The notes under the pieces: generated by a model
What the model was told of the DNA's origin: nothing
Databases searched by the model: none
The model's input: only the letters and a program-made list of their open reading frames with translations
Source: the human T2T-CHM13v2.0 reference genome, Homo sapiens
Length of the DNA stretch: 64,000 nucleotides
Assembly: GCF_009914755.1 (NCBI RefSeq)
Contig: NC_060928.1
Strand: one strand, 5' to 3'
Shown: one piece after another, positions 1-64,000 of the stretch
Layout: every line of letters starts with the position of its first letter
Numbering within the stretch: position 1 is the stretch's first letter
Program-made: the position numbers and the translations under genes

Positions 1-229
1 TGGTGGGCAGGAGTGGGAGTCACAAGGTGCTCAGTAGGGGAGCTTTTGAGCCAGGATGAGCAAGGAGAAGGAATTTCACAAGATAATGTCATCAGTTAAG
101 GCAGGAACAGGCCATTTTCACTTCTTTTGTTGTGGAATGTCATCAGTTAAGGCAGGAACCAGCCATTTGGATGTGTACCTGCAGGTCACAGGGGATGTGA
201 TGGCTTAGCTTGGGCTCAGAGGCCTGACA
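1..229 (-). mobile_element. HERV-H 3' LTR (LTR7), U3 part only
   Basis: Minus strand begins TGTCAGGCCTCTGAGCCCAAGCTAAGCC at 229; aligns without gaps to 4948-5176 (14 mismatches in 229 by manual count). Confidence 0.95.
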
Positions 230-247
230 TTCCTATCTTCTTATATT
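230..247 (-). promoter_or_regulatory. Polypurine tract of HERV-H
   Basis: Minus strand AATATAAGAAGATAGGAA immediately precedes the 3' LTR TG. Confidence 0.85.
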
Positions 248-949
248 AATAAGAAAAATAAAATGAAATAGTGGTAAAGTGTTGGGGTGGCGAAAATTTT
301 TGGGGGTGGTATGGAGAGATAATGGGCGATGTTTCTCAGGGCTGCTTCAAGTGGGATTAGGGGCGGCGTGGGAACCTAGAGTGGGAGAGATTAAGCTGAA
401 GGAAGATTTTGTGATAAGGGGTGATATCATGGGGTTGTTAGAAGAAACCTTTGTCTTATAGAATTATTGGTGATGGCCTGGATACAATTTTGTATGAATT
501 GAAAAAACAATGGAATAAGATAAGGAGAAAAACAGGTATTAAAGGACTAAGAATTGGGAGGACCTACGACATCTAACTAGAGAGTGCCTAAGGAGGTTCA
601 GCATAGCCCTGCCAGCAAAGATTATTTATTTACTTTAAGAGGGAGTTAAGAGTGGCAGTTTGGGGATAGCACCAGCAGATATCAGCTGTGGTGGCTTGGA
701 GAAACAGTGTAAACAGGCAGTGTAAACAAGAGCAGGGCATTTATGAGTAGTTGACAACGGTGAATAGGAGTATGACTAGACAGAAGATAGTAGAGATAAC
801 AGTTTTATTTTTTTTTGGTGGGGGCGCAGTCCCAGTTGGTCTAGTGTCTGGAATGAGACTGGGGCCTAATAAAAAGGAGCATCTATACAGGAGCTCAAAT
901 GGCCTGTACCTTGTAGCATTCCGAGGACAGGCCTGAATTCTGAGAAGGG

Positions 950-2791
950 CAAGTGGTAAAAGTATTGTCCAGTCCTTTTTAAGTTGGTAGCTGAGCTTGG
1001 TGAGGTGTGTTTTTAAAAGACCATTAGTTCACTGAATACTAAGAGCCTGAGAAACTGCTTGGGTGATTTAACTAATAAAGGCCGGTCCATTACAGGACTG
1101 TATAGAGGTGGGAAGGCCAAACCGAGGAATTGTGTCTGACAGAAGGGAAGAAATGACCGTGGTGGCCTTCTTAGACCCTGTGGGAAAGGCCTCTACCTAT
1201 CCAGTCAAAGTGTCTACCCAGACCAAGAGATATTTTAGTTTCCTGACTCAGGGCGTGTTGAGTAAAGCCAATTTGCCAGTCCTGGGCAGGCAAATCCCCA
1301 AGCTTGATGTGTAGGGAAGGGAGGGGGCCTAAATAATCTCTGAGGAGTAGGAGAATAGCAGATGGAAGATTGAGGAGTTATTTCTTTGAGAATAGATTTC
1401 CACGATGGAAAGGAAATCAGAGGTTCTAAGAGGCAGGCTAGTGGCTTGTACTATAGCATAGCCTGCCTTTGCTGGTGTGTGGCGATTAGGCCTGGTGGAA
1501 CTGCCATCAATAAACCAAGTGTGATCAGGGTGAGGAACAGGAAAGAAGGAAATATGGGGAAATGGGGTGAATGTCAGGTGGATCAGAGAGATATAGTCAT
1601 GGGGGTCAGCTGTGGTATCAGGAATAATGTGGGAGGCTGGATTGAAGTCTGGGCCAGGAAAAATGGTAATTGTGGGAGACTCAACAAAGAGTGAGTACAG
1701 CTGAAGGAGCCGGGGAGCAGAGAGTATATATGTCAGGTGTGAGGAAGAAAATAGATTTTGGAAGTTATGAGAACTGTAGAGAGTGAGTTGAGCATAGTTT
1801 GTGATTTTAAGGGCCTCTAAAAGTATTAGGGTGGTGGTGGCCGCTGCACGCAGACTTGCGGGCTAGGCAAAACAGTAAGGTCAAGTTGTTTGGATAAAAA
1901 GGCTACAGGGTGCAGTCCAGGTCCCTGTGTAAGAATTCTGACTGCACAGCCCTGCACTTCGGCTGTGGGTAATGAAAAGGGTTGGGATGAGTCAGGGAGA
2001 GCTGGGTAGGGGCAGTCTCTAAAGCTGTCTTCAAGGAATGGAAAGAGGAGTGGGGAAAGGATTTAGGATCTATGGGGTCAGCTTTTGTGAGTTTATATAA
2101 TGGTTTTGTTAGGATGGCAAAACCAGATATCTAAAGTTGAAAGTATCCAACTATGCCTAGGAAGGAAAGGAGTTGTTGTTTTGTAGAAGGGATTGAGGTT
2201 TGGGAGATTAGTCGGACATGATCAGCAGGGAGAGCACGTGTGTTTTTATGAGAATTATGCCGAGATAGGTAACAGATGAGGATGAAATTTGGGCTTGACT
2301 GAAGTAATGGGGGCTGTCTGTGAAGCCTTGCGGCAGTACAGCCCAGGTAATTTGCTGAGCCTGATGGGTGTCAGGGTCAGTCTAAGTGAAAGCGAAGAGA
2401 GGCTGGGATGAAGGGTGCAAAGGAATAGTAAAGAAAGTATGTTTGAGATCCAGAACAGAATAATGGATTGTGGAGGGAGGTATTGAGGATAGGAGAGTAT
2501 ATGGGTTGGGCACCATGGGGTGGATAGGCAAAACAATTTGGTTGATAAGGCGCAGATCCTGAACTAACCTGTGAGGCTTGTCTGGTTCTAGTACAGGTAA
2601 AATGGGGGAATTGTAAGGAGAGTTTATAGGCTTTAAAAGGCCATATTGTAGCAGGCGAGTGATAACAGGTTTTATCCTTTTAAAGCGTGCTGTGGGATGG
2701 GATACTGGCATTGAGTGGGGTAAGGGTGATTAGGTTTTAATGAGATGGTAAGGGGTGCATGACGGGTCGCCAAGGAGGGAGTAGAGGTATC
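950..2791 (-). pseudogene. pol: HERV-H pol remnant (RT and downstream parts; stops, frameshifts, deletions)
   Basis: ORF 2382..2711 gives the RT N-terminus ([10 protein letters not shown]...[10 protein letters not shown]...[17 protein letters not shown]); the catalytic-type LDLKDAFF motif is altered; boundaries approximate. Confidence 0.85.
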
Positions 2792-3200
2792 CTATACTTG
2801 TGGGTTAAGGTAGGGGGATACAAGAGGAGGACACAAAGGAGGCTTTGGATTGGGAAGAAGGGCGGCAATGAGATGTGGCTGTAGTCCAGGAATAGTCATT
2901 GAAACAGATAATTTAGTTAAAGTGTCTCGGCCTAAGAAGGGAACTGGGCAGGTGGGGATAACTAAAAAGGAGTGCTTAAAAGAGTATTGTCTAAGTTGGC
3001 ACCAGAGTTGGGGAGTTTTAACAGGTTTAGAAGCCTGGCTGTCAATATCCATTATAGTTGTGGAGGCAAGAGAAACAGGCACTTGAAAAGAAGGTAATGT
3101 GGAGTGGGTAGCCTCCATATTGATTAAGAAGGGGACGGACTTACCCTCTACTGTGAGAGTTACCTAAAGCTCGGTGTCCCTGATGGTCTACGGGGCTTCC
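2792..3200 (-). pseudogene. pro: HERV-H protease remnant
   Basis: ORF 2792..3118 contains HSFLVIPTCPVPFLGRDTLTKL (retroviral protease GRD motif); the active-site region reads MEATHS, so it is degenerate. Confidence 0.8.
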
Positions 3201-3259
3201 GAGGTGATAGGGCAGCGTCAGTCTTCAGCTGCTAAGTGGAGAAGATCAGGGAAGGAGTC

Positions 3260-4451
3260 AGTCAGAGAGCCTCGGGCCAGAGTTCCAGGGGCTCTGGGAG
3301 TGGCTGCCAGGTGAGTTGAACAGTCCGATTTTCAGTGGGGTCCCATACAGATGGGACGCGGCTTAGGAGGAATCCCGGGCTGCGGGCATTCCTTGGCCTG
3401 GTGGCCAGATTTCTGGCATGTGTAGCAAGCTCCTGGGGGAGGCGGTTCTGGAGGAACACCTGGCCACTGCGGCTTAGGCGTTTGGAAGTTCTTGTGTGCT
3501 GGAGATGTGGCTGTGGTTTGTCTCACAGTGGAGGCAAGGAATTGCAACTCAGAAATATGTTGCTACTTGGCTGTCTCTACTCTATTATTGTACATCTTGA
3601 AGGCGAGGTTAATTAAGTCCTGTTGCGGGGTTTGAGGGCCGGAATTTAATTTTTGGAGTTTTATTTAATGTCGGGAGCAGATTGGGTAATAAAATGTATA
3701 TTGAGAATAAGACAGCCTTTTGACATTTTAGGGTCTAGGGCTGTAAAGCATCTCACGGTTGCTGCCAAATGAGCCATGAACTGGACTGGGTTTTTATATT
3801 TGATGAAAAAGAGCCTAAACGCTATCTGATTTGGATAAAGAAAAAGGAGCATTAACCTTGACTATGCCTTTAGCTCCAGCCACCTTTTTAAGAGGAAATT
3901 GCTGGGCAGGTGGGGGAGGGCTAGTCACCGAAGGAAACTGTAAACCGGACCGGGTGTGAGGAGGGGAGGTGATAAAAGGATTACAGGGTGGAGGAGGAGA
4001 GGCTGAGGAAGAATTGGGACCTAGCTCAGCCTGGCGAGGAGGAGAGAGGTCAGATGGGTCTGTAGAAAAGGAAGATTAGAAAGACTCAGCGACGCTTGGG
4101 GTTGGGACTGAGGGGACAGGCAGGAGGGAAAGAGGGAAGATTTGGGATGAGTTGCACTGGGAACAGAGACCAGGGAGGGATCAATGTGTAAATGAATGCC
4201 TGGACATCAGGCACCTCAGACCACTTGCCCATTTTATGACAAGAATTATTTAGATAGTGTAGGATGGAAAAATTGAAAGTGCAATTTTCTGGCTATTTGG
4301 AACTACTGTCGAGTTTGTATTGGGGTCAAGTGGCATTGCAGAAGAAAATAAGGCATTTAGGTTTTAGGTCAGGTGTGAGTTGAAGAGGTTTTAGGTTTTT
4401 AAGAACACAGGCTAAGGGAGAAGGGGGAATGGAGGGTAGAAGCTTGCCCAT
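3260..4451 (-). pseudogene. gag: HERV-H gag remnant
   Basis: Start MGKLLPSIPPSPLACVLKNLKPLQLTPDLKPK at ATG 4451, with an early stop; NC zinc knuckle CYTCQKSGHQAKEC in ORF 3332..3547. Confidence 0.88.
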
Positions 4452-4544
4452 AGTGAAGGATGCAAGCCCAGAGGAAAGAGAGAGTAGAGACACGGAGGGA
4501 AGGGGTTCGGGGGTTCTTACCCTCCAGAAAAGTGTGGAAGGCAT

Positions 4545-4712
4545 CGGGGTGTGGAAATAAGGAGTTGGGGAGCAGAGATAAGAGGTCGGGGCGTGGAAAT
4601 AAGGGATCGGTGATCAGAGATAAGACGTCAGGGCGCGGAAATAAGGGATGGGGCACAGAGATAAGGGGTCGGGGCATAGAAATAAGGGATCGGGGCACAG
4701 AGATAAGGGGTC
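4545..4712. repeat. HERV-H pre-gag tandem repeat (alternating ~21-22 bp G-rich units)
   Basis: GGGGCACAGAGATAAGRGGTC and GGGGCRYGGAAATAAGGGAT units repeated about 8 times. Confidence 0.85.
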
Positions 4713-4724
4713 GTGGAAGGGGTC

Positions 4725-4763
4725 ATGGTCAGCACTCTGGACTCTGAATCCAGCGATCTGAGT
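4725..4763 (+). tRNA. Internal fragment of tRNA-Gln(CTG) (about nt 15-53), not a functional gene
   Basis: ATGGTCAGCACTCTGGACTCTGAATCCAGCGATCTGAGT versus recalled human tRNA-Gln-CTG ATGGTTAGCACTCTGGACTCTGAATCCAGCGATCCGAGT (37/39); anticodon stem CTGGA/TCCAG with loop CTCTGAA, anticodon CTG at 4744-4746. Confidence 0.9.
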
Positions 4764-4773
4764 CACGGCACCA
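4756..4773 (-). promoter_or_regulatory. Primer-binding site, tRNA-His
   Basis: Minus strand TGGTGCCGTGACTCAGAT, 17/18 complementary to the tRNA-His 3' end ATCCGAGTCACGGCACCA; 2 nt from the LTR end. Confidence 0.95.
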
Positions 4774-4775
4774 AG

Positions 4776-5176
4776 TTTCATGCGCGTCTGTGTGAAGAGA
4801 CCACCAAACAGGCTTTGTGTGAGCAATAAACTTTTAATCACATGGGTGCAGGCAGGCTGAGTCCGAAAAGAGAGTCAGGGAAGGGAGATAGGGGTGGGGC
4901 CGTTTTATAGGATTTGGGTAGGTAAAGGAAAAAGGGGGGTTGTTCTCTGGCAGGCAGGAGTGGGGGTCACAATGTGCTCAGTAGGTGAGCTTTTAAGCCA
5001 GGATGAGTGAGAAGAAGGAATTTCACAAGATAATGTCATCAGTTAAGGCAGGAACAGGCCATTTTCACTTCTTTTGTGGTGGAATGTCATCAGCTAAGGC
5101 AGGAACCGGCCATCTGGATGTGTACGTGCAGGTCACAGGGGATGTGATGGCTTAGCTTGGGCTCAGAGGCCTGACA
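4776..5176 (-). mobile_element. HERV-H 5' LTR (LTR7), 401 bp
   Basis: TGTCAGGCC...GACGCGCATGAAA; duplicated TTCCTGCCTTARCTGATGACATT blocks, TATAAAA box, GC/GT box CCCCACCCC, ATTAAA polyA signal. Confidence 0.95.
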
Positions 5177-5621
5177 ATCACCCTCTGAAAGTCCATTGAA
5201 AATCAACTGGAGAAAAGCAGATTAATAGGAGAAAAAGTATACAACATTTTACAGGAGAGCATTCTCTTGAGGAGCAACCAATAATTATTAAAGGGAATAA
5301 GTGGACAGAATTCACTTGTAAGTTATTCTCTTTATTGAATAAGTCCAAGTGGCAAGCATTATTTTGTGAAAAAGTCTCTCCAGATGCATTTGCATTCCAG
5401 TCTTCTTTTCTGACATAGATCATACGATTTCACGAAGAAGAGAAACAATTGTGTTTCTTTTGGAGAGATTTGTTGGTAAGATGTAAAAGTCGAAAAGAAA
5501 ACCCCTCTCTGCACTTGGGAGTTGGGGGACACCAGACAAAATTAGAGGTACCTGGATTCTAAGAAAGCTTCTAAGGCCTTCAGCATGTTGAAGTGCCAGT
5601 CTTTCTTTCTGAGTCCCAACA
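5177..5621 (-). mobile_element. ERV1 MER4-group LTR (MER31/MER67-like), host of the HERV-H insertion
   Basis: Minus strand starts TGTTGGGACTCAGAAA; shares GCAGATTAAYAGGAGAAAA with the LTR at 9555. Confidence 0.65.
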
Positions 5622-6018
5622 GTATCTGCCTCGTTGTGAATATTAAAAGGAAGTACTTTAGAACACGATCCAACACAAATAAGAACTTACTGGGTTTGCT
5701 ATAATGATTATTATTGACTAAATCAGAAAAATCATGGATAAGCCAAAAAAAATATGATGTGTCAGATTTTACACACCTTTATAAAAATGGCAATAGAACA
5801 GGGAGAAATCAAGCCCATCATTCTTTGTGTGTCTCTTCATTGCTCTACTTTGATTTGCTCAGTATTCGGTGACCAATGCTCTTGGGCACCTCTGAGAGAC
5901 AAGTTGCAGCTAATTTCTAATTTTTGTTTGTTTATAATTCATACTTTTATATAGACCTTCAAAGTATTTCTATAGATTCTCACTCTACACTCTTATAAAT
6001 ATTTGTATTAATTCATGT

Positions 6019-6470
6019 TGTCAACATAAAGGAAGAAGCTGAGCCAGAATTAATATAAATAGAGAGTATTTGGTCCAAGTTTAAGGACTGCAACACTAGA
6101 GCATAGATCAGGGTGGCCTGAATATATATGTTGATTAACAACAATTACAAGTGGGTTTGTAAAAGAAAAAAGAAGAGGCAGTTTCTAAATTGTATACCAA
6201 AATTTCATGTTAAAATAACAAGCTATTCACTGGCTATACATTCTTGTGTATTACAAATTCCAGGAACATGAAGATAATGAATGAGGCAGCTAGTCAAGAA
6301 ACTGCTGGGGAAGAAAAAAAAAGGAAAAAAAATGCTTTTAAACAATGCCATTGGGCATAGTTGTGAGTAGAGGGTAGACAACTGAAGTCAGGTACTCATG
6401 TCTTTCTCGGCCTGATAAATTTTACATACCAAACATAGCTCACACTGCTCTGATCTATTTTCTTTTCTCA
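6019..6470 (-). mobile_element. ERV1 solo LTR, MER65-like
   Basis: Minus strand starts TGAGAAAAGAAAATAGATCAGAGCAGTGTGAGCTATG...AAAATTTATCAGGCC and ends ...GTTGACA. Confidence 0.65.
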
Positions 6471-6497
6471 ATGTTTTTCTACTCTTTTCATGGTAGA

Positions 6498-6913
6498 TGA
6501 TTAATTAAGTTTGCCCTAAAGCTGCCTTTGTACATATTTTAAGTTTGGCCTAAAGGTTTCTTGCTACATAGTGACCTGTAGCCTAACTGGATGTGTAAAC
6601 AGACTGTAGCCTACTCTTGTAAGAAATAGCTGAATCTCAATCACTGTGGCTGAGTGTTAGCCAATCACAGCCAGCGGACTGCTCAAACTGTATTCAGATA
6701 AGGCAAATGCTGAGCTGTAACCAATTTTCCTGTTTTCTGTACCTCAGTTTCACTTTCTGTGTATCACTTTTCTTTTTCTGTCTTAAATTTTACCTGACCA
6801 TGTGGCAGCCCTGATGTTACTCTGAACCTATTTTGATTCTGTAGCCCTGCAAATTGTTCTTTGCTCAATTAAACTCTGTAAAATGTATTTTTTCTAAACT
6901 TTACCTTTTATCA
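6498..6913 (+). mobile_element. ERV1 solo LTR, MER57
   Basis: TGATTAATTAAGTTTGCCCTAAAGCTGCC...GGCCTAAAGGTTTC..., CCAAT boxes, ends TCA; near-TSD TAGA/TAGG. Confidence 0.8.
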
Positions 6914-9088
6914 TAGGAAAAGCCAGTTGCTGGTCTTTACCATTAGTTAAGAAGATTTTACCTTTTGTTTTATGCATCTAAGCAGTCTGTTCTATCTAAT
7001 TTGTGTTCTTTCTCTATCTAGTTGGGATGGTAAGAGTATGTAGAATGTTCTGGCTTTTTACAACAAACAAGATGTTTACAATTTGAGTACTATCTGAAAA
7101 AGTTTCTACTGCATTTTAACTTATAGCAATATGGAATAATTCATCTGAGATTTTACTGTTTAAAAGATTTCCTATCCACCTGTGGAAGCTACAAGCAATT
7201 TGTATTATAGCACACATAAAATAAGGCTTACTAAAATTGAAGTTTCCTATTTTCTTTAATGATGCAATGTCTTGTAAATTTTTATAGCTTTTGTTTAAAC
7301 ATTGTAGAACTGAAAATGCTACAATGAAAATGTTTTTAAATAATTTGTCACTTAAGATGTTTTAAATGTTCTGTACAGTTTTCACTATTAAACTCAATAA
7401 CTTTTTGTTTAATAAAATGTGTATATAAATGATACTAAAATTGCTAAGATACTTAATATATACACATTACCTTAACATATTTCTTTGTTTGAGATTGCCA
7501 AATTGATATTATACAAAACTACATAAAATTTCGAATTCATCAGATGTTAAATTCATTACCTTTTTAAAATTCCTCTTATACTCATGGAAATTTATTCTAA
7601 ATCACTTCTTCAGATCAAACACATTCCCTGAGACATAGACAAGAAAAAGATTAAGCAAGTTAAAAAAAAATTCTAATTAGTGTTTTTTCACCTTCGTCAT
7701 CAAACATGAGTAGAGAAGTGATCAAAATCTTTTAATGGTCAGAAGTGGGCAAGTTTTGGGGCGTTATCTTTCATCTAAAATAACTTTTTTCTGCATTATT
7801 TCTGAAGGTCAGTTTGTTAGCCTAGTTTGAAAAAGGTTCAAAAAATCTAGATTAAAAAGGAAACTATAGAATGATGTTTTAAAAACCTTACTTCATGCAT
7901 ACATTTTTCATTACTTGAACTATGTGAATAAAACTTCAAAAGTGGGAGAATTTAATTCTATACTATTTCTAAAAAGAAATAATCTGAACTTAATTGCAAA
8001 ATTAACCATCATTAGTACAATTACTTAGTTATTAATATTTTGTCTTGTATGTTAACATGTTTTTGATTTTTTGAAGCAGAATAATCTGATTTATAACTTC
8101 AAATGGCAAAATAGGTCTCTTGAAACATAAACTTAAATTAACCTGTAAACTTTAAATTAAATCTGAAAAAATTTAAATAAAAATAAAGAAAATTAAAAGC
8201 AAATTCAAACATAGGAATTTTTGAAAGACATAGATGATTTTCTATCAAGGCATTTTCCATGCTATTAATTGCTAACATTCATTGATTACTTACTAAAATC
8301 TAGACATTTTCTGTTATATAAATTTATTCATATATTATCACATTATTACTATTTTTTATAAGTGAGCAATTTCAGGCAAAGTGTGATTCTGGGACTGATT
8401 CAAGATATCTAGCATAGCCAATATTTAAACACGCTGTTGGTGCTGGTGTACAAACTTTCAATCACTACATTATGAGGTGGCTACCTCATAATAAACTTGA
8501 TTGTTAAGAAAAGAGAAACACTGTATAGGCCACAAGTTGTGAATTGATTCATAAAATGTTCTGTACTTACAATTTTTGAGTGGTCAAACAAGCCTATTTC
8601 ATTGGAGTGAAAACTTTGAACAAGTACTAGAAACCATTATTCTTGCATTAATATTTTTAAATTATATATTTCTTTAGAGAATTTCTAAATTTTCAAGTAA
8701 AATAATAAAATGGCCAGAAATAATACAACTAAATTAAATGCACCATCTAACAAGCAATTACATCTCAATATCAGAATCACTTTTGAAGGTGAAATAACCA
8801 CTATGCTACTGCCCAAGAAGTCAGAAAGAACAAAAACCCAAAACAAAAAAGACTTCTGTTTTAAGAAATTTGCAATCTAATTGAGATGAAAAAATAAACA
8901 CCTGGGAATATAAAAAATATTATTAGTAGCTGACAACCTGGATTTAAAAGTTACTATTTCTTCATTCTTAGAATTTAAATCTGGGATTTTCCTAATCCTA
9001 ACCCTTCTTAACCCTGATTGCATTTTGAAATGCTAACAATTGTCTTAAATACCCATATGTCTTTCTACTACTACGATATACTGATTCA

Positions 9089-9208
9089 TATTTTTGGTAT
9101 CTATTTGTGTATTTCAGATACCAAAAATACTGTACATCTGATGCAGTATTTTTGGTATCTGAAATACACAAATAAATTTGTGTGTTTATTTGTGTATTTG
9201 TGTATTTC
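9089..9208. repeat. Nested inverted-repeat cluster with a perfect 31-bp stem
   Basis: 9102-9132 is the exact reverse complement of 9144-9174, with an 11-nt spacer. Confidence 0.95.
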
Positions 9209-9554
9209 AAAAATTCCTTCAGAGTTGGAAAACTTTATTTTAGGAATTCCTATTTTGGATATGTGTTCTCCATGTTGCTTCTTTGTAAAGTATTTTTTTT
9301 TTCACTCATTATTGAATAATTTAGTTGGCCATAAAATTCTTGATGGGCATCTATTTTCTTCTAATTCTTTGAAAATATTTAACTTCACTATGGCTTCCGT
9401 CTGCTATTTCCATTCTTTTGTAGGATAGCCACCTTATCTCTCCACAATTGTTCTTATTTTTAAAAACTTTAAATTGAAATATATTAAATATACAAAAACA
9501 TACACATACTACAATTTACAACTATGAATCTCCACAAATGAAACTGAAGTAATG

Positions 9555-10616
9555 GTAGGGGCCAAGGGAAAACTTCCCCATTACATTCTGAAAGTTTGCT
9601 GAAAGTCAGCCAACAAAAGGCAGATTAACAGGAGAAAAGGCAAACAAATTTATTTGGTCATAGTTTTACATGACACGGGAGCCTTCAGAATGAAGACCCA
9701 AAGATATACGGGAAACTGTCCATTTTTGGCTTAGGGTTGACAAAGTATGGATAGCTGTGTAGAAATAATATTGGACCCAAATGGTATGATTGAATGCTAG
9801 AAGACTGAATGGAGAAACTCAGCAAAGGTTTATGTTGTCTGTTTAGATTCTTCTTTGCCTCTCTGTGCAGCATTCCTTCCTTCTTGGTATGGGGCAGGGC
9901 CCTCTGTGGAATGAGAGTCTTATGACCTACAATCAAACAAGATAGGTCAGATAATTTCTTTATGGCCAGCTTTTACGCAGAAAGGTGGGGGGTAAGTTAC
10001 ACTATAATTTTTAAGTTTTATGACTGGCTTTGGGGAAAAGGGATTCTAGCTTTTTTTAATTTTTAATTTTTATTTTAAGTTCTGAGGTACATGTGCAGGA
10101 TGTGCAGGTCTGTTCCATAGGCAAATGTGTGTCATGGTGGTTTGCTGCACCTATCAATCCATCACCTAGGTATTAAGCCCAGCATGCATAGCTATTTTTC
10201 CTAATGCACTCCCTCTCCCCACCCCACCCACAAAGGCCCCTGTGTGTGTTGTACCCTTCCCTGTGTCCATGTGTTCTCATTGTTCAGCCCCCACTTGTAG
10301 TGAGAACATGTGGTGGTTGGTTTTCTGTTCCTGTGTTAGTTTGCTGAGGATAATGGCTTCCAGCTCCACTCTGTCCTCCAAAGGGTATGATCTCCTTCCT
10401 TTTAATGGCTACATAGTATCCCATGGTATATATGTACCACATTTTCATTCTACTTTCTATAAGTGCCTTGGGGGAAGTGGGATGATAGTTTCTGTGGCTA
10501 GCCTCAGGGGACAATAAGGGGCCAGAGACAGGAGGGCAAGTGAAGGTCAGAGATAAACTTTTGCTTCTGAGGTGAATTTTGTGGCTTTCATTTTGAAGTA
10601 TCATTTCTGAGCCACA
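9555..10616 (-). mobile_element. ERV1 MER4-group solo LTR (MER31-like), split by an L1 insertion
   Basis: Minus strand TGTGGCTCAGAAATGATAC...CAGAAGCAAAAGTTTATCTCTGACC; the sequence continues across the L1 at 10051-10446. Confidence 0.7.
10051..10446 (-). mobile_element. 5'-truncated L1PA 3' end
   Basis: T-rich tail, TACATGTGCAGGATGTGCAGG 3' UTR, ORF2 C-terminal KMWYIYTMGYYVAIK; approximate TSD ATTCTA(G)CTT. Confidence 0.88.
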
Positions 10617-10619
10617 AAA

Positions 10620-11480
10620 TAATCAACCCCCATCCACAAAGAAACAGGGCATTACCAACACTCTCAGCCTCAGAACCTCTGCTCTTGGACTCCTTTAGCA
10701 TTATTAACCCCTTTCCTTTAAAAGGTACGTAGAACTCAGTCTTGTAATAAAGTTATATTACTTTTTGCCTGCTTTTCGATTTGCAGGCACATCGTATACT
10801 ATACGTTTTACACTATATGTCCTCTTTCGTGTTTGTCTTCTTTTGCTAAACATTGTGTTTGTAATATTTATGCCCATCTATTTGTGCTGGTTTGTTCATT
10901 CTCACTACTATATAGTATTACACTGACTATATTAAAGTATATTTATCCATTTTGCTTTTGATGACATTTAGGTTCACAATAACAGTTATGAATATTCTAG
11001 CACATGTTTTATTTTTGTTTGGTTAATGCGTGTACATAATTTTATTGCTATTATGGCTAAAAGTTGAATTCACTGGGTTACAATTTAGGCATATTCCACA
11101 TTAGTAAGCACTTCAAAAACATTTCCTGAAAGAGTTGTACAAATTTATACTTTAACCAACAGTGTGGGTTCCAGTTACTTTATATATCACTAACACTTGG
11201 TGTTTTTCACTTTACCCTTTGTGATATGGTGAGTTGTATTACATACAGTTTTCATTTACATTCCCCAATGACTAATGTAATTGAGTATTTAATACTTATT
11301 GGCCATATGGATTTTAAGTTTCTTTTCAATACTTTTGCCAGTTTTGTACATTTTTTTCTATGAGGTTTGTGCTTTTTTGTTGTTTTCTGCATATTCTTGA
11401 TATAGTTTTTAAAATAAGTATTTGAATAGCAAATTATCAGATAGATTTTTAAGATCATCCAATTTCCTTTGTTATTCTTC
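10620..11480 (-). mobile_element. Old L1M fragment
   Basis: Degenerate L1 3' motifs (TTTATCCATT, TTTACATTCCCCAATGACTAATG). Confidence 0.55.
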
Positions 11481-11494
11481 AATGAAATTGCCAC

Positions 11495-12030
11495 GTGTTT
11501 AGGTAAGGGTAAATACTCCAGTTAGTGTCCTATATATAGTGACATAAAACAACCATTTCATTATGTTTTCAGGAAATAGATAGGTCGTGAAATCAGAAAG
11601 GGCACAGCAGGGATAGCTTGTTTCTGCTCAGAAATGTCTAGCACCTCAGCAGGGAAGACTTGAACTTGGAGGACTTCAGGGAGCCTGTTCACATATTTGT
11701 CTGGCACATTGGCTGCGATGAATGTAAGGGTGAGCTCAGCTTCATCAGCTAAGCAGAGCACCTACCTATGGCTTCTCCATGTGGCTTAGGGTAGGCGTCT
11801 CAGCATGTGTCTGAGTTCCAAGAGGGAAATTTCTGAGGGGGAACTTCCAGGAGCAAGCATTTAAAGAGAGGAAGAAGCAATGGCCTTTTCTGACAAAGCT
11901 GCAGAAGTCAAGTAGCATCATCTCCTCTACATCCTGTTGGTTACAAACAAATGTTAAGGCGTCCCCAGATTCAAGGAGAAGAGAATTCGATTTCCTTTCT
12001 TAGTGGAAGAGTGGTATGGTCACATTATAG
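11495..12030 (-). mobile_element. MaLR MLT1 LTR
   Basis: AAACAACCATTT...GGGCACAGCAGGGATAGCTTG...GGCTTCTCCATGTGGCTT...CCAGATTCAAGGAG MLT1 motifs. Confidence 0.7.
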
Positions 12031-13502
12031 CAAAGAATTTGAATGCATATTGTTTCAGTCATCTGTACAAAATACAATCTTCAGTAAAAAAAAAAAATAT
12101 GTTTTGTTTGGGATGTGCCTTGTTTTTATCAGTTCTGGGGTAATTCTCAGTTATTATATTTTTAAATATAGCCTATTCATTTTCCCTTTTTCTTCTTTTG
12201 AAGTCTAATAAGGGAAATTTGGGACCCTTTCAATTTATCATCCACTGTTGTTTTTTCACTTCTTATTTCTGCTTTTTGTAAAAAGAATGCTGCAAACTTG
12301 AGTTATTTCTTCATCTGCATCCAGTATCATTAATTCTCTCATTATCCATATTTACTTGACTGTTTAACTTCACACTGGATTCTTATCATTAATGATTATG
12401 TTTGTAAAGTCTAGAAATTGCACTTAATTCTGTATCAAATATACTTAAACTTGTTTGATAATATCTTGTTCTTAAATGATGGAGATAAATTAACCTTTAA
12501 TTTCATTTAGACATTCATGTATGCTTATTTGTATTCTATATGTGAATAGTAAAAGCCCAAATTATTTGAGCAGATTAATTCCGCTGTGAATTGTTTCTAC
12601 TGATTCTCACTCATGGTTGCTTCCCTGTGTGTTTGATAATTTAGGATTATGAGCCTTGTTGGCAAGATGTTATCTGTAGAAATCCTGTGAAGCCTGCTCT
12701 TCAGACAAAAGCTGCATTTTCGGATGAATTGAGATGCCAATATGTTACTGAAATTTAAAGTAATTGCTTAGTTTGGGCCTTCCCATAATATATTCTTACT
12801 TTAAACTCAAATTCTAAAGCTGCATAAAGTTAGGGCAAAGTTTTCAAGTTTTCATGACGGATATTTTTCCCACCCAGAAGAGTTCTAGCAATACCCCTTG
12901 GACATATTTTTCCTGGTACCCTTGTGGCTAACATCTTTGTTTTGTGTAGGTCTCAGTTTTAACCTCACATTTTTGTAGACTCAAGGTATTGTCTCCAGTT
13001 CTTGGAAAAGTAGTTAAACTGCAAGACTTTTGGTTCCGAGATCAGAAAATACTCCCAAGACATCTGTAGTTCAGTTGCACTTTATCACTCTGTCTTCCAG
13101 TATCCTCTCCATTTTGGGGCTCAGAGGATTTTTTTTTTTTTTTAACCAACTTATGAGTACAGCTGTGCTTTTTAAAAAAAGCTTTGTTATTTTCAATCCA
13201 GGGTTTTTGGCATTTTGAATCAGAACAATTTTCATGGTGTCAAATTTGCTTAATATCAGAAGTGGAAATTCTTCTGAGACATGTTTTTCCCGATGCTTTT
13301 AAAATATACACTTTATTTACTTTATGTATATGGGATCAAGGCTGCATGATTTTACAAAAACTATTCAAGCAACAGTATAAAAATATTTTCTTTGAAAATT
13401 GATTATATGATCTTTAATCATTAATTTAGGCATTTTTTGATAAAAATATTAAAAAATCAGGTTTTTAATTTCTCTGAGGACTATTTGAATATACTCCAAT
13501 GA

Positions 13503-13830
<328 letters not shown>

Positions 13831-13933
13831 AGGGTATTTATTAAGAAAAGTGGAATTCGATTATAATAATCCTCAAGGCTCTTATGTAGCTGTTTGAAAA
13901 TACTAGTGGAGGTGATACTGCTTTGTTACAATG

Positions 13934-15015
13934 TATTGGGGGAACCCGCCCCCAATATTTCAACAGTAGGTTCTTTTTATTTTCCCTAAGTGTGGGCCTG
14001 TCTGAGAAATAAAGAGAAAGAGTACAAAGAGAGGAATTTTGCAGCTGGGCTGCCGGAGGTGACATCACATATTAGTGGGTCCGTGATACCCACCTGAGCT
14101 GCAAAACCAGCAAGTTTTTATTAAGGATTTTGAAAGGGGAGGGGATGTACGAACAGGGAGTAGGTCACAAAGATCACGTGCTTCTGAGGCCAATAAAGAT
14201 CACAAGGCAAAGGGCAAAATTAGAATTACCCATGAGGGTGTATGTTCAGCTGTGTACGTATTGTCTTCATAAATATCTTAAACAACAGAAAACAGGATTA
14301 GAGAGCAGAGAACTGGTCTGACCTCAAATTCACCAGGGTGGGGTTTTTCCCCACCCTAGTGAGCCTGAGGGTACTGCAGGAGACCAGGGCGTATTTCAGT
14401 CCTTATCTCAGCCACGTAAGACAGACACTCCCAGAGAGGCTGTTTATAGACCTCCCCACAGGAATGCAATTCTTCTCCCAGAATATTAATTATCAATATT
14501 CCTTGCTAGGAAAAGAATTTAGTGATATCTCTCCTACTTGCATGTCTGTTTGTAGGATCTCTGCAGAAGAAAAATGTGGTTCTTTTTGCCCGACCCCACA
14601 GGAAGTCAGACCTTATGGTTGTCTTCCCTTGTTCCCTAAAGTCGCTGTTATTCTGTTCGTTTTCAAGATGCACTGATTTCATATTGTTCAAACACACGTT
14701 TTACAATCAGTTTGTACAATAGTGGTCCTGAGGTGATGTACATTCTCAGCTTACTAAGATAACAGGATTAAGAGATTAAGGTAAAGACAGGCATAAGAAA
14801 TTTTATAAGAGTATTACTTGTAAACTGATAAATGTCCATGAAATCTTCACAATTTATGTTCAGAGATTGCAGTAAAGACAGGCATAAGAAATTATAAAAG
14901 TATTAATTTTGGGAACTGATATGTGTCCATATTAAAATGAAATCTTCACAATTTATGTTCCTCTGCCACAGCTCCAGACAGTCCCTGCATTTGGGGTCCC
15001 TGACTTCCTGTAACA
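13934..15015 (-). mobile_element. MER11 solo LTR (HERV-K HML-8)
   Basis: Minus strand TGTTACAGGAAGTCAGGGACCCC...GGTTCCCCCAATA, ~1.08 kb, 6-bp TSD ACAATG, internal ~95-bp duplication at 14780-14960. Confidence 0.92.
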
Positions 15016-15574
15016 ACAATGTATGCTGGGCTAACCACGATAGCTTTCAGCAAGGCTTATATGTTATTTCCAGTGATGATAGCTTGTATTGCAATACCCT
15101 AGCCTTGACCTTGTCATAAAAGATTTATAAATATTGCCTTGTGAGCAGTCTGAAGATTTGGGTTTCTGAGAACCAGATAGGGCATTTTTGATGGTGAAGA
15201 CTGCTTCAGGAAATAATTCTCCCTCCCTCTTTAACAAACCCACTGACCTTTCAAACCTAGGTCAGTACTAATCCTTTTGGTCTGACATTTCTTAGCAGGG
15301 ATTCACTAAAATTTCTTCTTTCTGGAAAATTTTAGCTGATGAAATTAGCAGAAATGCTAAACTTGAATTTTGTATGTGAATGCAGAAGCCATAGAGATAT
15401 AAATACTTAAAATAAATTTAACATTTTGTTTCTCACATACGTGGGAATGTCCTATTAGGACAAACCTGTCTTTTCACATGTGCTGCTGGAATGCAGAATT
15501 AGGAAAAATAAGTAAAACTTATGGAGTCTACTTTTCAACAGAAGGATAATATTTGCATTAATTAAGACTGTTTG

Positions 15575-15870
15575 GGCCAGGTGTGGTGGCTCACATCTGT
15601 AATCCCAGCACTTTGGGAGGCTGAGGCGGGTGGATTGCCTGAGGTCAGGAGTTCCACACCAGCCTGGCTAACATGGTGAAACCCCGTCTCTACTAAAAAT
15701 ATGAAAATTAGCCAGGCCTTGTGGCAGGCACCTGTAATCCCAGCTATTCAGGAGATGAGGCAGGAGAATCACTTGAACCTGGGAGGTGGAGGTTGCAGTG
15801 AGCCAAGATCGTGCCACTGCACTCCCGCCCGGGCGACAGAGCAAGACTCTGTCTCAAAAAAAAAAAAAAA
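15575..15870 (+). mobile_element. Alu (AluS)
   Basis: Full dimer with polyA; TSD AAGACTG. Confidence 0.95.
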
Positions 15871-16129
15871 GACTGCTCAAGTACGAAGTGAACATTCATG
15901 TTAAGAAAATAAAATCCCTGGCATTCCATATTCTGAACACATTTTATAATGGCGGTTCTTTCAGACTTGCAGATGGGATCTTTGCATTTAGCCAGGGATA
16001 GACTTAAAAGACAGTTCCATTCTAAGAGTCAGGGCATAACATAATATGTGGTGAATCAGTTCTATTTTGTTGTGTAACAAACACCATAATACTTACTAAC
16101 TTATAACAATACTCATCTATTATTTCACA

Positions 16130-18300
<2,171 letters not shown>

Positions 18301-18364
18301 TGATTGTCTATTTTTCATTATATTTTGATCAGTTTTTATAAATATAGTTTGAAGCTATGTTGTT

Positions 18365-19245
<881 letters not shown>

Positions 19246-20532
19246 ACTGCTTACTTATTTGGAATTTTTTATGTCTTCATGGTAGAGTGACATTTCTATG
19301 ATTATTAAATGAACCTTATTGTAACTAATAATTTTGCTATGCAATAATATTTTATACGAATATAATATATAATAACATATTATAATATATACTTAATATA
19401 TACTAGTAAATATGCACCAAGATGTTTTAGTTTGTTTGGTTAGGGTTGAAATAATATATATTTTTGAAAATTTTACTTTCAAATATTTTTTGCATATATT
19501 TAGTTATGTCTGCTACATGTATATAGTTGGATTATATTATTTTATCCAGTCTGCCACACTTTATCATTTAAATATTCTATTTACATTGTTTTCATTAAAT
19601 TTAATTATTGATATATATGTGTGTGTGTGTGTGCGTGTATGTATTTAAATGCACTATATTCTTGTTTTTCTATTTTTCTTCTATTTCATATAAATTTTTC
19701 TCTATTACTTTTTTTGGATTAATCCAGTATTTTTTTATTAACTTATTTTTCTTCTCAGAAGCTCATTATTATGCATTACTTCACTATTTTCCAGGGGGAT
19801 AATCTGTAATTTTTAAAACATGCATCTTCTTAAAATTTAATATATATACTAAAAGATCCTTTGTTTGTCTGAAAATCTATTTATTTTGCTTTTTTGTGTC
19901 TTTAATAATTTATTTCTTAAAATATAAGCCAACACAAATTTGACAAGACATTACAATTATTTTAAACTCACTTTTCATTGTTTCTATAACTCTTTGTGCA
20001 TTGGATTTATTCTCAGTAAACTGGAGAAAAAGAAAATTAACATTTATTGAGTTCTTATTCCGTGCCAATCATGATGCTAAAAACCTTTGTTTACAATTTT
20101 ATATATTCTTCCCAAATACACTAGAAAGTAGCCATCATTTAGGGCCATTATATTTACAAATAAATTGGATTTCTCAAATATTAAATTTCTAAAAGATTAA
20201 AATATCCAGAAAATTTGGATTCCAAAAGTGCAGAAGCATTTTGCTGAACCATGAATTTTTTAAATGTGTCTCTGAAGCGAAGCATGATGAACCCAAAGCT
20301 CTTATTTTAGTTTACTTTGTTTCCATAGGTCCCTTCAGCATTAATACAGCAAGAAAATATCTGATGTTTTCAATTGCTGTGGTTCCTTAATATAAGATTA
20401 CCATGGAATTATAAAGAATGTTTGCTAATAAAAATTCTATCACACATTTGACAAATGATATGAATGCTATGACCCAAAGAATGGGAAAAATTTTTGAAGC
20501 ATCTTCTGAAGTTATTTGCCACTTTCTTTTGC

Positions 20533-21853
20533 TTTTTTTTTTTTTTAACCTTTTATTTTAGGTTCAGGGGTATATGTGCAGGTTTGCTATATAGTTAAAT
20601 TGTGTGTTATGGGGGTTTGGTATACAGATTATTTTGTCACCCAGGAAATAAGCATAGTACCAAATAGGTAGTTTTTTGATCCTCTCCCTCCTCCTACCTT
20701 CTACCCTCAACGCTGGTCCTGGTGACTTTTGTTGCCTTCTTTGTTTCTATGTATACTCAATGTTTAGCTCTCACTTATGAATGAGAACATGCAGTATTTG
20801 GTTTTCTGTTCTTGTATTAGTTCTCTTAGGATTATGGTCTCCAGCTCCATGCATGTTGTTGCAAATGATATGCTCTCATTCTTGTTATGACTGCATAGCA
20901 TTCCATGGTATAAATGTACTGTATTTTCTTTATCCAGTCTACTGTTGATGGGCATTTAGGTTAATTTCATGAATTTGCTGTTGTGAATAGTGTTGTGATG
21001 AACATATGTGTGTATGTGTCTTTATGGTAAGATAATTTATATTCCTTTGGGTATATAGCTAATAATGGTATTGCTGGTTGTAATGATAATTCTGATTTAA
21101 GTTCTTTGAGAAATCACCACACTGCTTTCCAAGATGGCTGAACTAATTTACCTCCCCACGAGCAGTGTATAAGCATTCCCTTTTCTCTGCAACCTCGCCA
21201 GCATATGCTGTTTTTTGACTTTTGAATAATAATCATCCTGACTGGTGTGAGACGATATCTCATTAGGGTATTGATTTGCATTTCTCTAGTTATTAGTGAC
21301 ATTGAGCATTTTTTTTTCATATGCTTGTTGGCCACATATATGTCTTCTTTTGAAAAGTGTGTCTTCATGTCCTTTGCTCATTTTTTAGCGAGGTTGTTTG
21401 TTCTTGCTGTTTGTTTCAGTTCTTTATAGAGTTGCATATTAGACCTTTGTCAAATGTATAGTTTGCAAATATTTTCTCCCATTCTGTAGGTTGTCCATGT
21501 ACTCTGTTGATAGTTTATCTTGCTGTGCAGAAACGCTTTAGTGTAACAAGGTCCCATTTGCCAATTTTTGTTTTTGTTGCAATTGCTTTTGGTGTCTTCA
21601 TCATGAAATTTTGCCAGGGCCTATGTCCAGAATGGTATTTCCTAGGTACGCTTCCATAGTTTCTATAATTTTAGGTCTTACATTTTAGTCTTTAATCCAT
21701 TTTGAGCTCATTTTTGTATATGGTATAAAGAAGGGATTTAGCTTCAATCTTCTGTATATGGCTATCCAGCTATCCCAGCACCATTCATGAATAGGGGAGT
21801 CCTTTCTCTATTGATATTTTTTGTTGACTTTGTCAAAGATCGTATGGTTCTAT
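20533..21853 (-). mobile_element. 5'-truncated L1 (L1PA15/16- or L1PB-like)
   Basis: polyT tail, 3' UTR and ORF2 C-terminal fragments ([16 protein letters not shown]...CWRGC). Confidence 0.9.
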
Positions 21854-24800
21854 GCACTTCCACATAGAAGTGGAATCTAATTAGCAGAATTTTTATAATA
21901 CTATTTTATAAATAGTATTTTTATAATACTATTTATAAAACAGTATTATTGAAATTTATATGAATACATTTATGTAAATATAAATGTAACTATAACTTTA
22001 TAGAAATATAACTATGTGGGACTATAACTCTAAAGAATTATCACAACTTTACTTCAATAATTCAAAGAACATAAATTCTCCAGAAATTAAATAGAAACTT
22101 TGAAAGAATCTTTCAGGTTTTTTATTTGTGACCAAATTGAAGCACCCCTATAATCTAATGTATTGCTTTCTAATTGCCAGTCTAATACTTGCTTTAAGAA
22201 GACATGGTTGTGAATCTCTTTTGGAGGTACAATAAAACATGTTACAAGGGAAAGAAAATCTAGTACAAACCCCAAATTATATTTGGCACACACCACAGCC
22301 AAATCCACAAATAGAGCTTTTTGGAAGATCAAAGGTAACAATTGGTGTATATTTTATTTCCTGGGTCATATACAAAGATTTTGCAGTTAATTTGAGGTTG
22401 TGTATACTGATTTCAAAAGGGGAGAATCAGAGCTTAGTTATTTTCTTTTTCAGAGTTTGGCTTTCTTATGTATTGTTTCATAGGGGAGGGGGAATCTCTT
22501 TTTTAAATGATGTTATAATTTATGCTCATTTCCACTGTAGACTTAAAAATAATATTTTTCGTGACTAAGGTCAGACAAACTGAGCTCTGTGATTTATTTT
22601 AGTATAATAGTTTATCTGGTGAATATTCTAATGTTTTTAAAGGGTAATTTACCTGTCAATCCAGTACCACGCTGGCATACAAATTAGTGCCTATAAAGAA
22701 AATATTGAAGTGTAGGAACAGCAGGAGAATTGAAGAAAAGTAGGCAGTTTCCAGAAATGGTACCAATGCATTTTCTCATTAAGTGGAAACATTTATTCAG
22801 TCAAAAGATGCTATTACACATAAATATTCCTGTGTTCTTAAAATATTTAATAAAATATTTATAGCCCATGGATGTTGATTTAAAATATATGATACACACT
22901 GATACCCGGGTGATTAAATTTAAAACAATAATCTTTTATTTCACAAGCCTAACAGAATTTTACAACTCTTAATAATTTATCTGCCCTGTTAATTTGGCCG
23001 AGTTATTCGCTCCAAAATATAAGCACCAATGTAGTTGTATCCATTCAATACTTTATTTTTTTCAGATCTTTAACAAAGTGCTACTCTTTCATACACTGAT
23101 ACTCTAAGTCAATCCCAACTTTATTGTGAAACCAGGTAAGTATTGCTCAGCTTTCCCAAAGGTAGGAAATCAGGTTAATTAGAAGACAATCAGGTTCAGG
23201 TTCTGTCTAGTAATGAAAAGTACTGTGTTTTCATTCAAAAATAATTATGCATAACTTTAAAAACATCTGGTCAAGTTTAAGTAAGATTAGATTAACCGAA
23301 GGAAATATTTTAATTTGAGTAAGTTTGCTTATTTTTCTTCCTATTGTCAAGAATTCAAATACAGCAATAATATTTTAAATTCAAAGAAAGACATTTGTAG
23401 GAAGGAAGAATTAATTCATGATGTTTAATGCCATCAACAGATGGTGGAGGTCTTAGCTATACATATCACACATACTAAGTAATTAAAAAGTAAATAAAAG
23501 ACTAACATCTAAATTTCAAACAGCAAAAATATCAAAGCAGTGTCTATTTTTATCTAGCCAGACCATATTGCACTTATGGTATATACAATTATTCCTTTGT
23601 ATTTTAATATACAGTACTAATCATTGAAGATAACTCTTCTTCACGGTATAGTCAGCATAAACTTTCCCAGTAGCTGTCATTTGACATGTTAGTTTGGGCA
23701 ACTCCATCTGTGTTTTCATAGGTAAGCACATAAAGAACGCATTACAACCTAATGCCTCTAAAGGGGCCTCCTTTCCCCTGTTGTGTAGTCACTAGCAGTT
23801 TGGAAGGTCCAGCAGACGCTCATCCTGTGTGCCTACTAAGCATTTGAGGAATTTACTTGCAGTTGAAACAATTATACAGTACCATGGAGGGATGTGACAG
23901 TAGAGATAATCAGTCCCTTAAGGCTATAATGCATGGTTACAAGTCAGGGTGCCAGACAAGAACACTAGGGCTAACACACAGGGCATCTGCCATTGCAAAC
24001 ACATAAAAGGATGTAGAAATGTATCAACATGATCTAGTAAATGGACGGAACAGCTGTTTCATTAAGTTTAAAACTAATTGCTTTAGCCCTTGTCACACTA
24101 ATGGCAATACTGTTCCTGTTACTGCTGATTCAGAAACAATGCTGCTCTGTCCATTGTGGCAGTATTCAATCTAAAATGAAACACTATCAGTATGCTTTTA
24201 TAAGATGGGTATGCGAAGTGTAGCCAGTTAGAAAACACATGGGACTCTTTCCCTCCATTTTACAACATAGTTGAAGCACTAATAAGCTTGAAAGTCAATG
24301 AAATACGTGCAACATATATGAGTCAAGAAGGTAGCAAATACTTCAAAGGAAATGACGCTCAACATACAGCATTCTTTTAGAAAAATATGACTTTTTAATT
24401 TTTTGTTTGCTAAGGGGTACAGCTTTCTGTCTATGGTTCATTTTATTCACTCATAACAGGCAATTAACAAATGTATTGACTTAGGAAACTAGTAAATAAA
24501 TTTCTGATTTAATAACAGTTAACTTTCTATCAAAATGATTTTAATTCTTCCACATTTTCATTCATTTACTTATTAATTGAATCGAGCATGTATACATTCA
24601 ACATACACTTATTATGTATTACCTGCTAGGCAATATGTTAACAACTATGTTACAGCTACCATTGTTTCTGTCCTCATAGGGTTTTGTAAATAATTGAAAA
24701 CTATTGTTAAGTACTTTTCGCAAAACATGTGTCAGAGACTGAAGCAAAGATTTCTTTTGCAGGTGTGTATAGATATACAGAAAACCATTTTTTTTTTTGC

Positions 24801-26559
24801 TATGAAAATAAGAGTTAATAAACCATTGGCTACCAGAAGTATTTAACACAAAAGATGAATTTTTGTCTATTGATGCTGCCAGGAATACTGCCACCTGAGA
24901 TGGGAATTGGGTGGGAAGATAACATTTAAGATAGGATCATCAAATTCCTCCCTTACCCATTCCCATGGAGATAGTTTTATAAATTTATTCAGGGAGGTAT
25001 AGTTGAATTCATATTATTGGTATACTTTTCACATTAATAACATTTTGAGAGTTGACACTAGTATGTAATAATCATTTCTGTAATTTTAAGTTTCCTAAGT
25101 TCTAAATAATTGATTCACATAAGGGCTTTTGAACATATTCTCCTCTATACGTTAAATATTATGTGCTTTTTAAATTGATGTTGGATAACTAATTTTTAAA
25201 AAATTAAGTTATATAGAAGGAAATACAACTCTTCTCTTCATAGAAGTCACTACCCATCCTATATCTTATCAAAGATATTTTTACTATATTTTCATAATAA
25301 AACAGGCAATAACTTTTATAGAAAGCTAATAAAATGATCAAAAAACTATAATATGTTAAATTGAAAATGCCATGGTTCTGTAATAGAAGGGATATCAATA
25401 TCCATATACATGTATTATATATTGTTTATATCTACTGCATATTCAATAGTCATAAGATGATATTTTCTAAAATAAGACTTTTAAAAATTATATATTTATT
25501 CTGACTGAATAAGGCATGATTAGGAATAGTAGTATATGTCTTTCATTGTCTGTGACTTGGTTACAGTATAATTAGAGGATTTTTGGCAGAGATTTATTTC
25601 ATAAAACATTGTTTTTAATCATTAATTTAAAAATATTTTTTGAGTATATTTGTTGTGAAATGTGTAGTACTAAATACCTTGAGGACAGTATGAAAGGGGT
25701 TTAATCAGAGGAAATCATAATTTTAATGTAATGAAGAGAAAAGATAAAAGTGATAAGTTTTTGTCTTATCAAATTCTAGCTATCAAATTGTCATCTCAGT
25801 TCTCTTGATTTTAAGTCTTAAAACGAGATTTAGTTTTGAAGGATTCTCAATTAGCAATAATTATTTAGAAAGAAGATTTCAATACCATGCTTCTCAAATT
25901 AAGAGTGTGAGAATTTTATACAATTTAATGGCCAAAAAGTTCTATCTTGATAAACTGACTCATGATAGCTTATCTCTCTGAGACTTCTCCCTTGCACCTC
26001 AAGCATATGGAAATCCTGGTCCCAAATTCCAACGAATAATAACTTGTACTTGTCCACCATTCAACACAGTTGAGAAGAGTTTATCTTAAAACTATGCTAG
26101 TTCTGGCCCACCCTTTCTGAGACTGGGAAAGAAATGTTATGAACACTGGATCTGCATTATCATCTCCAGTTTGTCTCTTCTAAGTCCTTGGTTCCAGTGC
26201 CTGAAACTTCTCACTTAGGCAATTACGTCTGCTTGTCCTTTGGTTATTTCACTCATAATTAGTTAATATAATTTGTTAATGAGACATGAATGGGTTTTAT
26301 TTTTGTCCAAACCTTTGTCCAACTTCTGTATATTGCTTATTTTCAGGTGGGTCTTGCTTGCTTTAAGAGTGCATTGTGGTGGATAAATTCTGGTAACAGC
26401 TTATAAAACTGCATGAAAGGTTTAGATAATGCATTACTAGAGTTCAAAAGAGGGAGAATTTCCTTCTAGCTGATAGCTTCATGGAGGAGTTGAAATTTGG
26501 GTTGCACCCTGAGATAGGGATTGAATCTGTGTAATTGGAGCTCTGTTTCTCCTTGTATA

Positions 26560-26955
26560 TAGATAATATGTGTGTATACATATGTCTCACATATATATAG
26601 TGACATGTCTCATTATATATTATGTATTATATATACATACTTACATGTTATGTATACACAAATATGTATACATTGATAAAATATCATCTTATGACTATTG
26701 AATATGCAATAGATATAAGCATGTATACATTTTTATAAATATGTATATACATATTATATAACATATATACATTATGTACATATAATGTAGAAACATAACC
26801 CCAATTATATCCAATTATCTCCAATTCTCTCTCCATATGTGTGTATGTGTGTGTGTGTATATATATGTGTATATATATATGTGTATATATATGTGTGTAT
26901 ATATATGTGTGTATATATATATATAGAGAGAGAGTAGACATATATCTCTATATGT
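26560..26955. repeat. TA/TG-rich low complexity and compound (TG/TA/GA)n microsatellite
   Basis: Direct reading; core at 26835-26934. Confidence 0.9.
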
Positions 26956-29900
26956 ATCACATCTCAAGTCACACAAGATTGAATAGTGTTTTAAATGGTA
27001 GCGCTGTGGAGCAGTGATGAAAATGTTCATGATAATAAATGGATACAAATTACTTAGGTTTGCTCCACACACTTGAACATATACATGGAGCATCAAGTTT
27101 TATTTTCCAAGCAACAAATGAGTAGATATTCATCAGTCTTATATGCGGGAAATATGCTTCTTTTGAGGCTCCTTTTCCCCTGTTTGCCCAAACCCACTGG
27201 GCTCAAGTATACGAAGCAGTGAAAGCTAATCCACTCACTTGGTCTTAAAATTCATTATACACAAGGTTTATTTGGAATTCTTGTTAAAAATTCCCTGGAT
27301 GTTCCCCCAGAAATCTGGTTCAAGTGGCAATTCTGATACAGATGGTTCATAGGTCAACACTCCTGCATATGCTGGACTCTTTGGTCTCTTATCATCTGTG
27401 TTGAAGCTCAGGCACACTACCCACAAAGAGTTTTTCACCCTGCATTAATACCTTTTCCTTTCCAAATTCAGGCATGGCCATTGCAGGGTGTGAAGGCTTT
27501 CTCCGAGTGGAAAGCATTCTTAACATACCTACATGCTCATCATACATTTTCAGTATGGCCGCAACTATTCCTCAAAGCATCACATTGCTGGGGTGTAAGG
27601 GGCATCCAACTCACACCCTTTTTATAGAATTGGGCCCTGAGATACCTCTCTGAGCTGCTGCTGCCTGACATCTAGAAACTTCTCACCTCATGGTGAATCA
27701 CTTTTAGGGGGAAATTTCTCACGAATGTTGTTTGTTCGCCATCTTACCCAGTGACCTACTCTGTATTTTAAAGTAGTGAAAAGGAATTGGGCAAATAACT
27801 GAAAAGAACAATTAAATATTGATACTACTGTGAACACCCTTAACCACAAACATAAGTGGGCCTTACAACCTTACTTCAGGACAATTTGTGTTTACTGTGC
27901 TGTATTAGCCTAATTAACATGATCATTCAAGTGATTATAGGACCAAGAAGATCAGCTCTTGATTTTTTTTGCAACTGGTACCACATATTATTTGTGAGTG
28001 TGTGTCTGTGGGTAAATATTAGTGATTATTTTCTCATTAGACTTGTTTTATTCAAGAAAGAAGCCAACAATAGTACATAAATAAATAAGGGACCCATGTT
28101 ACCTTATTCTCATCACAACATTTATTTTTCACAGACAGAATTTTGTGATAAGTATTTGTGATGATTTGGGGAAACTATAAGCATTGAAATATAATTCCTA
28201 GACTTAAGTTTTTATTATGTTTCTGATTATTAGTGGCCTTTTTATAGCTAGGAATTATGATAGAACAGGGAGATAGAGCCTGGTCCTACCAATTCTTGAC
28301 AGCATATATCAAGAGAAAGCTGGGATCCATATGGGAGAACAGATGATTTTCTTAAAACCGCCATGTAGAGCTGCGCCCGAAAATAAATTTTATATTACGT
28401 AGGTGTAGTTTTACAACCATAATGCTTAGCTCATGAGGAATAAAAAGAAAACAGTTTATTCTGGAAATAATGTGGCTACTGTATTGTAGTTTAGCTTTGT
28501 AGCATGTAGTTTAGATAAAAATTTTTATGTGAAATTTCCAAAATATTTTGGGAGTATTGTAGTCCTCAATGGAAAATTTAGGAGGTTATGAAGATGATTT
28601 TATATAAATTTGTGGTTCACTTTTGGTGAACCATATCAATATGGTTCCTTATATCACTTGTTTTTTAGTAAGTCAATGAGGGACTGTTTCTAGAAAAGCT
28701 TTTAAGGTAACTTAATGACAGTTTCATGATTTTCAATGAATAAAACACCAAGTTTGGCTTTCACATGGTACATATAATGTGTTCATTTGTGAGTATATCC
28801 CATGGCTATCTTTGACTGAAAGGTAAGTTATTTAAGAGTTCAGAGCTGCCTTCCAAGAAAAAGACCATCTAAAGCCCTAGTGCATTGCTTCTATTTTCTA
28901 AAGCAAACACTTTTATTAATGTGTAAAACAGTTTCTTAGGATTTATATAAAACTTATTAAAAATATATGGCTTTGGAGCAGTGAATCAGAGTCTTCTCTT
29001 TTGTCCTTGAAGAGTTTTTCCACCTTAATATAGTAGTTGTGATCTTAAAAAAATGTGGTTAAAAAAAGTCTTTTTCTCACTGCAAGTCATATGTTTCATT
29101 ATTTCAACTTTTCATGCCTTTATCACTTTGTCGAATTGAAATCTTTGTGGACCATGAGATTTTTCACATTTCTGAAGAATTATTATGACTCAAAAAAAAA
29201 AAAAAGCAAGAGAAATTCAAATCTCAAAACTTATTTTGGAAGTTTACAAAATGAAAAAGTGAATAAATTTTAAGGAGCAAATGTTTTCATTTTTCTTGAA
29301 AGTTAAATACTAAACCAAATAACTTTTATGAAATATTTTACCATTTTCATTTATTATAAACATACTTTTAAATAATTCATTTCCAGATGGGGAAAACACA
29401 TTGTCATAAATATTACTTATTCAAAATAAAATAATTGCTAAGAAAAATATTTGCATGAGTCTATTATATGATCCAGTAGCCACAGAACTCTGAAGTACTT
29501 CTGAGAGATACGTCAACATGGGATAGGGTTGCTAATAGAGTTTATTCAGTTTCTCACTGAAATATGTAGAATAAAAATTAATAAAAATATAATCTTGTAA
29601 TTTATAACAAGGAAACTAATAATAAATCTGTTTCTAACATAGGAGGGGAATGGCCATATAATACAAAGCCTATTGTGCTACAGTGAGAACATTGTTTAGT
29701 GGTTTAGGCTTATCATGCTGTGTTTGAAACAGAACAAAACCTTCTAACCTTAGGAAAATTGAAAGATTCTTAGAAACTTACTCATTGTCTCAGACATCAG
29801 GGTTTTGGTCAATTAAAATTTCTAGCTATCATCTCTTATCGAAGATATTACCTCTTGAAATTGACAGATGATTCTTTGGCGATTTGAAGTAATTATCTTT

Positions 29901-30769
29901 ATAGTCTGATGGAAGGAGCATTTGTTGGTCTTCATAAATAAAGCTCTAAAGGTGGAAAAGAAAAAAATGTTTTGGTAAATGACATGTTGGATATTGTAAA
30001 TTTTACTTTATTCATTTTATAAATAATAATAGAAATTGTGGGAGCAGGAGCAAATCTTAAACCATCCAAGATAGGTAAAATTCCTCTATAACTTCTAGGG
30101 CACAGGAAGTAGTCTAGAAGGTGTGAATGAACTTGTCCTCCACCCCCAACATGAAAAGACATTTAGTTTTGTTTAGTTTCTTTAGTTTTTTAGCTCCTAT
30201 GTAGAAATGAGACAGCCCAAGGAAAAATCCATGCCTATTGTCTGTTAGCAAACATTTGATCAGAAAATTTCTTTCCTGGTCAAACAAAGACAACCATCAT
30301 GGGTATGAGGAAACAGTTTCTTGCAGCATCATAAGGGAAGGTAAAGTTATATGAAATAATGTTAAGAAAGATACAAGGGAAAAGAAGATGAAAATAAATG
30401 GGACCCAAATTAGACAAATGACAATACACTGAAATAAAAAGTGAATCATGGGAGGAAGAAGAAAGGATTGCACATGCATTAAAATTGATACCCACTGCCT
30501 GACAAAGGCAAAAATAAATAAATGAAATTTATATTCATGACAGAGTTAAAAAGGAATAAAAGTAATTGAAGGTAATCAAAAGAGAAATTCTTCTACAATG
30601 TAGGTAGGAAAAAAAACACAAAAGATGTGGAAATGATGACTGTGAACTTGCACATATAGAAGTCATATAACAGCTGTAACAAATTAAATCTAGGGAAAGT
30701 GGAAAGCATACCTGAAGGGAACAAATATCATGTGTCCATTCTTGTTCTAATAACTTTATGCATACTAAT

Positions 30770-30905
30770 TGAATTCTCACAAAACGCTACAAGGTACTTA
30801 CTGATGTCATTATACTTACTTTACAAATAAGGCACAAAAATAACCCAAAGAGGGTAAGCAATGCAAAAACTAATGCATAGTAGGGACAGGATTGTAACTC
30901 AGTTT
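30770..30905 (-). mobile_element. MIR fragment
   Basis: ATTCTCACAAAAC...TTTACAAATAAGG...AGAGGGTAAGCAA. Confidence 0.45.
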
Positions 30906-31114
30906 CAAGTACAGCCCTCCTTCAAGAACATTCTATTGGAAAGATGTATATTTTTGTATTTAAAATTTTTGTGTATGAACAAAGGATAGGATGGCCATAG
31001 TAAAGACCTGCAAGTGTACTATAAAATTAGTGCAATACAAAAAATAAAAACAAAAAGTTTTTCCCTTGAGTTTTTTGGAAATTTTCAGTTTTCAGGTATT
31101 ATATTTACCGAGAT

Positions 31115-31230
31115 GCATATGCATACACTTACACATGTATGTATATGTATATGTATATGTATATGTGTGTGGGTATGTGCATATATTTGCATATAAATGA
31201 GCATAGATATATGTGTGTGTGCACATGTGT
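31115..31230. repeat. (TATATG)n/(TG)n simple repeat
   Basis: Direct reading. Confidence 0.85.
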
Positions 31231-31689
31231 GTTGGGAGGGAGAAAGAGAAACATGATATTTATAGGAGAAAGAAAAAGATATTTCTTCACGTATTACCTT
31301 ACATCTATGGCAAGCCCCCTTTTTAGTCACAGAGTGGAGATTGAATAATAATAAGGAAAATTTCCCTTACACCATTGTAAGAAGATGGTTATCATCCCTC
31401 CTAAAAAAATAAGACAAATAAATCACCTAGAATATTTATAACAAACTGAATCACCCATTAAATCAGTGAATCACAGTCCTTATAAAATAGAATTATCTTT
31501 TTATTTTTAGGGGTTTGTATCATTACACGGAGATTGCTGCTTTTATCATTCCATTTAATAACGTTATAAATATTTGGGAACAAAATATATTTACATGTAA
31601 ATAAATGGCAGGTTAACAGGGTTGTTTATCTGCAAATTATTGTTGAGGGACCATATTCAGTAGTAACAATAACCGAGATGAGTGGCTTA

Positions 31690-32050
31690 TGCTTTGATGT
31701 CTCAGAAAATTTGGGTTCAGATCTTGACTTTTGACATCCTTTGTATGACGCTGGTCATGAATTTTAATACATTTAGGCATCAGATTCCTCCTCAGTAAAA
31801 AAAGTGTGATATTCACTCATCAACGTAATAATTGTGAATATTATATAAATGCATTTTACATTTCCTAATGATACTCTTTAATAATATATCAAGCATAAAT
31901 GTAACAAATGCATTCTGTGTACCAGATACTGTTTGAAGTGATAATACTTAAAATAATATTATAAAATACTTTCTATTATTATCATTGCTCTACAGATGAG
32001 AAGACTTAAAAAGAGAGAGATTAAGTGACTTGTTCAAGATCACTTATTTA
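31690..32050. mobile_element. Two MIR fragments in opposite orientation
   Basis: TTGGGTTCAGATCTTGACT...CATCAGATTCCTCCTCAGTAAAA (+) and TACAGATGAGAAGACT...TTAAGTGACTTGTTCAAGATCAC (-). Confidence 0.5.
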
Positions 32051-35000
32051 GACTCAAATCTGAATTTATGCTTCCTAACGTAACTTTCCCTAATAGGTTT
32101 TTTTTTTTTTTGAGAGGAACAGAAAGTCAGATGTTGCACAACTTTAAGGGGCAAATGGGATCCTTCCATTTCCTGTTCAGCCTTAACGAAGAAAAATGGG
32201 AAAAATGAGTGTTAACAGTGTGAACAAGGCAGGAGATTAGTGAACAAAGAACAGCAACCTATATTCAAGTTCATTGAAATCATTCATTTGACTGAGAAAA
32301 TCCTAAATTGAGTTGACTAAATTTGATATGAATTGACTGTAACTGCATATTTGAATTTGGAGCTTAAGGTGAATCATTACCTCCTACTATTTTTCATTAT
32401 CAAATTATCAGAAATTTTTATAGCTTTTGTTAAGGGATTCAGTAGGGGAGGGAAAACAAATATAAAGAAAAATCATTTATTTAACCCTAAACTCTCTTAA
32501 TACTGTTTTGGATTAATATTTTATAATAACATTAAGAATTGAAGATGGTTACACCAATTTTTTTTTCTAGAAATAAACATCACATTAATGATAAATCTGG
32601 CATTTCTTTCACATTTTCTGGTGAGTGGGTTCATTTCCATAATGTTTCAAAGAGCCAAATAACTTATAAATTATATATATGTATATATAATTATATTCCC
32701 TCTACATTTCTGACTCTGTAAATATTTCCGATTTTTCCTTCATAGTAACAACTTCCTTTTTTTAAAAAAAAATAGGTAGCAATAGATTAATGGCTATTTA
32801 AATAGAAAATCAACAGATTAATAATCTGACCAGTCATACTACCAATAAAGTCAACTAATTAGACATTTTCTGAAAGATACTTTTTGTTGGCTAGAGATGT
32901 GACTTCTTAAACATAAACTTTTTGGGGGTGGAGACCTTGTCTGTCTTTTACTATAATATCGCTAATGCCTAAGAAAATGCCTCTCTCATCCTATGTGACA
33001 AGTAAAAATTTGTTTGATTGATTTAAACCCTATTAGGCCAGCTTGCACATTTAGGCATTGTGCCTAATTGTGCATTGAAATCCTCTATATAGTTGGGTGA
33101 GAAAAGCGTTGTTATATTTGATGAGATTCTTGAACTATTTGGAATCTTCAGGACCACTAAACAAAGTTATCATCAATATCCCTTGATATAGTAAACCACT
33201 AATCTTGCAGAAAAGAAATTGATTTTGGCTTATGTTTGGGATTCCAATATACAGGCATATATTTGATGGGAGGAGGAGTAGGAGAGATAAATAATTTATT
33301 AGGAGAAATTTGCCACAGGTGAAGACATCTGACAGAGTGGGTCAGATTGTGCAGTGCAGCATGAATCTCAGAGGGTGATAATAGGGATAAGATGAAGCAG
33401 TATCTATGTGTCTCTGACTCAACTCACCCAATAGATTTTTTTTTCCCCTCTCACCTTCATCCTCCATTAATTAACACTTCTAGGAAATGTCTATATGGTC
33501 TGGGTAAAAAGGAACTGAGTCACTAAGGACCTAAAGCATGCTGTGGAGACTCCCTCTAAAACAGAGAAGAGATGATTACCATCCAGATAACCAGAGTAGT
33601 GAGGGAAAAAAACAACATATCTAAAAGCTCGAAGAAGTTGTGCTAATAGTGCAGGAAGCAGCTTGTGGACAGATGGAAGTCAAGTTAGCAGTCCACCGAA
33701 AGTTGTTTATAGGATGAATACGCTCACACACAGTAACAAAGAAAAAGCCATTAAATATGCGAGCAGATACAAACCACGGAGACAATAGAGATGTGAGCAG
33801 CAATCATGATTATATGAGGGAAACCCCTTGACCATATCTACTTAACCCCTTACCTCACTTTCCTATGGTCCCCTAGAGCTCCTCCTACCACCATTCTTCC
33901 ATGACCATATTCTAGCTTGTAGGAGTGGAGAAAAGCTCTCCCGACCTTGTTCTAAAAAATGTGGAATACATTTGAGAATTTTTCAAAGGCTGGTAGTTTT
34001 ACTAACCCACAGCTTATAAGCATCACACTTTAGATAATCAAGAAGACATTTGACTGTCTGTATATTGGCATATCTATTTTCTGTCTGTTTCAGAAATTAT
34101 TTAGTGCTTCAGGAGTGAAAATGTCAATATAAATTGGCAGGGGGCGGGGGTGATTTGGAATCATGGCAATTGTTGATAAAACTATAAGTAGTTTTGTTTA
34201 TCCAGCAGGATGATTGAAAATGTGGGTTCTCAGAGATTATATCATATTTTCAAGATGATCTTTTATGACCTTTTACCTTCTAAGTCTCTTTGTACATGTG
34301 AGTAATGGGAAACCTATGGTTGGTTCTATTCCTGTTATAATAGAGAATATTGAACTACAAACTTTTATAGCTAAAAGTTATTGTGTTATGAGGCATTGTG
34401 GAGCATATGTTAGTTTAGGAAATAGTACTTACTTCTGCTATAGTGATTGAAATACTTGGCCTTAGCTTGATATTACACCTGATGTGTAAGTCTATCCCAG
34501 GGGAGTTGACACAAACCTCTCCTAAAATTAACAGAGATAAATGTAATTTTTCCAGGTGCATACACTGTAAATAACTGCACATAATAAATATATCTTCCTT
34601 CCTATTTCCTACTTGTTTTCTTTTAGTCTTGGATTAGAAATGCTAAATTTTAATGTTATTTACATATTTCTTACTTTGAATGATAGAAGAAGATCAATTG
34701 AGAATAATTTTGTTTTGATTCTAATTTACTATTGTAAGACGAAATTTTCAAGCAATTATCCTGAGTATTTTTGTATTAAACTCCATGAGTGTACAGTTTA
34801 CATGAAAAAAACAACTTTTTCACTTCTCTTTGGGATAAAGAATCAACTTTTTGAAGTAAGCACATTGAGTTTTTGTAGCATGTTGACGTATATATGTATT
34901 AAAAAGTGATTGTTCTACTTGGAGCTGGAAAAACCAATTTATTAGAGTAGTACTCTAATAAAGTAGAAGAATATTTACAAATAAAGATCATCAAGTTCAC

Positions 35001-35425
35001 TTGAATTAGCTAGAACTTTTACTTACATTGTTGTATGTTTTGGTAAATATATAACTAGACTGTGTTCTTTTCCTTTTACTATTTCCATAAAAAAAAAAAA
35101 AACCTAAATGTCTATAAAGAGCCAAGGTTTATTCACAGCATAAATGTTCTGGAGGAAAGTAACCTAATTTCAAAACTTGAAAGCTTAGAGTCACTTTTTC
35201 CTAGTGAGCAATATTCTCAAGTATGAAATCTAGAGTACTGGATTAAATATTTGTGACTAATATCAAAATGATTGATTAGGGGTTTCATATAAACGTTTGA
35301 TAGCTATTAAATGTAATTGGTAGCCTTAAAAGTGGCCAAGTGACTTTAATAAAAGTGCTAAATATTGTAAGGTAGATTCCTATATTTGATAGGAATAACA
35401 GAGAATTTTCCTTTAAGTCTCTTTA

Positions 35426-35794
<369 letters not shown>

Positions 35795-36960
35795 AAATGT
35801 AATGAAAAGTAACTTATATTATCCAAGTCTAAAGTTAGCAAAAATCTAATCAAAACCAAGATTGATCATTGTATTAAAATATAATTTTTAATAATATTTT
35901 TGAGCATGTGTGATATTGGTCTATATATATTATTTCATTTCGTTGTTATAACAACTGAAAAAACTGAGTTTCATAAACACCTAGAATTTGCCAAATTATG
36001 CTGGGTAAAAAGTTTGGATATGAATCTAAGATTTTCTGATTCCAAAAACTAAGCAATTGTTTTTGTTTTGTTTTTACTTTGATTAAAAATGAGGGAAGCT
36101 TATGTAAAATTTGGAAATAAAACTAAAACCCTTTTTAAAAAGGATGCAGAAATGTAGAATTGGGGAGAGTTAAGAGTAGACATTTGGTCAATTTGCCCTC
36201 AAAAGACATGAGTCCAAGATCATGTAATATGTGAGCTCCAATCAATACCAGAATCTCCTTGAAACTCACATTTTTTCCCTGAAAAAAAAAAAGAGGATCA
36301 TTTCTATCACGTACGCAAGATTTCTCTCACAGATCAGAATAATTTTTGTGTTATGTACGTGTAAGAAAACATAGCTATTATGATATGGAAACTAGGAGTG
36401 AAATATGAGGCATTTGTGCCTTTTCTGAAATGGTAAAAAAAAAAAAAAAATCCCATTCAGTCTCTTCTCTCCTTCTTTTACTTCTGCCCCCATTCAAAAA
36501 TAAATTTTTATATACAGGGTGAAGTTAAACATAATGTCTGCAGTAGAGGAAGAAAATGAGACACTGAAATAAAATGCAATTAATATCCAAGAAAAGCAAA
36601 AGCAAAAAAAAAGAACATGATAACTGTGATTTTTACCACCTTCTATTTCATTTTATATTAACAAAACGTTATTTAAATGTCAAATATAGTATCACGCAGA
36701 AGTAGAACACATACACTAATGCTGATCAATAATGATTTAAGGGCAGAAAGAGTCAATATAGTATAATGCGCCAATTATCTAGTAAAATAGAGCAATATAT
36801 GAATACTTTGAGTATTCATTGAGTAATTCATTTACTCAAATTGAGTAAAGTGTATATTACAGATGCATTGTGTGGAAAAATGGCGTTTAATAACACCTTG
36901 GAAAGCAATGGGAAGGCTGACTATTACTTTGTAATTAAATAATAAGATAGTTAACATAAG

Positions 36961-37270
<310 letters not shown>

Positions 37271-37385
37271 TAATGTAAATGAATTAATGGGTACAGCACA
37301 CCTACATGGCACATGTATACATATGTAACAAACCTGCACGTTGTGCACATGTACTCTAAAACTTAAAGTATAATAATAAAAAAAT
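37271..37385 (+). mobile_element. Very short L1PA 3' end nested in the Alu tail
   Basis: ATGGCACATGTATACATATGTAACAAACCTGCACGTTGTGCACATG...AACTTAAAGTATAAT; TSD ATAATAATAA. Confidence 0.9.
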
Positions 37386-39456
37386 ATAATAATAAAATAG
37401 TTAACGTAAGGGATGTAGTCTGCAAGCAATTTATTATTGTAACTGGCAACAGATACCTGACATTTAAAAATTATTTTCTTTATAAATTCTTTCTAATCAT
37501 GCAAAGAGGGAAATGAAGAGAGACATAACTTCATTTTGAGGAAAATGAGGTGACTGAAATGTACTTGACTTACTAAAGGTCACCAGTGCTGCGAGGGATC
37601 CCAGGCAAGAATGCTGATCTTGATGAATAGTGCAGGTCATAACTGTTCTCAGTTGAGAGAGAAGGTAAGAAAAATGTTGCCATTATGTCTTTTAGGTGAG
37701 GGCTATCTTATTTTGGCACAGGAACTTAACATGATGGTTAAGCACAGGCGTTGGAGTAAGCAGAAATTTGAGTTCTTATGTTTGTTACATGTTTGGTGAT
37801 CTCAGCTATGATTTCGTGTTGGTTTTTCTTCACTCACATCTAAGAGAGTAGTACACATATTTAAATTGTGTATGCAAAATGCTTGGCAAAATACCAGTAT
37901 ATGTTAATTCTAAATAAACAACAAGTTATTTTTATTAATGATTTTATTTATATTTTTCAAAAATTCTATGATGATTCTGACCTTTAAACCAAGATATTTG
38001 ATGACAAGTACCATACCTGTTTCATCCATATCCTTTAATAGCTGCTTAAAATATCTGGTGAATAAATAAATAAATGTATGGGTAGATAGAATTTATTTTA
38101 GAACATATCATAAGGGAGAAAGCTGGGTAACATTATATGTAAAATTTAAGCCAAATTTCCTGCCCAGAGCTGTTATCTCTAGTTTAGAACTCTAGAAATG
38201 TATCGTCTCTTTACTGGGATCTTTCTCTGTAACAAGAATTTATAAGGCTGAAATTCTACAGATAAGAGGATACCTTCCACAGGATGAAATTGACTCAATC
38301 ATCTTTGGCCCTTTGTTGTACATAGCATAGGGTCTATATTAGCCTTGCTTTTAAAATTCAGTAATCTCCTGTAATCTATTACTTCAAAGATGTGTCATTG
38401 TTTGCATATTCAGCAGCACTCTTTCCAAGAAATAAAAAATGATTCATTTTGTGTTATATGAACAATATATTTGGAAGAAGAGAAATCAATACATGTAAAT
38501 TCATTACATCCAGATGCTCCTCCTTCCAAACTAACCATTAAATGAAAGAGATTAATAAAATAAAATTGAAATAGCATATAATCTTTATGTGTATTTCAGC
38601 AGTGAAATTTGACGTAATTCACCAACTTTCTCATGGCGTTTTCTTTCTGCATTTTATAGCTTAGTCTGATGTTCATTTGGATAAATTTAGAAAGCTAACA
38701 CCTCATTTTATGCAGCTGAAGTGTAAGATTAAGTAGAGTAGAAACCTTGCTAATTATCACTTCTCTGATCTACACACCTGATACTTCTTGCAAAGAGTTT
38801 TTAGCAAATATTAAAAAGAGGTCATGTATCAAAGCATTATTTTTATATCTCCACATTTAAGTAGAAATTTGAGAATACATATGTGCATTTAATGTTTTAA
38901 CAAATACCTTTAGTGTATGTATAACATAATGTCACTGATTAAATATAACTTCAAGTAATAAATTGCTAGGAAATATTTTATATCATCTCTCTCTATTCTT
39001 TTTAGTCCTCTCCACCACAATACATTTCCTTATGTATTTCTGAAACTTTCCTTAGGGCTTTCTAGATGGCCATTAGCTAGGAAGATGTCCAGCTATAACC
39101 CCAAAGCAACTTGGCACAGAGAGTGCTTCCACGCAGCTCTGCTTTTGATTTTATCTTTGAAAATAGAATGTTTAAATAGAAAAAGATGAAGTAATAGATA
39201 TTCATCTGACAATGGGAAAGTGATATAGATTTTTTTCCAGCTCTATTAAAGTATAATTGGAAAATAAAAGTCATATATATATACATACATATATATATAG
39301 AAGATGTACAATGTGGTGTTTTGATATACATATACAATGTTAAATAATTAGAACAATAGGGTAATTAACATACCCATCACCACACATAGTTAACTTTTTG
39401 TGTATACATGTGTGGTGACAATATATAAGATTTATTCTCTTAGCAAATTTCAAATA

Positions 39457-39783
39457 CAATCTTCCCTCTGTATTGAACACTGGGATTGGTTCCAGGACCC
39501 TTGACAGATACCAAAATGCACAGATGTTCGATACCCTTATATAAAATGGTGTAGTATTTGCATATTACATACACACAGCCGCTTGTATACTTTAAACATC
39601 TCTAGAATACTTATAATACCTAATGAAATGTAAATGCTATGTAAATATTATAATTATTACATTGTATTTTTTATTTGTATTAATTTTTGTTGCATTGTTA
39701 TTTTTATTCTTCTTTCAAATGTTTTGGATCCGCAGTTGGTTGAATCTGTAAATGTGGAACCTATGGATATGGAGGGGCAACTG
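39457..39783 (+). mobile_element. MER2 DNA transposon (Tigger-type MITE)
   Basis: GGATTGGTTCCAGGACCC...GATACCAAAAT...CCCTTATATAAAATGG; degenerate TIRs flanked by TA. Confidence 0.88.
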
Positions 39784-40104
39784 TATACTTCACATTATTA
39801 TTAACCCTAGCCATCAGATCTCCAGAATTTATTCAATTTATAACTGCAAGTTTGTATCTTTTGACCAACACTTCCTCATTTCCCTCTTACCCACCCTACC
39901 ACATCCCACAGCCCCTGGTAAGTTATCCTTCTACTCTTTGCATCTATGAGTTAAACTATTTTAGGTTCCACATATGAGATCATGCAGTATTTGTCTTTCT
40001 GTGTCTCGTTTATTTCACTTAGTATAAATTGTCCCGATTCTTCTTTGTTGTTACAAATAACAGCATCTGCTTCTTTTTAAGGTTGAATAGCATTCCTTGA
40101 TAGA

Positions 40105-40440
40105 TCATATATATATGTGTGTGTGTGTATATATATACCATTATATAATATATACCATTATATATATTATATATGGCATATAATGATATATAATATATAC
40201 CATTATGTAATATTCCATTATATATGTGACCCGTATTTCATCTCATATATATGCAATATTATATAATGGTATATATTATATGCCATTATATGTGACCTGT
40301 ATTCCATCATATATATGATATGATTCATATGGATCATATATGATATGGATCATATATGATATTCATATGGAATCATATATATGATGGTATACAGGTCACA
40401 AATATAATGGAATATTATTCATCCACATATTCATATATAT
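40105..40440. repeat. TA-rich expansion with direct and inverted copies
   Basis: CCATTATATA units; 40291-40319 is inverted at 40372-40400. Confidence 0.85.
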
Positions 40441-40756
40441 TTCTTTATTCATTCATCCATCAATGAACACTTAGTTTATTTTCATATCTTGGCTATTGTG
40501 TGTAATGTCATTATAACATGAGAGTGCAAATGTCTCTTCAAGATAGTGATTTTATTTTCTTCTAATATATACCCAGAAGTGAGGTTCCTTGCTCACATGG
40601 TATTACCGTTCTATTATTTATTTTTTAGAAAGTTCCATACTACTTTTCATAATGGCCGTATTAATATATATTCCCATAAACAATCTATAAAGATCACCTT
40701 TTCCCCATATCCTTTCCAACACGTGTTATCTTTTGGATTTTTTTATAATAGCTAGC

Positions 40757-41304
40757 TGTGGTGGTTAATATTGAGTTTCAACTTGATTGGATTGAAGAAT
40801 GCAAAGTATTGTTCCTGGGTGTGTCTGTGAGAGTGTTGCCAAACGAGATTAACATTTGAGTCTGTGGACCAGGAGAGGCAGACCCACTTTCAATCTGGGT
40901 GGGCACCATCTTATCAGCTGCCAGTGCAGCTAGAATAAAGCAGGCTGAAGAAATCGGAAAGGGCAGACTAGCTGAGTCTTCTGACCTCTGTTTGTCTCCC
41001 TTGATGAATGCTTCCTGCCCTCGAACATCAGACTCCAAGTTCTTCATCTCTTGGACTCTTGGACTTACACCAGTGATCTGACAGGGGCTCTGGGGCTTTC
41101 AGCCACAGACTGAAGGCTGCACTATTTGTTTCCACACTTTTGAGCTTTTGGGACTTGGACTGGCTTCCTCACTCCTCAGCTTGCAGATGACATATCTTGG
41201 GACTTCACCTTGTGTTCTTGTGAGTCAATTCTCCCAATAAACTCCTCTTCATGTATACATATATCCTATTAGTCCTATCCCTTTAGAGAACGCTGACAAA
41301 TATA
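40757..41304 (+). mobile_element. MLT2A solo LTR (HERV-L), MLT2A2-like length
   Basis: TGTGGTGGTTAATATTGAGTTTCAACTTGATTGGATTGAAG...CCCTTTAGAGAACGCTGACAAATATA. Confidence 0.9.
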
Positions 41305-41369
41305 GTATTCTAACACAAATAAGGGATATCTCTTTTTGATTTGATTTGCATTTACCTGATGATTAGTGA

Positions 41370-41681
<312 letters not shown>

Positions 41682-42640
41682 TAGTACCTTTTTTATATAC
41701 CTGTTGGACATTTGTAAGGATTTTAAAAATATATCTATTAAAGTCCTTTGCCCATTTTTAAATCAGTTTTTCTCACTGAGTTGAATGAGTTACTTATATA
41801 TTTTGGATAATAACCCCTTAACAGATATGTGTGGTTTACAGATATTTTCTCTCATATTGCAAGTTGATATTGTAATATGTTGTAAGAAAATGAAAATGTA
41901 ACTTACAATATTGTAAGAATTTATAGTTGGGTTTTTTTGCTGAAGTCTTGAATCCACTTCGTGTTGATTTTTATGTATGGTGTAAAATAAATATCCAATT
42001 TTATTCTTTTACTTGTTAATATCCAATTTTCCCAAAACCATATAATAAAGTGACTATTTTTTTCAGTGTGTATTCTTTAAGACTTGAATATTAGCTGGCC
42101 ACATATGGGTGAGTTTATTTCTGTGCTTTCTATTTTGTTCCATTTGTCTTTATGTCTGTTTTTACGCCAGTCCCATACAGTTTTGATGACTGTAGCTTTG
42201 TAATATGATATTAAATTAGGAAGTGTGATGCCTCCAGTTTTGTTCTTTTTGCTCAAGATGCTTTAACTCTTCTGGATCTTTTCTGGTTCACATAAATTTG
42301 ACAAGTGTATTTTCTATTTCCATAAAAAATACCATTGAAATCTTGATAAGGATTGCATTGAATCTATAGACTGCTTCATGTAGTATGCACATTTTCAAAA
42401 TATTAATTATTCTTATCCATGAACGTAGAACATCTTTTCATTTATGTGTGTCTTATTTAGTTTCTTTCATCAATGTTTTATAGTTTTCAGTGCACCGATT
42501 TTTCACCTCCTAGGTTAAATTTATTTATAAGTATTCCATTTTTGATACTATTGCAAATGGATTTTTTTCTTAATTTCTTTTTGGAATAGTTCATTGTGAA
42601 TGAATAGCAATGTTACTTATTTTTGAATCTTCATTTTTTA

Positions 42641-43392
42641 ATTATTATTATTATACTTTAAGTTTTAGGGTACATTTGCACAACATGCAGGTTTGTTACA
42701 TATGTATACATGTGCCATGTTGGTGTGTTGCTCCCATTAACTCGTCATTTAGCATTAGGTTTATCTCCTAATACTATCCGTCCCCCCTCCCCCCACCCCA
42801 CAACAGTCCCCAGTGTGTAATGTTCCCCTTCCTGTGTCCATGTGTTCTCATTGTTCAATTCCCACCTATGAGTACGAACATGCGGTGTTTGGTTTTTTGT
42901 CCTTGTGATAGTTTGCTGAGAATGATGGTTTCGAGCTTCATCCATGTCCCTACAAAGGACATGAACTCATCATTTTTTATGGCTGCATAGTATTCCATGG
43001 TGTATATGTGCCACATTTTCTTAATCCAGTCTATCATTGTTGGACATTTGGGTTGGTTCCAAGTCTTTGCTATTGTGAATAGTGCCACAATAAGCATACA
43101 TGTGCATGTGTCTTTATAGCAGCATGATTTATAATCCTTTGGGTATATATGCAGTAATGAGATGGCTGGGTCAAATGGTATTTCTAGTTCTAGATCCCTG
43201 AGGAATCGCCACACCAACTTCCACAATGGTTGAACTAGTTTATAGTCCCACCAACAGTATAAAAGTGTTCCTATTTCTCCACATCCTCTCCAGCACCTGT
43301 TGTTTCCTTTTTAATGATCACCATTCTAACTGGTGTGAGATGGTATCTCGTTGTGGTTTTGATTTGCATTTCTCTGATGGCCAGTGATGATG
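42641..43392 (-). mobile_element. 5'-truncated, relatively young L1PA (about PA4-5)
   Basis: Perfect 17-bp TSD TGAATCTTCATTTTTTA; ORF 42855..43226 is the L1 ORF2 C-terminus. Confidence 0.95.
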
Positions 43393-46300
43393 TGAATCTT
43401 CATTTTTTATACTGCAATGTTACTGATTCATTTATTAGTTCTAACAAGTTTTTTATAGAGTTTTTTTTATGGTAAGATCTTGTTATTTACAGACAAAGAC
43501 AATTTTACCTTTTCTTTTCCAATTTGGATGCTATGTTTTTATTTATTTATTTGACTAGTTGCTCTGGTGAAGACTTTCAGTACTATGCAAAATAGAAGTG
43601 CCAAGGTTGGGCATCCTTGCCTAGTTCCTGATCTTATAGAAATGCTTTCAATTTCTTGTACTACGTGGGATTAGCTGTGGGCTTTTCACATATAATCTTT
43701 ATCATGGTGAAGTTAATTCTTTTCATACTCATTTTGTTAAGAGTTTCAATAAATATTGAATTTTGTCAAAGGCTTTTCCTGCATCTGTTGAGATGATCAT
43801 GCAACTTTTATCTTCCATTCTCCTACTATGATGTATTAAATTAGTTGATTTGCATATGTGGAACTATCCTTGTGTTCCAGGGATAAATCCTTCCTTATCG
43901 TGGTGTATGATCTTTCATATGCTGTTTAATTAAATAAAATTAATATTTTAGTATTTTAATAAAGTATCTAGTATTTTATTGAGAATTTTTGCATCTATTT
44001 TCATCAGGGGTATTGGCTTATAGTTTTATTTTCTTGTAGTGTCTTTGTGTAATTTTGGTATCAGGGTGATAATGGCCTAATAGAATAAGTCTGGAAGTTT
44101 TCCCTCTTCTTTTTTTATTTAAAAAAGTTTAATCAGTATTTATATTAAATCTTGAATGTTAGGTGGAATTTAGCTGTGAAGCTATATGCCCCTGGGCCTT
44201 TCTTTGCTAGGAGACTTCAATTAGTATTCAATCTTCTTATCGTATCAATCATTTAATGTTCTATTTCTTCTTGATGTAGTTTTGTGTTACAAGGAAATTA
44301 TCACCTTCTCTTGAATTATCCAGCTTGTTGGCATATAATTGTTCATAGTAGTCTTTTATGATCCTCTTTTATACAGAGAGATCATTGTAATGTCTTTTCT
44401 TTAATTTCTGACTTTAAGTCTTCTTCCTCTTTTTAAAATCTAGCTAAAGGTTTGTCAATTTTGTTTATCTTTTCAGAAACCAATTCATTTTTTAAAAAAT
44501 CTATATTTGTTGTGATCTATCCTGGAGAATGTTATGCATACACTTAGAAAGAATGTATAATCTTCCATTGTTTGGTGGAAAGTCTGTGTATGTGTGTTGG
44601 GTCCATTTGGCTTATAGCATTGTTCAAGTCAGTTGCTATTCTCTTCCTTTTGAGTCTGGATATTATATACATTATTGTAAGTGGGGTATTGAAGTCCCCT
44701 ACTATCATTGTATTTCTTTCTTCAGGTCTGTCAATATCTGCTTTACAAGTGTTCTGATGTTGGCCACTTATATAATTACTGTATCTTCTTGTTGAAATAA
44801 CCCTTTTATTATTACATAATGACCTTCTTTGTTTCTAGAGACAGCTTTAAACTTGAAATATGGTTGTTTGATACAAAATATGGCCCCTTCTGCTTTTTTT
44901 TCGTTACCATTTGCTTGAAATCTCTTTTCCTATCTCATTATTCTCGGCCTATGTGTGTCTTTGAATCTAAAGTGAGTCTATTCTAGACAGCATGTGGTTT
45001 TTAAAAAAATCCATACAGTCTTTTGATTGGTGACTTTAATTCATTTCCATACAATTATTGATAAATGGAGGACTTTCCTTTTTATCATTTTGTTAATTGT
45101 TTTCTATTTTGAAGTCATTTTATTACCTTAATCTGTATATGCCTTTGTGTTTACCTTCACCAGTGATATTTATGTTTTCAAATCCTTATATGATGCTGCT
45201 TAGCATGGTTTTGTTTCAATTTCAAGAACTCCAGCAAGTATTTGTGGTAAGGCAGATTTAGTGGTGAAACTCAGTTTTTGTTGTCTTGGGAAGACTATCT
45301 CTTCTTCATTTCAAAAATAATAATTTTGCCAAATGTAGTATTTATAGATGGCAATATTTTTCTTTCAGTACTTTTTGTTGGACTTCTAATTTTGTTGATG
45401 TATTGTTTTGCTGATTTCATTGAGTTTTCTGAGTTGTTGTGTAGCTCACTGGCTTTTAAAAAACAATTCTTTTGAATTCTTTTTTCATGATTTATAAATC
45501 TCTACTTCTTTGGAGTTGGTGACTGGAAAATTCTTGTGTTCTTTTGGTGGTGTCATCTTCCCTGATTTTTTTGTGTTTCTTTAAGGCTTTTGCTTGCCTT
45601 AATGTCTGTGCATTTTAAGAATCAATCACCCCTCCAGACTTTACTGACTTGTTTTGGTAGGGAAAGACCTCCATTTGTGAATGAGTGCAAGGATGGTAGT
45701 TAAGAAAGTGCGGTGATTCCAGCATCTGAGCATAGTGTCTGTGCAGCTCTGTCAGCTGAAGTCAGCATCAGTGAAAACTGCATGAATTCTTGGCCACCAA
45801 GGCTGCAGCTTTCTGCAGCAGCAGTGAGAACTGTTGGGGTCTTCAGCTGGAAAATTGCTGGGGTCTATCTGATCTCTTTTTCCCTATAGCATCATCAAAT
45901 CATGGTCAAGATCTCTCTTGGTGTCAGGTTCACATGGCAGGACATTTACAATGGCAGTGGCATCAGTAGATCATGTGTGGGAGTCAATGAAGTAGTCATG
46001 GAACTGATATCTGAAACAGAGTGTGAGTATGCCCTCAGCACTGGTGGCACTGTTATCTAGATTGCAGGTGTTCCCACTGCAGCAGTGGCACAACTGTGTC
46101 AGGTATGGGTGCCTGTAAAGTGTTCACAGAGCTGTGGTCTGAAGCATGGGCAAGCACAGGGCACCTATGACTTTGGGTCTGTGGGAAATACGCTTATAAA
46201 AGGATTGAAGAGGGAGTGTCCCAGCCCCTTGGTGGTGCAGTATAGCTCCATTACGAGGAGAGCACAGCAGTGTCTCCTTCTCTGGGGGTCCATGGTGGCT

Positions 46301-47545
46301 AAAATGGTTGTTGGTTTTCTCAGTGGCAAAAGCTGCTAGGTTCCTCTGTGGAATGGCAGTGAACATTATAAAGTTCTTAGCAGTGAAAAGATGTGGGGTT
46401 CCACAGCAGCAATTGGGGTCCTTAGCGGGGAAGACTACTGGGGTCCTCTGCAGAGGCACTGCAAACCATGTTGTCACATCCTACATGACTGATACCAATA
46501 GACTCCACCCTTCTTCTTTCTCTTTAACACCTCCAAGTATCTCGTTTGTGACAATCTCCCTAGTATTTTGGATGGCGTGAAACCAAAGTAAATCCTTCAG
46601 GTAGTGCCCAAAAATACTGTGGAAGCTGGTCACTCATCTTGTTCTTCTTTTTCCCCACAAAGCCCCTACTTGAGGCTGAGGAGATACTTCTAGGCTCTGT
46701 GTAAATTGGCCTGTGAACGGGATTATGCAGGCAAAATAAAAATGTTGTTCCTGCCCTTTCCGTGTGGTCATGCTTCTTCTCTTCTCCACTGTGTAACTAG
46801 ACTCCTGAGTTTTCTCAGAGCTATTTTTGTTTATGGATGGCTATCTAATCATAGTGTTTTTTCTTTTGTCCTTTTGTATTTGTGTGGTGGGGGAGGGCAG
46901 GGAGTGAAACTAAGAACAGGATCTCCTGCTCTGCCGTATTTCTGACATCACTATAATTTGTCTGTTTTCATAACTTTTTTCCAGGCATTGGCTTTATCTT
47001 AGGTGTTTGGTTATTTTTCTTTGATGTGCTAAAGAGTGGCTCCCTGTTTTATGTTTTGCTTCCAGGTCAATGCGCATATTACACATTCCCCAATTTCTAG
47101 TGGTAAATACTAATTTTCTTCTAAATGTTGTACAAAATAAATTAATATTGTCACAGTCTTCTAAGTAAAAAAAAAAAAATCGTAAGGACCATAAAGCTAA
47201 TAATTAAAAGCCCTTCATTTTATTATCTTTTTCAAATCACTTCTCTTACAGAAGTAATCATAGTTAACATTTTCATATTTATACTCCCAGATTTTTTTTG
47301 CTGCTTTATGAGCATGTGTGTGTATAGATGTTTACATTATTGATGTGCTGAAGAATTTATATGGAATACTTCTTAGTTTTTTTGCTGTTATTCATGTTTT
47401 AAATATTTTTTCAAACCTTAAATTTTTATTTCACTTTTAACTTATTTTTTATTTAACTTGATCTGTCTTTTGATAAAGATTTGAATTGTTAATTTAATCA
47501 AATATATTAATTTGTTTCCATTTGTGAATTTTGATATAGCGTTTT

Positions 47546-47840
47546 TTTGTTGTTGTTGTTTCAGGCAGAGTCTTGCTCTGTCACCCAGGCTGGAGTGCAG
47601 TGGCATCATCTCAGCTCACTATAAGCTCTGTCTCCTGGGTTCACGCCATTCTCTTGCCTCAGCCTCTCGAGTAGCGGGGTCTACAGGCACCCGTCACCAC
47701 ACCCGGCTAACTTTTTGTTTTTAGTAGAGACAGGGTTTCACCATGTTAGCCAGGATGGTCTTGATCTCCTGACCTTGTGATCCACCCACCTTGGCCTCCC
47801 AAAGTGCTGGGATTACAGGTGTGAGCCACCGTGCCCGGCC
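47546..47840 (-). mobile_element. Alu (AluY-like)
   Basis: Dimer with (TTG)n tail; TSD TGATATAGYGTTTT. Confidence 0.95.
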
Positions 47841-50800
47841 TGATATAGTGTTTTAATTAGAAAAAAATCTTTTTCACACAAAGATTATAAAATTTCTCAT
47901 ATAATTACTCTTAAATTCTGTATAATTTTTGTTTTATTTATATAAAATAAAAATGTTGGTATTTACTTTTGTGCACTTTGTGAGTTTAAATTTGTTTCTC
48001 CAAATTAAATAGGACAGTCATTTATTGAACAGAAGAGTTTATTTTCCACTGATCTAAAATATCCCCTGAAGTTAAATATCTAAAAAATTGTTCAGTTTTG
48101 CTATGATTTATATGACTATTCCAAATCAAATATTTTTGTTGTAATTCTTATTACTATATAGAATAATTCCCTGTTTCACATTGAGCAGAACAAGTTATCT
48201 TTCTCTTCAAGTTTATATTTAATTTGGAAGGATGCTGTTGAAAGTATTCATTTTTTATGATATTTAAACTCATTTTAACCATCTCTATTAAAAATTCTTT
48301 TGGGTTTGCTTTGAGTGTATGAATAAATTTATTCTAGAAGTAAATATTTAAAATATTTATAATTCATGTTCTGGAATTTAGTGTGCATCTCCATGTTATC
48401 CGTTCTTGCTATGTATTCTTTATAAAGTTTCACATTCTTAGATGTGATTTCACAAGTTACATGTTGGAATTAATTCTAAATATTTTATAGCAGTCATTGC
48501 TTTCGTGAATGTATTCTTTTATACTCCATCACACTCTTGGTTGTGTTGCTGTTGACATATAAAAAAGATAAAGCATTTTTATATATTCACATCTAACATA
48601 TTCTTAGTGAATTTTGTTCTTAGATTTAAGAGTTTCTTAGTTGTTAATTTTATTAATGTTTCCACAAAAAGAGATGTGAATGTCATTCTTCAAATCAGTG
48701 GGTTATTTGGTCATGTTTTTTCATTAATTTGGTTTATATATTCATTAATAATTCAATTTTTTTGTTTTTTTAACGTATTTTTTAAATGTACTTGAGTTGA
48801 ATGTTTATTTCCAGTCTTCCTTATTTTTAAATTAATATTCTTAAGGTTATATGTTTTTCTCTGATAAATGTGTTAATAATTATATATTTCTAAGGTTTTT
48901 TTCATACAAACATTATGATAATTACTTTCAGTGAACTACTTTATATAATGTTAAGTAAATTACCCATGTTTATACACTGAGTAAGAATATATGTAAAGTT
49001 CAAACACAAGGAATAAACACCATGTTGCTTCCTACACGCTGAAAAATATCTCCTGTAGCAATCAGTTTTGATTTCCATTTAATTTAATAATTTATTTTGG
49101 AAGAGCATTATAAATAATTTCCTAGTTTATGGATTTATTTTCATCATTTCTTTTGATAGGCTGAAAATATTAATATTTGTAATGTAGCATAACTGGAATG
49201 ATTTCTACCTCTTAAAATACACAATTTTTTTTGTCTAATCATGTGAATATTCTGTAGGTGATTAAACATTTTATGTATATAAATATAATTCATATGTATA
49301 CAAAGTTATGCTTGTTTTTATTATATATAGAAAAACAAAATAATCCTAATGAGCTAATTCATACCTTGTATGTCCTTATTTTCTGTTTACTTGATTGTTC
49401 CATACAAAAGACTATTAATTTCTTAAATACAATTATACATTTTTAATATCTAACATTTTTAAATTTAAAATTTAAAAAATAAAATATCTTTTATTTCTAA
49501 AAATGTTAAAATACTTTAATACTTTATTTTAAAATGCATAGCCGATTATTATACCATCTTGGTTGAAATAATTGTAGGCTATATCTTTTATTAATATAAA
49601 ATCCCCTTTTGATTTCTGTAGAGCTTTTCCTTGAATGCTATTTTGCCACAGCAAAATGACCAAAACCTGATTTCTATTTGTAAATATATTCATGGTAAAC
49701 ATATTGCTTTCCATTTAATATTTTAAATATTTTATGTTGTTTTGCCTTAGCTATGTATTTAGTTGTAGAATATAGTTAAGTCCTTTTAAAAAATATGAAA
49801 GTTGTTCATTTTAATAAGAATCTTATTTTTCTGTAGATTCCAGAAATCTCTAGGTAAACAAGTGCAGCTCTATTTTCTAACATCGACCATAAAATACCTC
49901 AAGATTTGCAATTCAGGATAAAACATCTTGAGCAATTTTACCTATTATATTGACTAGCAGTATGTTTCATAAATAAATAAATAATACAGCCATAGTAACC
50001 ATTAATTTCTTATTTCTTTGGAGTAGTATATGCTATGTTCAGGGTCAGAATGAGAGCTATGTATCAGTATTTTTCTCCTTTGGCTTATTTTTAGCATATA
50101 TAATGTCAGGTTGACTTCTCAAAATTATATATTTCTACTTGCCCATTTTATGTGTACTTTTGTAACACATGTATCTATATAAACATGGATAAACAATATT
50201 ACAACAGTGGAATATCTATAGTATTTTCTACTTTTATACAATAGACTTTGTTCAGCCTTAGACTATTTTCAAATCTTGAGGATATGCAGATCGGCTTAGA
50301 AGAGTTCTTTTCTGTTAATGATAGTTAATGCATTTAAAGTATTTAAATTGTATTAATCTGTTGCTTGGCTTGTTTCATCTTCTGTATAACTGATGCTCAG
50401 AAAATGCCACGTACTCTTTACCAAATAGAAGTCTGACTTTATGCTGGACTTCAAAAATTCTGCAGATATAGTCATAAGAATGTTTTAAACAATAGACATG
50501 TACCAAGTTATCACATCCTCTCCATAATCCATTGTTTTGATAATAGTGATGATAGGAGCAGTTTAAACATATTGTGACATTTTATTCAAGGTTACAAAAA
50601 ATAAACATCCAAAAGACTTAGAAAGTGACAATCAGGCTTGATATCATTTATCAGACAAAATGAAGACATTTAAAATGGTGAAGATTTGACATAAATGTTA
50701 TATTTGGTACACTTAAAATATATTCAATATCATCCGTGGATTTTATTAAATTTTAAGTGGTGAGTCAAGATAGCTGATAAAAATAATAGGGCACTGACAA

Positions 50801-52418
50801 TCTGTTATCACTAAAGTGCTACTCTTTTTAAAACTAAGGATGTTGGGTGATGATACCATATTGGGGGGATATTTAAAAAGTGATCCTCTTGAGTTGCTAT
50901 ATTGTGGTTAAAAAAAGAATCAAAAGCTAGGGAGACAGAGTGTTTTAAGAGCTCAATGAATCAGACTCCATAAATTTGGTTCAATTATAAATGTCTAAAA
51001 AATGACAGCAGCTGAGTGTGCCATACAGTTATAAGCAATGAAAGCATTTTGTTTTTTGTTTTGTTTTGTTTTGTTGTTCTAAGCAATGCTTAATGGAGAA
51101 TTTGTGTCTAGGAAGCAATTTAATAAGCACTTCCAAAATCTGATAAAACAGCAATGGTTGAAAAATAGTGGAAGAAAGGATCCATATTTTAAGAATTTCT
51201 TCTACATGGGGATCATAATCAAAGTAGCAAAACATCTTTTATAAAAATATGTGGGCACCATATGTGCACACACACATATACAAATTGTACACATAAAATC
51301 TTATGTATATATTTTAATATAAAATACTACAGGTTAATAAAAAATGTGCTTAGACTTGGCTTATTTTTTTAATTGGAATGAAATCTGGTTGTAACACAAT
51401 TTTGATGTCAAACTGCTTTCTCTTCCTGTTTACATTTTGCAAGAACAAGAAGCCTCAGCTGGAAAATTGGCCCATAATCACAACCTATTAAGCTTTTACT
51501 GATATTGCAATAGAAGTAATGGGTTTTTAATGAGCTTATCCATTTTAACATTTATATAATTTATTAACTTTTTCCTTTCTCTATTTTGTATATTAACTAA
51601 AAACTTAGGTTTAATAATTTTCTTTACTGAACTCTTAAGCCCTCGAAATTCAATAAAATAATGCTATTTTAAGTTACTGTTGGTAATTTTATCAAGCATA
51701 AGCAATCACTTGTGTGTTATTGTAGAGCTTCATGTACTATGAAGGGTCACTCACATTGGAAACTGGTGTCCAACTTGTGGCATGGAACTTGCTTTATAGA
51801 TACTCATAGAGAGAATATCAACTTTTACAGCAACAAAGGTAGGATTGTTGACTTCACAAAAGCAAATTTAAAATATTGGGTGTTTCATGAATTTGCCCTT
51901 GAATCCACTGTTAACACAATTTGTTGGTATATCAGAAGGCTAAAAATCTCCACTGCAAGGTGAAAGCATGGTGATAAGGACTGAATAGGTTTTTGACTGT
52001 GCTGGTGTTAGAGAAAGCACCAGGAGAACCATAGAGCTGGGGCTCTGCTCGGCATAAAATCTGAGGTGGAAGTCTTGAACATGATTGAGGAGAGGGTAGA
52101 CACGGGAGGACCCTGGCAAAGGGCAGGCAAACTTCATCTCTTTCTGCAGTTCATTTTATTCCAGAGGATGTAATTACCAAACTCAAAGAAACAATTAGGA
52201 AAACTGTTGGTATCAGTTTATCTTTATCATCTGGGGAACAAATTATTAATCTTCCAAAAATTATTTTAAGAGAGTTATAACTAATTAATGATGGGCATAC
52301 TTATAAATTACTCTTTTAAATTACCTCTATAAGGTTGTATTTTTCTTAAAAGAAACACCAGTCACAAGAGAGTTCACATATATAATTTTTGTCCTATCTT
52401 AAAAAATAGAGAGAGAGA

Positions 52419-52530
52419 AAGAGATGGGGTCTCATTATGTCACCCAGGCTGGACTTGAACCCCTAGGCTCAAGCCACTTTCAGGCCTCACGAGTAGCTGA
52501 GACTACAGGTGTGCACCTCCGTGCCCAGCT
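52419..52530 (-). mobile_element. FLAM/Alu monomer
   Basis: GAGATGGGGTCTCATTATGTCACCCAGGCTGG...GTAGCTGAGACTACAGG. Confidence 0.8.
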
Positions 52531-54059
52531 TGGCTTTATTTATGATAACAATACCTATTGCCTCAATAAACAAATATATCAAATGTTGCAAACAGTAGTA
52601 TGGAAAATATGTGAACTTTTGCTGAAACTAAAGCCTGAAACTATGAAAACCCATTTTCATAGTAGTGATTCCTTGAAAACAATTTTTAATTTTAAATTGT
52701 TACCACAAACCCTAAAAAAGCTCCTCGGCTTTTCTCAAAAACCTCAAGAAATTCAATAATTCTAGCATATCTAAATGCAATATGCTATATGATATTATAT
52801 CATATTATCTATATCTTATATGTTAATAAATAAGCATTCCAATCAGATGTGTAGTCATTCCAAGAATCAAAACTCGAAGACTTTAGAAAGGTATCTGTCT
52901 TCAGTTTTGATGTTTTATGTCATTTACTCTCAGAGTACACATACACACACACACAACCACACACACATATATGCAATAAGAGTTCTATTAAAATAAAAGT
53001 TATAGATATGTTTGGGGGTAATATAGAATTTTCAAAATGATATCTAAGGAAAACTTCAGTTCTTTCCTAAACAGAAATATGTAACCTACTTTAATGAACA
53101 GAATGAAAATTTCTAGTAACTTGTGCATCTTACAGAATAAAGTTAGTCCTAGGTCTCAGGAGTAAAAAAGTGCACCAATTTAATCAGAATTTTGATTTTA
53201 CATGCCACTCTATGATCGAAGTGCTAAAATGCTCTGGAGCATAACTCAGTCAGGCAATATGTCCCTTTTATTCATTAGGCTTCTTACACCGTTTCTTGGC
53301 GGCTGCTCTGTAACCGTATGAGTCATTAGCACGAGTCCAAAATTGTGTGAAGAGAGATCTATGCTTTTGTCCTGTGGAGAGTCTTTTCAGTACAATCAAA
53401 TTTGCTTCACAGTGTAATTTCACAGTTTGTGCAGTAGTCACTGACAGCTCACAGCACTGTTGTTATTCAAAGCTAAGCAGATGAGAGAGACATAACCAAC
53501 TAATAACATGCTGGAAGTTATGTCTTCAAAGTTGCAGTCTAATTGTACATCTTCATTTAGTGAATGGCTGAAAACAAATTAAAATTTCCTGACCACTGGA
53601 GGCAAAAGCAATGCCAAGCAAATCAATTATATCAAATTCTTGTAGGGTGGAAATGTTCTTAATAAAATGTCACAGAGGGAAGGAAAATAACAAGAATAAT
53701 ACAAATGAACCAGAAATATAAAAACAAATATCAACTTCAGTTGTAAGCAAATGAATGTAAATTTAGACAGAAGTAAATATAGTTTGATGTTTTGGCAAAA
53801 AATAAACACTTTAAGATTTGGAATTGACTAAAGTATAGGAATCGGGCAATCTCATGTGCTTTTGATTAAGTGTACTTTTCCCAACAAATATATTTTTATG
53901 TAAAAAATTATAATGTCTTTTGACATGCTGACTGCAATTATCCAAAGGCAGTAGATAACAATGAGAGATGCACATATTTTTTTAACATAATGTTATGCAA
54001 AGTTTTTTGTTTGTTTTGTTTTTAGTTTAAGTCGTACTTTACTAGAAATTTTAGTTTTT

Positions 54060-54695
54060 ATTAAATATTTTTTAATGCAGTTTTAGATTCACTTAAAAAT
54101 CTAGGGGAAGGTATACAGAGGTATTTCATATACCCCCTTCTGCCACATATGCATAGCCTCTCCCATAATCAATATTCCCTACAATAGTGATACATTTGTT
54201 ACAATTGATGAATTTATATGGACACATCATCACTCAAGTCCATGGTCTACAAGGTTCATTCTCAGTGTACATTCCATGGGTTTGAATAATGGTATGTGAA
54301 ACATAATTTTCACTGCCCTGAAAAATCCTCTGTGCTCTGCCTATTAATCTCTTTTTCTCTCTTAACTCCAGGCAACCACTGTTCTTTCCACTGTCTCCAC
54401 GTTTTTGCCTTTTCCAGAATTTCAGAGTGAATTCTTTCACTTAGTAATAGGCATTTAAGTGTCCTCCATATCTTTTCATGGCTTGATAGCTCCTTTCTTT
54501 TTAGCACATAATAATATTCCATTGTCTGGGTATATTGTAGCTTATTTATCCATTCTCTGGCTGAAGGAAATCTTACTGTATAATCCAGTAATCAAGCTGC
54601 TTGGTATTTACCAAAAAATGTTGAAACTTTATGTCCACACAACAACCTGCAAATGAATGTTTAAGGCAGCTTTATTCATAATTGTCAAAACTTGA
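54060..54695 (-). mobile_element. L1MB/MC 3' end with an inverted 5' segment (54573-54695 on +)
   Basis: Antisense 3' UTR up to GCTGAAGGAAATCTT, then sense-strand AATCCAGTAATC...GCAGCTTTATTCATAATTGTCAAAACTTG. Confidence 0.7.
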
Positions 54696-55002
54696 GAATG
54701 ATGCTGTTTTAAAGCAGTGAATATGTTATAATTTTAAATAAATTAAAAAAATTATCATAGAACACCAGCCACTGAAGGACATTTGAGCCATTTCCAGCTT
54801 TTGGCAGCTATGAATGTAGCTGCTATATACATTTTTGTGTAGGTGTAAATTTTCATATCTGTACAGTTGATACCCTAGACCATAATTGCTAGGTCATAAA
54901 TTAAGGGCAGGATTAATTTTGAAGAAACTGCCAAACTTTTCTAGTATGGCTGAACCATGTTGTAGTCGCTCCAGTAATATATAGAAGATATGGTTCCTCA
55001 TG

Positions 55003-55154
55003 TTTTTGTTTTTTGTTTTTTGGGTTTTTGTGAGAGAGAGAGAGACAGTTTCACCATGTTGGCCAGGGTGGTCTCCAATACCGGGCCTAAGGTGATCTGC
55101 CTGCCTCAGTCTCCCAAATTGCTGGGATTACAGGTGTGAGTCATGGTGTCCAGA
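55003..55154 (-). mobile_element. Alu left monomer/FLAM
   Basis: TTTCACCATGTTGGCCAGG...GCTGGGATTACAGGTGTGAG. Confidence 0.8.
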
Positions 55155-55410
55155 CTCCTCAGGTCTTTATTGGCAGTTGGAACTGTTGGAATACTTTTGT
55201 TTATGTTTTTGGTTTTTTTGTTTGTTTTTTAAGCCATTCTAATAGGTATGTAGATAGCTCATCATAATTTTAATTTTCATTTGCCCAGTGGTTAATGCTG
55301 TTGGACATACTTTCATGGTCTTATTTGACATTCTTATCTCTTTTAGTGATGTATCTGCTCACATCTTTTACTCTTTGTTTTGTAGTGTTACTTGTTGTCT
55401 TATTGTTTTA

Positions 55411-55710
55411 TTTTTTTTTTCTTTTTTGAGACAAGGTCAGGCTCTGTTGCCAGGTGCTAGTGCAGTCACACAATATGGCTCACTGCAGCCTCGACCTCCT
55501 GGGCTCAAGCAGTCCTTTGCCTCGGCCTCCTGAGTAGGTAGGACTAAAGGTGCATGTCAACACAGCTGGCTAATTTTTAAAATTTTTCGTAGGGATGAGC
55601 TCTGGCTATGCTGCCCAGGCTGGTCTCAAACTCTTGAGCTCAAGGGATATTCCCCCTTCAGCCTCCCAAAGTGATGGGATTACAGGAGTGAGTGTAGACT
55701 ATTCCTGGCC
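55411..55710 (-). mobile_element. AluJ
   Basis: GCTCACTGCAGCCTCGACCTCCTGGGCTCAAGC J-type diagnostics. Confidence 0.88.
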
Positions 55711-58062
55711 TTATTGTAGATTTCAAGAATATTTTGTATACCCTAGACACTCAAATATGTTATTAGAAAATATTTTTCCCAATCTTTAGCTTGCCCCTTT
55801 TATTTTGTTAGCTGTGTCTTTCCCCAAACAAAAGATTTTCAATTGAAAGTTCAATTTATCATTTTCATAGACTATATTTTGGTACCATTTACAAATTTCT
55901 TATAACAAAATCTATTGGAGAATTTTTGTGAATGATTAGAAAAAAATCCAAAGTCCAAAAGAAAGACACTGGTTAAAACATAGTAGTTGCATATGGTAAG
56001 ATTTTATGCAGCTATTATAAACCACAATTTCAAAGAATATTAAAAACACGAAAATACTTATATGTTAATTGAAATGTAGCAGAAGTCATCTAGTTGCATA
56101 TGTGGGTGTGTACATGTCTGTAGCATTTACGTGTGAAAAAGTATTGAGAGAATAACAAATGTTTTTTCTGAATTTTCTTTTTTGTTTACCAAAAATGTAT
56201 TTGTTAAAATCAGTAAAAAATGATTACTTTTGGAGAAAATGAATATTTCATTAATCCATATTTGTACTTCAAGAAATCAATACTTTAAATTTTATTTGAA
56301 TATGGAATAAATTTTGTCATTACAATTATTTTAAACTTCATAATTTTTGACACTTTTTGATAGCTCTCTGTAGGCTAAAAGCAAGTACGTTAGAATCACT
56401 TAAAAATGTAGAACAGACACAATTTACCCATTTTTGTATGTGATTATTTCCAATATTGTTAGGTTTAATATAGGACAAGATTTTTAATTTTTACATTGAA
56501 ATATTTCCTGATCTTTTATATATAAATTATCCTGTAAATATGTTTTACTATGATTACAAAATACATAGTTGATGAAAACAAAATAATTGATATTTTTAAA
56601 ACGTGAATGTCTAGAAAGCAAGGAATCATATCTCATTTTTACCTAATACACATATTAGCAATACATTGCTTTTTAGCTTGGCTCATTTGAGATTAGTTTT
56701 AAGAAACAATAAAAAATGCCCCAGGCAAGATGATAGGGAGATGGATAATGAAGTGATGTGTAACTAACAAATACATCTCTGTTTTTAAGCCTCTCATTTT
56801 TTTTGTGAGATATATATCACAATTAATTCGAAATAATTCTAACCTTCTTCCTTAATGTTCTACATTGGTTGTAGCAGTTGTTTGTGTCCAAATGCATCAA
56901 TGTTCTGCTTATAACATATAAACTTATAAGTTTATATCACAACCTTAGCCCCAGGAAACTAGCATGTGACAATACCTCTTCATCTAAACTGTTGTTGCAG
57001 CCACACCAATTATGTAATTGTTATGGCAGCCACTAGAGGGAAGAGTGACAAAGTGCTACAGCTGAGATACCCAGAGACGTTTTATTCCAGATGAGGCCCT
57101 GGCGTGCAATGATTTCTATCTCAGTGTCTTATTGCCTTCAAACTATAAATCATCAATATCCTTAGAATGAACCTCTTCTACACAATTAAGTATTCTTAAA
57201 ATGCTTAATTTAATATTTTAATTCAGTATCAACATATTAGAGCTTCTCTAACTGCAGTTTGAAAAGCTAGATATTTAAATACCCTTATATATCCTCCCAA
57301 ATTTTAGTGTCCAGAAAATTATCATCTATCCCTAGGTTTCAGACTTCCTTACTTGTCTGTACATCTAAAACATGTTTTTTTTTAAATCTAATTTATGAAA
57401 AGAAAAATCCCATACTTAGAGGCTTAAATTATATAATTGAGAAATACAGACAAGTAGAATCAACCAATTAACAATAATTTGTATTGATGTCAGTGCTGTA
57501 GGTGATTTACATACATAACTTTATTGAAAACCTTACAAGTTAGATGTTACTTCCATGATTTAGATGAGAAAACGGAAGTGCACATCGTGCCTAATCTTAC
57601 ACAAGTGTTGTAAATGTTAAATGATAATGTTTTTTGTTAAAGATGGACCAGTTGGACTGAAATAAGGACCAGCAGAGTTGCACACTTATGTAGCAGATTC
57701 TCATGAAAACTCTTGTAAGTGTATATATATTTAGTCAAGTTTTCAAAGTACGTGATCTCTCTCATTAAAACATTTGCAATGTTCTTGAGCTTTCTATTAC
57801 TAGGCTGATAGAAGCCCTTTGTTAAATGACTATATGTTGAGTTTTAATACTCATAATTGGCTAGTAACATATAAAACATAAGCACTATCTAAAATATTGA
57901 GAAGCTGATTTCATATAGTTTTTTTTTCTTTCTATCATAATATTTTATCATAACGAGCCAGAGCAGGGATATAGCTGAAAAGATTAACAAAATCCAGAGA
58001 TATTTTGTTTATTGTTTATTTAACTGAGGCTTGTAAGCTTGTAAAATATCAAGCATGTTCTT

Positions 58063-58365
58063 CTTTTCTTTTCTTTTTTTTTTTTCTTTTTGAGACAGAG
58101 TTTTGCTCTTGTCGCCTAGCCTGGAGTGCAGTGGCGCAACCTTGGCTAACTGCAACCTCCATCTCCTGGGTTCAAGCGACTCAGCCTCCCCAAGTAGCTG
58201 GGAATACAGGCACCCGCCACTACACCCAGCTAATTTTGTATTTTTAGCAGAGACGGGACTTCACCATGTTGCCCAGGCTAGTCACAAACTCCTGACCTCA
58301 GGTGATCCACCTGCCTCAGGCTCCCAAAGTGCTGGGATTACAGGTGTGAGCCACCGCACCCAGCC
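58063..58365 (-). mobile_element. Alu (AluS)
   Basis: Dimer; TSD CATGTTCTT. Confidence 0.95.
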
Positions 58366-59959
58366 ACATGTTCTTATTTTTGGAAAGCACAACAAGAAGG
58401 AGAGATTAGAAGATGATTTGGGACAGCTGTTTACTTATGAAACAAAAGTCTGAATAAAGGAGGAGGTGATAAATCTGGATGAATTAGGATAGGACACTTG
58501 AACAACATTCGAGGTGAAGAGTATTGAAGGTGTGCAAATGCTTGAGAATAATAAACAGCTTCTCCTTTCCTTCTCTGGATTTTGAAAAGGGGGAGATTGC
58601 GGGCAGGTCAAATTTTGTTAAGAAATGGTGTTCAGTTTAGAAGACCATGGAGAAAGTGACATTATTGGGTAATAAATCTGGTACTGGTATTCAATTATGT
58701 ATTGAACAAATATTTGCTGAGTACATTTCGTGAGTATACACTGGTGAACTAAATATATGTGCTTTCATGAGGTCCATGAGACAATGCAAGAATAGAAGTT
58801 CAGGAAGTACTCAAGAATACAGAAGGATTTAATTTTTACTCATTTGTTTTAAATTCAGATGTCATCCTAGCGCATGCTGTCTTTCAAGATTTAGGTTGGT
58901 TCACCTAGGTCATGTGGGTAATCCAGTGCCTTTCCTAAATGTTCCATAACTTCCTGAGGTATTTCATTCTCCGGGGTTCAAAGTCTCAGGGTCTGATGCA
59001 CTCTTTTTCCCAAACCTATCTCATTCACCTCGCTATTAAGTTTTCTTAGTACTGAATCGACCCAGACAAGGAACTCAACCAAATCCTTGATTTTTAGTTT
59101 CTAAAATACTTACATGAGACATTTATACATGTGGAAAATTAACTGAAGTGTTATGAAACTGGAGAGCATTTACGAAGTAGCAATGCAAAGTAAAAATAAA
59201 AAAAAAAACATGTTTTCTTTCAAAGTCAATTTTCTATCCCAACCGAATTTCCCTGCAGATTCTGACTCCTCACTTATTGCTATATAACATCATTCTCTCT
59301 TCGCCAATCCCTCCTGTAACCCTATCCATTACCTTCCCTTCCTTATTCCCAAATCCTATTCATCTTTATGAATATCTTTGTTCCCACATTCCTAACAGGC
59401 AGAATCTGCTGGAAATTTTTGTTAGGATAGGAAACTGACTTTACCTTCAAGGGTACAGGGTGAGAGATGGTGGTGGTGGTGAGTTATTTTTTTGTCCCCC
59501 TAGTTCTATATAATGACCCTATTAGTCCTATAAATATAGCCAATGGAGATCTTTTCTTTCATTAAAGCCATGACATATTTTCTGCAGTATCACTCTTGAC
59601 ATTTAATATTGGATGTTTAAAGGAAAGAGAGACTATTTTTTATTTCTATCATGAGTTCGTATATTCATCAGGGTTTGGCTAAGAAACAAATGGCACCTTC
59701 CCAAGGGGTTGATTGATCCAGAACTTTTCAATGCTTTCTTATTTTTCCTTGAGTGACTGTACAATTCTTAATAATGGCCTGCAAGACCTTGGATGATCTT
59801 TCATGATTGAAGCTCTTAAACTCTAGTCTTGTAGTTTTGGGAAAGCACCAAGTTGTTTTGGTTTGGTTTGGTTTGTTCCCATCCTTCTGGATGTTCACAA
59901 ATCCTGCTCTCTTTGTCTTAAATATTATCATCTTGCTTTTTTCTGTTATTTTATTATTT

Positions 59960-60930
<971 letters not shown>

Positions 60931-62022
60931 GACTAGCACTCTCTATGTCAGTTTCAACATCAACACGTTAGTGACCTAAGGCTGTTTCCCACTCTGCCCA
61001 ATGGTGTCCATAAGGATGCCTTGCTTGTTACATTCTTAACACATAGAATTGGTGCTAAGTGTGTAGCTTTTTTTTTTTTTTGTATTTCTTGTTTGTTTTA
61101 CCCTACAGACTATTAGCTCCATGAATATATAAAGGTGGGAACTATATTTATTTTTCCTTTTGCCACTCTGACACATGGTAATTCTTTAAGGATTTACTGA
61201 TGAATGCTACTTATATACTGTTCATAGTATACACCCTTAGAGATCCTCAACAGCAAAAATAAGAGCTGTGGTTTTTGGTAAACACATGCTACTGACTTCA
61301 GTATTTTATTGCAATGTTTGCAATGTTGTAATCTCTGTAATATTGAAAGTTATAGATTTAATCCCCCCTTAATTGTTGAAACTAGGCTTTTAATTATCAC
61401 GTCACACGGGTAGTCAGTGACAAAACTGATATTGAGAACAATACCTAGTTGATCAAGGCATTGAAACAAACATCATCCTCAAAGGGTAAAAATTTAACTT
61501 TATCTAACTGTAATACTGCATATTTTTTCTATATCATACTGGAAAAATAATTTCCAAGCAAAGTAAGTTTTTATATGCTCTACAGGATCACTTTCTGTAA
61601 TAGCTTTACCATATAAATTTACTTTTTTCCTCCATAGGCATTTTCATCACAGCATTGCAGTAAATAACTATTATAATATTAAGTGACCTGTGTGTGTATG
61701 TGTGTGTGTGTATATATATAATATGTAATTTAAGATATAGAGATACAGATATGTATATAGATAGAGCTATAGATCTTATGCAAATTTAAATTGTGTCTAA
61801 CTACTCAATGAATCACTGGACTTAGCTACTACAATGCTTGCTGAGCTCATCAAGAAAAAACTCAGTATGAGACAATAAACATTTATACTTACTATTCTAT
61901 TAAAAAGAGTGATCATAGGAGCACCTGTAGAATAGAAATAATGATTTCATACATATTTTATGAGGAAAAAAATTGTTCTCTCTGATCATGCTAGTGAACT
62001 GACCAACGTGAAAATTATTTAA

Positions 62023-62248
<226 letters not shown>

Positions 62249-63348
62249 ATCTCTTATATTTTAATTAATTTTAAATAAAAAGGCCTCAGGATCTCAAGAT
62301 GTATACATCATGAGTTCCTTCTTTTAAACATGTAATTACAGGTGTATATAGTATGTGTGTGTATATATATATATTTGTATATCACAATATTTCTGAGTAA
62401 TAGCATATTGCCATTATATATTATACATAGAAAATATATGACTTATATTGACAAGATATTTTTGTTTAACACAATTAGGAAATTTATATGAGGCTGCATA
62501 GGTCAAATTACACACATTTAAGTTTTTCATGAGAAAGCTTTTTATTTATGGCATGTACTTAAGTGATCAGAACCAGGGCTGACTATGTTCATATTTCCAC
62601 CACATGTTATACCTATATCCATTCGATATTTTTTGTTTGAGCATTTTTACATGACTTTTTAACATGAAAATGAGAAGCATATACCTAAGAATAGGAAATG
62701 GCCCTCTGAGATCCCAAAATAGGATAGAGACTTGCAACAAAGCACTTGAACTATGTAACTCTCCAGAGATTTTACCATTTGAAATTTGAGGTAATGACAT
62801 GCAAATTTCACTGCCAGTGACACTTTTCACTTGAGAATTGACATGTATAAAAATCAGCTATTTTGTTATATGAAAAAAATAAACTTCACCTACTACTATA
62901 CCAACTTTCCGTCACAGCGTTACCATTTTTGGTAATATTGAGTTTATATTGCATTTTACTAAGAAAGAAGTGTTTTTTACTAAAACATTTATTGACATAT
63001 AATAAGCATGCAGAAAATTGCATAAATCTTAAATATATTGAATCATTCCGATTTTTAGTATGTGAAACTGCATGTATTTAAATATTTTATGCGGCTTGTA
63101 AAGTTGTCAAATTCTTTGATAATATGATAAAAATATAAGATAAACACTCTAAAATGGTATTGCATAACAAACTCACTGATCAGGACAGCCACATTACACG
63201 TAACAAGAATATTTAATATTCTTTTTTCAGTTACTGTAAATAAGAAAACAGTATCTTTATAGATCAGAAGATAGCTTTTGCTTTGTGGTTAACAGAGCTG
63301 TAATCTGCCAGTTGTAAGAATAAATAAAACCTCTTAATAGAATTTTGA

Positions 63349-63552
63349 TCACAGGAAGGGGAATATCACACACTGGGGCCTGTCGGGGCTGGGGGGCAAG
63401 GGGAGGGAGAGCATTAGGGCAAATACCTAAAGCATGAGGGGCTTAAAACCTAGATGACGGGTTGATAGGTGCAGCAAACCACCATGGCACATGTATACCT
63501 ATGTAACAACCCTGCACATTCTGTACATGTATCCCAGAACTTTTTTTAAAAG
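63349..63552 (+). mobile_element. Short L1PA (PA8-like) 3' end
   Basis: GGGGCTTAAAACCTAGATGACGGGTTGATAGGTGCAGCAAACCACCATGGCAC; TSD TAGAATTTTGA. Confidence 0.92.
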
Positions 63553-63654
63553 TAGAATTTTGAAAAGATTTTTTAATGCTTTTCTTTACCTTGATATTGA
63601 TAGAAATAATACTACTACTAGCAAGCATTTCTTGATGTTATTGTGTACCTTGTT

Positions 63655-63738
63655 CATCATAGGGTTGCTATATTGCATATATTAATATATGCAGAGGGCG
63701 TATATTAACTCATTAAGCAATATAGCAACCCTATGATG
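63655..63738. repeat. Perfect 22-bp inverted repeat enclosing a 20-bp palindrome
   Basis: CATCATAGGGTTGCTATATTGC (63655-63676) and GCAATATAGCAACCCTATGATG (63717-63738). Confidence 0.95.
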
Positions 63739-63869
63739 TAGCTATTGACATTATCTTGGTTGTACTAGCTAATACATGGACAAATCTAACTCTAATCTAA
63801 TACTAGAAATATTCTTTTTTACCCATAGTATTATACCTCCTGGGGCATTAAAAAGCTCAGGTCTTAAGT

Positions 63870-64000
63870 GTAGATTTGCTATTTGATCCAGCAATCCTAA
63901 TACTGGGTATCTACTCAAAGGAAAAGAAGTCATTACATGAAAAAGACAGATGCACATGCATGTTTATAGCAGCACAATTTGCAATTGCAAAAATATGGAA
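63870..64000 (+). mobile_element. L1 ORF2 3' fragment continuing beyond the window
   Basis: TTTGATCCAGCAATCC...TGTTTATAGCAGCACAATTTGCAATTGCAAAAATATGGAA. Confidence 0.85.

What the first reader, a model, noticed from the sequence alone, without database searches (positions are those of the whole stretch)
4713..4775. Chimeric tRNA-Gln/tRNA-His sequence at the HERV-H PBS: possible capture of a second tRNA during reverse transcription
Seen: the + strand reads ATGGTCAGCACTCTGGACTCTGAATCCAGCGATCTGAGTCACGGCACCA. Its last 18 nt are the tRNA-His PBS. Bases 4725-4763 form a tRNA D-arm-to-T-arm segment with a 5-bp anticodon stem (CTGGA/TCCAG) and a CTG anticodon. Known (recalled): this matches human tRNA-Gln-CTG nt ~15-53 at 37/39. 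The two tRNAs overlap in ATC(C/T)GAGT, which extends to CGATCCGAGT against the usual HERV-H post-PBS sequence. The C>T is at a CpG, and both tRNA pieces have the same polarity. Inference: plus-strand strong-stop DNA ending ...ACTCGGAT annealed to a co-packaged tRNA-Gln through this microhomology, copied ~30 nt through the anticodon loop to the D-loop, then jumped to the pre-gag repeats. The short filler duplicating GACCCCTT fits that jump. This would be a fossil of an aberrant second-strand transfer using a non-primer tRNA as a bridging template.
Basis: partly seen in the sequence, partly recalled or inferred. Interest (0 to 1): 0.88.

Follow-up and report, generated by a model that had tools for sequence, protein, structure and literature searches.

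The report
Wrong tRNA fossilised in human retrovirus
One old retroviral insertion (HERV-H) on human chromosome 4 carries 39 bases of a glutamine tRNA fused to its normal histidine-tRNA primer site, has lost the sequence behind it and has one damaged end; this is likely a one-off copying accident from the day it inserted, possibly started by a broken piece of the wrong tRNA, a priming route so far described for copia-type transposons.

Summary
Window 4725-4763 matches nt 15-53 of a tRNA-Gln-CTG gene at 38/39, overlaps the tRNA-His primer site (4756-4773) and replaces about 0.4-0.6 kb of leader. The junction was found once in the genome, against 519 HERV-H LTR-primer-site junctions; a GRCh38 catalogue lists the provirus at the same length.

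Two new facts. (1) Four other HERV-H copies are rearranged exactly at the primer site (one primer read-through, three hops onto the inverted leader), so this family's reverse transcription leaves such fossils. (2) This provirus also lacks the last 17 nt of its 3' LTR, its 5-bp target duplication and about 14 host bases. Only 1 of 56 comparable copies shows such end loss, and both resolvable rearranged controls have normal ends.

It is a variant of the aberrant second-strand transfer known from HIV-1, but with a non-primer tRNA. Single locus, no sign of function, ape orthologues untested.

The parts
4776..5176 (-). HERV-H 5' LTR (401 nt), precise outer end; catalogued as LTR7d1
   Evidence: subfamily label from PMC8912925 supplement rows
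4774..4775 (-). 2-nt spacer between LTR and primer site; differs by one base from all other fetched copies
   Evidence: 26 other locus records share one form; the variant occurs only in records of this locus
4756..4773 (-). 18-nt tRNA-His primer-binding site
   Evidence: same site in other HERV-H copies; His identity is recalled and agrees with the L146/L148 sequences
4725..4763 (+). tRNA-Gln-CTG nt 15-53 (D-loop to start of T-loop), tRNA sense on the + strand, 38/39 to the gene in L002
4754..4763 (+). 10-nt overlap shared by tRNA-Gln nt 44-53 and the distal primer site plus 2 leader bases; the crossover lies inside it
4713..4724 (+). 12-nt filler between tRNA and repeat array; best match in the provirus is 4534-4545 (10/12)
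4534..4712 (-). about 21-nt pre-gag repeat array on which synthesis resumed; about 0.4-0.6 kb of leader before it is absent
230..4533 (-). HERV-H internal region (common deleted type; reading frames not analysed)
1..229 (-). 3' LTR, continuing outside the window to genome position C4:136585848; last 17 nt of U5 absent, no 5-bp target duplication
5177..5251 (+). older host repeat that was the insertion target; about 14 nt of it are missing between the two flanks

Best explanation
The provirus holds tRNA-Gln nt 15-53 fused to its His primer site, lacks the leader and has a clipped 3' end without target duplication; the likely cause is one reverse-transcription cycle in which a 5' fragment of tRNA-Gln, rather than tRNA-His, primed the minus strand from inside the primer site. 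Inferred steps: (1) a tRNA-Gln-CTG fragment ending at about nt 53 paired by 10 bases with the distal primer site, which is possible because the 5' strand of the Gln T-stem has the same sequence as the 3' strand of the His T-stem; (2) the minus strand therefore began 10 bases early; (3) the plus strand copied back through the fragment, which lacks the usual m1A58 stop, as far as the D-loop; (4) its tRNA-derived 3' end could not pair at the primer site, landed briefly at the far end of the repeat array (filler) and resumed at the near end, dropping the leader; (5) the linear DNA carried extra bases at its U5 end, so integrase joined only the U3 end and host repair joined the other, trimming virus and host. 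Shown: the anatomy, uniqueness and rarity of the end defect. Inferred: steps 1-5.
For: Insert 38/39 to a tRNA-Gln-CTG gene and ending at the T-loop start. Polarity allows only plus-strand copying or use as primer (inference from retroviral reverse transcription; scheme in PMC7472051 passages). 3' LTR lacks 17 terminal nt, no target duplication, about 14 host nt missing. Base rate: of 60 other 3' LTR ends, 55 intact, 3 stop at the poly(A) site, 1 true truncation, 1 not an outer end, i.e. 1 of 56 (95% CI 0-10%) or at worst 4 of 59 (2-17%); 5-bp duplication in 17 of 17 copies with both ends located, of 20 fetched. Two rearranged copies expected to have been primed normally (C5 read-through, C16 inverted leader) have intact U5 ends and exact 5-bp duplications. 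A bad viral end joined by host enzymes gives truncated viral ends and host deletions (PMC5041404 passages). Priming by 3'-truncated tRNA is known for copia and Ty5 (PMC10886601 passages). A perfect 10-bp RNA duplex is predicted at -16.1 kcal/mol against an opening cost of 2.5-4.4.
Against: One locus; the end defect could be an independent 36-nt deletion after insertion (it has short virus/host homeology at the join, and 2-7% of copies show end loss). Only two rearranged controls were resolvable. Plus-strand hops at the primer-site end are seen three times in this family, whereas no other internally primed copy was found. No extra primer-site bases survive at the U5 end, so the predicted extension is not seen directly. 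The private spacer base at 4775 could itself have disturbed end processing if it predates insertion. Folding does not favour the fragment much over the whole tRNA (opening 2.2-4.4 vs 5.1-5.7 kcal/mol, unmodified secondary structure only). Alternative priming in HIV is rare even with a near-perfect whole tRNA (about 0.5%, PMC6450007 abstract).
Confidence: 0.45

Rival explanations
1. First reader's route. tRNA-His primed normally; plus-strand strong-stop DNA then paired by its last 8 bases with the T-stem of a co-packaged tRNA-Gln, copied it to the D-loop and jumped to the repeat array. The clipped U5 end is then a separate event.
For: Same junction and polarity. Three HERV-H copies join the primer-site end to the inverted leader through about 5 shared bases (C16, C3, C1); C16 and C3 have different second junctions, so at least partly independent events. 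C5 shows primer read-through plus jump. HIV-1 proviruses with 7-54 nt of primer tRNA at a deletion junction are described (PMC12657518 passages). Many non-primer RNAs are packaged (PMC5086612 passages). 8-bp duplex predicted -10.8 kcal/mol (RNA parameters) vs 5.1-5.2 opening cost.
Against: Predicts a normal U5 end and target duplication, as in C5 and C16; here both are lost, which happens in about 2-7% of copies. Needs two aberrant jumps.
Confidence: 0.38
2. Capture after integration. A break at the primer site was repaired by a cellular reverse transcriptase (L1 or Pol theta) primed on tRNA-Gln through the 10-base match, with end joining that deleted the leader and made the templated filler.
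For: tRNA-Gln retrocopies that stop near the same place exist (L017 ends at about nt 48, L145). Tailless retropseudogenes use 2-18 nt of target complementarity (PMC5322556). Templated fillers and deletions are typical of microhomology end joining (recalled; PMC7407515 seen only as a listing).
Against: Both retrocopies keep the tRNA 5' end and L017 has a flanking duplication in A-rich DNA; this insert is 5'-truncated, has no duplication and sits in GC-rich DNA. Only 3 of 23 genome-wide matches to the Gln core are partial copies (this one, L017, L145), so a hit on a primer site by this route is improbable, whereas primer-site rearrangements recur in HERV-H.
Confidence: 0.13
3. DNA-level patching from the tRNA gene on chromosome 6 (or assembly error).
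For: The best match is one particular gene (L002).
Against: No flanking gene sequence is captured; the insert stays inside the mature tRNA and ends at the shared T-stem; GRCh38 lists the same provirus length.
Confidence: 0.04

Closest known systems
Aberrant (delayed) second-strand transfer with tRNA insert in defective HIV-1 proviruses (PMC12657518; passages read)
   Same: tRNA-derived bases directly behind the primer site, same polarity, defining a deletion junction; insert length within their 7-54 nt range. The C5 HERV-H copy (L146) is the exact counterpart with 7 nt of tRNA-His.
   Different: There the insert continues the primer tRNA; here it is a different tRNA joined through a shared T-stem, fixed in the germ line, with a faulty U5 end.
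Priming by 3'-truncated tRNA in copia and Ty5 (cited in PMC10886601; passages read)
   Same: A 5' tRNA piece pairs by an internal stretch and would serve as minus-strand primer.
   Different: Those elements use it as their regular route, cut in the anticodon arm of tRNA-iMet and others; here it would be a one-off in a gamma-like retrovirus, cut at the T-loop. The passage says such primers are confined to some Copia lineages among plant elements.
One-ended (aberrant) retroviral integration (PMC5041404; passages read)
   Same: One precise end, the other truncated, no short duplication, host bases deleted.
   Different: Shown experimentally with mutant ends or inhibitors; here inferred from a fossil, and host duplications were the commoner outcome there.
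Tailless tRNA retropseudogenes (PMC5322556; parts 1-3 of 5 read)
   Same: 3'-truncated tRNA copy whose end matches the target sequence.
   Different: Those are nearly complete at the 5' end, have 8-35 nt duplications and A-rich targets; this one has none of these and comes with a deletion.

Membership tests
HERV-H provirus (LTR7d1) | Two related LTRs, His primer site, purine tract before the 3' LTR | tested here: met
   LTRs differ at 20 of 384 aligned bases; listed as 7d1 in PMC8912925 supplement
HERV-H provirus (LTR7d1) | Precise ends with 5-bp target duplication | tested here: not met
   U5 end clipped, no duplication; present in 17 of 17 other copies with both ends located
Aberrant second-strand transfer with tRNA insert | tRNA-derived bases abut the primer site in primer polarity and define a deletion junction | tested here: met
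Aberrant second-strand transfer with tRNA insert | Insert continues the primer tRNA itself | tested here: not met
   insert is tRNA-Gln; His read-through looks different (L146)
Aberrant second-strand transfer with tRNA insert | Rearrangement present from the moment of integration | not testable with these tools
   needs ape orthologues; none in the supplements searched
Truncated-tRNA priming (copia/Ty5 type) | Primer site pairs with an internal tRNA stretch | tested here: met
   10-nt match to tRNA-Gln nt 44-53, one CpG change
Truncated-tRNA priming (copia/Ty5 type) | The fragment is shown to prime DNA synthesis | not testable with these tools
   only duplex energies computed
Truncated-tRNA priming (copia/Ty5 type) | It is the element's regular, inherited priming mode | tested here: not met
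   one locus against 519 ordinary junctions
Tailless tRNA retropseudogene | Near-complete tRNA 5' end | tested here: not met
   starts at nt 15
Tailless tRNA retropseudogene | 8-35 nt target duplication at an A-rich site | tested here: not met
   none; leader deleted instead
Tailless tRNA retropseudogene | 3' end matches the target sequence | tested here: met
   10-nt overlap

The most novel reading that the evidence does not exclude
This is a germ-line fossil of a vertebrate retrovirus primed by a cleaved, non-cognate tRNA: the 5' remainder of tRNA-Gln left by a T-loop cut hijacked the His primer site through the mirrored T-stems, and the same accident crippled one viral end. tRNA 5' fragments could then mis-prime and sabotage HERV-H copying, and primer-site junctions across ERVs would record which tRNAs and fragments were inside ancestral particles.
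Probability: 0.4. Interest if true: 0.7.

Novelty: new variant of a known kind. Interest (0 to 1): 0.55.

Why it matters
It is a direct molecular record of what went wrong inside one retroviral particle in the ape germ line some 10-20 million years ago. Under either reverse-transcription route it shows a non-primer tRNA being copied into a provirus, which I did not find described. If the fragment-priming route is right, a priming mode known from copia-type elements can occur by accident in a vertebrate retrovirus, with a clear bench prediction. The side result, at least four more HERV-H copies broken exactly at the primer site, suggests a simple genome-wide scan of ERV primer sites for such fossils. 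There is no sign that the insert does anything today: the catalogue row shows no RNA or factor binding, only an H3K27ac mark.

Tried and rejected
ARAGORN and Rfam on the window: no call; the fragment is too short. Propagated sublineage: rejected, junction found once. Ordinary leader: rejected. Read-through of tRNA-His: rejected, the insert is Gln and real His read-through looks different. L1-processed copy: rejected, the 5' LTR is complete and the 3' LTR reaches nt 384 of 401, beyond the 361-363 end of the three poly(A)-type copies. Other tRNAs at HERV-H primer sites: 12 further loci with odd neighbouring bases came from three exact patterns; sequences read showed one His read-through, two inverted leaders, eight small changes with the leader kept and one chance match, and no second foreign tRNA; four more hits were not HERV-H. 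These patterns allow no mismatch and give lower bounds. Dating the insert by its divergence: uninformative (0 differences in 31 nt; about 0.8 expected). Folding to separate fragment from whole tRNA: inconclusive. Ape orthologue data: not found in supplements of PMC6629862 (no coordinates) or PMC4905674. The 3' ends of the C3 and C1 inverted-leader copies were not resolved (C3 not found in 6 kb; C1 not fetched). Literature searches for a prior description: (0 papers); none of the listings pointed to this locus or to a non-primer tRNA behind a primer site. The library lacks most subscription journals, including older virology papers on deletions with insertions near the primer site (recalled, not read), and bioRxiv supplements were closed.

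Full report
Observation. The window holds a HERV-H provirus on the minus strand: 5' LTR 4776-5176, primer site 4756-4773, internal part 230-4755, and a 3' LTR from 229 to genome position C4:136585848, just outside the window. A search of the whole genome with 4700-4790 gave one full-length match (itself); the next best hits were tRNA-Gln genes, then other HERV-H LTR-primer-site junctions (40 of 116 candidates scored; names from ARAGORN). Window 4725-4763 equals nt 15-53 of the tRNA-Gln-CTG gene in L002 at 38 of 39; the difference is the CpG base 4759. L002 alone among the 15 Gln loci aligned has C at 4730; eight other CTG genes give 37/39. The source is therefore probably this isodecoder, although one substitution in a commoner one would look the same. 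The match stops where Gln and His diverge; the two share 4756-4763, and other HERV-H copies share two more bases with Gln. The overlap exists because the 5' strand of the Gln T-stem and the 3' strand of the His T-stem read alike.

Uniqueness and reality. A 25-letter junction pattern with up to 2 mismatches found this locus and one ordinary copy, while 519 places match the HERV-H LTR-primer-site junction. In 15 of 15 other copies the distance from primer site to a fixed point behind the repeat array is 635-986 nt, against 274 here; the first repeat-like unit lies 443-628 nt behind the site, so about 0.4-0.6 kb is gone. The 12-nt filler matches the far end of the array, 4534-4545, at 10/12, its best match in the provirus. 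The supplement of PMC8912925 lists chr4:133263579-133268907 (GRCh38) as a minus-strand LTR7d1 element of the same length within 1 bp, split into two pieces around this spot, with no RNA or factor binding and an H3K27ac flag (rows seen). That paper places most 7d1/7d2 growth at 14-20 million years (passages); the two LTRs differ at 20 of 384 bases.

The family breaks at this point repeatedly. Patterns for odd bases next to HERV-H primer sites (exact or near-exact, so lower bounds) found C5:129189760, where the site is extended by 7 nt of tRNA-His and joined to a gag-region position matching window 3624, and three copies (C16:66369364, C3:181010960, C1:233075179) where the site's end joins the inverted leader through about 5 shared bases; C16 and C3 differ at their second junctions; C1 was seen only as a pattern match. 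The C5 copy is the counterpart of the HIV-1 proviruses with 7-54 nt of primer tRNA at a deletion junction (PMC12657518, passages); read-through past m1A58 makes the plus strand unable to pair normally (PMC8599865, passages). With this locus, five rearranged copies were found against about 500 ordinary junctions. This makes origin during reverse transcription far likelier than later capture. Polarity agrees: tRNA sense on the minus strand can arise only if the tRNA was the primer or was copied by the plus strand (inference).

The unexpected second defect. The 3' LTR lacks the last 17 nt present in the 5' LTR and there is no 5-bp target duplication. The target was an older repeat; in 10 of 14 paralogues the motif that now abuts the 3' LTR lies 14-16 nt before the sequence that abuts the 5' LTR (4 gave no motif), so about 14 host bases are also gone. 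Virus and host resemble each other over about 8 nt at the join, so the exact point is uncertain. For a base rate I read 60 3' LTR ends, taken from the first 100 listed of 1009 purine-tract junctions (contigs C1 and C2, exact matches, hence well-preserved copies): 55 intact; of the other five, three stop at the poly(A) site (likely processed copies), one is a true truncation and one is not an outer end. That is 1 of 56, or 4 of 59 counting all losses. Of 20 copies with both ends fetched, 17 had both located and all 17 show a 5-bp duplication, 16 exact. The two rearranged controls that could be resolved, C5 and C16, have intact ends and exact duplications.

Mechanism. The U5 end of retroviral DNA is set by where the minus strand starts. 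If a tRNA-Gln 5' fragment ending near nt 53 primed inside the primer site, the plus strand would run through it without the m1A58 stop, end in tRNA sequence, jump abnormally, and the finished DNA would carry about 10 extra bases at U5. Ends that integrase cannot use are joined by host enzymes, often truncated and with host deletions or duplications (PMC5041404, passages). This one cause covers insert, deletion and end defect. My estimate is 0.45 against 0.38; these odds are judgement, not computed. Energies allow both: perfect duplexes of 10 and 8 bp at -16.1 and -10.8 kcal/mol, opening costs 2.2-4.4 for the fragment and 5.1-5.7 for the whole unmodified tRNA. Against my reading: one locus, two controls, no surviving extra bases at U5, a private spacer base at 4775 that might have affected end processing, and low rates of alternative priming in HIV (PMC6450007, abstract).

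Later capture. Of 23 genome-wide matches to the Gln core, 18 were read: 15 whole genes or gene-length copies context plus L017, L145 and this insert as the only partial ones; the remainder of the list coincides with genes already named or fetched. L017 and L145 keep the tRNA 5' end, and L017 has a flanking duplication, as tailless retropseudogenes do (PMC5322556, parts 1-3 of 5 read). The HERV-H insert fails two of three defining features. Repair capture without duplication cannot be excluded without ape sequence (0.13).

Known and new. Works like: aberrant second-strand transfer with tRNA insert, and, on the favoured reading, truncated-tRNA priming as in copia and Ty5 (PMC10886601, first part and passages). 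It is a member of neither as defined: the insert is not the primer tRNA, and the priming mode is not the element's regular one. Searches (listings and abstract starts only) showed no description of this locus or of a non-primer tRNA behind a primer site; most subscription journals and bioRxiv supplements were out of reach. PMC7472051 and PMC5086612 were read as passages. Verdict: real, unique, a new variant of a known kind, no evidence of function; interest 0.55.

Noticed in passing
L146/L149/L151, G000:C5:129189760: HERV-H whose primer site is extended by 7 nt of tRNA-His and joined directly to the gag region; intact ends and exact 5-bp duplication. A germ-line counterpart of the HIV-1 delayed second-strand transfer.
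   Followed up: yes
L152 (C16:66369364), L153 (C3:181010960), C1:233075179: Three HERV-H copies join the primer-site end to an inverted copy of the first 125-140 nt of leader at the same point; C16 is a 1.7-kb mini-provirus with normal ends. A recurrent template-switch hot spot.
   Followed up: partly
L135, L137, L139: Three of 60 HERV-H 3' LTRs stop at the poly(A) site, one with an A-run; likely L1-processed HERV-H copies.
   Followed up: partly
L017 (C13:52892007), L145 (C19:34514378): Tailless tRNA-Gln-CTG retrocopies keeping the 5' end; L017 has a flanking duplication and ends at about nt 48.
   Followed up: partly
L148 (C20:59115543): Decayed tRNA-His retrocopy with CCA and an A-run.
   Followed up: no
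C1:217828783 (-) and C1:217834642 (+): Two HERV-H primer-site junctions facing each other 5.9 kb apart: possibly an inverted or rearranged pair.
   Followed up: no
window 4503-4797: The RefSeq enhancer interval covers the repeat array, the tRNA insert and the primer site; whether the rearrangement affects it is unknown.
   Followed up: no
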